From contig JAWMAR010000421.1 in assembly GCA_036785375.1 (NCBI GenBank), forward strand, positions 1,178,001 through 1,242,000: 64,000 nt of DNA, in the 5' to 3' direction. The position numbers were made by a program, and so were the translations under genes. The notes under the pieces were generated by a model. The model ran no database searches. It saw nothing but the letters and a program-made list of their open reading frames with translations, and was not told the DNA's origin. The stretch's first letter is position 1. Every line of letters begins with the position of its first letter. Origin of the DNA: Leucoraja ocellata (taxonomy: Eukaryota). Below, piece by piece: positions 1-64,000 of the stretch.

Positions 1-895
1 AGTGATACCGCAAATCCATGTATAAGCTTGCAAAGCCAATAAGGATGCCAAGAGGGAAGTCCGGACCAAGATCGAGCCCAGGGTGATCACTCACACCCCC
101 GTTAATTGTGGCAAGGTATAAATGCCACAAAATGGGTGACAAAGTGAAGTCAGGCAACATCAAGAGACTATTATGGTGTCCCTTCCCAACAAGATCAATG
201 TATACTACACTCGCTTTGAACCGAAGGTCAGTGGAATAACCGCACACATCCCAGATGTTAGATCGACCTTCCTGACAGTAAACCCACAGAAATAAACTGG
301 ACTGGATGGAGGCTCTGGCTGTGACCTCAAAACCTGTGCAGCCCAGCTGGCAGGATTATTCACGGACATCTTTAACTTTCCCCGACTACATTCTGAAGTT
401 CCCACCTAATTTAACAAGCCAACCAAGTGCCAATGAAAAGGAAGTTTGTGTTCCTTAATGACGTCCATCTGGTGGCTCTGGCATCCACCATGGTGTAGTG
501 TTTCGAGAGGCTGGTCATAGTACACATTAACTCCAGCCTCCCAGATGGTATTGTTCCACTACAATTCATTGACAACTGCAAAATATACAGAGTAGATAAA
601 CACCATCTCCCTGGCTCTTCACTCATCGCTGGAACATCTGGATGACACTTCTGTTTATTGACTATAGCTCCACCTTCAACATCATAATCACAGCCAAACT
701 CATCTCCATACTCCTGGGCCTTGGAGTGAGCACTCCGTTCTGGATTCTCAACTTGCTGACACATGGACGCAATCAGTAAGGAAAGGCAACAAAGCATCCT
801 CCACAATGATTATCAACGCCAATGCCCTGCCTCCCTATACACTAATAACTGCAGCCAAATTCTCATTTACAAATTTGCAGGTGACACCACCGCAA
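1..895 (+). mobile_element. Degraded Rex1/Babar LINE RT fragment
   Basis: Remnants such as LKTCAAQLAGLFTDIFN, VALASTMV-CFERLV and KFAGDTT, with frameshifts. Confidence 0.75.
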
Positions 896-2082
896 GAATG
901 TAAAAAACTGTGATCCAAGTACTCTCCCATTAACCACTCTATACAAATCTACGGTGCGCACCTGCATACATCTTATACTGGCAGCTATGTTTAATATTAC
1001 TGCTAGTCACACTTAATGCAAAACTTCTCAGATGATTTGTTAGGATGGAAATGTGAAATGCTCTGGTATAACAGGTATGCTTACCTTTTGCAAAAGCTGA
1101 CTGGCTGTCAGCTTGCTATATATATATATTGGTTCTGTGTGACCTGCACCATGCTTGCTAAAGCAATATTGTAAACCTAAACAAATCGTTCTCAGAGCAA
1201 CTCTCCCGAGACCAGAAAATTCCTTCCTCACCTGCTCCCAAAATCTGTGCCGCTGAGACAGCACTAACTTTTGCAGTCATACATTCGCAGCACTTTACTT
1301 CCAAGGAGAATGTCAGTTCACCAAAAAAAGGTCTAGCTTCATAGTAGAAACTTCAAAAGCTGTTTTCTCTAATGTTTGGCCTCAATCTTTCTGCAGCTGT
1401 TATTCATTATGAATTACCCCAGAAGAACAACCAGCAATCCTTTAGAGATACCAAATAATGTCATCCTTGCCCATAGTGTACAGCATAATTAATGGTAAAG
1501 AGATTAACACATATTATAATTTGAGGCATAGGCAATGTCTCTGTATTGCACTTTTGCCTATTAAGACCCAAGAGGTAGAAACTATTGGCCCATACTTCAT
1601 GTGGGCGATGTCTTAAAACTTCAGAATTTACCCAAGCATAGTTAACTTCAGGTTTGTCAATTTCAATTCCAGAATTTACTTTCACCAGATTTTTTTAAAT
1701 TTAATCAGGGAAATAAGTTGGAAAAGATTAGCTCTTTTGAAATGGAGTTATATTTTTCTATAACTGATTCCAATGAAAATAGTCAAATGGAAATATTTAT
1801 CCTCTTGGTTAATATAATTAATGAAGGTTAATGCAAACTTTCACCAGTAATGCTAATGTCTTAAAGGAAATATTTCAAATTGATCTTGATTCTACATGGA
1901 CACCAAACAAGCCAAATTTTATTGTGCTTATTGCTGACTTTGGCAAGACTTTAAAATGTAACTGTGCTGGCATCAGAACCGAAATAATCTTTTAATAATA
2001 TTTTAATTTATAAAAAAACTACCACAAAGCTGTCCTAGGTGGCCTTTTTTTTTTTTACAAAGTTACGGATACTAATTTATTT

Positions 2083-2215
2083 GTAGAAACAAAGAACTGC
2101 AGGTGCTGGTTTATGCACAAAAGGACACAACGTGCTGGAGTAATTCAGCGGGTCAGGCAACATCCCTGGAGAACGTGGATAGATAATGTTTCGGGTCAAG
2201 ACCCTTCTTCAGACT
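2083..2215 (-). mobile_element. Penelope-like pLTR fragment with a degenerate hammerhead core
   Basis: Minus strand CTGAAGAAGGGTCTTGACCCGAAAC; cleavage triplet mutated. Confidence 0.7.
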
Positions 2216-3769
2216 CATTGCCTTCACAAATATTCAATGCACATCTTTGCCATGACTTGTGCTACTCAGCAAATTGAAGTCAATCTTATGCCAAGTTGTA
2301 AGTAAAAACAGTGGACAGCTGGCAGCATTAATCCTTCCCTAACACTGGTTTGGTGACTTCCCTGATTAATAAGACAGTATTGATCCAACTGATCCACTGA
2401 TTGAACCACGTTCAATATACATTGTCTCAGCAACGGCACAAAACCACTCCCAATGCAATATAAATATGTAAAGGAATGCTCAGTGGCAGGTTTACCTCAA
2501 TGCCGGTTTATTGATATTTAACCAAAAGCATTGAAGAGATTGTTTTAACAATATTAAACATTGTTGTATGATGATGATGAGATTCATTGCTGTATGATGA
2601 TGATGATGCAAGTGATTCCCTTTCTGTGGAAGAAAGGTGGGAGGCAACTTAGGGCTCCCATATCATAAAGAGGAAAATAGGTAACATGGGTTAAAAAGAT
2701 AGCAGGAAGTTCTGTCCAGAAAGGATGCATTCAAAGAATATTAGCATCCACATGCACTTGATTGAGCAGCATTGTGACCAACAGCTAACATTAAGGAGTT
2801 TTAGTGAGTTTCAACATGCCTGAACTTCTGTGCATGTGTGGCAGTCAAGATTATAATAGCCCTTAATTTTCTTACCTCGGACTCAAATGGGGCAACTGCA
2901 ATGCAAATCAGCGACATCTCCCAATTTAGAGCAGATTATTGCATATGGAAGATAGAGGTGCTTTGCTCAAGAACAGAAATGCTCCTTAACAAATTCTTTG
3001 AATAGGAAATTCCTTTAATGCTTCACATAGTCTGCAAATCATGTACACAAAAAAAACACCAGCAAAATTGCATAATTTCTTAATTCTGCCCATATTCATG
3101 CCTATGTGTCAAATCAATGGATGGATCTTGGGCAACAATAACAGTTGCAAAATTCCTGCCTCTGAATTTTAGCCAGAGCCACCCAAAACGAAACACAGGT
3201 CTTTATTTTAGTGCTGAGTATAAATTTCAATACCCAGGCTGATATGGAGTCTTTCCAATAAACTCCCAAGAAACTGTTTCACACTTTGTTGTTGCAATCT
3301 GGTCCTTGGCAAGATGAGATGATCAAGCAAGAAGGTGATAATGAGAGCCCCCCCCCCTGGACTTTCTGTTAGGGCTTAATTAATCACCCAAGGAGCTGAG
3401 CACCATCAATGAAGTTCAGAGTAAGAAGCAATCCATTCTCAGAAGCATCAAGTGATCATCATTCCAGCTGGGTTGACAAGCAACATAAGGCCAATACCAA
3501 TACCAGAAAATCAGTATTTCCAGTAGGAAAGCTTATCAACAACCTGAGGCCTCAACAAAAAAACAAAAACCACAGCAACGTAGAATTAAGGTAAATGTAA
3601 AGTGTAAATGGTATATTAAGGGAAAAGGAATAATCAGGAAAAAAAAATGTAGGGCACATTAGCACCAGCATGAGAAAACATGGGCGAGGAGCCAGAAGGT
3701 ATAGGTGATTTCCTACATAAGTGAATAGCTTTCATTGGTATTCACAAAGGGAATAAACTTTGTAATTGA

Positions 3770-4070
3770 TGGAAAAAACAAACTGTTGGAGGAACAGGTC
3801 AGACAACGTTTTGAGTCAGAATTCATCTGCAGACTGATGGAGTGAACGGGAGATAACTAGAAGTGAAGGAAAGGGATGGGGATCGAACCTGGCAAGTGAT
3901 GTGGATCTAGGTAAAGGGGCATTGATTGGCTGTTAGGGAGAAGAGTAGAGACATTAGCCAAGGCTGGAGGTGATGTGGAGATGACAGAAAGGTACAATTG
4001 GTGGAATATGATAAGAAAGGAAAGAGTTGTGCAATGTTGAACCAGAAGGATGGGAGGTAGGTGGAAGAAA
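3770..4070 (-). mobile_element. Degraded Penelope-like 3' region/pLTR
   Basis: Similar to 20060-20360 and the reverse complement of 42560-42870. Confidence 0.5.
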
Positions 4071-5093
4071 CCTCCTCTCCCCCCCCCCCCCCCAGCCTAC
4101 TCACTTTTGATCTTGTAGTTGATGAACATTGTTGAAGCTGACAATGTGTAGGCCCTCCATCACTACTATTATCACTTGGGGATAGGATGATTGATCGCCA
4201 ACCCCCATACTGATGATGTCTGAGATACAATATCAGCCATTGCAGTATCTTTCCCTGGTGGGAATAGCTCCATGATGCGATTCCAGTGAGCACAATTTCT
4301 AATTTTGGTCATGCCCTATTTTTCTAAGACAAGTTTACTGTCCTACGTGATGTTTTTACTAGCGTACTCAATGTGAACATGTCTGCCCAGTCACAAACTA
4401 CTCAATTATATACAACAAAGCAGCTTAGAGTATTTAATTATATGGAGTTATATCCTAGTTTGTTAGTGAAGTGGTGTTTAATTCACATTCCTTTCTCTCA
4501 TTCATTGATTCAAAGATCGGCAGCTTAGGCTGTGTAGAAGCTGCTAACCTCTGCAATAACTTTATGCCAACCATAACGATAAATAAACTGCTTTCTAATT
4601 TATCAAGTCACAAAAATATTTGCAGTATATTCATTCTTAACTACTTACAACTAACAAATATTAATTTAGGGGAAATTGAAAATATCACATCTTTTTACCT
4701 TAGTTGCTTATACTGGCTTCACCACAGATAACATAATGTTTACAAACCAAAATGTCTATTTGGCAACTGTTTATTAACCAGAATTCTTTCCTTTGGAAAT
4801 GTAAAATAAGAAAATAGTGGGGTTAGATCTTTGATCACTATTACAAAATGGATGCCGTGAAATCCTCTGTCTCCACCACACCCTCCCATGACTTCCAAAT
4901 TTCATTTCCATTGATGTCACTGAATGTCAAGAAATGCCAAAGCCAGCCTATACCATGTACCCGTTTTGTTCTTGTATTTAAAAATGAATTTCTGCTCATT
5001 TAGTTCTTAGTCTATTCCACGTAATTTTATAAACTTCAATCCCATTTTTCTTTGCCACCTTTATTCCAGATTTGTTTTCCCCAAACTATCCAA

Positions 5094-5544
5094 CAGAGAA
5101 CAGGAAAGCTCTCCAACGCGTCATTAAGACTGCTGAGAGGATCACTGGCACCCAGCTCCCCAGACTGGAGGACATCTACCGGACACGCTGCATCCGGAGG
5201 GTCAAGGGCATCATTAGAGACAGCACACACCCTGGACACTGCCTCTTCACCCCCCTGCCCTCAGGAAGACGATACAGGACACTGAGCGCCCGCATGACAA
5301 GACTAAAAAACAGCTTCTACCATAGAGCTGTGACACTACTGAACTCTATCCCCCTCCCACACTGATTTCCCCCCATCTCTCTCACACACCCGCCCATACT
5401 CCTATATGTTTATAGTCTAATTTTTTTAAGAGTTCTTTTTTAAACGTATTTTTATACTCATATTCCTGTGCAGCTGGAGGACTGCTCCAACAAAATGTTG
5501 TTGTCTTGTACAATGACAATAAAGATGATTATTATTATTATTAT
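5094..5544 (+). mobile_element. 5'-truncated Rex1/Babar LINE 3' end
   Basis: Intact C-terminal ORF (LQRVIKTAERITG...HPGHCLFTPLPSGRRYR...KNSFYHRAVTLLN), AATAAA and (TTA)n tail, TATCCAA duplicated at 5087-5093 and 5545-5551. Confidence 0.85.
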
Positions 5545-6257
5545 TATCCAAATTGTCCTCATAGATAACATTTTCTCATCCAGGCAACATACTCATAAGT
5601 CTCCCCATTGCAAATACATCTTTCCTTTGATGTGATTACTGTAGGTGCATGCTATGGTCAAACTCGTGTTGTCCATTGTTCCAATATAACCTCCCTCTTC
5701 TTATACCCAATACCTTGATCAGTAAACAAAAGCATCCCATCAACTTTTACAACCAGCTTTTTGTCCTTCCCTTCTATTTTGGACATTAACTCAGAAATCC
5801 TCCATATCACTCAATATAATTCAGTTTATTATATGTACACTTGTCTTGTTGCACCTCTCCGAATTCACTACCTTACATTCCTATGGATTAAATGTCATTT
5901 GTTACCTTTCTGTCCAAATAATCATATTTCTGCCGTCTAAAGCTTTCCTCTTCATTTTTAACTGTCAGATTTTGCATTATGTACTAACTATATCATGCCC
6001 CTACAATTAAGACAAAATCAATAACATATGTGGCAACAAGCAATAGACCAAGTAATGATCCCAATGATAACAGTCATAATCACAACAAAAAAAATCAATA
6101 CCCTATTCTTCTAGCCACTGAGCCAATTTTGGATCCAATGTATTACTTTCCCGTTTACTTTTTTTTACCTTTTTGACTATGCCGTCAAAAACATTGCAAA
6201 TATCAAAGTAGATTCCATCAGACATACTGCCTTCAGCACATTGTTATCTTCCTAAAA

Positions 6258-6545
6258 TGGTAGACTCGCAGCACCAGAGACCTGGGTTCGATCATGACCT
6301 TGGATGCTGCCAGTGTAGTTTGCACATTCTCCCTGTGATCGCAATGGAATTCCTCCAGGTGCTCCGGTTTCCTCCCACATCCTAAAGGTGTGCGGGTTTG
6401 TAGGTTAATTGGCCGCTATAAATTGCCCCTTGTGTGTAGGGAGTGGATACGAAAGTGGGAAAACAGAACAGATGTGAACGGATGATCAATAGTTAGCGTG
6501 GACTCGATTGGGCAAAGGGTTTGTTTCTATGCAGTCTCTTTAAAT
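6258..6545 (+). mobile_element. HE1-type (V-SINE) tRNA-derived SINE
   Basis: B-box gggttcgatc, V-domain ggtgctccggtttcctcccacatcc, CR1-like tail. Confidence 0.75.
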
Positions 6546-7560
6546 CCTTCAGTCAATCAAGTAACCAGTTAACAAACCAGTTAACATTCATTTTGCATTC
6601 ATTAAATCTTCTGATTTCCCATAATAAGAAAATTACTAATACAAGTGGAGATTTATTGTGTACAAAAAAACGAATGTTCATAGCAACTAAATCACTCTTT
6701 GTTTTCATGTATGCTGCTAGTACAGTTAAAGGCTGTAAATACTCAAATATATTTTTCAGAGGGAGGAAAGATGAACTTCTATGCTCAAGGTAAGGTTCAC
6801 AATATACTAAATGAAATGTCTCTGTTTTTGGTATAAAGATTATACAGGTAGTATACTTCAAATGTGCATTGAAACCATAACAACAGTGGCTACAGTCCTG
6901 AAAGAGAAGCCTCCATTGTTCAGAATTTGTAATCAGCAATGATTGTTATATTCCACAAAGATAACAGATAAAAAATTGTCCATGATTTTGGTATGAGCTC
7001 CTTGCCTCAACATCATGTGACAGGCTTAAGGTGAAAAGGGAAAGATTTAAAGGGGAGCCAGGGGGCATGATTTTCTTGCAGAGGGTGGTAGATATACAGG
7101 ACAATATACCAGAGAGAGAAAAGGGGCAAGAACAATTACAATATAACATAAGCAAAAGAGACCATCTCAGGTAGACATCGTGGTCAGCATGGACAAGTTG
7201 GCAAAAGGACATCTCAATACCTGTACTATATAACTTTATCCAGATGGCTTAGAAATTTAAATTAATTGGTGGGCAGATTGGAGAACAGCTGAGAGAAATA
7301 TTTTTCACTCATGGTATAGCAGGTGTCTAAAACTCTGCTTAATAGTGTGATGGAGACAATGATTCTTACCACATTTAAGAGAGACCCCACCCCCCACCCC
7401 TCGGGTAAAATGTCCAGTGTAAAATGGCTGCAGATATCAATTGTTTGGATCACCCTGCATTATTCCAACAATCCAGACAATGGTTCCTGATAATAGGTAC
7501 ATCTATTTGAAGTACATCTTGGATTTATTCAAAGCTGTAGAATACATCTAAATACTCTAA

Positions 7561-7869
7561 AGGCCCTGTCCCACTTTCCCGATTTACTCACAATTTCTCC
7601 CGATATTCCCCTTGATTCGAACTCGGGGAATGTCGGTAGCGAGCTCGAAGGAGGCCGTAGATGTTTCGTAGTGGCTCGTAATGCCAGCCGTAGGAACTCG
7701 GGGCATCAGGTAAGTCGGGACGTTTTTTCAACATGTTGAAAAATATCCACGAGTTTAAAAAAATAACCCCGAGTACCTACCAATGGCTATTATTGTAATT
7801 CCCCAAGTTCGAATCAAGGGGAAAGTTTGGGAGAGTTTGTGAGTAACTCGGGAAAGTGGGACAGGGCCT
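7561..7869. mobile_element. PIF/Harbinger-type MITE
   Basis: About 70-bp imperfect TIRs starting AGGCCCTGTCCCACTTTCCCGA; TAA duplicated at 7558-7560 and 7870-7872. Confidence 0.85.
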
Positions 7870-8156
7870 TAAAGCTACTTTGTAGTAAACTGCAATTTGC
7901 ACTACCAAAGCACCCATACCATCACATATTTCCAATCTTACAATAAAACTGGTTAATATTTACTTCAACCACTTTGAGTGTATATATATATATATATATA
8001 GCAGATTTTCTGGAGAGGTACAGTAGAATATTGCATTGAAGTTACAACATGCTGTGTCAGAATACAGACAAGAGCCACATTACAGCCTTTCAGATCATGA
8101 AAATTCACAATTCGCAAATCACTACCCAAAATTCCGAGATCTGGAATAAAATTCAC

Positions 8157-8164
8157 TGTGTGTG

Positions 8165-8205
<41 letters not shown>

Positions 8206-8222
8206 GTGTGTGTGTGTGTGTG
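8157..8222. repeat. (TG)n microsatellite
   Basis: Read directly; about 33 units with two CG interruptions. Confidence 0.95.
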
Positions 8223-8636
8223 GAGGTGAAATAAACAAATACATTTTTTTCCACTTGCATTTCTTGACGCATGTGCAGATGTGTTTTTGAGAGCTGCAGG
8301 TTAATTTTGTTGAGTTATAACATTAAACTATCTATATTTGATACGACAAGTAATTTGCTGCGAGTTATATCATTTAACCATCTTGCCTATATTTGATATA
8401 TCTATCACCATCACCTTTCAGACTTCCACTTACAAATGGGTGCAATAGAAAATAGGGTTTTGCATTTAATTATGGAAAAATCAGACAGTTTTCAAGGAAC
8501 GCTGCCCGTGTAACATGGTGGTCACCTATATGGGAGCTTAGTTTGCACTTGTGAATTCCAAGCAGTAAGCCCCTCATATGTACCTTAATACAAATATTTT
8601 AGAATACTACTTCAATAGAGAAAGAAACATTTCCAA

Positions 8637-8805
8637 GGTAGACACAAAATGCTGGAGAACTCAGCAGGTCAGGCAGCATCTCTGGAGAGAAGGAATGAGT
8701 GACCTTTCGGGTCGAGACCCTTCTTCAGACTGACCCGCTGAGTTACTCCAGCATTTTCTGTCTACCTTCCATTTCAACCAGCATCTGCAGTTCTTTCCTA
8801 CACAA
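8637..8805. mobile_element. Penelope pLTR inverted-repeat unit, hammerhead on minus strand (8698-8731)
   Basis: gacacaaaatgctggag..ctcagc arm and its reverse complement flank (minus) AGU CUGAAGA A GGGU CUCG ACCC GAAA G GUC ACU. Confidence 0.75.
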
Positions 8806-9374
8806 GAATCATTTCAGGTTCTTCCAACATAAGAGCAAAATAGAAATAGAAACAAATCTGACACAAATCTTGAAATGTAAACAATAACTCGGTTTCTCTT
8901 TCCAAATATGTTGTCTGACCCTACTGAGTTTCCAGTTTTAATTTCAGACTACTAGCATGCTTTTTTTTTTGTTTTTAGAAACAGAAAATATTAGAGCACT
9001 CAGCGCATCAGACAGCATTATTGGAGAGAAACATAATGCTTCACGGGTACTGGAAGTGTGAAAACAAATATATTTTCAGTTGTTGAGCGGGGGAGGTGAG
9101 GAGAGAAATGGTGGGACAAAGCCAATACAGTTTCATCACATCAACATCTTAAGGATGCACTGGAATTTATTTCTAACCAAGTAAGTATATAATCCTATTT
9201 ACTGATTTTTTTTCTGTGCTAATCTAATAAAAATATTTCTCTAACATGCATTCTATGTACCAAAAGCATATCAAAAATTCAATGTAAACATGTTCTAGAT
9301 GGACATATTCTAATTTTAAATAATTTTCAGAAAATATATGAAATTAAATTATTCTGCAACCAATTTCCCTCATG

Positions 9375-10435
9375 GACAGAGGGCAGAGCTGTAGACGTTG
9401 TGTACATGGATTTCAGTAAGGCATTCGACAAGGTTCCGCATGGTAGGCTGCTCTGGATGGTTAGATTGTTAATCCAGGCCAAATTGGAGAGGCTAGGACC
9501 CTAAAATTGAGTAAAGGCTTTGGGGCTGCTAGGCCATTTGGTCAATTTAAAAGTGCTTTCTGTAGAAATGGGACAAGCTGCAGAATGGTGCCAGTTTGTC
9601 TAGAGCCTAGATCAGAGCTGCAGGAAGAGAATGGGAACATCTGCAGACTCTGACAATAATCGCAAAATGCATAAAATGGATCGGATGAAAGCAAACCAGA
9701 CATACACATTGTAAATAATGGTGAAAAAGTTTACTTTGTTGGATGTTGATTGGATTAAGTATTGAGCCTTGTCTGGTTTTCTTGCATATCAGGGCACATG
9801 TTGCGATGTTCGTTTCCTCTGAGAACACTGTTTGAATACAATGTATTAGCCACTGCATTATTGGGTTACGGAGATGTCTGTCATGTATGCGGTTAATCGA
9901 TATCTGTAATTGGATTGTAAAGAGACCACCCCCATGTGGTTCAGCCTCTCGAGGTCCGGGGACCTATAAAAGTCCACTGCCCCAAGGTCCTGCGTCGATC
10001 GTCTCGGAGAGCGCTTAGGACGGCATGACCTTCTGGAGTGTCTCTGTTTGAACGAGGCCAAGACGGCTTGATCAGGCAGATTGTAATTGTGTTTTGTCAA
10101 AATAAAGTTTAGCTGTGCAAGTGCTTGATTCAGTGATTTTTGACTGAAACTAGACTGGGGGTAAACTTAGAACGAGCTATCTACAAGATCACATGGGATC
10201 CAAGGAGATAGCTGAATGGATAGCAAATTGGCTCCATGGAAGGAAGCAGCGGATGATGGTGGAAGGTTGCTTCCCGGACTGGAGGCTTGTGACTAGTACA
10301 TGGATACGACAGGTTTGGAGGGATATGGACCAAGAGCAGGCAAGTGGGACTAGTGTAGCAGGGACATTGCTGGCCAATTTTGGGCAGGTTGGGCCGAAGG
10401 GCCTGTTTCTACACTGTATCACTCTATGACTATGA
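9375..10435 (+). mobile_element. CR1 LINE fragment (host of the solo LTR), internally deleted
   Basis: RAVDVVYMDFSKAFDKVPHGRLL left of the LTR; WIANWLHGRKQRMMVEG right of it; then a jump to the CR1 3' tail (gggccgaagggcctgtttc). Confidence 0.85.
9467..10185 (+). mobile_element. Solo LTR (719 bp; Gypsy or ERV type)
   Basis: TGT...ACA termini, AGAT TSD (9463-9466, 10186-10189), TATAAAA 9965-9971, AATAAA 10101-10106; splits a CR1 RT fragment that resumes after the TSD. Confidence 0.85.
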
Positions 10436-10804
10436 CAAACTATAATAAAATGTTTCAATTGCGGCTCTGTGAAGTTTAATTAAAACTGTCTTTGTTCACT
10501 GATGTGTCATTTTACAACTCTCCAGGAGAAAGACATCTATTATTTCATATTAATTACCTACTGAAAAGAGCATTATATTTACAAAAACATTATAACAGCA
10601 ACTCCTCCTTATTGTACCTAGATTCTTGGGATTGAAACTAAATCCACTTCAGTTTTGATGGTTCTGAGATAGCTGATAAAGCCAATGTGGGAACTGCACT
10701 CAAACATGAAACAGGAGGTGGTATGATGAGTCAAGAGAGTGGCTAGTTTGAGAGATCGTGTAGGCAATGAACCTCTTTAGTCTGCCAGGTACCCTGGTAT
10801 CAGT

Positions 10805-11450
10805 ATATTATTGTCATGTGTACCAAGATACTATGAGAAACTCTGTTTCACGTGCTACCCAGTTGAAAACATTCATACATGGTTACAATCAAAATCATGC
10901 ACCAATACAACAGGTACTGTAAAGAGAAAGGAAACAGAGTGCAGAATACAGTGTTACAGCTACAGAGAATATGCACATTAATAAAAATGTGCAAGAGCCA
11001 CAATGAGGTAGAAATTGGGGGAAAGGAGGGGTTTAGGAATATATCCTTAACTAGTGAAAGATCCTTTCTCGAGTCTGATACAGATAGGAAGAAGCAGTCC
11101 TTGGATTTGGTAGAGCGTGCTTTCAAACATTCATGCTCTTCTGCCTGAGGAAGAGGGGAGAAAAGGGAATGACTGGGCTGTGAGTGGCCCTCGATTGTGT
11201 TGGCCACATAAAGAGGCAAAATAAAATGCAGAGAATAAATGTTGGGGAAGGCTGGGTGGCATGATGTGCTGAGCTCCATCCACAAATCTCTTGCAGCTTT
11301 GGGAAGAGCAGTTGCCAAACCAAGTTCTGATAATCCCAAAAGGATCTTTCTAAGGTACATCTATAGAATTTTGTATTATTCATTTGGGTCCTGCTGAATT
11401 TCCTGAGTTTTCTAAGGCAATGGAGGCACTGCTGTGTTTTCCTTCCCATA
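10805..11450 (-). mobile_element. Rex1/Babar LINE 3' fragment
   Basis: Minus-strand QQCLHCLRKLRKF, FYRCTLE and HSLFSPLP remnants. Confidence 0.75.
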
Positions 11451-12883
11451 ACAGGTCTGGAAATTGTCTGTCCAATGCAGGAATCTGCTGTTGGTCATGT
11501 GAATAACATGAACTACTCAACAAAGGTTACTGAATGTAATTAGGGCCTCAACATTGGGCATTTTGGCTCCTTGAGAGCAATCTGAATCTCATTATTGACA
11601 TTGACGTTTGTCATGTGGTAGCTCCAAGGTTATATCAAGTGGTTCACATTTCCCAGGGCCTTGCCATTATTATTCTCTTTTCATTATTGTTTCTTTCCAT
11701 AGATGCTGCCTGACCTAGAGAAACATTCCCTCAAGTGCTATTTGCTTTAGTAATTTTGCATTCAGTTGCAGAGAGAAAAATATTTTGAAAAGAGTTTCCA
11801 CTAAAAACATTCCTCCAGCTGGTAAATTTGCTGGAGGCCTTCTTAGTTGGGATCAATTTTTAGTATGTGGTGAGGTTAAAATCAAAATCTAGAAAATCTT
11901 ATTTCTACTTTCTGCAGGATTTTACAATCTCCAACACTAATACAGGTTGACAGATTAATCCTCTTTTAGATTATTGAATCTAACTGGTGTACACCTGCAC
12001 ACATATTATGAGGGCACGAAATAGTCTTACAATTTGATTTCCTTGGGGGTAATAATTCTGAGATGTTTTCATGATTTACTTCTTCATAAAAGAAACTTCA
12101 AGATTACCAAAATAAAAAACATTTCCATCGGTTCAATTTGAACCCTATTCAACTTTAATGGGGGTTTAAGATCTAAGTGAAAGCACCACTGTTGATTTCC
12201 TGTACTTTTATGAACCTTACTCCATTAAGATCAATTAAGAATATCAACCTTATTATGTCTATTTTTGTGCTATACAAACCTAGAGTGCCTGTGGCTAGCA
12301 AACACAGATTTAATACTGCTGAGGGACAAAGCTCCAAATAAAACTCAAGGCTTTCACATTTGAATAGAAAAGCCTCTGGCGATGCTTGGGTTATCCCTGC
12401 TATTTTCCTTTTCATAGAAAGCATCTTTTAATGGCCCACCATCACAGAAAGCAACATTTTATTTTGCTTTAAAGGAAATACTACAGCACATCCAAGGTAT
12501 TACACAGTTATTCAGTGTTGTGCAACCTTATACAGGCCGCTCCTGGGTAATAAGTGGGCTCCAATTTTACAGACGTACACAAGTCATTTTTGTCCATAAA
12601 CTGGAAACCTAATTTACCTAAATTTGAAATTTTCAATAACCCCAGAGACATGAACAACATAATATCTTTCCCAAAACTATACATTCAGCAAATGATAATG
12701 ATTTGAATGTGAAGACACCCACATTTCATTTCTAATAAATGATTATTAACCTTTAAAACATTAATTCTGTTTCTCCTTCATATCCACTTTCATATCTCAG
12801 GGACATGGCAAACAAGAATGCTCCTGAAAATGGATGCCAGCATCGCATGTACAATTCACTTGTGCATGTCAACTTATGTTGCT

Positions 12884-13020
12884 TCTTCTTCTTTCTTGTG
12901 GCGTGAACAGCCTAAAGTTGTTGGTCAACTTGTTCTCTTTGATCTTCCGTTTGTGCACGTCGAGTTGATTGCATTAGTCGAAACGGGGCGGACCATGTGA
13001 AGGTTGCAATCTTCCACCCC
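12884..13020 (-). mobile_element. 137-bp SINE/short internally deleted non-LTR element (Ingi/Vingi-like) with HDV-like ribozyme head and (GAA)n tail
   Basis: TSD AACTTATGTTGCT at 12871-12883 and 13021-13033; minus-strand GAA-repeat tail; 5' 54 nt fold into a nested double pseudoknot. The Vingi assignment is inference. Confidence 0.85.
12967..13020 (-). ncRNA. HDV/CPEB3-like self-cleaving ribozyme fold (minimal, no P4 stem)
   Basis: P1 GGGGUGG/CCGCCCC, J1/2 AA, P2 GAUUGCA/UGCAAUC, P3 ACC/GGU, L3 UUCACAU, P1.1 C-G, J4/2 CUAA. Confidence 0.85.
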
Positions 13021-13796
13021 AACTTATGTTGCTGCAGGGACCTCAGAGAGAGATAAGCAAGTGGGACAGATGTTCTTCATCCACAAAAAATACCTCCCAA
13101 ATAGGTATTGAAAAGGCATTTGGGGCAGACAGCTCTATAGGTGAGAGGCAGGAGTAATGGCACAGGTTCTGAATGCAACACTTTTTTTTAAAAATCAATG
13201 ACCTTGCATAAATAGTTAAAGGCTAATAAATGGAATCTCAGATTAATATCCCAAAAAGTGTATCATTGACCATTGAAACTATTCAGCACAACTCAACAGT
13301 CACTCAATATTCATAACTCATACTTAACATTATGTTTTAAGGCATCCTCACATAATTAGTACTGCATCAAGTCTCATACCAATGTCTTACAACTTGCACA
13401 AGATGACTGAACATAGAAAATAGGCTGCATGACATTTACTAACATAATGCTCTCTCTCATCATGAATGAAATGCGTCTAATCGCAGACAGTTTTGTTACT
13501 TGTCCTCATTGGTCAGTACTCATCATACTCTATTATTGAATCAAGATACTAAAACGGCCTTTATAACTGAACAATAAGAGTATTTTTGCATACAGAAGGC
13601 AACAGTGCAATAACACAGTTGATCTTTCACTTCTCAAGGACAATTCAGTTTGGGGGGGGCAGGGGGAAGAAAAAAAAAAAAAGACTTTACTTTCCATGCC
13701 CACATTCTGCACAAGAATGTAACATAAGCAGAGTTAATATAACTGAGGCAAAGTTTGTAGGGTGCCACAATACCCAGCACACTATTCTTCAAATTA

Positions 13797-14370
13797 TTAC
13801 TACAAGGCATTGGTGAGGCCAATTCTGGAGTATGGTGTACAGTTTTGGTCGCCTAATTATAGGAAGGATGTCAACAAAATAAAGAGAGTACAGAGGAGAT
13901 TTACTAGAATGTTGCCTGGGTTTCAGCAACTAAGTTACAGAGAAAGGTTGAACAAGTTAGGTCTTTATTCTTTGGAGCGCAGAAGGTTAAGGGGAGACTT
14001 GATAGAGGTCTTTAAAATGATGAGAGGGATAGACAGAGTTGACGTGGATAAGCTTTTCCCACTGAGAGTAGGGAAGATTCAAACAAGAGGATATGACTTG
14101 AGAATTAAGGGACAGAAGTTTAGGGGTAACACGAGGGGGAACATCTTTACTCAGAGAGTGGTAGCTGTGTGGAATGAGCTTCCAGTGAAGGTGGAGGCAG
14201 GTTCAATTTTATCATTTAAAAATAAATTGGATAGTTATATGGACGGGAAAGGAATGGAGGGTTATGGTCTGAGTGCAGGTGGATGGGACTAGGGGAGAAT
14301 ACGTGTTCGGCACAGACTAGAAGGGCCGAGATGGCCTGTTTCCGTGCTGTAATTGTTATATGGTTATATG
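13797..14370 (+). mobile_element. Young CR1 LINE 3' end
   Basis: ORF 13762..14292: YKALVRPILEYGVQFWSPNYRKD...ERRRLRGDLIEVFK...WNELP; CR1 3' hairpin and tail. Confidence 0.9.
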
Positions 14371-15009
14371 ATTTCTGAGGCACCTCAGGCAAAAAGCAGT
14401 TACTCTGAGGAGCTCAAATCTGCTATTCTGTCAACTGATGACAGGATGCTGGAGGACAACGTAACATTGGACAGGAGGTCTGTATGGCATGTACAAAAAC
14501 ATTTCAATCATCAATGATTATGTGGCCCAACATGTGAATACCAGAAACGAAGGTGAAGCAGATGTCATAATCAGGAACTAGAATACCAAATGAATTACCC
14601 ATTTTGCCTTTCTCCTCAAGTCTCCATCATCTCATAAGTCATTCAGCCAATTCAACTCACTATATTTGATACTAATGAACGGCTAAGGGCACTGAATATA
14701 GCACACATTGTGGGACTTGGCAACATTCCAACAGTAGCACTGAGGACCTGCACTCCAAAATTAACCACATCTCTTGCCAAGTTGTTGCAGTACAGTTGCG
14801 ACACTAGTATCTTCCATCAATGTAGATATTAGTCCAGGTGCGTCTGTTCACATAAAACAGGACAAATCTAATCGATCTAATTGCTTCCCATTATGTTTTC
14901 CTTCAATCAGTGTAATCAAAAATGCCTTCAAGATTTGCTCCACAAGTCTTCTCATTGCTGCTCATTTTATCTTTGTGTGAATCATTTGAAGTCATCCATC
15001 ATTATGGTA

Positions 15010-15475
15010 TCGGTCCAAGCATGATGAAAAGTGACTGTCCTTAATCAAGCATGGCATCACAAAAACTCTGGTAAAATTTAAATCAATTAGCATCAACGAG
15101 AAAGCAATATGGTGGCTGGAGTCTTATCTTGCAGAAAGGAAGCTGGATATGATTGTTGACTGTTCTTCCCAAATACAGAAATCAGGAATCCAGGAATTCC
15201 TCAGCAAGTGTCCTAACCCCAATGAACTTTTGCAGTTTTATCTCAGCCATCATAATGTCAGAAGTAGGGATGTTCCTTAGAGGAGCAGAAAGTCAGTTTA
15301 ATTCACTACTGCTGAGTCAATAAAGCAGTTGTTGCCTGCATGGAGCAAAGCTTAGGCAACATTCATGCATGGAGAGTAAATTGCAAGTAAGAATAGCAGA
15401 GCACAAGTGCTAGGCAATGACCATTTTCAACAAGAGTTTTTCCTTAATGGTTAATAGCATTATCGTTAATCCCTC
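15010..15475 (+). mobile_element. Degraded L2/Crack-like LINE RT fragment
   Basis: WLESYLAERK and GIPQ-SVL remnants; same family as 45335-47125. Confidence 0.5.
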
Positions 15476-15477
15476 AA

Positions 15478-15910
15478 CAGGGTCGGCCTTAGGAGGTGCG
15501 GGACCCAATTGGGAAGGCCAAGGTTCCCAGCCAAGGTCTGTCAGCCCTGTTATTTAGTATATTTTATGAAATTGTACACTAAGGTGCTATGGATTATACA
15601 CTGTCTTAATCTCTCCTGCTCTCGTCTGACTATCAGTAGCTCCATTGGCTTCCAACCTTTACTATAGCTGCTAATTACCATTAAACTGCATTATGTGATT
15701 GAACACAATGCCCGTGGAGACAGCGGCTGTTTGGACGGGAGGAGACCGATTTGTTGATAGGATGGGAATTTTAAGGGAAGCTGGTCAGTGATTGGACGCA
15801 ACCCTCTTAGGGACAGCGATTGGCCACCAAATAATCGGGCGCAAAATATTGAGAAATAGGAAAACAAAAACAAATAAAAAATCGGAATTCCGATTTAAAT
15901 CTGAGATAAG
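15478..15910. mobile_element. Probable hAT-type DNA transposon left end
   Basis: Begins CAGGGTCGGCCTTAGG, interrupting the LINE; CpG-containing interior; no matching right TIR found. Confidence 0.35.
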
Positions 15911-16089
15911 ATACATAGGGTGGGTATCGATTAATTCTAGACAACAGATTCAAAAAAATAATCTAACCCCATTAAATCACACAGGATGTATTATGATGTG
16001 TTCTACAGTATGAAGTGTAAAGCAAAACTTGCACTTCCAGAGTGGTCTATCGTGTTGTTTCTTCAACGGACCACAGATTTATTTTAAGA

Positions 16090-16287
16090 GCAAAACATAA
16101 AGTGCTGGAGAACTCAGCAGGTCAGGCTGGATCTATGGAGGGTCAGAAGAAGGGTCTCGACCCAAAACGTCACCTATTCCTTCTCTCCAGGAATGCTGCC
16201 TGACCCGCTGAGTTACTCCAGCATTTTGTGTCTATCTATGGAGGGAATGGCTAGGCAACGTTTAAGGTCAGGGTCCCTTCTTCAGGC
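16090..16287. mobile_element. Penelope pLTR inverted/nested fragments
   Basis: Inverted gctggag..ctcagc arms around a mutated hammerhead core (16141-16174). Confidence 0.7.
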
Positions 16288-16696
16288 ATTTTTTAAGGGG
16301 TTGGGAAAGTTCAAAAATTTCATGTATTTAAATATGTAGTTATGAATATAACTAGTAGTGTGAGAGAAAGTTCCATGAGCCATAATTGCCACATACATAC
16401 ATACAATGCCTCTTCAAGGTCTACTAATCAACCCGTAGCTTCAGTTGCAGGTACTGCTGAAGGGATTTGGTGCTCAGGCAATGCTATGAGTTTATATGAA
16501 TTTTAAAAATCCGATACGTTTAAATCATTCAAAAGCTACAACCACAATGTGATAAATAATACTAAATAAAACTGAAGCAAATATAGGCAAACAGAAGAAC
16601 TAACCTTGAAGGAGAGAGTGAAAACGCACAAACTTCTTTTTTTTTTAAATTCATATAACATCCCTAAATGATGGGTACAAATTACTAAATAACTTG

Positions 16697-16810
16697 GGTG
16701 GACAAAAATGCTGGAGAAACTCAGCGGGTGAGATGCTGCCTCACCCGCTGAGTTTCTCCAGCATTTTTGTCTACCTTCGATTGTTCCAGCATTTGCAGTT
16801 CCTTCTTAAA
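16697..16810. repeat. Penelope-derived near-perfect hairpin (36-bp stem, 7-nt loop)
   Basis: 16697-16732 pairs with 16740-16775 (one G-U). Confidence 0.85.
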
Positions 16811-17994
16811 ATAATGTGGGTGAATGACTGTACCTGCACAGAAGAAGCCCGTGCTCACGTTCCGGAGCCCTTAATGACAGTAAATTTTAAGAAATACTGC
16901 ATGAATTTTATTCAAAGGAACGCGGCGTCATTAATACTTTTCTGCAGTACTCATTAAACCAGAAACCTCAGAAAAACAGTGAAAAAAAATTGAAAGACTT
17001 GTCCCAAATCCTGGTCTTTCTTCTTCTCCCTGCTACCACGCAGTAGCAGGTACAGAAGCTTGAAAGCACTACCAAACTCAGGAACAGCTTCTTCCCCTCC
17101 GTTATTAGGCTGCGGAACAGTCCTTCCTTAAATTAGTGTACTATCCAATTCAACTTACCACATTGTGGACATCAGTGGACATTGTGCTGATGCTGCACAA
17201 AAATCAAGACATCACAAGCCAAAAGATATCAATCAGCAGGACTGACTGCAACAAAATGTAACAATGAACAATGTGTGGGCAGTTAAATACATTTGTATTA
17301 ATGGCGGTAAAGATTGCACTGTTTCGCGCAGAAGTCTAATCTGTTCAGTTCTTTTTATGACAATGTCATTGTTAATGTTTGAGAAAACAAGATAAAGAAA
17401 AACTGAAAATCATTTATTTAATGGTTAATAAAAGCTGTTTTAATGCTTTTTTAAAAGTGGCACTAACTTACTCCCTGAAATGTATTATTGTGCGCAACAC
17501 AGTTGGTATCTCGGTTAACTTAATGCCCATTCTTTGACAGTAACTCAGTTCCCTCAAAGAAGTACTACTGATTTGTGGTGGAGATTGTTGTTAAACATTT
17601 TTCATTTATCTGCTACAATTTAAGCAAAATATTGTTACCTTTATTCAATGCAGAAATCTTAATCAATGTCAAACAAAGAATATTAGCTAGAATTGACTAT
17701 GAATTTACTTATGTGAAATGTACCCACAGATGGAACTGTATTCATATCATGAAGTTTTCATAGAGCAAAACAAACCCAAATGCATACCATAGCATAAGAT
17801 TAAAATAGACCATTTAGAAATTCAAAGGACACTATAAAGATTATACGCTACACAATAATGTTGTTTTATTAACTACACTACCTAGATATATTCAACTCCC
17901 CTTCATAATTTATTGTTTAGTCACAGCACTTAATATTTGAAATTACATAAACTAGCTAATTTTCATCTATTGGAGAGAACTGACATTTAAGTCG

Positions 17995-18530
17995 GTGTCA
18001 CACAGCACGGAAACGGGCTCTTTAGCCCAATACGCCCTTGCTGACGAAGAAGCCCCTTCCAAGCTAGTCCACTTTGCCTGCATCTGGCCCATGTCCCTCT
18101 AACAAAACCCTCTCCAGCTTACTGGCATCTTTCTATAGCAGGATGACCAAAACTGAGCATGATACAGTATTCCAAGTGCAGCCACCAACATCTTGCACAA
18201 CTCTAAAATAACATCCCAACTTCCATTCTCAATTCCCTGACTGACAAAGGGTAGAGGGCCTAAAGCCTCTTCACTACCCTGTCTACCTACCATGCAACTT
18301 TAAGGGAACTATGTTCCTGTACTCCCAGATGCCTCTACTCCATAACACTCCACAGGACCCTACTGTTCATTGTTAAGGTCCAGCCCTGGGTTGACATCCC
18401 AAAATAGATCATCTCACATCTATCCGAATTCCATTTACCATTCCTCCACCCACTTGTCCAGTTATTCAATATCCCACTTTAATTACATCTTCATTGTCTA
18501 TGATGCCATCTATTTCAGTGTCATCTGGAA
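17995..18530 (-). mobile_element. CR1 LINE 3' fragment with internal deletions
   Basis: Minus-strand WDVILELCKMLV, QFWSSCYRK and CR1 tail. Confidence 0.75.
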
Positions 18531-20059
18531 AATAAGGCCTTGCCTAGTTTTGCCTTCCATGTCTGCTCAGCACCCTCGCTGAAGCCTATCGAGCCAAAGC
18601 CTCGACTTATCCTCAACGCGAAGCCTCTCCGAAAACGGCTCACTAATGCCTGCCTTCTTTTTATATACCAGGAGGAGCAGTCATTCCCAGACATTAACAG
18701 CTGCCGTTTCAATCTCCCGCGCTGCACTTCCTCCGAGTTGCTCACTCGCTCCAGAAACTAACCTGACTTCGTGCTAAAGGCGTTTTTTTTAATCTTCCGC
18801 ATTGTTCCTTGTCTCAGCTTATCTATCAATCAATTGAAACTGACCTGGCCTCATACGAACGACGGACTGCCTTTTAACGTCCCTAGGTTGCTTCTCTAAA
18901 CTACTAATTCACAAGTAATAAACGGTACTTGTGTGATGATGCGCTAGCTCACTCACCACCAATATACAAGAAATCAATAACACAAGAAAGTCATAAAGTA
19001 TTCATCGTCCCACACATTTTTCTTTCTACACATAGTTCACTTTCTACTTTCCTTGCATTGTGCCAAAATTACATCTTGCTACATTTGATACATCAAAAAA
19101 TCCTGAGCTTCTGGCAAACAATTCTATTCCTTAAAAAGCTGGCTCGTCGTTTAAATTAAATTAACAACCTTCGATTGATAATTCCCGAAAATTTAAATAG
19201 TGGTTTCAATGAAAACGAAAGTGAAGAATGGCAGACTTCCAATTTGCAACGTTAATGTGCACGGTCACGGACATTTCAATAATAATACTTGACCACAACG
19301 AATTCCTGAGCAGTCAATTAGTAAAATAGCTTGATTTTTAATTCAATCAGGCGAAAACCCTCCCACCCCCATAAACCGACCCTGGAAGTTGCAGCGTTGA
19401 CGATGTGTAGTGGATTTCATTGACCTGAGCGCAATAGATCCATGAAACCACAGATGCCGACCGTCTTCGACAGAGTTGTTCTGGTTCTATAGTTAATTAA
19501 CTTAAAATGGAACAGAATACCAGAACAAAATAGAAGGTTTTTAAACCAACCAATTCAATTTAGATGACTTATTTATGCAATCTCATGCAGTGGCGGCATA
19601 AATAACGTCTCCAAACTGGTGTCAAAGAAAATGTAAATGAATATAATTCGTAATATAATATTCTGTCATTCGGGACATTACTGTATTTTTAATTAGAGAA
19701 TCGATAATGGTAAACAAATGTTACAACATTAATCTTGCCAACTGGCATTCATATTTGGAGGGGAACAAAGAGTTGCAATAGTAAACACATAAAAGCGCGT
19801 GTACACCATAAAATAAAAATATTTAACCAGAGTTTGGGTAGTTGGCACTTTAAAAAAGGTTGATGTCTGGACCACTATAAGACTCGCTACTGTTGCCGCG
19901 ATTTGTCGACTCTCCCAATACAGAACAAAGTAACTGCAAACAATAAAATTCACTCCTATTATTACCCCCCCCCCCCCCCCCATAACAATACGGTGTGTGA
20001 TACAGAGAGGGTTATCAGTGGTCACACGTTGTTTGTCATTAATTATTTGCAAACAAAAA

Positions 20060-20610
20060 GAAAGACAAAAAATCCTGGAGCAACTCAGCGGGACAGGCAG
20101 CATCTCTGGAGAGAAGGAATGGGTGACGTTTCGGGTCGGGACTCTTCTTCAGACTGAGTCAGGAGAGAGGAAGACTAGGTATATGGAGGGGTAAGGTGTG
20201 AAAACGACAGATCAAAGTAAATCATGCTTAAGGAAATGTAGAATGGTTCATAGTTGGCTGAGGGGAAGTTGGCAACGAGGCACACAATCAGTAAAATAAA
20301 TCAAGAGGGCAGTGAAACTAGTCGGAGAAGTAAGATGGGGATGAACAGAGAGAGAGGGGAAGCAAGGGTTACTTCAAGTGAGAAATCAATATTCGTACCA
20401 TTGGGTTGTAAACTGCCCAAGCGAAATATGAGGTGTTGTTCAGCCAATTTACATTGGGCCTCACTCTGACAGTGGAGGTGGCCCAGGCCGGAAAGGTCAG
20501 TGTGGGAATGGGAAGGGAATTAGTCTTTTGCAACTGGTAGATCGCGTAGGTCCAGGCAGAGATGTTCTGCGAACCGATCGCCGAGCCTGCAGTTGGTCTC
20601 GCCTCGGGAC
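20060..20610 (-). mobile_element. Penelope-like element 3' end: GIY-YIG C-terminal remnant plus pLTR hammerhead (20121-20156)
   Basis: Minus-strand SHSHTDLSGLGHLHCQSEAQCKLAEQHLIFRLGSLQPNGTNIDFS, then CUGAAGA A GAGU CCCG ACCC GAAAC GUC. Confidence 0.8.
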
Positions 20611-20740
20611 CCTTGGACGGAGTCAAGACTATTTACAAACATGGGTGAATACAGTACCTAGTTGCCATCAGCCAGGGGTACCGGAGGACAACACCCACTA
20701 CACGAGCACTGCGCACGATGTCGAATCTGGGCGCAGTCTG

Positions 20741-20850
20741 AGTCACCTGCGGGAGGCAATCATTGACTTGGCCGGCCGCCTCCACTCGCTCCTATTTGGT
20801 GCCATTTTACAGTTGGGCACCTTGTGCGGAAGCGCAGCGCGAGGGATGGG
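20741..20850 (-). promoter_or_regulatory. Candidate promoter/first exon of a leftward gene
   Basis: CpG-rich unique sequence with ETS-like CTTCCG and YY1-like AAAATGGC motifs and a minus-strand donor CAG|GTGACT (20749-20741). Confidence 0.4.
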
Positions 20851-21399
20851 AAAGAGTTGAGGGGTGGGGGTCGAGGAAAAGGCGAGGGGGAGTGGATGGC
20901 TAAGTGGCGAGGTGGGTGAGGAAGAGGTAGGACGGGTGGGGAAGAGGCAGTGGGGTGGGTGGGGAACAGGTGAAGGAGGGGAGAAGAGGCATGGGGGTAA
21001 ATTGGGGGGGGGGGGCGAGGATTGAATAGGCGGGGTGGGGGACTGGCACGTGGAGATTGGGCCGAATGGCCTAATTCTACTATAACGTATTTTAAGGCTC
21101 AGAATGACAGATTCTTGATTAGTACGGGTGTCAGCGGTTATGGGGAGAAGGCAGGAGAATGCAGTTGAGAGGGAAAGATAGATCCGCCATGATTGAATGG
21201 TGGAGACTTGATGGGCCGAATGGCCTAATTCTGCTCCTATAACTTATGGAAGAGGGGAGGCAGGGAGCCCACAATGGATAAACTCCAAACGGGGGGATGG
21301 GGGGGATGAGGGGGTCACTGGGCACAGAACCTTGGGGTGGCGCGATGTGTGCCTTCGTGTGTCCTGGGAAAGGAGAGGGTGGAGAGCAGTACCAGGCTA

Positions 21400-21850
21400 A
21401 GGAACTGTCCCGCTGAGTTACTCCAGCATTTTGTGTCTACCAGGTGAAACTTTTGTTGATTAAGGGTGAGGAATGGCCGAGAGGAACCTGGGATGAGGTT
21501 GGACACCGAAGCGTGACAGGCAGCATTTCTGGACAGAATGGGTGACGTTTCAGGGTCGAGATCATTCTACAGGCTGAGAGTCTGGGGAGAGGGAAACTGG
21601 AGATATGGAAGGTACATAGAACATGTAAGATGTGAAAAGAACAGATCGAAGCAGACAGTGATCAAGAGAATGTAGAATGGTTCATTGTTGGATGTGGGGA
21701 AGCTGACAACGAGGCATACAAACAGTAAAATTAATCAGGGCGTTGAAACCAGTCGGAGAACTAGTGTGGATGAGGGCTGGAGAGAGAGGGAAAGCACGGG
21801 TTACTTGAAGTTAGAGACGTCAATATTATTACCGCTGCGTTGTTGGCCGG
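21400..21850 (-). mobile_element. Penelope-like fragment, second copy of the 20060-20400 family
   Basis: Colinear similarity (tgtagaatggttca..., gaaac/tagtcggagaa); degenerate hammerhead at about 21541-21575. Confidence 0.7.
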
Positions 21851-21869
21851 GTTTGGGAAGCTCAAGGTA

Positions 21870-22498
21870 GGGTTTTGTGGGGGGGAAAGGGCAGGAGCCG
21901 GGGTTGTGAGGGAAGAGGGCCGGGGATGGGAGGGGGAGGGTGGGGTAAGGGGGGCGGAGATGGGAGGGGGTGGAGTTCCGGGGTTGGATGAGAACAGAGG
22001 TCGGAGTCGGCAGTGGGGGGGGGGGGGGGAGAGAGGGAAGGGGCTGGTGTCTGAGATGGGCGAGGGGGAAGGGGCCAGGGACGGAGGTGGGGGTTGCGGA
22101 AAGGGGCCTGGGACCGAAGTGGGATGAGGAGATGGGAGTGACGAGAGGGGGAAGAGGAGAGGGGGGCTGAGGAGAGGGGGATGAGGAGAGGCGGATGAGG
22201 AGAGGGAAGTGAGGACAGGGAAGGGGAATGAGGAGAGGGGGGTGAGGAAGGGGGGTGAGGAGAGGGGGATGAGGAGAGCGGGATGGGGAGAGGGGACGGG
22301 GAGAGGGGGACGGGGAGAGGGGGATGAGGAGGGGGATGGGGAGAGGGGGATGAGGAGAGGGGGATGAGGAGGGGGATGGGGAGAGGGGGATGAGGAGGGG
22401 GATGGGGAGAGGGGGATGAGGAGAGGGGGATGGGGAGAGGGGACGGGGAGAGGGGGATGAGGAGGGGGAGAGGGAAGGGGCCGGGGGGGGGGGAGTTG
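21870..22498 (+). repeat. Purine/G-rich low-complexity minisatellite (GGAGAGGGGGATGA-like units)
   Basis: Read directly; source of the spurious Pro/Ser-rich minus-strand ORFs. Confidence 0.9.
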
Positions 22499-22504
22499 GA
22501 ATTA

Positions 22505-22690
22505 TCTGACGCCCTCGCGCTCGAGGAATGATCAACGGACGCAGCGCGTGAGCGTGGAGATACCACGTGACGTCTCACCCACGTGTGCACGCGCTGCCGG
22601 CCACCACGTGTCACTTCAGCCTCGAACTGCGCGAGGCGTTGAGTCTGCTGCGACATTTTCAACTTTATCGCGTCTTTCGCCGCTACAAGT
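22505..22690. promoter_or_regulatory. CpG-dense E-box cluster
   Basis: CACGTG at 22564, 22580 and 22605; CACGCG at 22588 and (reverse) 22545; TGACGT overlaps the first E-box. Confidence 0.6.
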
Positions 22691-22764
22691 CACCCAAAAG
22701 TGATTGAAAGTGAAGTTATCTTAAGTTACATTGATGTAAATTAGGAACAACTTTGTAAAGTAGT

Positions 22765-23060
22765 TGCGCATCTGGTGGAGCCGCTGCGTCACAGCGCCAG
22801 GGGTCCGCGTCCGATCCTGACCTCCAGTGCTATGTGTGTGTGTGTGTGTGTGTGAGTCTGCAGGTTCTCCCAGGCACCGTGTAGGTTTGTACCGGTTCCC
22901 TTCCACATCCCCCAAAACGTGCGGGGTTGTCGGTTTTATTGGCCTCTGAATTGCGCCTAGTGTGCAGGGAGTGGATGCGAAAGTGGGATAACATAGAACT
23001 AGTGTAATAGATGATCGGTGTGGGCCGAAGGGCCTGTTTCTATGCTGCATCTTTGAATCA
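22765..23060 (+). mobile_element. HE1-type SINE with internal (TG)n
   Basis: tRNA-like head, V-domain, gggccgaagggcctgtttc tail; CpGs largely retained. Confidence 0.75.
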
Positions 23061-23164
23061 ATCAAAAATTGTGAGAAGAAAGCCAATAACTATTAATATA
23101 TTTCAACTTTTTTTCTTTGTAGGGGAAAAAAATCTATAGATGTGACACGTGGGCCGTGGTGCTC

Positions 23165-23660
23165 CATCATCGAAGTATGGTTAGGGTTGTGTAGGGTGCA
23201 TCAAGAACCTAATCGATGTAGGAAAGTAGCTGTGTCTGGTGGTGTGAGATTTCAGTCTTATGAAATCTCCTGGCTGATGAGAGCAGTGAGAAGAGAGCAT
23301 GGCCCAGATGGTGGGAATCATTGATGATAGATGCCGCTTTCTTAAGGCAGCGGAGGACAAGTCTGTGCCTGTGATGGGTCAGGCTGAGCTTGTCACCCTC
23401 TGCAGCCTCTTGCATTTCTGTGCATTTGAATTGTCATACTCGGTTGTGACGCAACCAGTTAGGATACTTTCTACTGTACATTTGTAAAAGCTTGTTAGAG
23501 TATTCGGAGACACCAAGATCACTGTAAACCTTTATGAAAGTAAAGGTGCCGGCACGCTTTCTTTATGTCTGTATCTATGTGTTGGCCCAGGTCAGGTCAT
23601 CTGAGATGTTAATGCTCAGAAATTAGATGCTGATAACTCTTCATCACCAACCACCACTAG
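23165..23660 (-). mobile_element. Rex1/Babar LINE 3' fragment
   Basis: Minus-strand RCLKKAASIINDSHHLGHALFSLL. Confidence 0.8.
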
Positions 23661-26600
23661 TGAAGGAACTGCAGACTCTTCCACAGGACGTGTCCAATTG
23701 AATCGTCTCCACTATGAATGTCCACGATGAAGAAATTCACAGGAGTCAATGGGAACATTGTTAAAATCTTGTCTCAGTCCAATTGATAATTACTTCCAGT
23801 GAAAGAGGTCAGAATAGAGTGTCTGCGTGGTGAGTATGATGCTGGACATGGGAACGAAATGGGCTGCCAAGCTGAGCCAACAGATTGCAATTGGGACCAC
23901 GTAACTGGGTTTGTTAGCGGGTGAGCAGACATTGAGTGTGTAGGAAGGAACTGCAGATGCTGGTTTAAACCGGAGACATAAAAAGCTGGAGTAACTCAGC
24001 GGGACAGGCAGCATCTCTGGAGAGAAGGAAAGGGTTCAAGAATAAATCAAGCAGACATTGATGTTGGTTATCTTGTGCTTTCAGTGGATTTGGGTTTTTT
24101 AGTTTAAAAAAAAGTACAACATTGGGACAACTCTACGTCTCTTACATCTCTAATGTACCGATAAAAATGATATGGTTGGTTCATTGTCGAGCTGTTATAT
24201 TAACTTTCCCTTTGAACATGGAAAATCGGTTAAGTATTAAAGAACGCATTTATATATAAAAAGGAACCACAGATAATGAAGTCAGTATTTTACTTAAACT
24301 GTAATTGGAGCCTTTTGTTATCCGCTCACTCTGATTCTAACTATTCTGGGGAAGGAATGGCTTTGACATTGTGCAGCTTTCAAGTGTAATTTAATTAATG
24401 AAATGAATGAAAGTGTGTTTGAACAATGCGTCGTGCACCTTGGTTCCAAAATGCTCAGATTGATCACACCTTTCCCTCTCCTTGCTAAGACGGTCTTACT
24501 TAAACATACACATTTACATTTTAATTACAAGTGTTAAACTGTATATTTTCATGATTTCGCTTTTTTGCTAAAACAGGAATAGTGCCAAGCTAGCAATGCG
24601 GTTCCGGGTATCATGGTGCTGCGGTCCGAGGTATTCCTCCGGCTGCTGTCGGTCACCGGACCACGAGAGGCAGCAATCTTCAGTCCCGGCTTTGTCTCAG
24701 CGTCAAGTCTGGTCAGGTTACATTAAACCAGGCGAGGCGCAGACGCTGCTGTGAATGCAGCATGCTTCTTCTTAATGACAAATTATATTCAATGATCCGT
24801 TTAGTTTCTCTTCTGCAACTGTAGTGTTCTTAAATATCTGACAGAATAGCTATTTGTCGAGAATGTAAAATGGTAACTCCGCGAAAGAGGGTACGCAGAA
24901 ACACCGACAAGGCGCCTGGATTACTGTGAAAGAGTGTTTGTTCCCTCGGTGTACCATTGATTTGAGTGAGCTTTTCGTCAAAGATTCTAAACTGACGTTC
25001 CTCGTTCGTTTAGAATTCAATTTTCACCTTTCCAGAACTATTATCTGCGACAAAGATGTTCATAAGTGGTGCTGTTAATGCCTTCACATTTTGCTGCATT
25101 ACGTGTTAAATATTGAATGTAAAAGCTACAGTGCTCAAAAAAACTCAATATTGCATGCAATTGCTCCCAATTCTCTACACACTTCGAAATGGATTACATG
25201 AACAATTTTCTTTCAATTACGTTTCCAATATTATCAGGTTTCCAGCATTTAGCGTCCTTTCCCGTGTCTCTCTATCTGAGCACCGGTGCTTAGTTTAAAC
25301 AGGCATCAAATGCAGCACATCGCAACGTCCATCCCAATTCTGTTTGATCTGCTTTGTGGCTCATTCTATATATAAACCTTCTGTCTGATAGGCAACACAT
25401 CCCTCAATGCCACCATCATCCCGCCTTTAACTCCGGTCTTCGTGTGACTGTAATGGAAATAATGAATGACTAGAAACTAAGAAAGGCTTGTGGGGAGCTT
25501 GTTTTAAAGAATGAGTGCACCACTGTAGGAGAAAAAATGAACTGTCAGAGACCTGCATTTTTAACATGTAACTGTCTGATATAGTTATATCGACCTGCGA
25601 TCATGACCTCTTTCGACGGAGCAGAACGTATAATATTTACACTGACTGCTTTTAGAACAGTTATGCAGAATGCACAATAAAACATCCCACCGCAAACCCA
25701 TCATGATGATTCGGATTATACTTTCAATATTCTAACGCAACCCTTCTGTGGACTTCGAACAACTTATAACATCGTCCCTTTCACTCCATATACGAACATA
25801 AGCAAATACTCAATCAGAGTTGAGTGACTGCAAATAAAAATATTGTATTTAGCTAGCACGCCTTACGATTCAGGACGTCCCGACGCGATACTGCGCGAAG
25901 TGTAGTTGCAGGAAAACAAACTGACTAAGTTAGTAATGTAATGTTATTTATTTGCATCTCGTGGTTGAAGTCAGTGAAACGAGCCAGAAGCCTCAATTGC
26001 CTTTGTATGGCGTTTTTTCATTGACAATTATCACTTCACCAAATAAGCTAATTTCGCTGAGGTAAGGTTCAGTAGCTCAAGCTGTTCTTGCGAAGTCTTG
26101 ACGACTTAATCCAAAAATAGTTACCATAAGTAAATGGTTCTCGGATTCAAAATTGCAAATCTAATAAATGTAACTTAATATTTACAACCTCTTCGGTAGC
26201 ATTATTGATATCAAGAATGTTCAACAACAAACACAAGACAAAACCGGACATCCAATGGTACATAAAGAAAATGTGCATTTCAAACTACATAGATCATTTG
26301 TCTTTACTTTAAAGTTCGATTTTAAATTACGCATATGATTCGAAGTTCCAAGACATAGGGGATGGGATAGAAAGCACACATGGTTAGAAGTACTGTACTC
26401 ACGTTCCACTTCACGTCCTCATCACTGTTCTAAACTGGATGGAATCAGAAGAAGATCCTGATATGAACACGGTAGCTTGTCCAGGATGTATGTCAGTCCC
26501 TGGACGCTATGCCGTGGCCATTGCATTGATGCACTTATACATTCAGCATGTAGTCCCTTACACTGTACTGCAAACGCCTCAGGGAATTATTTTTCATTGA

Positions 26601-28229
26601 ACTGGTCATAGAGAATTCCTATTGGTGCTTGTTACTTGCCCATCTAGCCTGTCTCTGGTTGGATGAATGGAAAATTGTATATACTTTTTATAGGTTTCCG
26701 AAAAGTGCACTGCGTACTGAAGCTTTGGACAAGATATATGAGCAACATACCACGGAGACGGCGTGGCTTTCATTCAGTGTTTAGTAAATTCTCGGGCAGA
26801 CTACCAAACTCCCCAAATTCTGTCTCTGCGGAACTCTACTTCCCCCAAATTCGCTTTCACTCTCCTGAACATTGAGCCACAACTGTTGGAGATTGGTTGC
26901 GTTCAGATTTTTGTGTAACGATTACTTTCCAGAAGAAAATAAAGTTACATCTTAATGTATTTGCTTTAGTTTTAACAAGGACTCTGCGCGATTCTGGGTA
27001 GCCAGCGCCCCCACCCGTCAACAAAAAAATCAACACAATTAAAACATGTACTGAGAATCGTCCATCATTCCTCCACAAAGAAAGGTTAAAACTGGAGCCA
27101 TGATCTATCTTCTGGGTCAATCGAAACATTAACCCTTTCTTCTTTCCCCACGCGAAAATGATCGATGCGCCGGCATTTCAATATAAAAACATAGATCTGC
27201 CAAATAACAAAAATGCAAAATTATTTTAGAAATCTTTGCACACTAGCAGTCGAGCGACCCCAGCATATTCTACTGGCAGTGAGCTCAAGCTGACGAATTG
27301 TCTTCCGCTTGCGATTTCCCTCAATCCCAAATTCTGGAATGTAGAGAAAGGGAAGTTTGGTTCGCTCCCCTTTACCCGACTGATATTTCTAACGGGGAGA
27401 TGCAGTGAAGAAAACTGGTGGGGAAAAGACACATTTCAGAAAGGATGGTTGTTCTTTAGATAGAATAAATTGATACATTTCAATTTGTGCATTTGCAATT
27501 TGATTACATTTGGCGTTTTCAGAAAGCAAGGAATTAGAACTTTAACATTTGTAACAAACCTCCAAAATTTCCCCGGGATAGTGAATAAAATGTACTTTAA
27601 TACACGAAATACCGCCTAGTGACCACATAAACAAATCGCATATGCCAATGTGATATTTCGGTTTCTAACACATTTTACAATATCACCTTTTAATATTAGT
27701 AGCCATGTTTATCTTAAGGAGCTACTGTATTTGTAATGTCACTTTTGTATTGACCTAACAGAGTTCCAAATATACAATGCAACAGTTCTTTCATCTCAGT
27801 GTGCATTTAAAACTCCTTCATTGTGCATTGTTATCTTGAGTGTCCAACAGCAACCTAACATCCAGACGAATTGAGTGCAGTTTTGCCCAGAGAAAGTACC
27901 AATGGGAGTGTACGGGCACAAAGAGTATTGCCAGCGAGTAAAGAAAAGAAAACCAAGAGATCTCTAAGCTATATAAATGGTAACCAGGTAGTAAACTAAA
28001 AGGCGAGGCCAAGCATAGACTGAAAAGGTAACGTTTGCAAAGGTGAAGGGAACGTGGATAGAATATTAAATAAACAATGACCAGGGAGCTCGGAATCAAA
28101 ATAATCAGCAAAGAAAAACGGTTGACGTGAATAAAACCTTATTGTGGGCATATCATTTGAAACGAACTGCCTCAATGTTTGAAGATTGCAGATCCAATTG
28201 TGGTTTTCAGGAGGGGATAGTTGAAGACA

Positions 28230-28500
28230 CAAAGGAATTATAGCGGAGACTATTCTGCCCATCGGGTCTATGCCGGGTTCAGAGCAACGCCATTTCTCGC
28301 ACTACTTTCTCACTGCGACCTATTCTCTCCGCATTCCCATAAAATTCCACGCTTCCCCCTCCCAAAACAATCTGTTACCAACCCACGATGGACAATTAAT
28401 CTAGCTCACGTTTTGGGGATGTGTGGGAGAAACCCATATGCGCTAACTCCACACGGACAGCACCGGAGTTGTTGGGGGCCGTGAGGCAACCGTGCGGCTG
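28230..28500 (-). mobile_element. HE1-type SINE, degraded
   Basis: Reverse-complement V-domain gatgtgtgggagaaacc...aactccacacggacagcacc. Confidence 0.6.
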
Positions 28501-28799
28501 TACGGAGCTATGGAAATATACTAATGGAACCGACAATGTAATTTATCTATCGCTGAATGGAGACTTCGGGAAAAATCTTCTGTCCCAAAGTAACAAGTCA
28601 TCCGCCACTTCCCCCCACACACACCTTACTCTCAATTCCCCCTGGCCTCGCATATAGATCCTTTCCTTTCTCCCCCTCCTCCATCTGCTGAACTTTCCCT
28701 CCCTATTCATCCCTCTCCCTTTTTGATCCTTCAGAAATCATTTCCTTATCATATTCCAGATCACCAGCCTTGGTCAATCTATCCACCCATCCATCCATC

Positions 28800-29625
28800 A
28801 GGGAGAATGGTGTCTACTCTGCCATACAATCATGGCTGATCTATCTTTCACTCTCAATCCAATTCTCCTGTCTTCTCCCTATAAACCCTGATACCATTAC
28901 CAATCAAGAATCTGTCAATCTCCACCTTAAAAATACCCAATGACTCGGCCTCCACAGCTGCCTGTGGCAATGATTTCCACAGATTCATCGCCCTTTGACT
29001 AAAGAAATACCTCCTCACTTTACCAAAATCTTACTGAAGTCATGCTAACCGGCCTCTTTTGCATCACGTCCTTCTTGAACAGCAGAGTAACATTTGCAAT
29101 TTTCCAGTTCTCTCGAATCACTCCTGACAATAGTGATTATTAAAAGATCACCACCAATTCCTTCATAATCTCCATCATATTATGGTCACTACCTTCTTTA
29201 CCTTAAGCTCCCTAATCAAATCCAGTTTGTTACACAATACTAAATCCAGAATTGCCTTTTCCCAAGTAGGCTCTAATACAAGCTAATATGTACTCTCCAA
29301 ATTTCTTGTCTTGGAACCTAGCACAATCTGTTTTTCCCAGTCTCCCTGCAAATTGAAATCCCCCATGACCACTGTAATATTGCCATTCTTACATGCCAAT
29401 TGTATCTCCTGATGTAATTTGTTCTCCACATCCAGGCTACATTTCAGGCATGCATATAATTCCCATCAGGGTCTTTTTACCCTTGCGATTTCTTAGCTCT
29501 ACCCACAAGGATTCTACATCTTCTGATTCTATGTGACCCCTCCTAAACACTGAATTTCATTCCTTACCAGCAGAGTTACCCCACCCCTTCTGCCCACCTC
29601 TCTGTCTTTTCGGTTGGATTTGTCG
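28800..29625 (-). mobile_element. CR1 fragments (3' tail plus endonuclease-region pieces)
   Basis: CR1 tail motif catggctgatctatct; minus-strand VMGDFN motif near 29350-29375. Confidence 0.7.
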
Positions 29626-31319
29626 CCACTACCAGTAACTTGTTCGACCTGCAACTTGTTCTTTTGCTCCAAATTTCAGCATCTGCAGTCTCCACAGTAA
29701 TTTGGGGGACAGACAGGAAGGGATTCGACAAACAATTTGAAGAGGTAGAATTTTAAAACTGAAAGTTTTGTTGGTCAGTGACATAGGAGAAGTACAGAAA
29801 GAGGGTGGGAAGTGGGTGAACTGGACAGTACTAGTTAGGCAAGGAAAAGACAGGCACCAAAAAGGGAGATTAATAGGTAGCCTGGTAATAGAACAGATAC
29901 CTGGTTGCAAACTCGACTGCAATCAAATAATTCATCTGTGATGAACAATGATCTGCACCAGTAACAACAATATTAGGCCAGTCTGCGAGTAAAAATCCTT
30001 CTTCCACATGCATTCATATTCTTACTCTCATTATCTCAAGACATGAATTTGGAAAATATTTTTTTCTGTACTTTTGTTCATATAATTTCCAATTTATGAT
30101 GATTGTTATTGAATTAACATTGAATTCTGTAACAAGAAACAATGGCAGTTTATATTTTTTTGTAATGACTGGATGTAAGACAAACTTCAAATTATTGAGT
30201 TGTGCCAACACATGTGAAAATGATTGCATAGTGGGGCAAAATGCATCTTGAGGAATAGCCCTCATATTGTGCCTGGGTACAACCCAACAGTGTGAACATT
30301 AACATTTCCAATTTCTGGTAATCCCCTGCCCCCTTATCCATTTCTCTCTGTTTTTGATTTACTCAAGAAGGTAGGAGACAGAGAGTTTGGTAGAATTGCT
30401 TCACAGACGGGAGATTTGTAACAAGTGGTGTGCCACATGGATTGGTGCTGAGGCCTCTGTTGTCTGCTATTTATGTTCCTCCTGCGTATTTTACAACCCA
30501 ATCTGCACATCAAAGACCACCCTCCCCCTTACCTGCCATACTTTGTCCAGTCATTCCTCTCTGCCAGCTTTCTCCCCCACCCCCAGTGAGTCTGAAAAAG
30601 GGTTCTAACCCGATACATCACCCATCCATGTTCGACAGGGATGCTGCCTGACCGCTGAGTCGCTCCAGCACTTTGTGTCTTTTAAGGTTGAAGATTAAAT
30701 GTGAAAGGGAATTTAGGAGCAGCAAGGGGTGCTGCATGTATAAAACAGGCTGTCCAGAAGAAGAGATGATACAATTACAACATTCAAAAGACGCTTGGAC
30801 ACGTAGATGAATAGTAAACGTTTCAAACTGATTTTGGGACTAACGTTTGGTCAGCACAACGAGTTGGACCAAAGGGCCTGCTTCAATGCTCTTGAGCCCA
30901 TCTGTCCACTGCCCATCTTCCAACCATGCCGTTTCCATCTGTCCCCCGTTCTTTCCCCAGTTAGTCTCTGTGATGTCTTACTTTCTTATCGGATTCCATC
31001 ATCAACAGTCCTTTGTGGCCTCCAACTATCTCCTTCAGCCTTGATTATTATCTCAACGCCTCCATCTCCTAACCTGACCGATTTGCCTACCAACCCCTCC
31101 TCACCTGGGTCCACCTGTCACTTGACAGCCCTTGCCTCCCCCATCCTTCTTGTACTGGCTATCTCCCCGCCTTCAGTGCAGATGAAAGGTGTTGATCCGA
31201 AACCTCGCCTCTCCATGTCTCTCCACCCCATTGTTTTTTGTTGTTGTTCCTTTTAGACCAAAGCAAAGATCCTATAGCAAACCAAAGATCCAAAAGGATC
31301 TTCATTTTAGACTGCACCG

Positions 31320-31518
31320 CTTGCCCCGCAGTGCGAAATTGTATTTCCGGGTAATGCAGGCAAATATTTCCGGGTGAGATGGGCAGAAAATGGGCGCCAA
31401 GAAGGAGGGAGGAGATTGTCCGAGTTATTTACGTCCGGAAAGCGTGGTTTCCTCAGCCCTTGGCGGGTAGTCGAGTTTGAATAGGCACCGACCTCGGGAT
31501 ATATTTTTCAACGGCACA
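31320..31518 (+). promoter_or_regulatory. DIS3L: DIS3L CpG-rich, TATA-less promoter/5' UTR with ETS-type sites
   Basis: TATTTCCGGGT repeated at 31342-31352 and 31365-31375, CCGGAAA at 31435-31441; CpG-rich directly upstream of the ATG. Confidence 0.65.
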
Positions 31519-31648
31519 ATGATAAAAACGGAGAAGGTGCTGCATCTGAGGAGCTGTAAGGGGAGGTCTGTGCGTGTTGTGAGGGAGCATTACCTGCGGG
31601 AGTCGGTGCCATGCAACAGCTGTTTGTGCGAGGCTCAGTGCCACAACG
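31519..31648 (+). CDS. DIS3L: DIS3L coding exon 1 ([43 protein letters not shown]; CR3 Cys motif)
   Basis: Translation matches the DIS3-family N-terminus (VREHYLR, Cys cluster). ATG has A at -3; donor G|GTAAAG. Confidence 0.95.
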
Positions 31649-31859
31649 GTAAAGCACGGGGACGGGGGGGATTCAGCCGAAACGTAAATGCTCGCGGCAA
31701 GTGTTGAACTCAAAGACTACGTAAAAACAAAAAGCTGCTTATGCTGGAAATTGAAATAAAAACTGAAAATATTCAGCAGTGTGGCAGCATCTGCTGAGAA
31801 AATGATGATTATTTAACCTGAACTCAAATACCGTTCTTGTGTCTTTCAGGTGACCCCAA

Positions 31860-32150
31860 AGAGTTTTATAAGTACTAAAGTGCTTTCATGCAATTACCGT
31901 TTTAATATTACAAGTGCAAAACAATCATGATCCCACGAAGCACAATGCATTGAGGATCAGTTAGGTTGTTTTGGTGATGGTGTTTGAGGAATAAATGTTA
32001 GTTGCTGGTGCTTATTCTTTAAGTACCATTGCGGAATCTTTTCTATCCAAGAGATCGACTGGGACCACGTAAAACATAGCACCCCTCTGTACTCTCACAA
32101 TCCTATTGTAGAATGTGATCATAATCTCAATGGTTTATGTCATGACTTAG
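31860..32150 (-). mobile_element. Old Deu-domain SINE (SacSINE/AmnSINE-like) remnant in DIS3L intron 1
   Basis: Degenerate similarity to the Deu core and tail as recalled. Confidence 0.4.
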
Positions 32151-32412
32151 AGGTTACTGCTGCCATGGCTGACACAATATTAACTTAAAAAACATGTAAA
32201 AATTGACTGATTAAAACATTTCTAATAAGGAAACAATATGCATTTGCAGCGTATCTACAAAGAAGCTGTTTAACTGATCTATCTGGCAAATGTAAGATTA
32301 ATGCCCCATTTGAAAATCAGTTATTTTACTCTGCAGCTAACCTGTTGGTTAGTGTAGTTTTTATTTTTTTTAATTTGCTTACACTTTGTTCTATATTAAC
32401 TTAATGTTTCAG

Positions 32413-32566
32413 AAGGGAAATTGCTGTCACAAAGTGCAACACATTATGTGATACCTGACTGGAAAGTGGTGCAAGATTATCTGGAGATACTTGAGTTTCC
32501 GGAGTTAAGAGGGATTGTCTTCATGCAGACAGCCTGTCAGGCTGTCCAACACCAGAAGGGACGCAG
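32413..32566 (+). CDS. DIS3L: DIS3L exon 2 ([50 protein letters not shown]; PIN domain)
   Basis: ttcAG acceptor, AG|GTTAGT donor, 154 nt, phase-compatible with exons 1 and 3; near-identical to human DIS3L as recalled. Confidence 0.96.
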
Positions 32567-33039
32567 GTTAGTGCAGGTTCTTTTTCTTTAGATTGTATGA
32601 TGGTTCTAAAAATTACATAAAATGTAGGATAGTCGGTGCTTGGAAATAAGTAGCTCAGACTAACTGACCTCCACTTTGCATCTATAACAGCAAAGCAATG
32701 TACACACTATTTTTAGTTTAAGTATTTAATTAATTTGGATTCCAGTATTCACGTTTATGTACAACTCATCGCCAATTTAATAAAGAAAAACAAGTTGGCA
32801 GTTGGAGAGATTAAGAGGGCGGCAAAAATGACCTAGAAAAAAGATGTTAAAAGGTTGAAGCAAAGCAAGCATTTACAGAAAAAATATTATTGTTGAGATC
32901 GGGCAACAAAGTCAGGGGAGCAGGGAGAAGAGAAAGGACGTGAATTGAATAAAGAATTTTAGCTTACAAGTGGTATGTTACAGAGATGAGAAGCAAAGAA
33001 ATAGTTGGTTATTTGAACAGAAGGTTGGGTGTCATGCCA

Positions 33040-33360
33040 TGCGCAGTAGAATGACACAGCAGTGGAACTGCTGCCTCAAAACTCTGAAGGACTGGGTTTG
33101 ATTCTGAACCCTGGTGCTGCCTGTGTGGAACTTGAATGTTTTCCCTGTAACACATGGTTTTTCTCGAGGTGGTTTCGTTTCTCCCACATCCCAAAGATAT
33201 GGAAGTTGAAAGATTAATTGGCCACTGTAAATTGCACAGGTGTAAGAGTGTAATGGAATGGGGGGTAGTTTATGGGAACAGATTACACAAATAAATATTG
33301 GGAAGAATCAGATTGCTCTGGAGCTGTTATGAGCCAAATGGCTTCTTTCTACATGGTGTT
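33040..33360 (+). mobile_element. HE1-type SINE
   Basis: ctgctgcctca head, ggtttcgtttctcccacatcccaaaga core. Confidence 0.7.
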
Positions 33361-33779
33361 GAAAAATGGAAATAAATGTGACATTTCTGAAGTGAGAGAT
33401 GGAGAGAGCAGTTAATGTAGATGGACAAGGAACAGAGTAACGATGTAGTTATGGGTTATAACATTTTTTGAGAAAGAAATTATGGAGAGTAGAGAATGTG
33501 AGTTTACGTGTTAGATAACTGTTTAGAGGCGGGAGAGTAAGGATGAGTATTTTGCATTGGTACATGGAAGATGGGATACAGTGTTACAGAGCTGAAAGTA
33601 AATAAGGGAATGGGTTCAATTACAATGCCAGGTTTTATTATGTCTGTTAAGTATGCAGGCAGGAGTGGATACATACTGTAAATGGAATGCTTATGTACCA
33701 ATTAGGATCAGGAGAAGTTCCTGAAACTACTGAGGCATATAGTAAGATTACAGTTTTTTATTGTAGTCTGAACTATGCG

Positions 33780-36700
33780 TTCCCATGCATGTTTTATAAC
33801 CATTCGCCCATGCTTATCAAGAATCTGTTTACTGCCATCTTAAAAATGTTCTAAGACTTTGCTTTTACCACTCTCTGAGGAAGAGAGTTCCAAAACTCAT
33901 GTCTTCAGAAAAATAAATTTAACCACCTGTCCTGAGAAGGTAACCCCTCATTATTAAACCGTAACTGCTGGTTCTAAATTCATATTTAAGAGGATACTAG
34001 ACCAAGGGGGACCCGTGGGTCCCGTCCCCTCAACGCGCGGTTTGCGGGGGGGCCTGCGGCATCACACACACACATACCAACCCCCAAACACACAGGGGGG
34101 GTAGCGGGTAGACGGGGGTAGAGGGAGGGGGAGATGGAGAGGGAGGGAGAGGGGGAGGTGGAGAGAGAGAGAGAGGAGGGAAAGGGGGAGAGAGGAGGGG
34201 AATGGGGGGAGAGGTGGGAAGGGAGGGGGTGTAGGGGAGGGGGGTTGGAGGAGGGGAAGGGGGTTGGAGGAAGGAGAGCGGGGTTGGAGGAGGGGGAGGG
34301 GAGGGAGAGAGAGGAGGGGAGAGGGAAGGGAGAGGGGGAGGGAGAGAGAGAGTAGAGGGGAGGGAGAGGGGAGAGAGGTGGGGGATGGAGAGAGGGGAGA
34401 AGAGGAGGGGATGAGAAGAGGGGAGGAGAGAAGCTATGCGGGGGGCAGTTAAGGGTGGTGGGCGGAGCAGGGTGCTACGACCGGCTGCAGGGCTTTGACG
34501 CCCGTTCTCGTTCTCTGTCTCGGGAAGGGGTAGAGATGGAGGGGGGGGGGGGTAGAGGCAGCAGCTTCGGACTGTGAAAAACAGCAGAGGGCCGGCAGCG
34601 CACTCGCCAGCATGACAGACGATCGGACGAGGAGAGGGAGAGGATTCAAAGCAAGCCGGTAACCTACGGTGACCTTTGGATCTGCAGAACTTGCTCGTTC
34701 TTTCTGCAATAAGGACCGCCGCTGCCATGTTGTTGGACTTCTAGAAGCCCAGCGGAACGCGCTGGACGACTTGATCACGTATTCACGGGCTTCAATCCAC
34801 CTAACTGGCTGCGCATTGAAAAGTCTGTGCAACTGGTTGCGAGGAGTAAAGGCATTGTGACGTCATGCAGTAGTTATATTTTAAACAATTTTAGTAAAAA
34901 AACTCAGGAAATAATTAACCAAATTTTCAGATGAGGAGATTTTTGAGTTCATGCGGTAAATGGCGACCGGAAAATGTAAAAATGTCTCCGTTACCGCATC
35001 GGGTTTTGGAGGAGATGTGACTGACAAGAAACAAACAAACGCACAAAGAGAGTTTTATATAATAATGATATGATGCATTTTTGCAGCTGCCCTTTCAAAA
35101 CCCTTAGGGTCTTGTTTGTTTCCATTCTCCCTCCCTCTTCTCAATTCCAGGATATTAAGGCTCAGCCAGTCCAACCGTTCCTCAGAAGACTTGCCTGTTA
35201 AATAAGGAGAAAATGGTATTCTAAATATTGGCTCAGTGTTGCACTGCATAACAAGTGCAATTTCCCTCTTTTGTAATAAATTCTTGTTCAACAAATGACA
35301 ACAAACGTTCTATTAGCTTTTCAAATTACTCACTATATCATGCACTTGGGATACCAACATCCGTTCTATACAATCTTTCACCATTTAGGCAATAAGCTTT
35401 TTATTTTTTCTGCCAAAATGAAAATCTCAAATTTTCCCACATGATAATCAAGATTTTTGCAATTGGATTAACCTATTATCCCCTCGTAACCACGTCGTCT
35501 CCCCCTCAAATTTACTTTCCCACCTTTCCTTGCGTCATTAACAAATTTAGCATTATACATCTTTACTGTTTATATACATCATAAATGTTGAGGCCCTGCT
35601 ACTGAACCTGGTAGCACATTACCTTGATGCCCAGAAAAATGGTTATTAATGCTTATTTTGGTTTGTATTCGCCTTTCAACTTTCAATTTTATGTCCAGGC
35701 AAATGCACAGTGAGCTTTAATGGTTCCTCATTAACCTTTGATGTGGCACCTTATTAAACAACCTGAAAATCTAGGTAGAGTACATTTCTTTACTTCTTCT
35801 TAGAACTCCAGTATATAGGTCAAACATGATTCCCTGTCTTAAGCCATGATGGCTTTGCCTATTACCTCGATATTTTTTCAAAATACTCTGATGTAACATC
35901 TTTGATTAAAGCTTCTACCATTTTTCCTATGACAAATGTTAACCAAGTTTTCTACGCAATCTATGGTATTTTGTAAAAACCAGCAGGAAGAAGCTGACCA
36001 AGACCTGGAGACTTGTCAGCCTGCAGCTCATTGCTACTAAGTTCTGAAGATTTTAATTTTCTGAGTTACCCTCCCTTTAATTTCTGATTAATGGAGAATA
36101 CATACAGAAAGTGAAAACTGATCTAAATGCCTGTTTCGTTCTTCTGCCATTCATTGTTTTTTATTATTAATTCTCCGTTTCTGCAAGAACAACATCCTAT
36201 TTTCTTTTTTATTCTTTTAAAAATCTACAGAAACTATAATTTTTGGATTTCTGGCTAGCTTCATCTTACACTCTCATTATACTCTAATTTTATTTGTAAT
36301 CTCGTAATTTTAATTTAATTTATATTTCTTTCTCTTTAAGTTTGATCCTACCTTTAACTATTTTGTCAACCACAGACAGTGGTCCTTTCCGTGGAATATT
36401 TTTTTCATATTCTATGCATTCTCATAAATCCTCTTAAACGTTATGACTGATTCTTTGAACTGATTTGCTAGTTCATCTTGAGTAACTCTGCTTTTGTGCC
36501 CTTTTTTAAGTTTAAACTGTTGATCATGGACCCATTTATTTCCCCTTCAGACTGAATGCAAAATGCAAACATTTTATGATTTTTGTCTTCACCATGAGCT
36601 TTAATGAATCCTCATTATACAATATCACGCCTCATATAGCTGCTCTTCAGTTGTCTCCAGAATGCACTGTTTTAAGAAACTATCCCAAACTATTCTGAGT

Positions 36701-37190
36701 GCTTGTCATCCAGTCTACATCTGCCCACCTGAAGTTTCTGATCTACATGTAGATCAAAATCCACTGCAATTATAACCGCACTTGCCTGATTGGTTCTCAA
36801 TATTTCTTCTTCTGCACCCTGTCCCACTGTGTAGTCACTGTTAGAGGACCTCTACATCTTTCCGAAATGACTTTTTCTCTTCATTATTACTCGTATCAAA
36901 CCAAACCGTATCTACAACTTGGTTTCCTGATCTTAGAACACCCCTCTTGCTGAAAGAATATCATTAATTAACAGAGCCACACTCCACTTTTCTCGGCTTA
37001 CCATCCTTCTTAGATCTTGTGTACTTGCTGATATTTCAGTCCGAATTTATATCCTCCTGCAGCTATTTCAGTAATAACAATCAGCTCGTTTATTTCTTTT
37101 CATTTTCTTAGCTGAACTGCTTTGTTTTGAATATTATGTGCATTTAGTTACAGAGCCTTTAGTTTTACCCTTTTTATTACTTTTCTTATC
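33780..37190 (-). mobile_element. Long degraded CR1 LINE interrupted by the Helitron
   Basis: CR1 tail near 33790, RT remnants 35100-35950, endonuclease remnants 36600-37100. Confidence 0.6.
33997..35068 (-). mobile_element. Non-autonomous Helitron
   Basis: Minus strand: A|TC ATTATTATATAAAA start (35068, alternatively 35073), microsatellite and purine tract inside, GGGACCC-AC-GGGTCCC hairpin (34008-34023) 11 nt from the CTAG|T end; no TSD. Confidence 0.8.
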
Positions 37191-37194
37191 TAGA

Positions 37195-38035
37195 GAATCA
37201 AGTCAAGAGTGTTTTATTGTCATATGTCCCAGATAGAACAATGAAATTCTTACTTGCTGCAGCATAACAGAATATGTAAACATAGTACATAATGGGAGGG
37301 AGAAAAAGTTCAGTGTGTGTATATATACATGCACACATACTCAATAAACAAACAATTATAGTGCAATAATAATAATAATAGTCTATTGTAGTTCAGAGCT
37401 TGTTTGTTGTCGTGTTTAATAGCCTGATGGCTGAAGGGAAGAAGCTGTTCCTGAACCTGGCCGTTACAGTTTTCAGGCTCCTGTACCTTCTTCCCGATGG
37501 CAATGGTAAAATGAGTGTGTGTGGCCAGGGTGGTGTGGGTCTCTGATGATGCTGGCTGCCTTTTTGAGGCAGCTACTTCGATAAATCCTTTCGATGGTCG
37601 GGAGGTCAGAGCCAGTGATGGACAGGGCAGTGGTCACAACCTTTTACAATCTTTTCCGCTCCTGGACGTTCAAGTTGCCAAACCAGGCCATGATGCAACC
37701 AGTCAGTATGCTCTCTACTGTGCACCTGTCGAAGTTCAAGAGAATCCTCTTTGACATACCGAATCTCCATAATCTTCTCAGGAAGTAGAGGCGCTGATGA
37801 GCTTACTTTGTAATTGCATCAGTTTGCTGGGTCCAGGAATTTGAAGTTTTTGACTCTCTCCACCATCGTCCCATTGATATAAACAGGATTGTGGATCCTC
37901 ATCCTTCCTCTTCCAAAGTCCACAATCAGTTCCTAGGTTTTACTGATGTTGAGAGCCAGGTTGTTGTGCTGGAACCATTTGGTCAATCGGTCGAACTCAC
38001 TTCTATACTGACTCATCACCATCTGTAATTCGTCT
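37195..38035 (-). mobile_element. Young Rex1/Babar LINE 3' part
   Basis: (CTTGA)n-type tail at about 37197-37207; minus-strand LPLPSGRRYRSLKTVTARFRNSFFPSAIRLLN. Confidence 0.85.
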
Positions 38036-39271
38036 TTACTCAGACTCACTCTTATCCCTTCTGTCTCAGCCTTTTTTTTAATTGTTTTCCTTTTAACATA
38101 TTCATTTCCTTAACAACCTTGATATGAAAAAACCTTGAATGCTGAAATGGTCAACTTGCTTCCATTTTTGCTCACCACTCAGTTGTAACTCATAAGTACA
38201 GGTCAGTTTTATGGCTCTTTGCAATAATTCCAATATTTCACCGTCTCTAAGAACAAAACAATTTATTAACCGTTTTAATTATGCAAGTTATCATTAAATT
38301 AGCCTCATATATTTCTGCTGAGTATTAGTTGTATATGTTGAGCATTAAGCTGAGGTTCCATGATTACTTTTGAGCTCATCCACATTGTGATCCCATTATG
38401 AAATAGTTATGTTTTTCTTTTACTTTTTCGATTGTGTCATTTTTTACACTTGTCCATATTAAATCTTATTTGTTGTTTGGAACTCCGATATATGTTTTAA
38501 TTTGTTTGGTAATTTACAATATGCAATTCTAATTTCACATTGCTACCAGTTTCTTAATATCATTAATTATTAATTTGATTAATAGCAGTTGAAGCACAGA
38601 CCTTTGATTTTTTTTTCCACCATTAATTTAGTTAACTCCAACAAATAAATATTTGCTACTTAAATTTATTTTTGTCCACTCTCATAATTTATGCTGAATT
38701 CCCAGAGATTTACATTTACATGTAGAACTTTGTTAGGGGCCTTTTGGAAGTCTGATTGGTGTTTCTCCTTCTGAATCCCTTTGGCTTTATGAAGAATGTA
38801 AAATAATGATCACTTTGATTGAAAAAGCATTACATATTCCAAAATCCTGTTTTTTCTTATGGAGTTGCAATATTTGTTCTGTTGAAATGGAGCCTAGCAA
38901 GATTTTTCAAAATGTTACTCTGTTCCATTCTATTAATTCTTTTGCCAGTAGCTTCCAGCTAAAGAACGTAGGGAGCCAAGCTTAACTTCTGTCAATTTTC
39001 TAAATTTAATGCTATGTTGAAGACTGAATGAAGGTGCCATCTGTGAACAGGGAAAATTAGGGCACTTTTTTCAGGTAACTTATCAGAAAGATATCTTGGT
39101 ACATTGCATTATTTTCCAAATTTGAATTGTGAATTCATCCTCAGAATTCTCTACAAGGCAGATTGTTCAAATCATAGATTATTTGGACCTTCTTTTTGCT
39201 GGTAGCCATCAATTCTGTCATATTGTCACATTTATTTCTACCACTCAATAGCTTGCCAAGGCTAAGTAAAG

Positions 39272-39586
39272 TTCTCTCCCTCTCCCCCTCCCTCCCCCCT
39301 GTGTGTATGGCAAGTGGTTAGTGTGCGTGTGAAGCCGCAGACCCCCCCCCCCCCCACAACCGCACTTTGAGGGAACGGGACCCAGCGGTCTCCCCTCCCT
39401 CCCCTCGCCCACCCCGTCTGCCCCTACTCCCCTCTCACTCCCTACCCCTCCCCCCCCGTGTGTGTGTGGGGTGGTTAGTATGTGTGTGTGAAGCCGCAGC
39501 AACCCCCCCCCCCCCCCACCTCCCCCCCCCCCCCCCCCCACTGTGCGTTGGGGGGAACAGACCTAGTGGGTATGCACTTGGTGTAG
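39272..39586 (+). mobile_element. Two tandem 3' ends of the same Helitron family
   Basis: Two units of the block tgtgtg..ggttag..tgtgtgaagccgcag-C run-ttgrggga, matching the reverse complement of 33997-34110; ends cttggtGTAG|T. Confidence 0.7.
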
Positions 39587-40569
39587 TGTTCCATAAAAGC
39601 CAATATTCCAAACCACATTTGTCTTCATTCTGTTCATCTCCCATCACTTGCAGCTCTGACAACCTATCTACCTCTGCCCTCTAGCATCTTAAATTTAAAA
39701 TTACTACTTTGGCTTTCAAACTCTGGCTTTCTAATTGTCTGTCACTTCCTACACTCCATTGGTCGTAGGGCGCCTGCTCTTGATATTTTCCTTAAATTTC
39801 TCTCTTTCCCCACATTTTATTTTGTAAAACATTATCTAAAATGCATTATGTGATTCATTTATTTGCACCCTCATCTAAACTCTAGAGCCTGCCGTTCTGT
39901 ACTCTCACCATTATGTTTGTAGTGTCCAGTGGAAGGACTTAAAATAAATTAAATGTGGTTTATAAAGGTATTATATTATTGTGAGGCTTCATTTGAACCG
40001 GGCAAATTAAAATTTGTTATGAGGTAATAGTATTCAATAGAAGCTGCTTGTATGTTGCCAAGCAGTCTGATTAAACGACCTCTAATTTGGGTGCTGACGG
40101 TGTAATGATACAGCACCCAGAATTAGTGCAAAAAGAACATTGGGGTAGGCCATCCAGCCATTCGAGCCTGGTCTGACATCTACCTCAGAAATAGGTGCAG
40201 AATCGCTGAGTCCTTGTGCTATACGCCTTCCTTGCTCTTGAGATCAAAACCTTATTTATAAAAAGGCTATTTTCCCTGTGAATCATTTTCTATATCAATG
40301 TTGTTTTCGAGCAACTTGTGTAATAGCCCACTTGGGTCACCTTGAACATCAACACCCAATCTCACACTTTCATAAACACCTTTTCTCCTCTTGTGTCCTC
40401 ATATGTATACCAAAGCAGATAACCTCACATTTTTCAACCTACATTTCTAATTCCACATTCTCAGCTGCTCTTTCAGCTTCTCCATATCTGCTCTGACATC
40501 GTCCATACTCACAGTTTCATGTAGTTCAGTATCATCAACAAATTGAGAATCGAGGCATTTGAAGTATTT

Positions 40570-41045
40570 TATTCATTTCTGGTCACCCCATACCAAGTAG
40601 GATGTGGACGCTTTGGGGAGGGTGCAGAGGCGATTTATCAGAATGCTGCCTGGATTAGAGGGTATTAGGTGTAAAGAGAGGTTGGATGAATTTGGATTAT
40701 TTTCTCTTGACATGTTGGAGGTTGAGAGGAGACCTGATGGACGATTACAAAATTATGAGAGATGTAGGTAAGATAGATAGTCAGAACCTTTTTTCCCAAA
40801 TGCCAAATACTAGGGGGTATAACTGTTAAAGGATTAAAGGATATGTGATAGGCAAGTTATTTTACACAGAGTGGTAGGTGCCTGGAAACATGTGATAGTG
40901 TGTTTAACATGCATAAAGAAACTTGAACATGTAGGGAATGGGGGCATATGGAGATGCGCAGGCAGAAGGGATTAGTTTAATTTGGCATCATTTTACACAT
41001 TGGCTGTATGGCCTGTTCCTGTATTGTACTGGTTTATGTTCTATT
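40570..41045 (+). mobile_element. CR1 3' fragment
   Basis: FWSPHTK, RVQRRFIRMLPGL and RLRGDL remnants plus tail. Confidence 0.8.
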
Positions 41046-41519
41046 TCTTTGTCCACCTTTTCTGAAAATTCCTCCCAATACTCAGGTCTTGTGCTATTTC
41101 TGATAATGCTATAAGCCTCTCCCTTGGATTTAATGCTCTTTAATTTCACCTGTCAGTCACAGATGGATCACATTTCCTATTGGGACTTTGAGCCTTATTG
41201 GATATTTTGCAAAAAATAAATACTTTATTTCTGCATCACTTTCAAACTTATCAAATTCTATTACTTTTGTTGTCATTCTTTGCCAAAGATCCCTCAACAA
41301 CGGGTTATCAGGTAACCCTTTCTCAATGCACAAAACATGAACCAAGTGACCTAGTTTTCTCCTTAACATGTTGAGGTAAAAAGTATCCAGTGTGTACTCA
41401 GGAATTCATTTTCCAAGTTAATACAGTAAATTTGAGTAGTCCAGTCTACAAGCAAGTTAAAGTCTCCCATGATTGCAATAACACTACTATCACATGCACC
41501 TCCAGTTTCCAGATTCATT

Positions 41520-42012
41520 CCTCCGCCTATACCTACCTGATCTCCTGGTTGCCAAACACTTTAACTCCCGCTCCCATTCCCACACTGACCTTTCTGTTCT
41601 GGGCCTCCTCCACTGTCAGTGTGAATTGGAGGAACAGCACCTCGTATTGCACTTGGGCAGCTTACACCCCAGTGGTATGAATATTGATTTCTCTAACTTC
41701 GTAACCTTTGCTTTCCCTCTCTCTCCATCCTTCCCCCTTCCTAGCTCTCCAACCGGTCTGACTGTTCCCCTGATTAATTTTTATCTCTGTATGCTTTGTT
41801 ATCATCTTCTCCTAGCTAACAAAGATATTTTCTACATTTTTCCTTGATATGCATCCCCTTTGATGTCTCGTTTTCACACCTTACACGTCCTTATCTCTGT
41901 CTCCCTCTCCTCTGACTCACAGTCTGAAGAAGGGTCTCAACCCGAAACGTCATCTTTTCTTATCCAGAGATGCTGCCTGTTCCGCTGAGTTATTCCAGCA
42001 CTTTGTGTCTAT
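41520..42012 (+). mobile_element. Penelope-like 3' end: GIY-YIG remnant plus pLTR hammerhead (41921-41954)
   Basis: ORF 41494..41847 VAKHFNSRSHSHTDLSVLGLLHCQ..LEEQHLVLHLGSLHPSGMNIDFSNF, then CUGAAGA A GGGU CUCA ACCC GAAAC GUC. Confidence 0.8.
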
Positions 42013-42019
42013 AATCAAA

Positions 42020-42910
42020 AACTTGTCCCACCCTGGTCATTCCTTGTTCTGCCTGCTCCTGTCCAGAAGAGATACAGGAACTTGAAAGCATGAACTACTA
42101 GACTCAGAAACAACGACATTCCTTCTATTTCCAGGCTTCTGGTCTTTCCACGTTAGGGTACTGTTCGTTTCACCTCTATCCCATTGTGAATATTGATCTT
42201 TATTTATGAATTTGATGCAATGCTGAGAACTATATTCTGAAGTCTGTATTGGATAGAATGCAAAACAAAGCTTTTCACTATATCTCGGTACACATGACAA
42301 TAATAAACCTAAACCTAAAAAGTGGGGCCAAGCGCAAACTAGAAGAACTGAACTTTTTATTCTGTCTTGGTAGTGTACATCTCGACTGCATAAACATTAA
42401 TTTCTCTAGTTTCATTAACCTGCTCCTCCTCAGTGCCTCTATGCACCCAGATACTGCCAGAACACCCATCCCCTAGCTCCTTTCCCACCTAAACCATCTG
42501 CCCATTTACTCACACACTCTTCCCATCAGGTTCCCCACCTCCACTGTTCCCATCTGACCTCCCTTGTTTGGTCTCTTTCCACACCTTATCCATCAGATTT
42601 CATCATCTGAAGCCCTCAGTTGCCTCCACCTATCACATTCCAGCCTCTCTCATTATCTCCACCCCTCTCTCTCTCACCTGACTCAATCCAACTTTTCTCG
42701 CCAAGATCCACCTGCCGCATGTCACCTCTTGCCCCACTTCCCCTCACCTCTTTATACTGGCCATCTCCCCGCCATTATTTCAGTCCAGAGGCAGAGCCTC
42801 GACCCGAAAGGTCAACTGTCCATTTTCCTCCACAGACCCGCTGAGTTCTTCCAGCACTTTGTGTTTTGCACCAGTGTTTTGCTAGCATTTGCAATCGATT
42901 GTGTGTCTCT
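42020..42910 (+). mobile_element. Rex1 3' tail (42020-42320) followed by an older Penelope 3' fragment
   Basis: HPGHSLFCLLLSRRDTG; then KRKLEELNFLFCLGS and a degenerate hammerhead near 42781-42820. Confidence 0.65.
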
Positions 42911-43769
42911 CGTAACACACAGCAGTTCTCCCAGTAACACTTGCAAACCCCTGTGCAAGGAGATAGGTTCTGGCTCTGTGAAGAGCAATCTGTTTGATGT
43001 TTACAGGTGCAACCTGTTTCAACAATAGTTCCAATGCCTCAGAGTGTAAAGTCTTCTTCTGGCACTATCTCTCCAGCCACACAATCATCTACTTTATTCT
43101 CCTATGTCTTTACATATTGGCACAGGACACTGAGAGTAACCCTTAGATTGTCACCTATTGAACATCTTTCCTGGATCTCTAAGCTCTCATCTGTACCTCA
43201 TTCCTCCTCCTATCCATGTGGATACATGGTTCAAACAAACTTGAAACCAGGAGATGGAGAAAATGTACAATTATTGATTTATTTATCCACAGTCGATAAA
43301 AAGTGTTTGGCTTTGGAGGTTTTTTAAATAAATCAAAGTATTTAATTGTATTTTTCAATTTTCCAGAAGGTGTAAATGGTGAAACCCACAATCAGTTAAA
43401 CTTACTAATGACATTTTGAGAACTTTTCCCTTGAGGACTGAGCGTCTGTTAAAAGCCCCAGGCTATTTTAATCAAAGCTGCTCAATTTAACAGATTGCTG
43501 TTCATTTTGTCCCTGTTGTTCACTTGATTCCCACTGTGTGTTATATGGATATCTGTGCCTGGGACCATTTTCTTTCTTTACTGTTTTTGTTGGAATATTT
43601 AAAGGTTGTAAGATTCTTCCTAACTCATTTTTGATTTATATAGAGGTTTAAGCTTGCCTCGTATATAGCATTATATGAAAAGGCAATTATGATTAAAGAA
43701 ACAAAAAAACCCCAGCATTTTGGATTTGCATAGTGTTTTATATTTCTGCCATTTCCTTGTGTCACAGGA

Positions 43770-44060
43770 TAGAGGCAATTCAGTCCCTGGAGTCTCTGCC
43801 CAGCTTCAGCGTACACCCCTACTTCTCCCACTTAATTCCATGTAAACCCTCTCACAGACCCTTTGTTTCCCCCCAATTAACCCACCATCATGCATCTATG
43901 CCAGGGGCGATTCACGATAGCTAATTAACCAACCAGCAAGTCTGAACATGGAAGGAAACCCGAATAGTCACAGGAAACTCGGGCAGTGACAAAAAATAAC
44001 ATGCAAACTCCACACAGGTAGCACCCAAGGACCCGAGTAGATAGACCTGTAAAGCAGTGT
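43770..44060 (-). mobile_element. HE1-type SINE (minus)
   Basis: Reverse-complement core catgcaaactccacacagg. Confidence 0.6.
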
Positions 44061-44419
44061 GGCTTTTTAATGTAGCTTCTCACTTCCATGAAGCTCCCAA
44101 TTATAACAGCTCTGTAAAGTCAGTGTAAAGTCTTCTGCTAATTCACCAAATGTTATCAGAAGTCATAGAAGAATATCCTCTTTAACTTAATCTATTGTGG
44201 TGCTGAAATGTCAAATTATTTTTCCCCTTAATAGAAATCCATTGGTTTTGCTATTTTAAAGCTATCGATTGTTTGGATGATCAACTTATTTTCTAATTTA
44301 AATGTTCTGTCTTTTCCTGAAGGTCTATGAAGTTTTTAGAAGCATTGAGGTCACATTTATAATTTTGTTCAGGGTTTAAGAGACACTGATATTTCGGTAT
44401 ACACTTAAAATAAAACACA

Positions 44420-44715
44420 GTGTGGCACAGTGGCGCAGCTGCTGCCTCACAATGCATGAGACTCGAGTTCGATCCTGAACTCGGGTGCTATCTGTGTGGT
44501 GGTAACACTCCCTGTGGCCTCCCCGGGTTTCCTATGGCTGCTCCGATTTCCTCCCACATCCCAAAGACGCTCGGGCTTGTAGGTTAATTGGCCTCTATAA
44601 GTTACCCCTTGTGTGTAAGGAGTTGATGTGAAAGTGGATAACATAGAACTAGTGTGAAGCGGTGATTGATGGCCGGCGTGGGCCGAAAGACCTGTTTCCA
44701 TGCTGTATAACTAAA
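44420..44715 (+). mobile_element. HE1-type SINE (plus), near full length
   Basis: A-box-like ggcacagtggcgcag, B-box gagttcgatcc, V-domain, CR1 tail. Confidence 0.8.
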
Positions 44716-45334
44716 CACTTACAATTGGTGGCTGGAGATTCTAATATATTCTGGTACTGAGCTGAGTATTTATGTTGATCAAGTTGAAATCGAAAAGCTC
44801 ATTACCTTCTGTCACTTTCCTCATCAAAATGTCAATATACACAGACCTGATCACATCTTTTTTACTTGTATGGATTTGCATCTTCAAACTACAGAGTAAT
44901 GGGTAGTTTTACAGTATTTGTATGGATTGACATGAGTGAAGATAGTAATATTTTGCTTTCTACCGTCTCATACTACATTCCTTTACCTCTATTAGCTGAC
45001 TCTCAACACCTCCTTGCATTGCATGGCTATGCCTAAAGATAAAATATAATTGTTAAGGAGAATCTAATTAAATCCCATTCCACATTTAGTTCTTCTGATA
45101 AAATATATTGATTCTTACCAATAAGCACATTTCTTCTAAGCTAATGAGATTGTTGTAACTCCTTTATTTTGTTATAAAAACATTCTTGTATGGGGTTATT
45201 GTATCACCAAATTTATTTCCTAATTTTAATTTGGTCTTTGATTCCTTAGCCAAGCTGATCAGGTACAGTTACAATACTTTTTCACAGCCTTTGACTTCAA
45301 GGCAGGCTTTGACTGGAAGTGACATCAAGATGCC

Positions 45335-47125
45335 ATTTTTATTCATTTAAGGGATGTGTGCTTTGCAGGCTGAACTAGTATTTAATTACCCGTCCCTAAT
45401 TGCCCTTGAGCAGGTAGTGGTGAGTTGTGCCTTAAACAGCTGCTCGTCTTGAGCTGTTAGGGAGAGATTTTCAAGATATTGACCCAGTGAAGGTGAAGAA
45501 ATGGATATATATTTCCAAGTCTGGATGGTGTATGGCTTGGAGAGAAATTGCAAGGTGACGATTCCTATGCTTTTGCTGCCCTTGTTCTTTGCTGCATTGA
45601 TGTCAAGGGCAGTTACTCTCACTTCACCTATGGAGTTCAGCCCTTTTGTCCATGTTTGGACCAAAGTTGTAATGTCAAGAGTTGAGTGATTTTGCTGGAA
45701 TACAAACTGAGCTTTTGCTATCCATCACTTTGTTGATGATCGAGAGTAGACTAACAAGGCGGTAATTGCATGGGTCAGATTTGTCCTACTTCTTGTGGAC
45801 AGTACATACCTGGGCAATTTTCCACATTTGTTGTAGTATTGGAACACTAGGCAAAGGGTGCAATAGGTACTGGAGCTAAAGCCTTCAGTACTATTGCCAG
45901 AATGTCAGGGCCCCATGCCTTTGTTGTACCCAATGCCATTTGCTAATGTCACATGGAGTGAATCATTGGTTGAAGACAGGATTGCAGGGGTTAGATCGGA
46001 TCTATTGATTAATTGTGTGACCGCTTAGCTCTGTCTATTGCATGTTGTTTATTCTCTTTGGTGTGCAAATAGTCCTATCTTGTAGCCAGGTTGATTCCTC
46101 ATTTAGAGGTATACCCGATGCTGATCCTGGCATGTCCTCCTTCTCATTGAATCAATGTTCATCCTGTGGCTTGATGGTGATGGTAGAACAGGGTTTATGC
46201 CAGGCCAAATGGTTGCAGATTGTGTTTGAGTATAATTTTGCTGCTGCTGATGACCCACAGCACTTCATGGTTGTTCAGTCTTAAGTTGCTAGATTTGTTC
46301 ACAATCTGCCTCATTTAGCATATGGGGGTGCAATACAACACAATGATAAAGATTAAGTCAATGGGCATCTAGGAGAAAATAATACAATGGATGGAGCCAT
46401 AGCTTGCATAATGTAAGATGGTTGTGATTGTTGGAGGTTGGTCATACATCCCCATAAATATTACTGCAGGAATTCCTTGGGGTAGTGACCTAGGCCCAGC
46501 CATCTTCAGATCTTCAACAGAAATTCAAAAGGGCCAGCCACATAGCTACTGTGGCTACAAGACAAAGTTGTGGACTCTGTGTCAATGATTCATTGACTCA
46601 TGGCACTCTAAAACCTTTATACCATGTACAACACACAGTTCAGGAGTATGAGGGGATACTCTCTACTCTGCCTGGATAAGTGCAGCTCCAACGACTCATG
46701 GAAAGCTCAACACCACCGAGGACCTAACAGTGTGCTTGATTGGTACCCTATGCACCACCTAAACATATATTCCCTTCACCGCCAGTGCACTCTGCCTATT
46801 GTGTGTGCTGTGCACTGAAATGGGTCATTTAGCCCACTGACAGCATGTCCCAAACCTGTGATCTGTACCACCAAGGACAGAAGTAGCAGATGCATGGGAA
46901 CACTGCCAACACTCTGCACTCCTTCCCGTTGCATACCTTCCTGGTCTTTCATTGCACCAGATCGAATTCTTGGACCAACCTCCAACCACACGGAGGGAGT
47001 CCCTTTGCCAGAAGGACTGCAGAAGTTCAAGTAGGTGGCTCATCAGCATCTCCTCAAAGTCGGTTAAGGATGGGCAATAAATGCTGGCCTTGTGAGTGAC
47101 ACTTAGATCCCAAGAATGAATTTTA
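45335..47125. mobile_element. L2/Crack-like LINE pieces in opposite orientations (minus 45335-46340, plus 46350-47125)
   Basis: GEVRVTALDI on minus; AGIPWGSDLGP and LYTMYNTQFRSMRGYS on plus; the same 3' tail at both outer ends. Confidence 0.6.
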
Positions 47126-47812
47126 GAAAAATGTGGTATATTGAATGCAGGCGAAAGAGTCATTAATAATTTGAGAATGGAATATTATCAATCAGGAGAC
47201 AAGGTATTGCCTGTTGGGTTATGTTTAGCGAGGAAACCAGTGGAAAGCAACCTGACAAAGACTGAGACCTCTACCATGGTGAAATAGGGAAAATTAGACT
47301 TAGTCACGAGTTCCAGCAACATTCCAGGCCATCTCTATGCAGTGGATTGAGAAAGGAAACTGAGGAATTAGGCTTCAATAATTTTCCTTTAAAATTTTCA
47401 TTTTAAACGTTCACAATGAAAGGAAGGAAAAACCATCCCAATAGCTTCTGCACAATAGCCATCTGTGACTAGCTACACCTTCGTCACAAGGGATTCAGCA
47501 GTTCAAGGAGGCAGTTTACTACCATCTTCTCCATAGCAATTTGAGATTGGTGATAAATAATGGCCTTGGTGATGCCCAGATCTAAAAAATAGAAGAAATT
47601 ATGTGTGTGTTGATGAAAGTGCTAGGAATATACTGGGAACAAAATTTAACTGTGATGATGTCAATTGGCTCCACCTTCAGCGCAAAAAGGTAGGAATCTC
47701 ATAGTTGTGATGGTGGAAGAATCGGAATGGAATGTTCTTTTTTTTTTAAATGAGCAATTATGGAAATACCATTGTAGCTGGCATGGTTGCATCATCAATT
47801 GTTTCATTGCAG

Positions 47813-47941
47813 GCAGTATAACAAGCTGCGGAACCTGCTGAGGGATGCTCGTCATGAATGCGTTATGTTCTTCAATGAATTTCAATTGTACTCGTATGTC
47901 CCGAGAGAGCAAGGAGAGTCTCTAGAAAAATGGCAGACCAG
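47813..47941 (+). CDS. DIS3L: DIS3L exon 3 ([43 protein letters not shown])
   Basis: tgcAG acceptor, AG|GTTTGT donor, 129 nt; lies within ORF 47787..48083. Confidence 0.96.
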
Positions 47942-48770
47942 GTTTGTCTTTAAAATTCATTTTAATCTTTCTACCTGTTTAAGGATACTAATTATGGTAA
48001 AATATTCTACACTCATCTCGCTAGTCTTTAATTCACTCTGGCGCTTTAAAATATTTTGTAAAAAATTAATGGAAATATATTAATATATAATTTGGCAGAA
48101 AAACAGTTAATTCAGTCTTGCAGAAAACAATTTGGAGTTGATCCAGAACCACTAGTGCTATCGCCAACTATCGAGCTGCTAATCTAATCAAGGATTGACA
48201 CAGTTTATAGCTAAACTAAACTATTTTATGAAGATTTATAGTTACTAAGGCTGGAACAAGGCAAACTATTTCAAGTGGTTTTGTAACTGAGGAGAAAAGC
48301 GGCTATGAGACTGTGGTGCTCTTGGGCATCTTTGTCTCATTGAACTTTATTGCAGCTCCTGTCGTTTTTATGGTGGAATGTCACCTGCGGCTGACAAGAG
48401 CAATTATAGATGACTTTCGAATGATAAAGTCACATGATTATGTAGCAGTTGTGATGCATGGCAGGGAATGCAGAATGTGCAACATCTTGTTATGCTCTGG
48501 AAAGGTGGAGATTTATGGGTGAATTTGTACATATTTTAATGTTGCAATGTAAATTTTATTTTTATCCAAGTCAGAGGCATTTAACCAATATAAGATTTTT
48601 TGTTTTGCTGGAATATATTTGGGAAATTGGGGGATGTTTGAAATTAGGAAAAAAAGATTCCTGAGCTTTTTCTGAAACTGATTGGTATTACAGTCCTGTC
48701 ATGCTGTGGAAATATTTGAATTTTAAGTCATGCAAACAAAATTAATCAAAATGTTAATTATTTGTTCTAG

Positions 48771-48906
48771 GTGCATTTACTATGCCACAGTCTGGTATTA
48801 TAATCATCTTGCAGGACTAATGCCAGTTGTTATGGTTACTGAGGATGCGGAAGCCATTCAGAAATATGGGAGTGAAACAGATGGAGTGTTTGTTGTATCA
48901 TTTAAG
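48771..48906 (+). CDS. DIS3L: DIS3L exon 4 ([45 protein letters not shown])
   Basis: ttctAG acceptor, AAG|GTAATA donor, 136 nt. Confidence 0.96.
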
Positions 48907-49239
48907 GTAATAAGTAGTCCAATGACATAGGACTGGAACCATTGAATGAACCAGAATATTGCTGTGAAATGGTGTGTCGAAATCTTACGAGACACTGTAG
49001 ACAGTAGCTCTGGCACCAGTTTTAGGAAGATGGAGGAAATAGCAAAAGTGGGGATTATACCTTTGAACACTGGAGAAGGAATTAGTGTCCAAAGAGAACA
49101 TTCCAGACAGCTCCATGTAGACCAGGTTGACTCGGTATTGGGTGAATGATTATTGTATTTTGTCTATTTTCCAGAAGTGCTAAGTGTGCCACAATCTTCA
49201 AAGCAAAAACCAGAAGCTCTTGAAACACAAAGAAGGATA

Positions 49240-51100
49240 GAACATTGAAAAATACAGCACGGGAACAGGCCCTTCTGCCTACAATGTCTGTACTGATCAT
49301 GCTGCCAAGCTAGACTCATCTCTTCTGCCTGTGCATGATCCATATTCCTCCAGTCCCTGCGTAACCATGTGCCTTTCAAAAAGCCTTGTAAATGCCAACA
49401 TATTAATGGTTCCACAAGCACCATTGACATTGCGTTCTGAGCACCCAAACGCAGGCTTGGTGATTGTTGTGCTGAACACCTTCGCTCAGTCCGTTTAGGC
49501 TTATGTAATCTCCTGGTCACTGAACATTTTAACTCCCCCTCCCATTCCCATACTGGATTATTTCTACTTACGTTTTTAAACAAAGGAACAACTCTCCAAT
49601 CCTCCAGCTCCCTTGCCTCTGGCAAGAAAAGATACAAAGATTTCCATCAAGATTCTCCTGCAATCTTCTCACTTGTCCTTCTCTCTTAATAACCTGTCAT
49701 AGATCCCATCAGGCCCTGGGGATTTATCCACTTTAATGCTTTTTCAAGAGACCCAATTCATCCACTTCTTGATCATATAATTGCCCTAGCATATTAGTAT
49801 CCCTCACACTGATCTCTCTCTATCCCCCATGTTCATGGGTGATAGTCCAGTAAGGTTATATGGGTAGAACTTAAATACAGGGAATGCCGAAAACAAAGAG
49901 GTTGGGGGGGGGGGGGGGCACAGGGAACAATGAGGGGCCCGGCGTGGTGGAGCTGCCGAGAACAAAGAGGACAAATTTGGATGACAATGTAGATAGCATT
50001 GTTAGCAAATTTGCAGATGACACCAAAATTAGTGGCATAGTAGAGTGAGGAAAGATATCTGAAGTTTACAACAATATCTAGGTTAGTTGGGAAGATAGGC
50101 CAAGGCATGGCAAATTGAATTTAACACAGACGAGTGCAAGATGTTGTACTTTGGCATGTCAAATGAGGGTAGATCTTGCACAGTGAATGGTAGAGCCCTG
50201 GAGAGTGCTGGGAGTACGGGTACCTGGTTCCTTTAAAATGGCAAGTGGACAGTATGGAGAAGAAGGCATTTAGTTCCCTTGTCTTCATTTGGAAGGTATG
50301 GAATACAAAGGTTGACACGTCATGATTTAACTGTACAAGTCGATTGCGTGGGCTCTCTTGGAAAACTGTGCAGTTCTAGTTGCCCAGCTACAGGAAGGAT
50401 GTCATTAAGTTGAAAAGGGTGTAGAAGAGATTCACCAGGATGTTTTCTGGCCTTGCATTATAGGGAGAGGTTGGATAGGCTAAGATATCTTTTTGAGCAT
50501 AAGAAGCTAAGGGATGACCTTACTGAGGTATCCAATGTAATGAAGAAAATGGATAAAGTGAACTCTCACAGTCTTTTTGCCATTCTAACATTAGAGGACA
50601 TAGGCATAAGGTAATAGTGCAGAGATTTAAGGAGAGAGGGACCTCGGGCAATTTTTTAACTCTGAGGGTAGCCTGTATCTGGAATGAGCTGCTAGAAGAA
50701 GCAATAGAAGAATACATTTATGATTTTTAAGAGACATTTGGACATAAAGTTTAGAGAGTTCTGAGCCATATGCAAACAAATGGGACTCTAATATGCTTAC
50801 AACCTAGCGGTATGAATGTTAATTTCACTAATTTTAAGTAACGTTTACCTACACTCTCCTCCCCTCCCCTCTTGCCCCCTTTCTCCACCCGAGTAATTTA
50901 ACCAGTTCCGCAGTTCACCTATCCCTTTTCTCCAGAGGTGCTCTTTGACCCGCTGAGTTACTCCAGCACTTTGTGCCTATCATTGGTATAAACCAGCATC
51001 TGCAGTTCTTTGTTTCAGTAGCCCAACATGACAACTTGGTTGGTATGGACAGGGTGAGCTGAACGGCCTGTTACCATGATGCACAGCTCAATGACTGTAT
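49240..51100. mobile_element. Nested CR1 (minus 49240-49830; plus 49975-50790) and Penelope fragments in intron 4
   Basis: WRVVPLFK and SKFADDTKISG motifs, CR1 tails, pLTR arm at 50920-51015. Confidence 0.7.
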
Positions 51101-51925
51101 TACTCTATGTCCTTCCATGTCTCTGTATGTCATACCTATTTCTGTATCACATCTCTCTCTCGCTCTCTCTGTCTCTCACTGTCTCCCTCTCTCTAGATTC
51201 AACCTTTTTATGTTCAATTACACAAATTAGTTAAATCAATACTACAATATAAGCAGAAATCTATGCTGGAGAAACAATATTTGGAATATGGTATAATATT
51301 TTTGTCCGTAATTCCTATGGTTGTCCCTAGATGGCAGTAGCGTTACTGAAAATATTTATTCAGTGGAAACCTGGATTTAGATCCCAAATAAACAAGAGAA
51401 AACTATTTGCAAAAAAAGACTTTTCTTGTGTAAAACATGACAAAATTTGGTCTAATTTCGGGATTTTGGAAGGATACTTACAGATTGTGAATTATCAGGT
51501 ATCTACAAAAAGACTCGAATGTAAAATGAATTGGGCAACACTGACTGGCATATGTGGTAGGATTGAATGAAACATGTTCTATCCTATCCATTAGTAAGCT
51601 TTATCCCATTTGAACTGTCTCAGTTTCATCAGTTTCCCATTTCAGTCATTAATTTCTAGTTGGAGTGAATGTTATGGTTGTGTCTATTGGGCATTACTTA
51701 TTGAACATCTTCCAGCACCAGTAAATGAACATTTTTATCTGGGTAGATTCAAACCTTTACAACAGAAAGATGCCAATTTGTGACAGTTTGTTACTCTTAA
51801 GTCTTTCTGTACAGATATTTTTATCCTGTGCTGCATTTTATGCAGACTATGCAATTTTATATTTGTAAGCAATGAAATGCTGATGAGCATGCTACAATCA
51901 CTTTTATCGTTTTGTTTCTTTATAG

Positions 51926-52102
51926 AGCTACTTGGAGAATTTTTGGCCTGACCTGAAAGCAGTGCACGAGCTGTATGAGTCTATTGTTCAGTCTCGGAAA
52001 GAAAGAGAGAATGAAATTCAGGAGAAGAATGGAAAGGAATATTTGGAACATCTGTCTTTGGAAATACTGGAGGCTGGCATCAAATCTGGGAGATATATTC
52101 AG
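51926..52102 (+). CDS. DIS3L: DIS3L exon 5 ([59 protein letters not shown])
   Basis: Pyrimidine tract plus tAG, CAG|GTAAAC donor, 177 nt, open frame. Confidence 0.96.
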
Positions 52103-52588
52103 GTAAACTGACACATTTGGTTTTGAAATGGCAGTCGTGAACTCATGTTTCAACCCAGTGCGCACTACGATAGACAGAAATATAGCTGGTAGAAATGTTG
52201 CCTCGCAGCACCAACGTCTCAAGCTCAATCATGACTTTCAATGCCAATGAGGAGTTTGCATGGTCTTCCTGTGACCATGTGAGTTCTTTTCAGGTGCTCT
52301 GGTTTCCTCCCAAAGACAAGCACGTTGGTAGGTTACTTGATCACTGTAAACTGCTCTTAGAATATGTGGGTGGTAAATTCTGGGGAAGGGAAAGGCAGAT
52401 TGATGGAAATGTGGGAAGTGCCTACAAAAAATATATAGTCGCATTTTTCTACTTCCTAGGATGAGAGAGATACCCTACCAAGAGAGAGTAGTTTGGGCGT
52501 ATATTCCTTGGAGTTTAGAAGTATGAGGAGTGACCTCATTCAAACATATAACATTCCAAGATGGCTTGACAGGATAGATATTAGTCTG

Positions 52589-52685
52589 GTTACACAAAAA
52601 AGCTGGAGAAACTCAGCGGGTGCAGCAGCATCTATGGAGCGAAGGAAATAGGCAACGTTTCGGGCCGAAACCCTACTTCAGACAT
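52589..52685 (-). mobile_element. 97-bp Penelope pLTR/hammerhead unit flanked by a 14-bp duplication, inside a CR1 3' fragment (52465-53045)
   Basis: TAGATATTAGTCTG at 52575-52588 and 52686-52699. Confidence 0.75.
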
Positions 52686-53536
52686 TAGATATTAGTCTGA
52701 TTCCACCTGTGGGAGAGCTTAAACGAGGGACATTGACTCCAAGATAAGGAGCTGGTCGTTTAAAACTGAGGTCTGTAGATACTACTTCTTGCTGAGGGAG
52801 TTGAATCTCTGGAATTCACTGCTTAGGCGAGTGTGAGAACTGGATCATTAGAAGCATTTAAAATGGATATAGGTAAATATTTATAAGATCGAAAAATAGA
52901 GTGTGGAGAAATGGCACAGAAGACGAATTGAGGCTTGTGTAGATCATCCATAATCCTATTAATTAAGAGGGGGTGGGGGGAAGACTTGAAGAGCCTGATG
53001 GCTTCTATTTTATTGTCATCTTCTATTTTATTGTCCTCTTGTGTTATGAAAGAAATTTGTACAGATGGTTAATATGGACTCTGGGCCGAAGGACCTCCGC
53101 CCATGACTGACATACGATGAACTCTGTGCAGCTCAACAACTTTGCACAGAAGCTGATCGCATTGCCTTATTGTCTTTAATGGTTTAGTCTTTAATGTCAT
53201 TTAATAAGTAGCTGCATTTGATATATAAATTGGGAGTGTAGAATAGCATGTAGCCAGCATGTATTTTACAATTTACAACATTTAACAGTATCAAAATGGT
53301 TGAAAAAAGATGAGATCACAAAAACTATCCCAAGTGAATATTTGTCTGCTAATGTTAACTGAGTTTCAGCAATGTATTAAATTAAATACTTCCAGTCAGT
53401 TTTTCTTTTCGTCAATAATATTGAAAAAATGCAAATGACACAGCAAACAGTGAAATTTGTGCTGGAAAATAATTCCACTGTTTCTCAATTCTCTTGCATT
53501 TAATGTAAATATTAGCAGATTTCTTTCTGTTCTTAG

Positions 53537-53615
53537 GGTATTTTAAATGTCAACAAGCACAGATCTCAGTTGGAAGCCTTTGTTCGCATTCAGGGATTAC
53601 CTAATAAAAGATCAG
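53537..53615 (+). CDS. DIS3L: DIS3L exon 6 (GILNVNKHRSQLEAFVRIQGLPNKRS; cold-shock domain 1)
   Basis: tcttAG acceptor, CAG|GTAACT donor, 79 nt. Confidence 0.95.
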
Positions 53616-53696
53616 GTAACTTTTTTTATCTTTTTAAAATAAAGATTTTTGCCAAAATTGATTTGTTTGTATAAGTGTGTTGTTTGTGTCTCTTAG

Positions 53697-53876
53697 AACT
53701 GGAAACAGATATACTTATCTGTGGCACAAAGACTCGAAATCGTGCTATCGAGGGAGATGTGGTAGCTGTTGAGTTACTGCCAAGGAATGAATGGAAAGGA
53801 AGAGCTTCAATACTGTGTGAGAATGAATCTGAGGAGAAAGCCACCGAGGAAACCGAAACTGAGCCAATGCCTACAG
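53697..53876 (+). CDS. DIS3L: DIS3L exon 7 ([35 protein letters not shown]...EPMPT)
   Basis: tcttAG acceptor, CAG|GTACGA donor, 180 nt; RNRAxxGDxVxVELLP motif. Confidence 0.96.
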
Positions 53877-54312
53877 GTACGAGCTTAATGGTAAAACACG
53901 CAACCAAATATTTTAAGTATTATCTTTGGACATTTTTTTAAAATTGCTTTAGTTTTCTTTTCCCTGCTCAATCATGTATATAAGCAGTCGTTTCTTATAA
54001 AGACATAAAAAAGAAATGCATAAATAGGCCATTCGAACCATGTGCCTGTACAACCCATTCAATAAGATCATGGCGTTGTTTATCTCAGATCCATTTTATT
54101 GCATTAATCTAATATTTCTTAGTCCAAAAATCTATTGATCTGTGATTTGAATAAACTCAGTGACTGAGCCTCCAGGGTCCTCTTGGGCAGAGAATTCCAA
54201 AGACCCATCACACTCTGAGAAGAAATGTCTTCATCCATCTATGTTCTGAATGGTTAACACATTCACATTCAAGAAAGCTCACAGCTCCAGCATCCAGGAT
54301 TGATCCTAACCT

Positions 54313-54572
54313 TGGGTGGGGTGGGGAGGGGGTGTTTGTGGTCGAGGAGAGGGGGAGGGGTGGTGTGTGGCGGGTGCGTGGGGTGGGAGGGGAGCGGCGT
54401 GTGGGTGGGAGGAGGGGTGTGGGAGGGAGGGGGGTGTGCGGTGGAGAGGATGGGGGAGGGGGAGGGAGGATATGGGAGGGGAGAGGGAGGATGTGGGAGG
54501 AGGGAGAAGGGGGTGTGTGGGGGATGGGTGGGTGGGGGAGGGGTGTGTGTGTGGGTGGGAGGGGGGGTGAGG
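54313..54572 (+). repeat. G-rich low-complexity tract in intron 7
   Basis: Read directly; many G3+ runs. Confidence 0.9.
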
Positions 54573-54574
54573 GC

Positions 54575-54761
54575 AAACACAGCTCTAATTTCTATATGGT
54601 GAAACCAAAATGCATAAAAAATAGCCTTTTATAAAATCTGACAATTTGCACTTTAACCACATTTGATTTTTTGTTTTCTATTACAAATCTCAAATTGTGG
54701 AGCACAGAGGCAAATAAATAAACGATGGGTCTTTGTCCCAAACATTATGGAGGGCACTGTA
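54575..54761. mobile_element. Tc1/mariner terminal fragment
   Basis: Ends TGTCCCAAACATTATGGAGGGCACTG|TA, the reverse complement of a CAGTG-type Tc1 TIR with a TA target. Confidence 0.7.
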
Positions 54762-54916
54762 TAACAGGGACGGGTGAAGGGGTTGGACCAGGTTGTAAGT
54801 TCTATAGTTAAATCACATTATACATGAGATCATTCTTTTTTTTTTGTTTTAATGAATATTAACAATATGAGGCAAAAACAAATTAACGGATTCAGACTAA
54901 GTATCTTTTTTTATAG

Positions 54917-55086
54917 GTAAGGTTGTTGGCATTATTCAGCGCAATTGGCGAGATTATGTTGTGACCTTTCCGCCCAAAGAAGACATACAATCTCAGGGTA
55001 AAAATGTTCGGAAGATCCTAGTTACGCCTTGGGATTACAGAATTCCTAAAATAAGGATCAGCACTCAACAAGCTGAATCACTGCAG
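54917..55086 (+). CDS. DIS3L: DIS3L exon 8 ([57 protein letters not shown])
   Basis: T-tract plus tAG, CAG|GTAAAT donor, 170 nt; VVGIIxRNWR and RIPKIRI motifs. Confidence 0.96.
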
Positions 55087-55624
55087 GTAAATGTCATAAA
55101 TTTACTCTTTTAAAAAGTAATATAATTTATAATGTTTTGTGAACATTGTGAAGACCATATCTGCATAATTTTCGTAGACCGAGTCATTCTAAATTCCACT
55201 CCTTAGAATTGATGTTCCTTAATGCTCGTTTTCTAATTCTACGATAGTCCTTGGTTTTTTAACTTTTTGTTCATATTTGGTTTACTCACAGCCCCAACAA
55301 ACCAAACGATCATTTTCATAGCTCACTGCTGATCCAGATGTGTATACTTCCTGATGTGGAGCAGTGGATAGAAATCTCAGCCAGGAGTGCTGGTTTACTT
55401 TTGTCTTTCTAACCCTAGGTTGTTAAATCAGATGTAGCACTTATTACACCGAACCAGCTGAGAAGAACCAACACAATGCACAATGCAACTAAATCTCCAA
55501 CACCATCTGGTCATAGTCTCAGGGATTGTGCTTTATTCCATTCACTTAATTGTGGACATTAAAAAATAAATTATTTCCCATAAATTAATCTCTATACCAA
55601 TCTTGAGCATTCAAGTGAATCATA

Positions 55625-55858
55625 AGTGATTGGAACAGAATTAAGCCATTTGGCCCTTCAAGTCTACTCTGCCATTCAATCATAACTGATCTATCTCTCC
55701 CTCCTAACCCCATTCCCCTGCCTTCTCCCCATAACATCTGACACCTGTACAAATCAAGAATCTATCTATATCTACCTTAAATATATCCACTGACTTGGCC
55801 TCCACAGCCTTCTGTGGCAAAGAATTCCATAGATTCACCATCCTCTGACTAAAGAATT
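55625..55858 (-). mobile_element. CR1 3' tail
   Basis: Same tail as 28820-29010 and the reverse complement of 21100-21250. Confidence 0.75.
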
Positions 55859-56236
55859 GTTTTATCTATTTTCCATTTGGTTATGTTGAACTCCTGAGAT
55901 AAGACAAAACATTTAAATTTCACTTATTTTTATATGTGTTTAGTGGACTAACGTAATTTAAATTTTGAAAACACAAGGAACTAATTTTATGTGAAGTGTA
56001 AAACTAATGTGTGATTCCTAATGTTTTCTTTCTTTATATCAAACCCAAATATAAAATACAGCTGAGACTCGTGTTTTAGAAATTTTAATCAAGCAAAAAA
56101 GCACCTGCATTGAAGTGCAATAAAACAAGTTGCTGCACTCTGTTTAAATCATATGCTTACATAAAAGAATGAACCTGGCAGTGCTGTAATGGCCTCATAC
56201 AGGATACTTAATCATTTTTATTTCCCAATCACATAG

Positions 56237-56398
56237 AATTTCCGAATTATTGTACGAATTGATTCCTGGGATTCTACATCTCTTTATCCCAATGGACATT
56301 TTGTGAAGGTTCTTGGAAGAGCTGGTGATTTAGAGACAGAAATTGCAGCTATTCTTGTTGAAAACGGCATTTCAATTGGCCCTTTCTCTGAAGCCCAG
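56237..56398 (+). CDS. DIS3L: DIS3L exon 9 ([54 protein letters not shown]; cold-shock domain 2)
   Basis: catAG acceptor, CAG|GTAAAT donor, 162 nt; YPxGHFV motif. Confidence 0.96.
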
Positions 56399-57514
56399 GT
56401 AAATCTTAGTGTTCACTGTACGTGATGTAAGAGATGTGATTCCTTAATTATTGTTGTAAACCGTTGAATTGTACATGTGATTTTATCCAGTTTTGAAATG
56501 TATGACAAAGGAAATTATTGATGGCACAAAAATGCTGAGATTGTGTTTAGGTATAGTGATTTCTGTGTTGAAGGAGCTTATCAATTTATTAAACGCTAAA
56601 AATATTTGTATGTTAAGTTGCGAATCAGCTTAACTCATTTGTAGAACTCTGTTTCAGCATCACATTCAAACCCTCCAATTTAATGAATGTTAAATCTGGA
56701 CTAATACTTCACCCATTTCTGAGAGTATGCAACACTGTTGGAGAGTCCATCTCTAAACAAGGTTCTGTCTGCCTCATTGTGAAGATGCTAATATGGGTAC
56801 TGTGGAGTTTCTACTGATGTCTGGCTGATACCTGATTATTGACAGCCACAATCAGAAACACACTCGTCATTTATATCACTAATTTGTAGAGACACAGTGA
56901 ATGGTAGACGCTGGAATATCAGCAGGTCAGACAACATCTATGGAGGGAATGGACTGACGACATCGGATTTGGACCTTCCAGTCTGATCCAAGAGGTGACC
57001 ATTCCCTCTACAGATGCTCTCAGACCTGTTGAGTTCCTCCAGCACTTTGAGGAAAAAAGCAATATTTAGAAAAAAGAAAATAACTTGCTGTGAAACATGC
57101 TAGTCTTTGTGCCTTTTGAAGCCTTTAAGAAAATTCACGAGAGAACGTTCAAGTCTCAGAATATAGTTGTGGCAAATTTGTGTCCTGGAGAAAAACCATA
57201 CATCCACATTAGCAGTTTAGAAGTGGTGTTATAAATTGCTGCCTATGGCTCAATGCGTTTATTTTTATCTCCACAGTTCACAGTAGTGAATTTACCAATG
57301 TCAGGCACTATATCTGGGGAAGAGCAAAAACTGAAGGGCAGTTATCCTCTCTTCTAATCCCTTAGAAGGGATGCTCAAAGTCCATCTTTCCTTCATTCCA
57401 GTAACTTTTCCAGGGAAAGTATTTCTGTCTTAATTTTAACAGAAAAATATTGTTCGGATATAAAGGTATAAAAACCAATCTAAATATTTCAGCTTGTTTT
57501 CTCTAATTTTTCAG

Positions 57515-57762
57515 CTGCGTGAAATACCAGTGAACACTCCTGAGAATCCCTGGAAGGTTGATGCAGAGGAGCAAGGCAGGCGAGTGGATTTAAGAAACAC
57601 TCACCTGGTCTTCAGCATCGACCCCAAGGACTGTGAAGACGTGGATGATGCACTGTCTGTTCGCAAATTAGCAAATGAAAATTTGGAGCTGGGCGTTCAT
57701 ATTGCAGATGTCACACACTTCGTCAAATTAAATTCATACACAGATCTGGAGGCTAGATCGAG
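57515..57762 (+). CDS. DIS3L: DIS3L exon 10 (RNB catalytic motif [14 protein letters not shown]; [12 protein letters not shown])
   Basis: tttcAG acceptor, AG|GTATGG donor, 248 nt; RNase II family D-P-x4-D-x-D-D motif intact. Confidence 0.97.
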
Positions 57763-58196
57763 GTATGGCGAAATAAAAATCAGAATAAAAGCTCAAATGA
57801 TCGAAGCTGAAATAAACCTAGGAGGAATAATTGTCATTCAAAGTACTCCTTATAATAAAAGATAATTTACTTATAGGAAATGTTTTTGGAATTTCTATAA
57901 CTTTTTTTTTCTGGGATGTAGAACAGCCATTCTGGGTCACGCTGATAATGTTACTGGTGGGAAGCAAAGGAAGCAGCTGGGTCTGGACAGCTTCAGATCT
58001 CAGGCCTGAATGCAGCAGGCTGTAGACGGGGATATTGCTTTTGATATACAAATTTACAATGAAAGTGTATTGAGCATCTGCCACAAGATCCTGTTCTTGG
58101 GTTATGTCAATGTGACCATTGAAAAGTATTTTTCAGCAAAGTTGTTATACATTTTGGCCGCAAAATTAATATTGATGCAAACTACTTTCTTTACAG

Positions 58197-58289
58197 GGCA
58201 ACAACTTGTTATTTAGCAGACAGACGCTATGACATGTTACCTGCCATCCTTAGCGCTGATCGATGTTCTTTACTTGGGGGTGCTGACAG
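58197..58289 (+). CDS. DIS3L: DIS3L exon 11 ([31 protein letters not shown])
   Basis: ttacAG acceptor, AG|GTGAGT donor, 93 nt. Confidence 0.95.
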
Positions 58290-58724
58290 GTGAGTCTCAA
58301 TGATACCTGAAGCCAATCTCATTTTTTACAAAGGAAGGATGGATTTATATTTTTGCCCAGGGAGAGGAAGCAGGAAGCATTGCATATTTTAATGCTGGAA
58401 CTTTGTAACTACATTTCATTGTAATTCTGGAGAGGAGGCTAAGGATGCTCAATCAAATTATTGTTTGTTCATTTTATCCCTCTCCTACAGAAGATGGTGT
58501 CAGACTTTTATTCACTGCTTCCACTGAACTGTTGCCATCACAAACCTGCTGTAGGAAGGAATTGTGGCACCATTGTTAAACATCAGCAGGATTTCGGCCA
58601 CCTTTTAACTATGCTAGAATGCTAGATTCATTCTTAATTGTCATTAATTTACTTCATGGTATTTGTAGTTGTAATTCATCTTTCAAGCTGCAAGCTAATT
58701 GTCCATATTCATTGTCTTTTTAAG

Positions 58725-59255
58725 GTATGCAATCAGTGTGTTATGGGAATTAGATAAAACTAATTATGAAGTCCTTAAAGTGTGGTTTGGACGAACCATT
58801 ATAAGGTCTACTTACAAGATATTCTATGAAGCAGCTCAAGCCTTGTTGGATGGGGATCGCAATGTTGTGGATATCCCTGAGCTCAAAGGGCTTGAAGAGA
58901 AAGAGAAATGTAGACGGTTGAATGACTTGATATGGGCAGTGGAGAAGCTGACTGAAATAGCTCGTCGCACCCGGACAAAGCGCTCCCTTGAAGGTGGCCT
59001 AGAGTTGGAGGGAATTGAAATCCGAGTACAGTTAGATGAGAAGAAGAACATCAGTGACCTGGTGCCCAAACAACCCCTGGAGGTGCATGAGACTGTAGCA
59101 GAATGCATGATTATGGCAAACCACTGGGTGGCAAAGAAAATTACTGAGAACTTGCCTCACCAAGGCTTGCTACGATGCCATCCTCCACCAAGACAGGAGT
59201 CCTTCACTGCACTGATTGAGTGTGCAAAGGCAAAGAGATTCAAAATAGACACACG
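58725..59255 (+). CDS. DIS3L: DIS3L exon 12 ([11 protein letters not shown]...[20 protein letters not shown]...LLRCHPPP...KIDTR)
   Basis: tttaAG acceptor, CG|GTAAGG donor, 531 nt; lies within ORF 58699..59259. Confidence 0.96.
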
Positions 59256-59399
59256 GTAAGGTATGGATAGGAAGTGTCAGTTTGCATGTTTTCATTTATG
59301 GAGAAGGATCATACAGTAACTCTTGGTTTCTTATGTCAATGAAATCCTCATGCTTTGAGTCAATGCCTAGCCCGTTAACAGCCTATCATTTTTGCCATC

Positions 59400-59730
59400 T
59401 ACAAACTGCACTGCAATAACTCACATACACTACTCTGCCAGTATTTCTGTAACCCTGTAGCACCAAAGACGGGAGAAGCAGTTGCATGGAAACACTGCCA
59501 TCTGCAGGTTTCCCTCAAATTTGAGCACCGTTCTGACCTGAAAACATTCCAGTGTCCTTTCATTGAGTTTGAATCCCAGATTGCTCTGTCCAACAGCACT
59601 GTGAAGCAACTTCACCAGAAGGATTACAGTATCCAGGAGCGCAGCTCACTCTTTCAGGGGCAATTAAAGACTGGCATAAACGCTGGCTATTCCAACAGCA
59701 TCTATATCCAGAAAAAACAAATAATGAAAA
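59400..59730 (+). mobile_element. L2/Crack-like 3' tail (a related piece on minus at about 57860-58090)
   Basis: gcatggaaacactgcca...gggcaattaaag...ataaacgctggc, matching the 46880-47120 tail. Confidence 0.6.
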
Positions 59731-60070
59731 ATAAGACTGATTTAACCATTGTCCCTTGGTTGCATTTAGGAAAAGGTAGAAAATCCTGAGCATATTTTAC
59801 AGAAATGTTACTTCTGGAAATACTCGAACTGTGCTTTTGGCCATTAGGTTGTCCAATTCATAACAATTGGATGACATTAAATTTTAAAGTTATATTAAGA
59901 AAATTTGGTGAGGGGAAGTGAAGAGAGGACCACAGTTCTGGGATCCGGTAAAGAATTAATTTGGAGTAGGAGTTTTTCTGATTTCTATCTTTCCGATTCT
60001 TCTTTGTGTTCACAGATGTTTGTAATAAAAAACAATACTCATTTTTAAAATTTACATTGGTAATTTTTAG

Positions 60071-60225
60071 CTCCAACAAAGCTCTGGCAGATTCACTGGA
60101 CATGGCAGAAGATCCAGGTGATCCTCTGGTGAATAAACTCTTGCGATCCATGGCCACGCAGGCAATGTCCAATGCCCTTTATTTTTCTACTGGCTCCTGT
60201 TCAGAGGATCTCTTTTATCATTACG
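60071..60225 (+). CDS. DIS3L: DIS3L exon 13 ([51 protein letters not shown])
   Basis: ttttAG acceptor, G|GTAAAC donor, 155 nt. Confidence 0.96.
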
Positions 60226-61457
60226 GTAAACAATATTATATATTTTTTTGTCAGATTGTGGAGTAGATAAAAGCAATGTAATAGTATGATATTACATTGT
60301 GGAACTTGTTGAGGGCTTCATTTTGCAACAACTGTGCTGATTTCCCTTATGATTTTTCCTTTACAAGGCTCCCATATCTGAACATTAATTAAGTTCAGTT
60401 ATAACAGGATATTTTTATATCTTTTAAATAATGCCTGGAAAAAAGATATTCATAATTATTTTCAGATTATTTCTTCCTTGTGAAAGGTCATCTTAAAATG
60501 TTGAATATTCACACCATTGGTACGTGCATTGGCAGTGAAATAAGATTATTGTTTTCTCCCAAAACACCCACACATTCACTGCAGCATTCATTCCATTAAG
60601 CCTCTGTGTTATGCAGTGTTCAGGCTGCATTAGTCAGTGCTTGTGCCTAACACTGCATTGCAGATGCCTGTGAGTTGTCTGACAGGTTTTCCATGCTAAC
60701 ATGGGAATCACGATTTCAAAACTGCATTAGATTGTATATTTGCAATGAACACACAATTAATTAAAAAGTTGTTTTGAAAAATCATTTTTAATGTGTACAT
60801 CTTATGGGGCTTTTTATTTGATTAATTTACAATAATTTGGTTATTGGGACATAATAAAACAGAAATTATTTAAGGAAACTTTAACAGTTGACAGTTGAAC
60901 AATATGATAAGAAGTTGGCGCAGATGTCCAAATTGTTTGGTCAAGGAGGTTAATTTTTAAGAAATAAATCAGGATAGAGGCAGAAAGGTTTAATTTTGGG
61001 CATGACCATGATCACCGTTATGTGCCAGTGGAATTGGAAAAGTATAAGAGGGAGGATTTGAAAGTTTACAAATCTCACAAGATTGCAGTGCACATAGCTT
61101 TCGAACGCTCCCTCCTCCGTTCCCTCCCTTGCTTGCTCTCTCTATCTCACTTGCTCTCACTCACTGAGATCTATTAGAGAAAGTAATGAGAACGTGAGGC
61201 CATGGGATTCAAATGCAACGGTGATAGTCGTGCAGCAGAAGCTTTGCCAGGTGGTGCTGCTGAAACGCTGAGTCAAGGCCCCACTATGGATTTTTAAAAA
61301 CAATATTGATTGGGGCCAAAAGTAAGACTGATTAATGTCCTCTTAATACCATTGATGATGTTCATAATGTTTTATTTTCACATACAGTACCAATAATATT
61401 ACTCATAATCCATTGGAACCAAGTAACAAAATAAAAGTTCATTCTTATAAACCTCCT

Positions 61458-61850
61458 CTAGACCTTCTCCAGAGCCAGCACAACCTTCCTTAGATATGGT
61501 GCCCAAAATTGCTCACAATATTCCAAATGCGGCCTTAACAGCGCCTTATACAACCTCAACATTACATCGTTGTTTTTGTATACTAGTCCTCTTGAAATAA
61601 ATGCTAGCATTGAGTTTGCTTTCTTTACTATTGATTCAACTTGCAGATTAACTTTTTGGAAATCCTGCACTCGCAAGTCCCTATGTACCTCCAATTTCTG
61701 AATCCCATCTCCATTTAGAAAATAGTCTACGCCTATATACCTACAACCAAAATGCATGACCACACTTTGCTACACTATATTCCATCTGCCACTTCTCTGT
61801 TCATTCTCCCAACCCTTCCGCAGAGTTCCTGCTTTCTCAACATTACCTAG
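61458..61850 (-). mobile_element. CR1 RT C-terminal fragment
   Basis: ORF 61458..61763: KKANSMLAFISRGLVYK..LRLYKALLRPHLEYCEQFWAPYLRK. Confidence 0.9.
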
Positions 61851-61952
61851 CATAGAAACAACTTCTCTCGGAGAGTGGGGAATCTCTGGGATTCCTGACC
61901 CTTAAGAAAGGTGGTTCCATGTCATTAGGTATATTTAAGGAAGAGACAAATT

Positions 61953-62250
61953 GCCCTGTCCCACGGTACGAGTTCATTCCAAGAGCTCTCCCGAGTTTTA
62001 AAAAAATCACTCGTGGTAAGCACGGAGAATGAACGTAGCTGGTATGTCGGAGCTCGGGGACGTCTCTTAGCGGCTCATAACGCTAACAGCAGGTAAGCTC
62101 GGGAAGACACGTGAAGATTTTTCAACATGTTGAAAAATGTCCAGGAGAGCCCCGAGTACCGACGAGTGGCCATTACCGTAAATCTCCGAGTTCGAATCAG
62201 GGCAAACTCGGGAGAACTCTTGGAATTAACTCGTACCTTGGGACAGGGCC
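61953..62250. mobile_element. Related Harbinger-type MITE inside a CR1 3' fragment in DIS3L intron 13
   Basis: TIRs GCCCTGTCCCACGGTACGAGTT... and ...AACTCGTACCTTGGGACAGGGC; shares its central palindrome with the 7561 copy. Confidence 0.8.
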
Positions 62251-63831
62251 ATGACAATTATTTGAAAGATCAAGGAATTGAGGAGCTAACATCAATGTGG
62301 TGAAGTCAGCCAGGATCAGGCATGATCATATTGGAAGGTGGTAGAGGCTAAAGGGGCCGAGTGGCCTACTCCTCCCATTTCCTTATGTGGTTGGAATACT
62401 AGGGTAAGTCAATCGGACTGTACACCTTTCTCACAGCTCCTATGAACTGGTTTGATACAGTGTGTAATTTGCACATTCATCCCTGTGGCCACGTGGCTTT
62501 CCTCTGGGTTCTCCGGTTTCATCCCACATTGCAAAAACATGCTGGTTGGGAGGCAAATTGGCTACTGCAAGGGTTGAAGGGATGACTGGGTGCTGACGTG
62601 GACTCAGTGGGCCAACAGCTTCTAATGGGAGGTGTCTGGAATGACTTTCCCTTAAATGATTTTTCCATGTTCTTGTCAGATTATCAACAATAATTTAAAT
62701 CAGGCCAGTTCCTTCTTACATTTCAAGATAATACTCTATTTTACTATTTATAAAATCCTAAGAGTAAAGGAGAGTGAAGAGATTAAAGACATCTTGGATT
62801 TGGGATGTGCTGAACTGCTGATGATGAGCTAGTTATATCAGCAGGTGTTACTGTTGGATTCTGTGCTCCTGAATAAATACTTATCTTTATCTCAAGGGCA
62901 CAGACTTGATCATGTACACTTCCAGTGATCTCTCTTGAGGAGAAAGCTGGTGAGGCACATTTCATCCAGGCTTATTCGTAAAGAATGGACTCTTGGGCAA
63001 GGCATTAGATCAATAGTGCGTATAGAATGGCCCTCAGACAGCCGATGGTTTAAGAAGAGATCAGAGGAGAAATGTATTTTATAATCAATATATTTTGAGT
63101 ATTGCAACAGTGGGCCTACCTATCGACTGTAAAATACTTTATAAAGTCTTGGGCTTATCGAAGGAATTCTACAACTGAAAGTTTTTCATTTTTAAAACGT
63201 TGTATACCTTTACATCAGCTACACGTGACCTCAAGTTGATTGGGGGAAATACTTCTTAAAATCAATAAGGTTTCACTGAAACTGCAGGGAAGAAGAGTGG
63301 TTCCTTTGTTACACATCAGGCTTAAAGTTGTGTGACTTTTAATGTTTTTAAATCTGCTCTCTATACAGTCACTTGTAACATACACTTCTCCTTTGTGAAG
63401 GAAAAATATTTTTCAGACACATTGCCGGCTTCTAACTGGAGACTAGATTTTTGAACCTTTTAGTTGAGCTGCATAATCATGGTGGGAGATTCCTAGTTTA
63501 TTTGGTGAGTCAATAGCAGGATGAACTAAGAAAAATAATGCAAATGGGTTAGCCAGGGCTTAGATGATGGCCTTGACAAAACATTGAGTTGGTAGATTGG
63601 AAATAAAGTCAGGGCTTTAAAATCTCACCAATAATAGTAGGATATTTTACCTCCCCAAGTTGCTGATTTATTCACTCATTCCTTCTCTCCAGAGATGCTG
63701 CCTGACCCGCTGCGTTACTCCAGAATTTTGTGTCTACCTGCTGATTTATATCTCTATTATGAAACCAAATTGACAAAGTCTGGATTATTTGTACATCCCA
63801 ACAGATGTTGCATTTGTTTTTTAAATCACAG

Positions 63832-64000
63832 GACTTGCTCTGGACAAATATACTCATTTCACATCTCCAATCAGAAGATATGCAGACATAGTAGTCCATC
63901 GACTATTAATGGCAGCTTTATTAAAAGATAAGAAATTGGAACCTGAAAATCCATTGCTCAGCCAGAAGGATTTGGAAGAATTATGTCATCATATCAACAA
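63832..64000 (+). CDS. DIS3L: DIS3L exon 14, cut by window edge ([26 protein letters not shown]...)
   Basis: cacAG acceptor; RNase II signature [13 protein letters not shown]; frame continuous from exon 13. Confidence 0.96.

Follow-up and report, generated by a model that had tools for sequence, protein, structure and literature searches.

A high-copy derivative of a Vingi-type LINE with a predicted P4-less HDV-like ribozyme at its 5' end

The element in the window and its genomic family

The window, as the whole stretch of 64,000 nucleotides analyzed here is called, carries a 137-bp element on its minus strand (Table 1), whose letters from position 13020 downwards agree with the parse made earlier from the sequence alone (the sequence-only reading). 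As that reading had proposed, the first nucleotide (G1) adjoins a 13-bp target site duplication (TSD), with one base ambiguous because position 12870 carries the same base as 13020. The lack of a tRNA head, which it had also claimed, is borne out by ARAGORN, which detected no tRNA in the window. No Vingi-type ORF fragment is present within the window, the ORF lists show no clear host gene near the copy, and the immediate flanks of the copy match none of the other fetched loci. A 181-codon frame at 13747-14292 (+), belonging to a repeat that recurs in other fetched loci, resembles what we take to be the C-terminal part of a CR1/L2-type reverse transcriptase (RT). Purine-rich, low-complexity tandem repeats at 20900-22500, 34115-34433, and 54321-54573 account for the GC and skew peaks of the window.

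Table 1. Positions of the element's parts in the window, with nucleotides (nt) counted from G1, and of related LINE heads elsewhere in the genome
Feature	Position	Strand	Basis or remark
Element, 137 bp	12884..13020	minus	
TSD, 5' copy, 13 bp (14 if G1 is included)	13021..13033	minus	
TSD, 3' copy	12871..12883	minus	
HDV-like head, 54 nt, predicted cleavage 5' of G1 (13020)	12967..13020	minus	Descriptor, shuffles, covariation, per-sequence parsing
Head, P1: nt 1-7/30-36	12967..13020	minus	
Head, P2: nt 10-16/48-54	12967..13020	minus	
Head, P3: nt 17-19/27-29; L3: nt 20-26	12967..13020	minus	
Head, P1.1: one pair, C22-G37	12967..13020	minus	
Head, 6-nt loop where P4 would stand; J4/2: nt 44-47	12967..13020	minus	
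A25; family base G25 (metal-binding pair U20.G25, as in HDV)	12996..12996	minus	Copy-level CpG decay
C44, predicted catalytic cytidine at the start of J4/2	12977..12977	minus	Role inferred from HDV
nt 1-72, from the 5' end of a Vingi-type LINE; 87-90% identity to L142 and L156	12949..13020	minus	
nt 73-92, junction: 8-nt insert, about 7 nt like the next LINE 5' bases, about 5 nt other	12929..12948	minus	By eye
nt 93-137, of LINE 3'-end origin, with the final codons, the stop, a short 3' UTR, and the GAA tail	12884..12928	minus	
CPEB3-like LINE heads, two sister families	L308-L332, e.g. G000:C11:3014330, C28:7289837, C1853:101973		RF00622

The element belongs to a multi-copy family, as the sequence-only reading had supposed. 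In a genome of 3.44 Gb and 5,847 contigs, a first search gave 1,448 candidates, 40 of which were scored and showed 94-100% identity. The repeats of this genome may resemble those of cartilaginous fish. Counts based on exact matches are lower bounds that include duplicated segments: at least 2,454 for a 20-nt body anchor and at least 2,181, in three CpG states, for the 28-nt head of subfamily A. Near-identical sequence also occurs in 20 sequencing runs from 10 studies and seven organisms. From 100 listed places of the body anchor, 90 were fetched, 14 were dropped as flank duplicates, and 76 were kept, although L239, one of those dropped, is an independent insertion after all. The 76 copies fall into subfamilies A (n=55, on average 3.5% from its consensus) and B (n=21, 7.2%), divided at sites picked by eye. 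Within the head the two consensuses differ at three positions (unpaired nt 8; nt 32, where a U-A pair becomes U.G; and nt 45, the variable base of J4/2), none of which breaks a pair, compared with nine differences downstream of the head, both being small numbers.

The 5' ends of the copies cluster at G1, as had been predicted. Among 30 loci chosen by their 3' half alone, a set that includes the window copy and some duplicates, alignment begins at nt 1 in 28 and at nt 2 and 3 in the other two. TSDs were found in 62 of the 76 body-anchor copies, ranging from 9 to 20 bp (11-13 bp in 42); 27 adjoin G1 exactly, 23 share 1-3 nt with the G run, nine are separated from it by 1-4 extra nucleotides of mixed identity rather than a single G, and three are outliers. 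Both kinds of evidence place the element boundary at the predicted cleavage site. Two further loci drew attention: L174-L184 (G000:C1:19.26-19.43 Mb) represent one insertion multiplied in two opposed arrays of 2-3 kb units with 15 heads, and L223:1-399 (subfamily A) and L239:1-399 (subfamily B) occupy the same position in a host repeat and share a TSD core, possibly reflecting a target preference.

Partner LINE and bipartite origin

A pattern consisting of the element tail preceded by a tryptophan codon retrieved copies with the tail after the end of an ORF, and these were followed by an upstream walk. Each of the 20 LINE loci reached first was 5'-truncated. L142 and L143 are one full-length insertion of about 2.77 kb, present twice and bounded by its own TSD, that carries the element head at its 5' end and the element tail at its 3' end; L156 carries the head as well. 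Nucleotides 1-72 of the element thus match the 5' end of this LINE (LINE1) and nucleotides 93-137 its 3' end. Among intact proteins the closest one, P0002 (1,019 aa), aligns along L142/L143 with 65% identity over the APE part, and Pfam identifies in it APE and RT domains only, with no RNase H domain. A single ORF with APE and RT and no RNase H is how the Vingi clade is described in a passage of PMC13708176, and the partner has this same organization, so that by its predicted architecture it is a Vingi-type LINE; no named Vingi sequence appeared among the 120 matches listed or in PDB.

The sequence-only reading had proposed a SINE mobilized by an Ingi/Vingi-type LINE. The LINE half of this proposal is supported by L142/L143, which share both ends with the element, but the term SINE does not apply in its strict sense, which calls for a head from tRNA, 7SL, 5S, or snRNA: neither the tRNA search nor the Rfam scan supports such an origin, and the head corresponds to the 5' end of the LINE itself. 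Because of this shared head, and with LINE 5' and 3' parts, no ORF, and TSDs, the element is classified from sequence comparison as an internally deleted, non-autonomous, bipartite LINE derivative of the NARTc/R2 SIDE type.

All translated LINE1 copies are broken. Median pairwise identity is 87% for LINE1 (188 pairs), 89.5% for subfamily B, and 94.3% for subfamily A (four poorly aligned rows left out), a gradient by which the LINE1 copies are judged older than both subfamilies. At two sites the tail of subfamily A is nearer to that of LINE4 than to that of LINE1 (L308:3800-3830 compared with element nt 118-137, using one LINE4 tail), and a change of driver LINE for subfamily A, towards the younger LINE4, is possible. 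In five LINE1 copies (L144, L147, L152, L166, and L167) the head is inverted relative to the body, a 5' inversion as from twin priming, and at L125 (oriented 3109-3167) an inverted head fragment adjoins a 5'-truncated LINE1 body.

The HDV-like fold in the family and in sister LINEs

The head was searched for with a descriptor specifying a 7-bp P1 starting from G, a P2 of 5-7 bp, a 3-bp P3, an L3 of the form U-Y-C-N-N-G/A, a G after P1, and C-N-R-A. On both strands of the window, the sole match was this head, and only when A was permitted at position 25; in 200 dinucleotide shuffles of the window the loose descriptor gave 17 matches in total (0.085 per window) and the tight one none, compared with one observed. 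The minus-strand parse of the sequence-only reading (P1 of 7 bp, P2 of 7 bp, P3 of 3 bp, P1.1, and a C in J4/2, within 54 nt) is therefore upheld by letters and descriptor alike, although it had overlooked two departures of the window copy from the family, A25 instead of G25 and C36 instead of U36. The head accommodates the nested double pseudoknot of P1, P2, P3, and P1.1, and it lacks P4: 6 nt lie between G37 and C44, compared with 26-30 nt in the heads of LINE2, LINE4, and LINE5, and P4 is replaced by 6 nt only in LINE1 and its short derivative. The presumptive catalytic C of the C-N-R-A motif is present as C44 in 70 of the 76 copies and also in the parsed heads of LINE1, LINE2, LINE4, and LINE5. 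G25, which forms the U20.G25 pair at the family level, is likewise found in 70 of the 76 copies, and the pair is absent from the window copy. All catalytic positions are kept in both subfamily consensuses and in the LINE1 heads.

Covariance models, proposed earlier as a check, did not recognize the head: Rfam returned no ribozyme family in window positions 12000-14000 at E<=10 and no ribozyme match for L173, L241, L142, or L156 at E<=1. Energy folding with nested structures gave z-scores from -1.09 to 0.82, none significant, pseudoknots lying outside that model. At the level of single copies the strict descriptor is passed by 29 of 76, and individual copies decay neutrally. Judged by the descriptor and the shuffles, the head of the family fits a P4-less HDV-like fold.

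The A at position 25 of the window copy is best understood as copy-level decay. An initial idea that A25 marked an amplified lineage had arisen from the A25-rich top matches of the first genome search, and it was rejected: in the unbiased subfamily A sample position 25 is G in 53 of 55 copies and A in none. Genome-wide, the subfamily A head occurs 1,807 times with G25, 167 times with A25, and 207 times with the mirror change T24, and the near symmetry of the last two (binomial p 0.044) indicates CpG decay with at most a slight deficit of A25. The family master is canonical, with a G1.U36 wobble of a type that occurs in HDV. In antigenomic HDV the U23/A28 combination, equivalent to A25, lowers k2 528-fold according to a passage of PMC3386971, and by analogy the window copy, carrying G25A, is probably a decayed member and a poor ribozyme.

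Further LINE families were found with the APE protein, and 20 loci were fetched. The heads of LINE2 and LINE4 are HDV-like by the descriptor, with different sequence and a real P4; that of LINE3 was missed by the descriptor and looks HDV-like on visual inspection only; and L327 represents a fifth family. L291-L298 and L300-L304 represent two single-ORF APE/RT LINE families, with about 40% and 38% identity to P0001 and with HDV-like heads that include P4; their copies are 93-97% identical, suggesting that these families are fairly young.

In an alignment of 12 heads from three LINE families, P1, P3, and P1.1 are paired in 92% of cells. Covariation was 0.507, compared with 0.214 in shuffled alignments (0 of 500 as high) and at most 0.158 in slid ones, a value in which single changes are counted many times because the 12 rows form three related groups. 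Changes on both sides affect five of 11 pairs, a number not above that of shuffles (211/500). P2 was read sequence by sequence because MAFFT misaligned its 3' strand; in this reading it pairs 7/7 in the short A and B heads and those of LINE1, LINE4, and LINE5, and 6/7 in LINE2. The covariation anticipated by the sequence-only reading is hence seen between LINE families, and not among the copies, which decay neutrally.

A 25-nt degenerate pattern recovered 22 heads in the genome, most of which run on into the LINE4 5' region, while L327 runs on into a related ORF. All 10 heads scanned pass the Rfam model of the mammalian CPEB3 ribozyme (RF00622), with 48.8-64.2 bits against a cut-off of 35; L308-L310 also pass this cut-off, and the window family itself gives no score. 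Along 28 nt, L327 and the Rfam CPEB3 consensus do not differ, even at helix bases that are free to vary, and the pattern had been widened to admit this consensus-like version.

RNA 5' ends, proposed mechanism, and relation to known systems

Raw reads of organism A, which may not be the species of the window, were aligned to the intact copy L173, in which G1 is position 1583. In two single-cell runs of one study, sampled at 1 (X21) and 3 (X22) in 100, 1,595 and 1,379 reads, respectively, have loose ends at L173:1583, among the loose-end positions listed. The consensus of these ends is the reverse complement of a full 30-nt template-switch oligo (agreement 0.71 in X21 and 0.66 in X22), an identity supported by 61 listed papers in which the same 30-nt sequence co-occurs with "template switch"; the oligo-joined share of these reads is estimated at roughly half. 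The three G of the oligo stand in addition to all four G of the element, and the oligo consensus shows no extra cap-type G at G1. A diluted oligo match (19 of 30 letters, counted by hand) appears in X24, a bulk run of a second study, and X23 gives no oligo consensus at G1 (agreement 0.44). Poly(T) loose ends occur at the element tail (L173:1455 and 1458). Since the neighboring host repeat shows the same strand bias, read strand bias was left unused. At L173:1509, reads of organism A show a third variant, nearer to the LINE and without the 8-nt insert.

Taken together, the head of the family very probably works as a ribozyme and thereby defines where the element begins at its 5' end, a role with which a promoter in the head may coexist, although the sequence-only reading had called the family promoterless. 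Under this model, a copy would be read through by host transcription or transcribed from a promoter that lies within the head or close to it. The first 54 nt would form a P4-less double pseudoknot of HDV-like type and cleave the RNA directly 5' of G1; the product would be a unit-length RNA of about 140 nt whose uncapped end is protected. Its 3' tail would then be bound by a Vingi-type APE/RT protein, which would insert the RNA through target-primed reverse transcription and so generate TSDs of about 12 bp. Since cleavage would take place upstream of the catalytic core, every new copy would inherit the whole ribozyme. The structure of the element, its boundaries, its partner LINE, the conserved fold, and the RNA ends at G1 are observed; transcription by read-through or from a local start, cleavage, tail recognition by the Vingi-type protein, and target-primed reverse transcription are the steps we infer.

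An improbable alternative to a working ribozyme is that the head serves mainly as an internal promoter starting at G1, the fold being inherited from the LINE, deprived of P4, and without useful cleavage, perhaps acting as a 5' shield. It draws on the 77-nt head of L1Tc/NARTc, described in a passage of PMC3383444 as a proven internal promoter with its +1 at the cleavage site, and on the failure of Rfam to detect the present head. Template-switch reads, moreover, do not distinguish a start from a cut: a passage of PMC6280765 states that template switching captures capped and uncapped ends alike, so that transcription initiation at G1 would fit them too. However, every catalytic position is conserved in both consensuses and the LINE1 heads, P4-less HDV-like ribozymes are reported to cleave in vitro (passage of PMC10879173), the oligo consensus has no additional cap-derived G, and the extra bases at nine TSD junctions are mixed. 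Somewhat less unlikely, though still improbable, is that the reading of the family is right and the pile-up of reads at G1 is a library artefact, arising from strand invasion by the oligo at the four-G run or from cleavage in reverse-transcription buffer, and hence uninformative about processing in cells. Such invasion is a known artefact where a site matches the 3' end of the oligo (passage of PMC6280765), and the oligo joins at G1 are known only among the loose-end positions listed; yet invasion would lay the three G of the oligo on the G run of the element, whereas the consensus has them as extra bases, and cleavage in the tube would still demonstrate ribozyme activity.

Far less credible than either is an ordinary Pol III SINE whose small-RNA head has degenerated and in which the pseudoknot arose by chance. 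The shortness of the element, its many copies, and its microsatellite tail are SINE-like, and nt 37-45 loosely resemble what we take to be the B box consensus. Against this, ARAGORN reports no tRNA in the window, the tight descriptor has no match in the 200 shuffles, sister LINEs begin with the same fold in different sequences, and the head that the element has in common with its LINE largely refutes this reading.

The closest known counterparts of this ribozyme-headed derivative are NARTc/L1Tc and RIME/ingi (Pr77, L1TcRz), short non-autonomous elements whose 5' head, HDV-like in fold, and short 3' end also occur in an Ingi-clade LINE; in NARTc/L1Tc cleavage occurs just upstream of +1, and in L1Tc the same 77 nt act as promoter and ribozyme (passages of PMC3383444). 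NARTc is a 263-nt trypanosome element with a 77-nt ribozyme that includes P4, whereas the present element has about 137 nt and a 54-nt P4-less head, resides in a 3.44-Gb animal genome, and has a partner type without RNase H. R2 SIDEs of Drosophila similarly combine a 5' ribozyme with a LINE 3' end through internal deletion and are mobilized in trans (passage of PMC3414825), but they are rare and rDNA-specific, while the present family is dispersed in thousands of copies and related to an APE-type LINE. SINE2-1_ACar and deletion derivatives of Vingi-1_EE likewise join 5' and 3' parts of a Vingi LINE (passage of PMC5786205). In the passages found on Vingi elements no ribozyme-headed derivative is mentioned, and the part of PMC5786205 that assigns LINE ribozymes to six clades does not name Vingi among them. 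HDV-like ribozymes have been noted in metazoan LINEs, some SINEs, and lamprey (passages of PMC6765202, PMC8256844, and PMC7761336); no title or abstract opening returned by the literature search concerns this family or a Vingi ribozyme, and older surveys may list vertebrate examples.

The head itself resembles minimal HDV-like and theta ribozymes, which have the same core and no P4. According to passages of PMC10879173, nearly 99% of P4-less HDV-like ribozymes come from phages, many beside tRNAs, and the eukaryotes in that survey are human, mouse, and protists. Theta ribozymes often adjoin the 3' end of a phage tRNA, whereas here the motif heads a eukaryotic retrotransposon with no tRNA in the window. 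The present family would thereby carry the P4-less HDV-like ribozyme from phages to a high-copy genomic element, and extend ribozyme-processed retrotransposons to the Vingi type in a genome of vertebrate size; at such copy numbers, many host transcripts may contain a self-cleaving site. Vingi elements are under development for gene insertion (passage of PMC13708176), which gives the nature of their 5' end practical weight.

A last comparison concerns the CPEB3 ribozyme, which has the same seven-base L3 loop and single P1.1 pair as the consensus of the element family, but retains P4 and occupies a single intronic locus, whereas the element family is P4-less. LINE4 and LINE5 heads exceed the cut-off of the CPEB3 model, although this ribozyme is said to be absent outside mammals (PMC8233481). 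A Vingi trace in the human genome (passage of PMC5753468) indicates that the clade was present in mammalian ancestors, and on sequence likeness LINE4/LINE5 may be a candidate donor lineage. The likeness may also reflect convergence on a constrained core, but in LINE1-3 the helix bases concerned are seen to be free to change. The broadest scenario, which we advance tentatively and with the balance somewhat against it, is that all Vingi-type LINEs of this vertebrate lineage are headed by HDV-like ribozymes, that in one family the ribozyme was reduced to 54 nt, active and P4-less, and multiplied to thousands of copies, and that a stranded 5' head of the LINE4/LINE5 lineage became the mammalian CPEB3 ribozyme. 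The LINE4/LINE5 match offers a testable donor and outgroup for that ribozyme.
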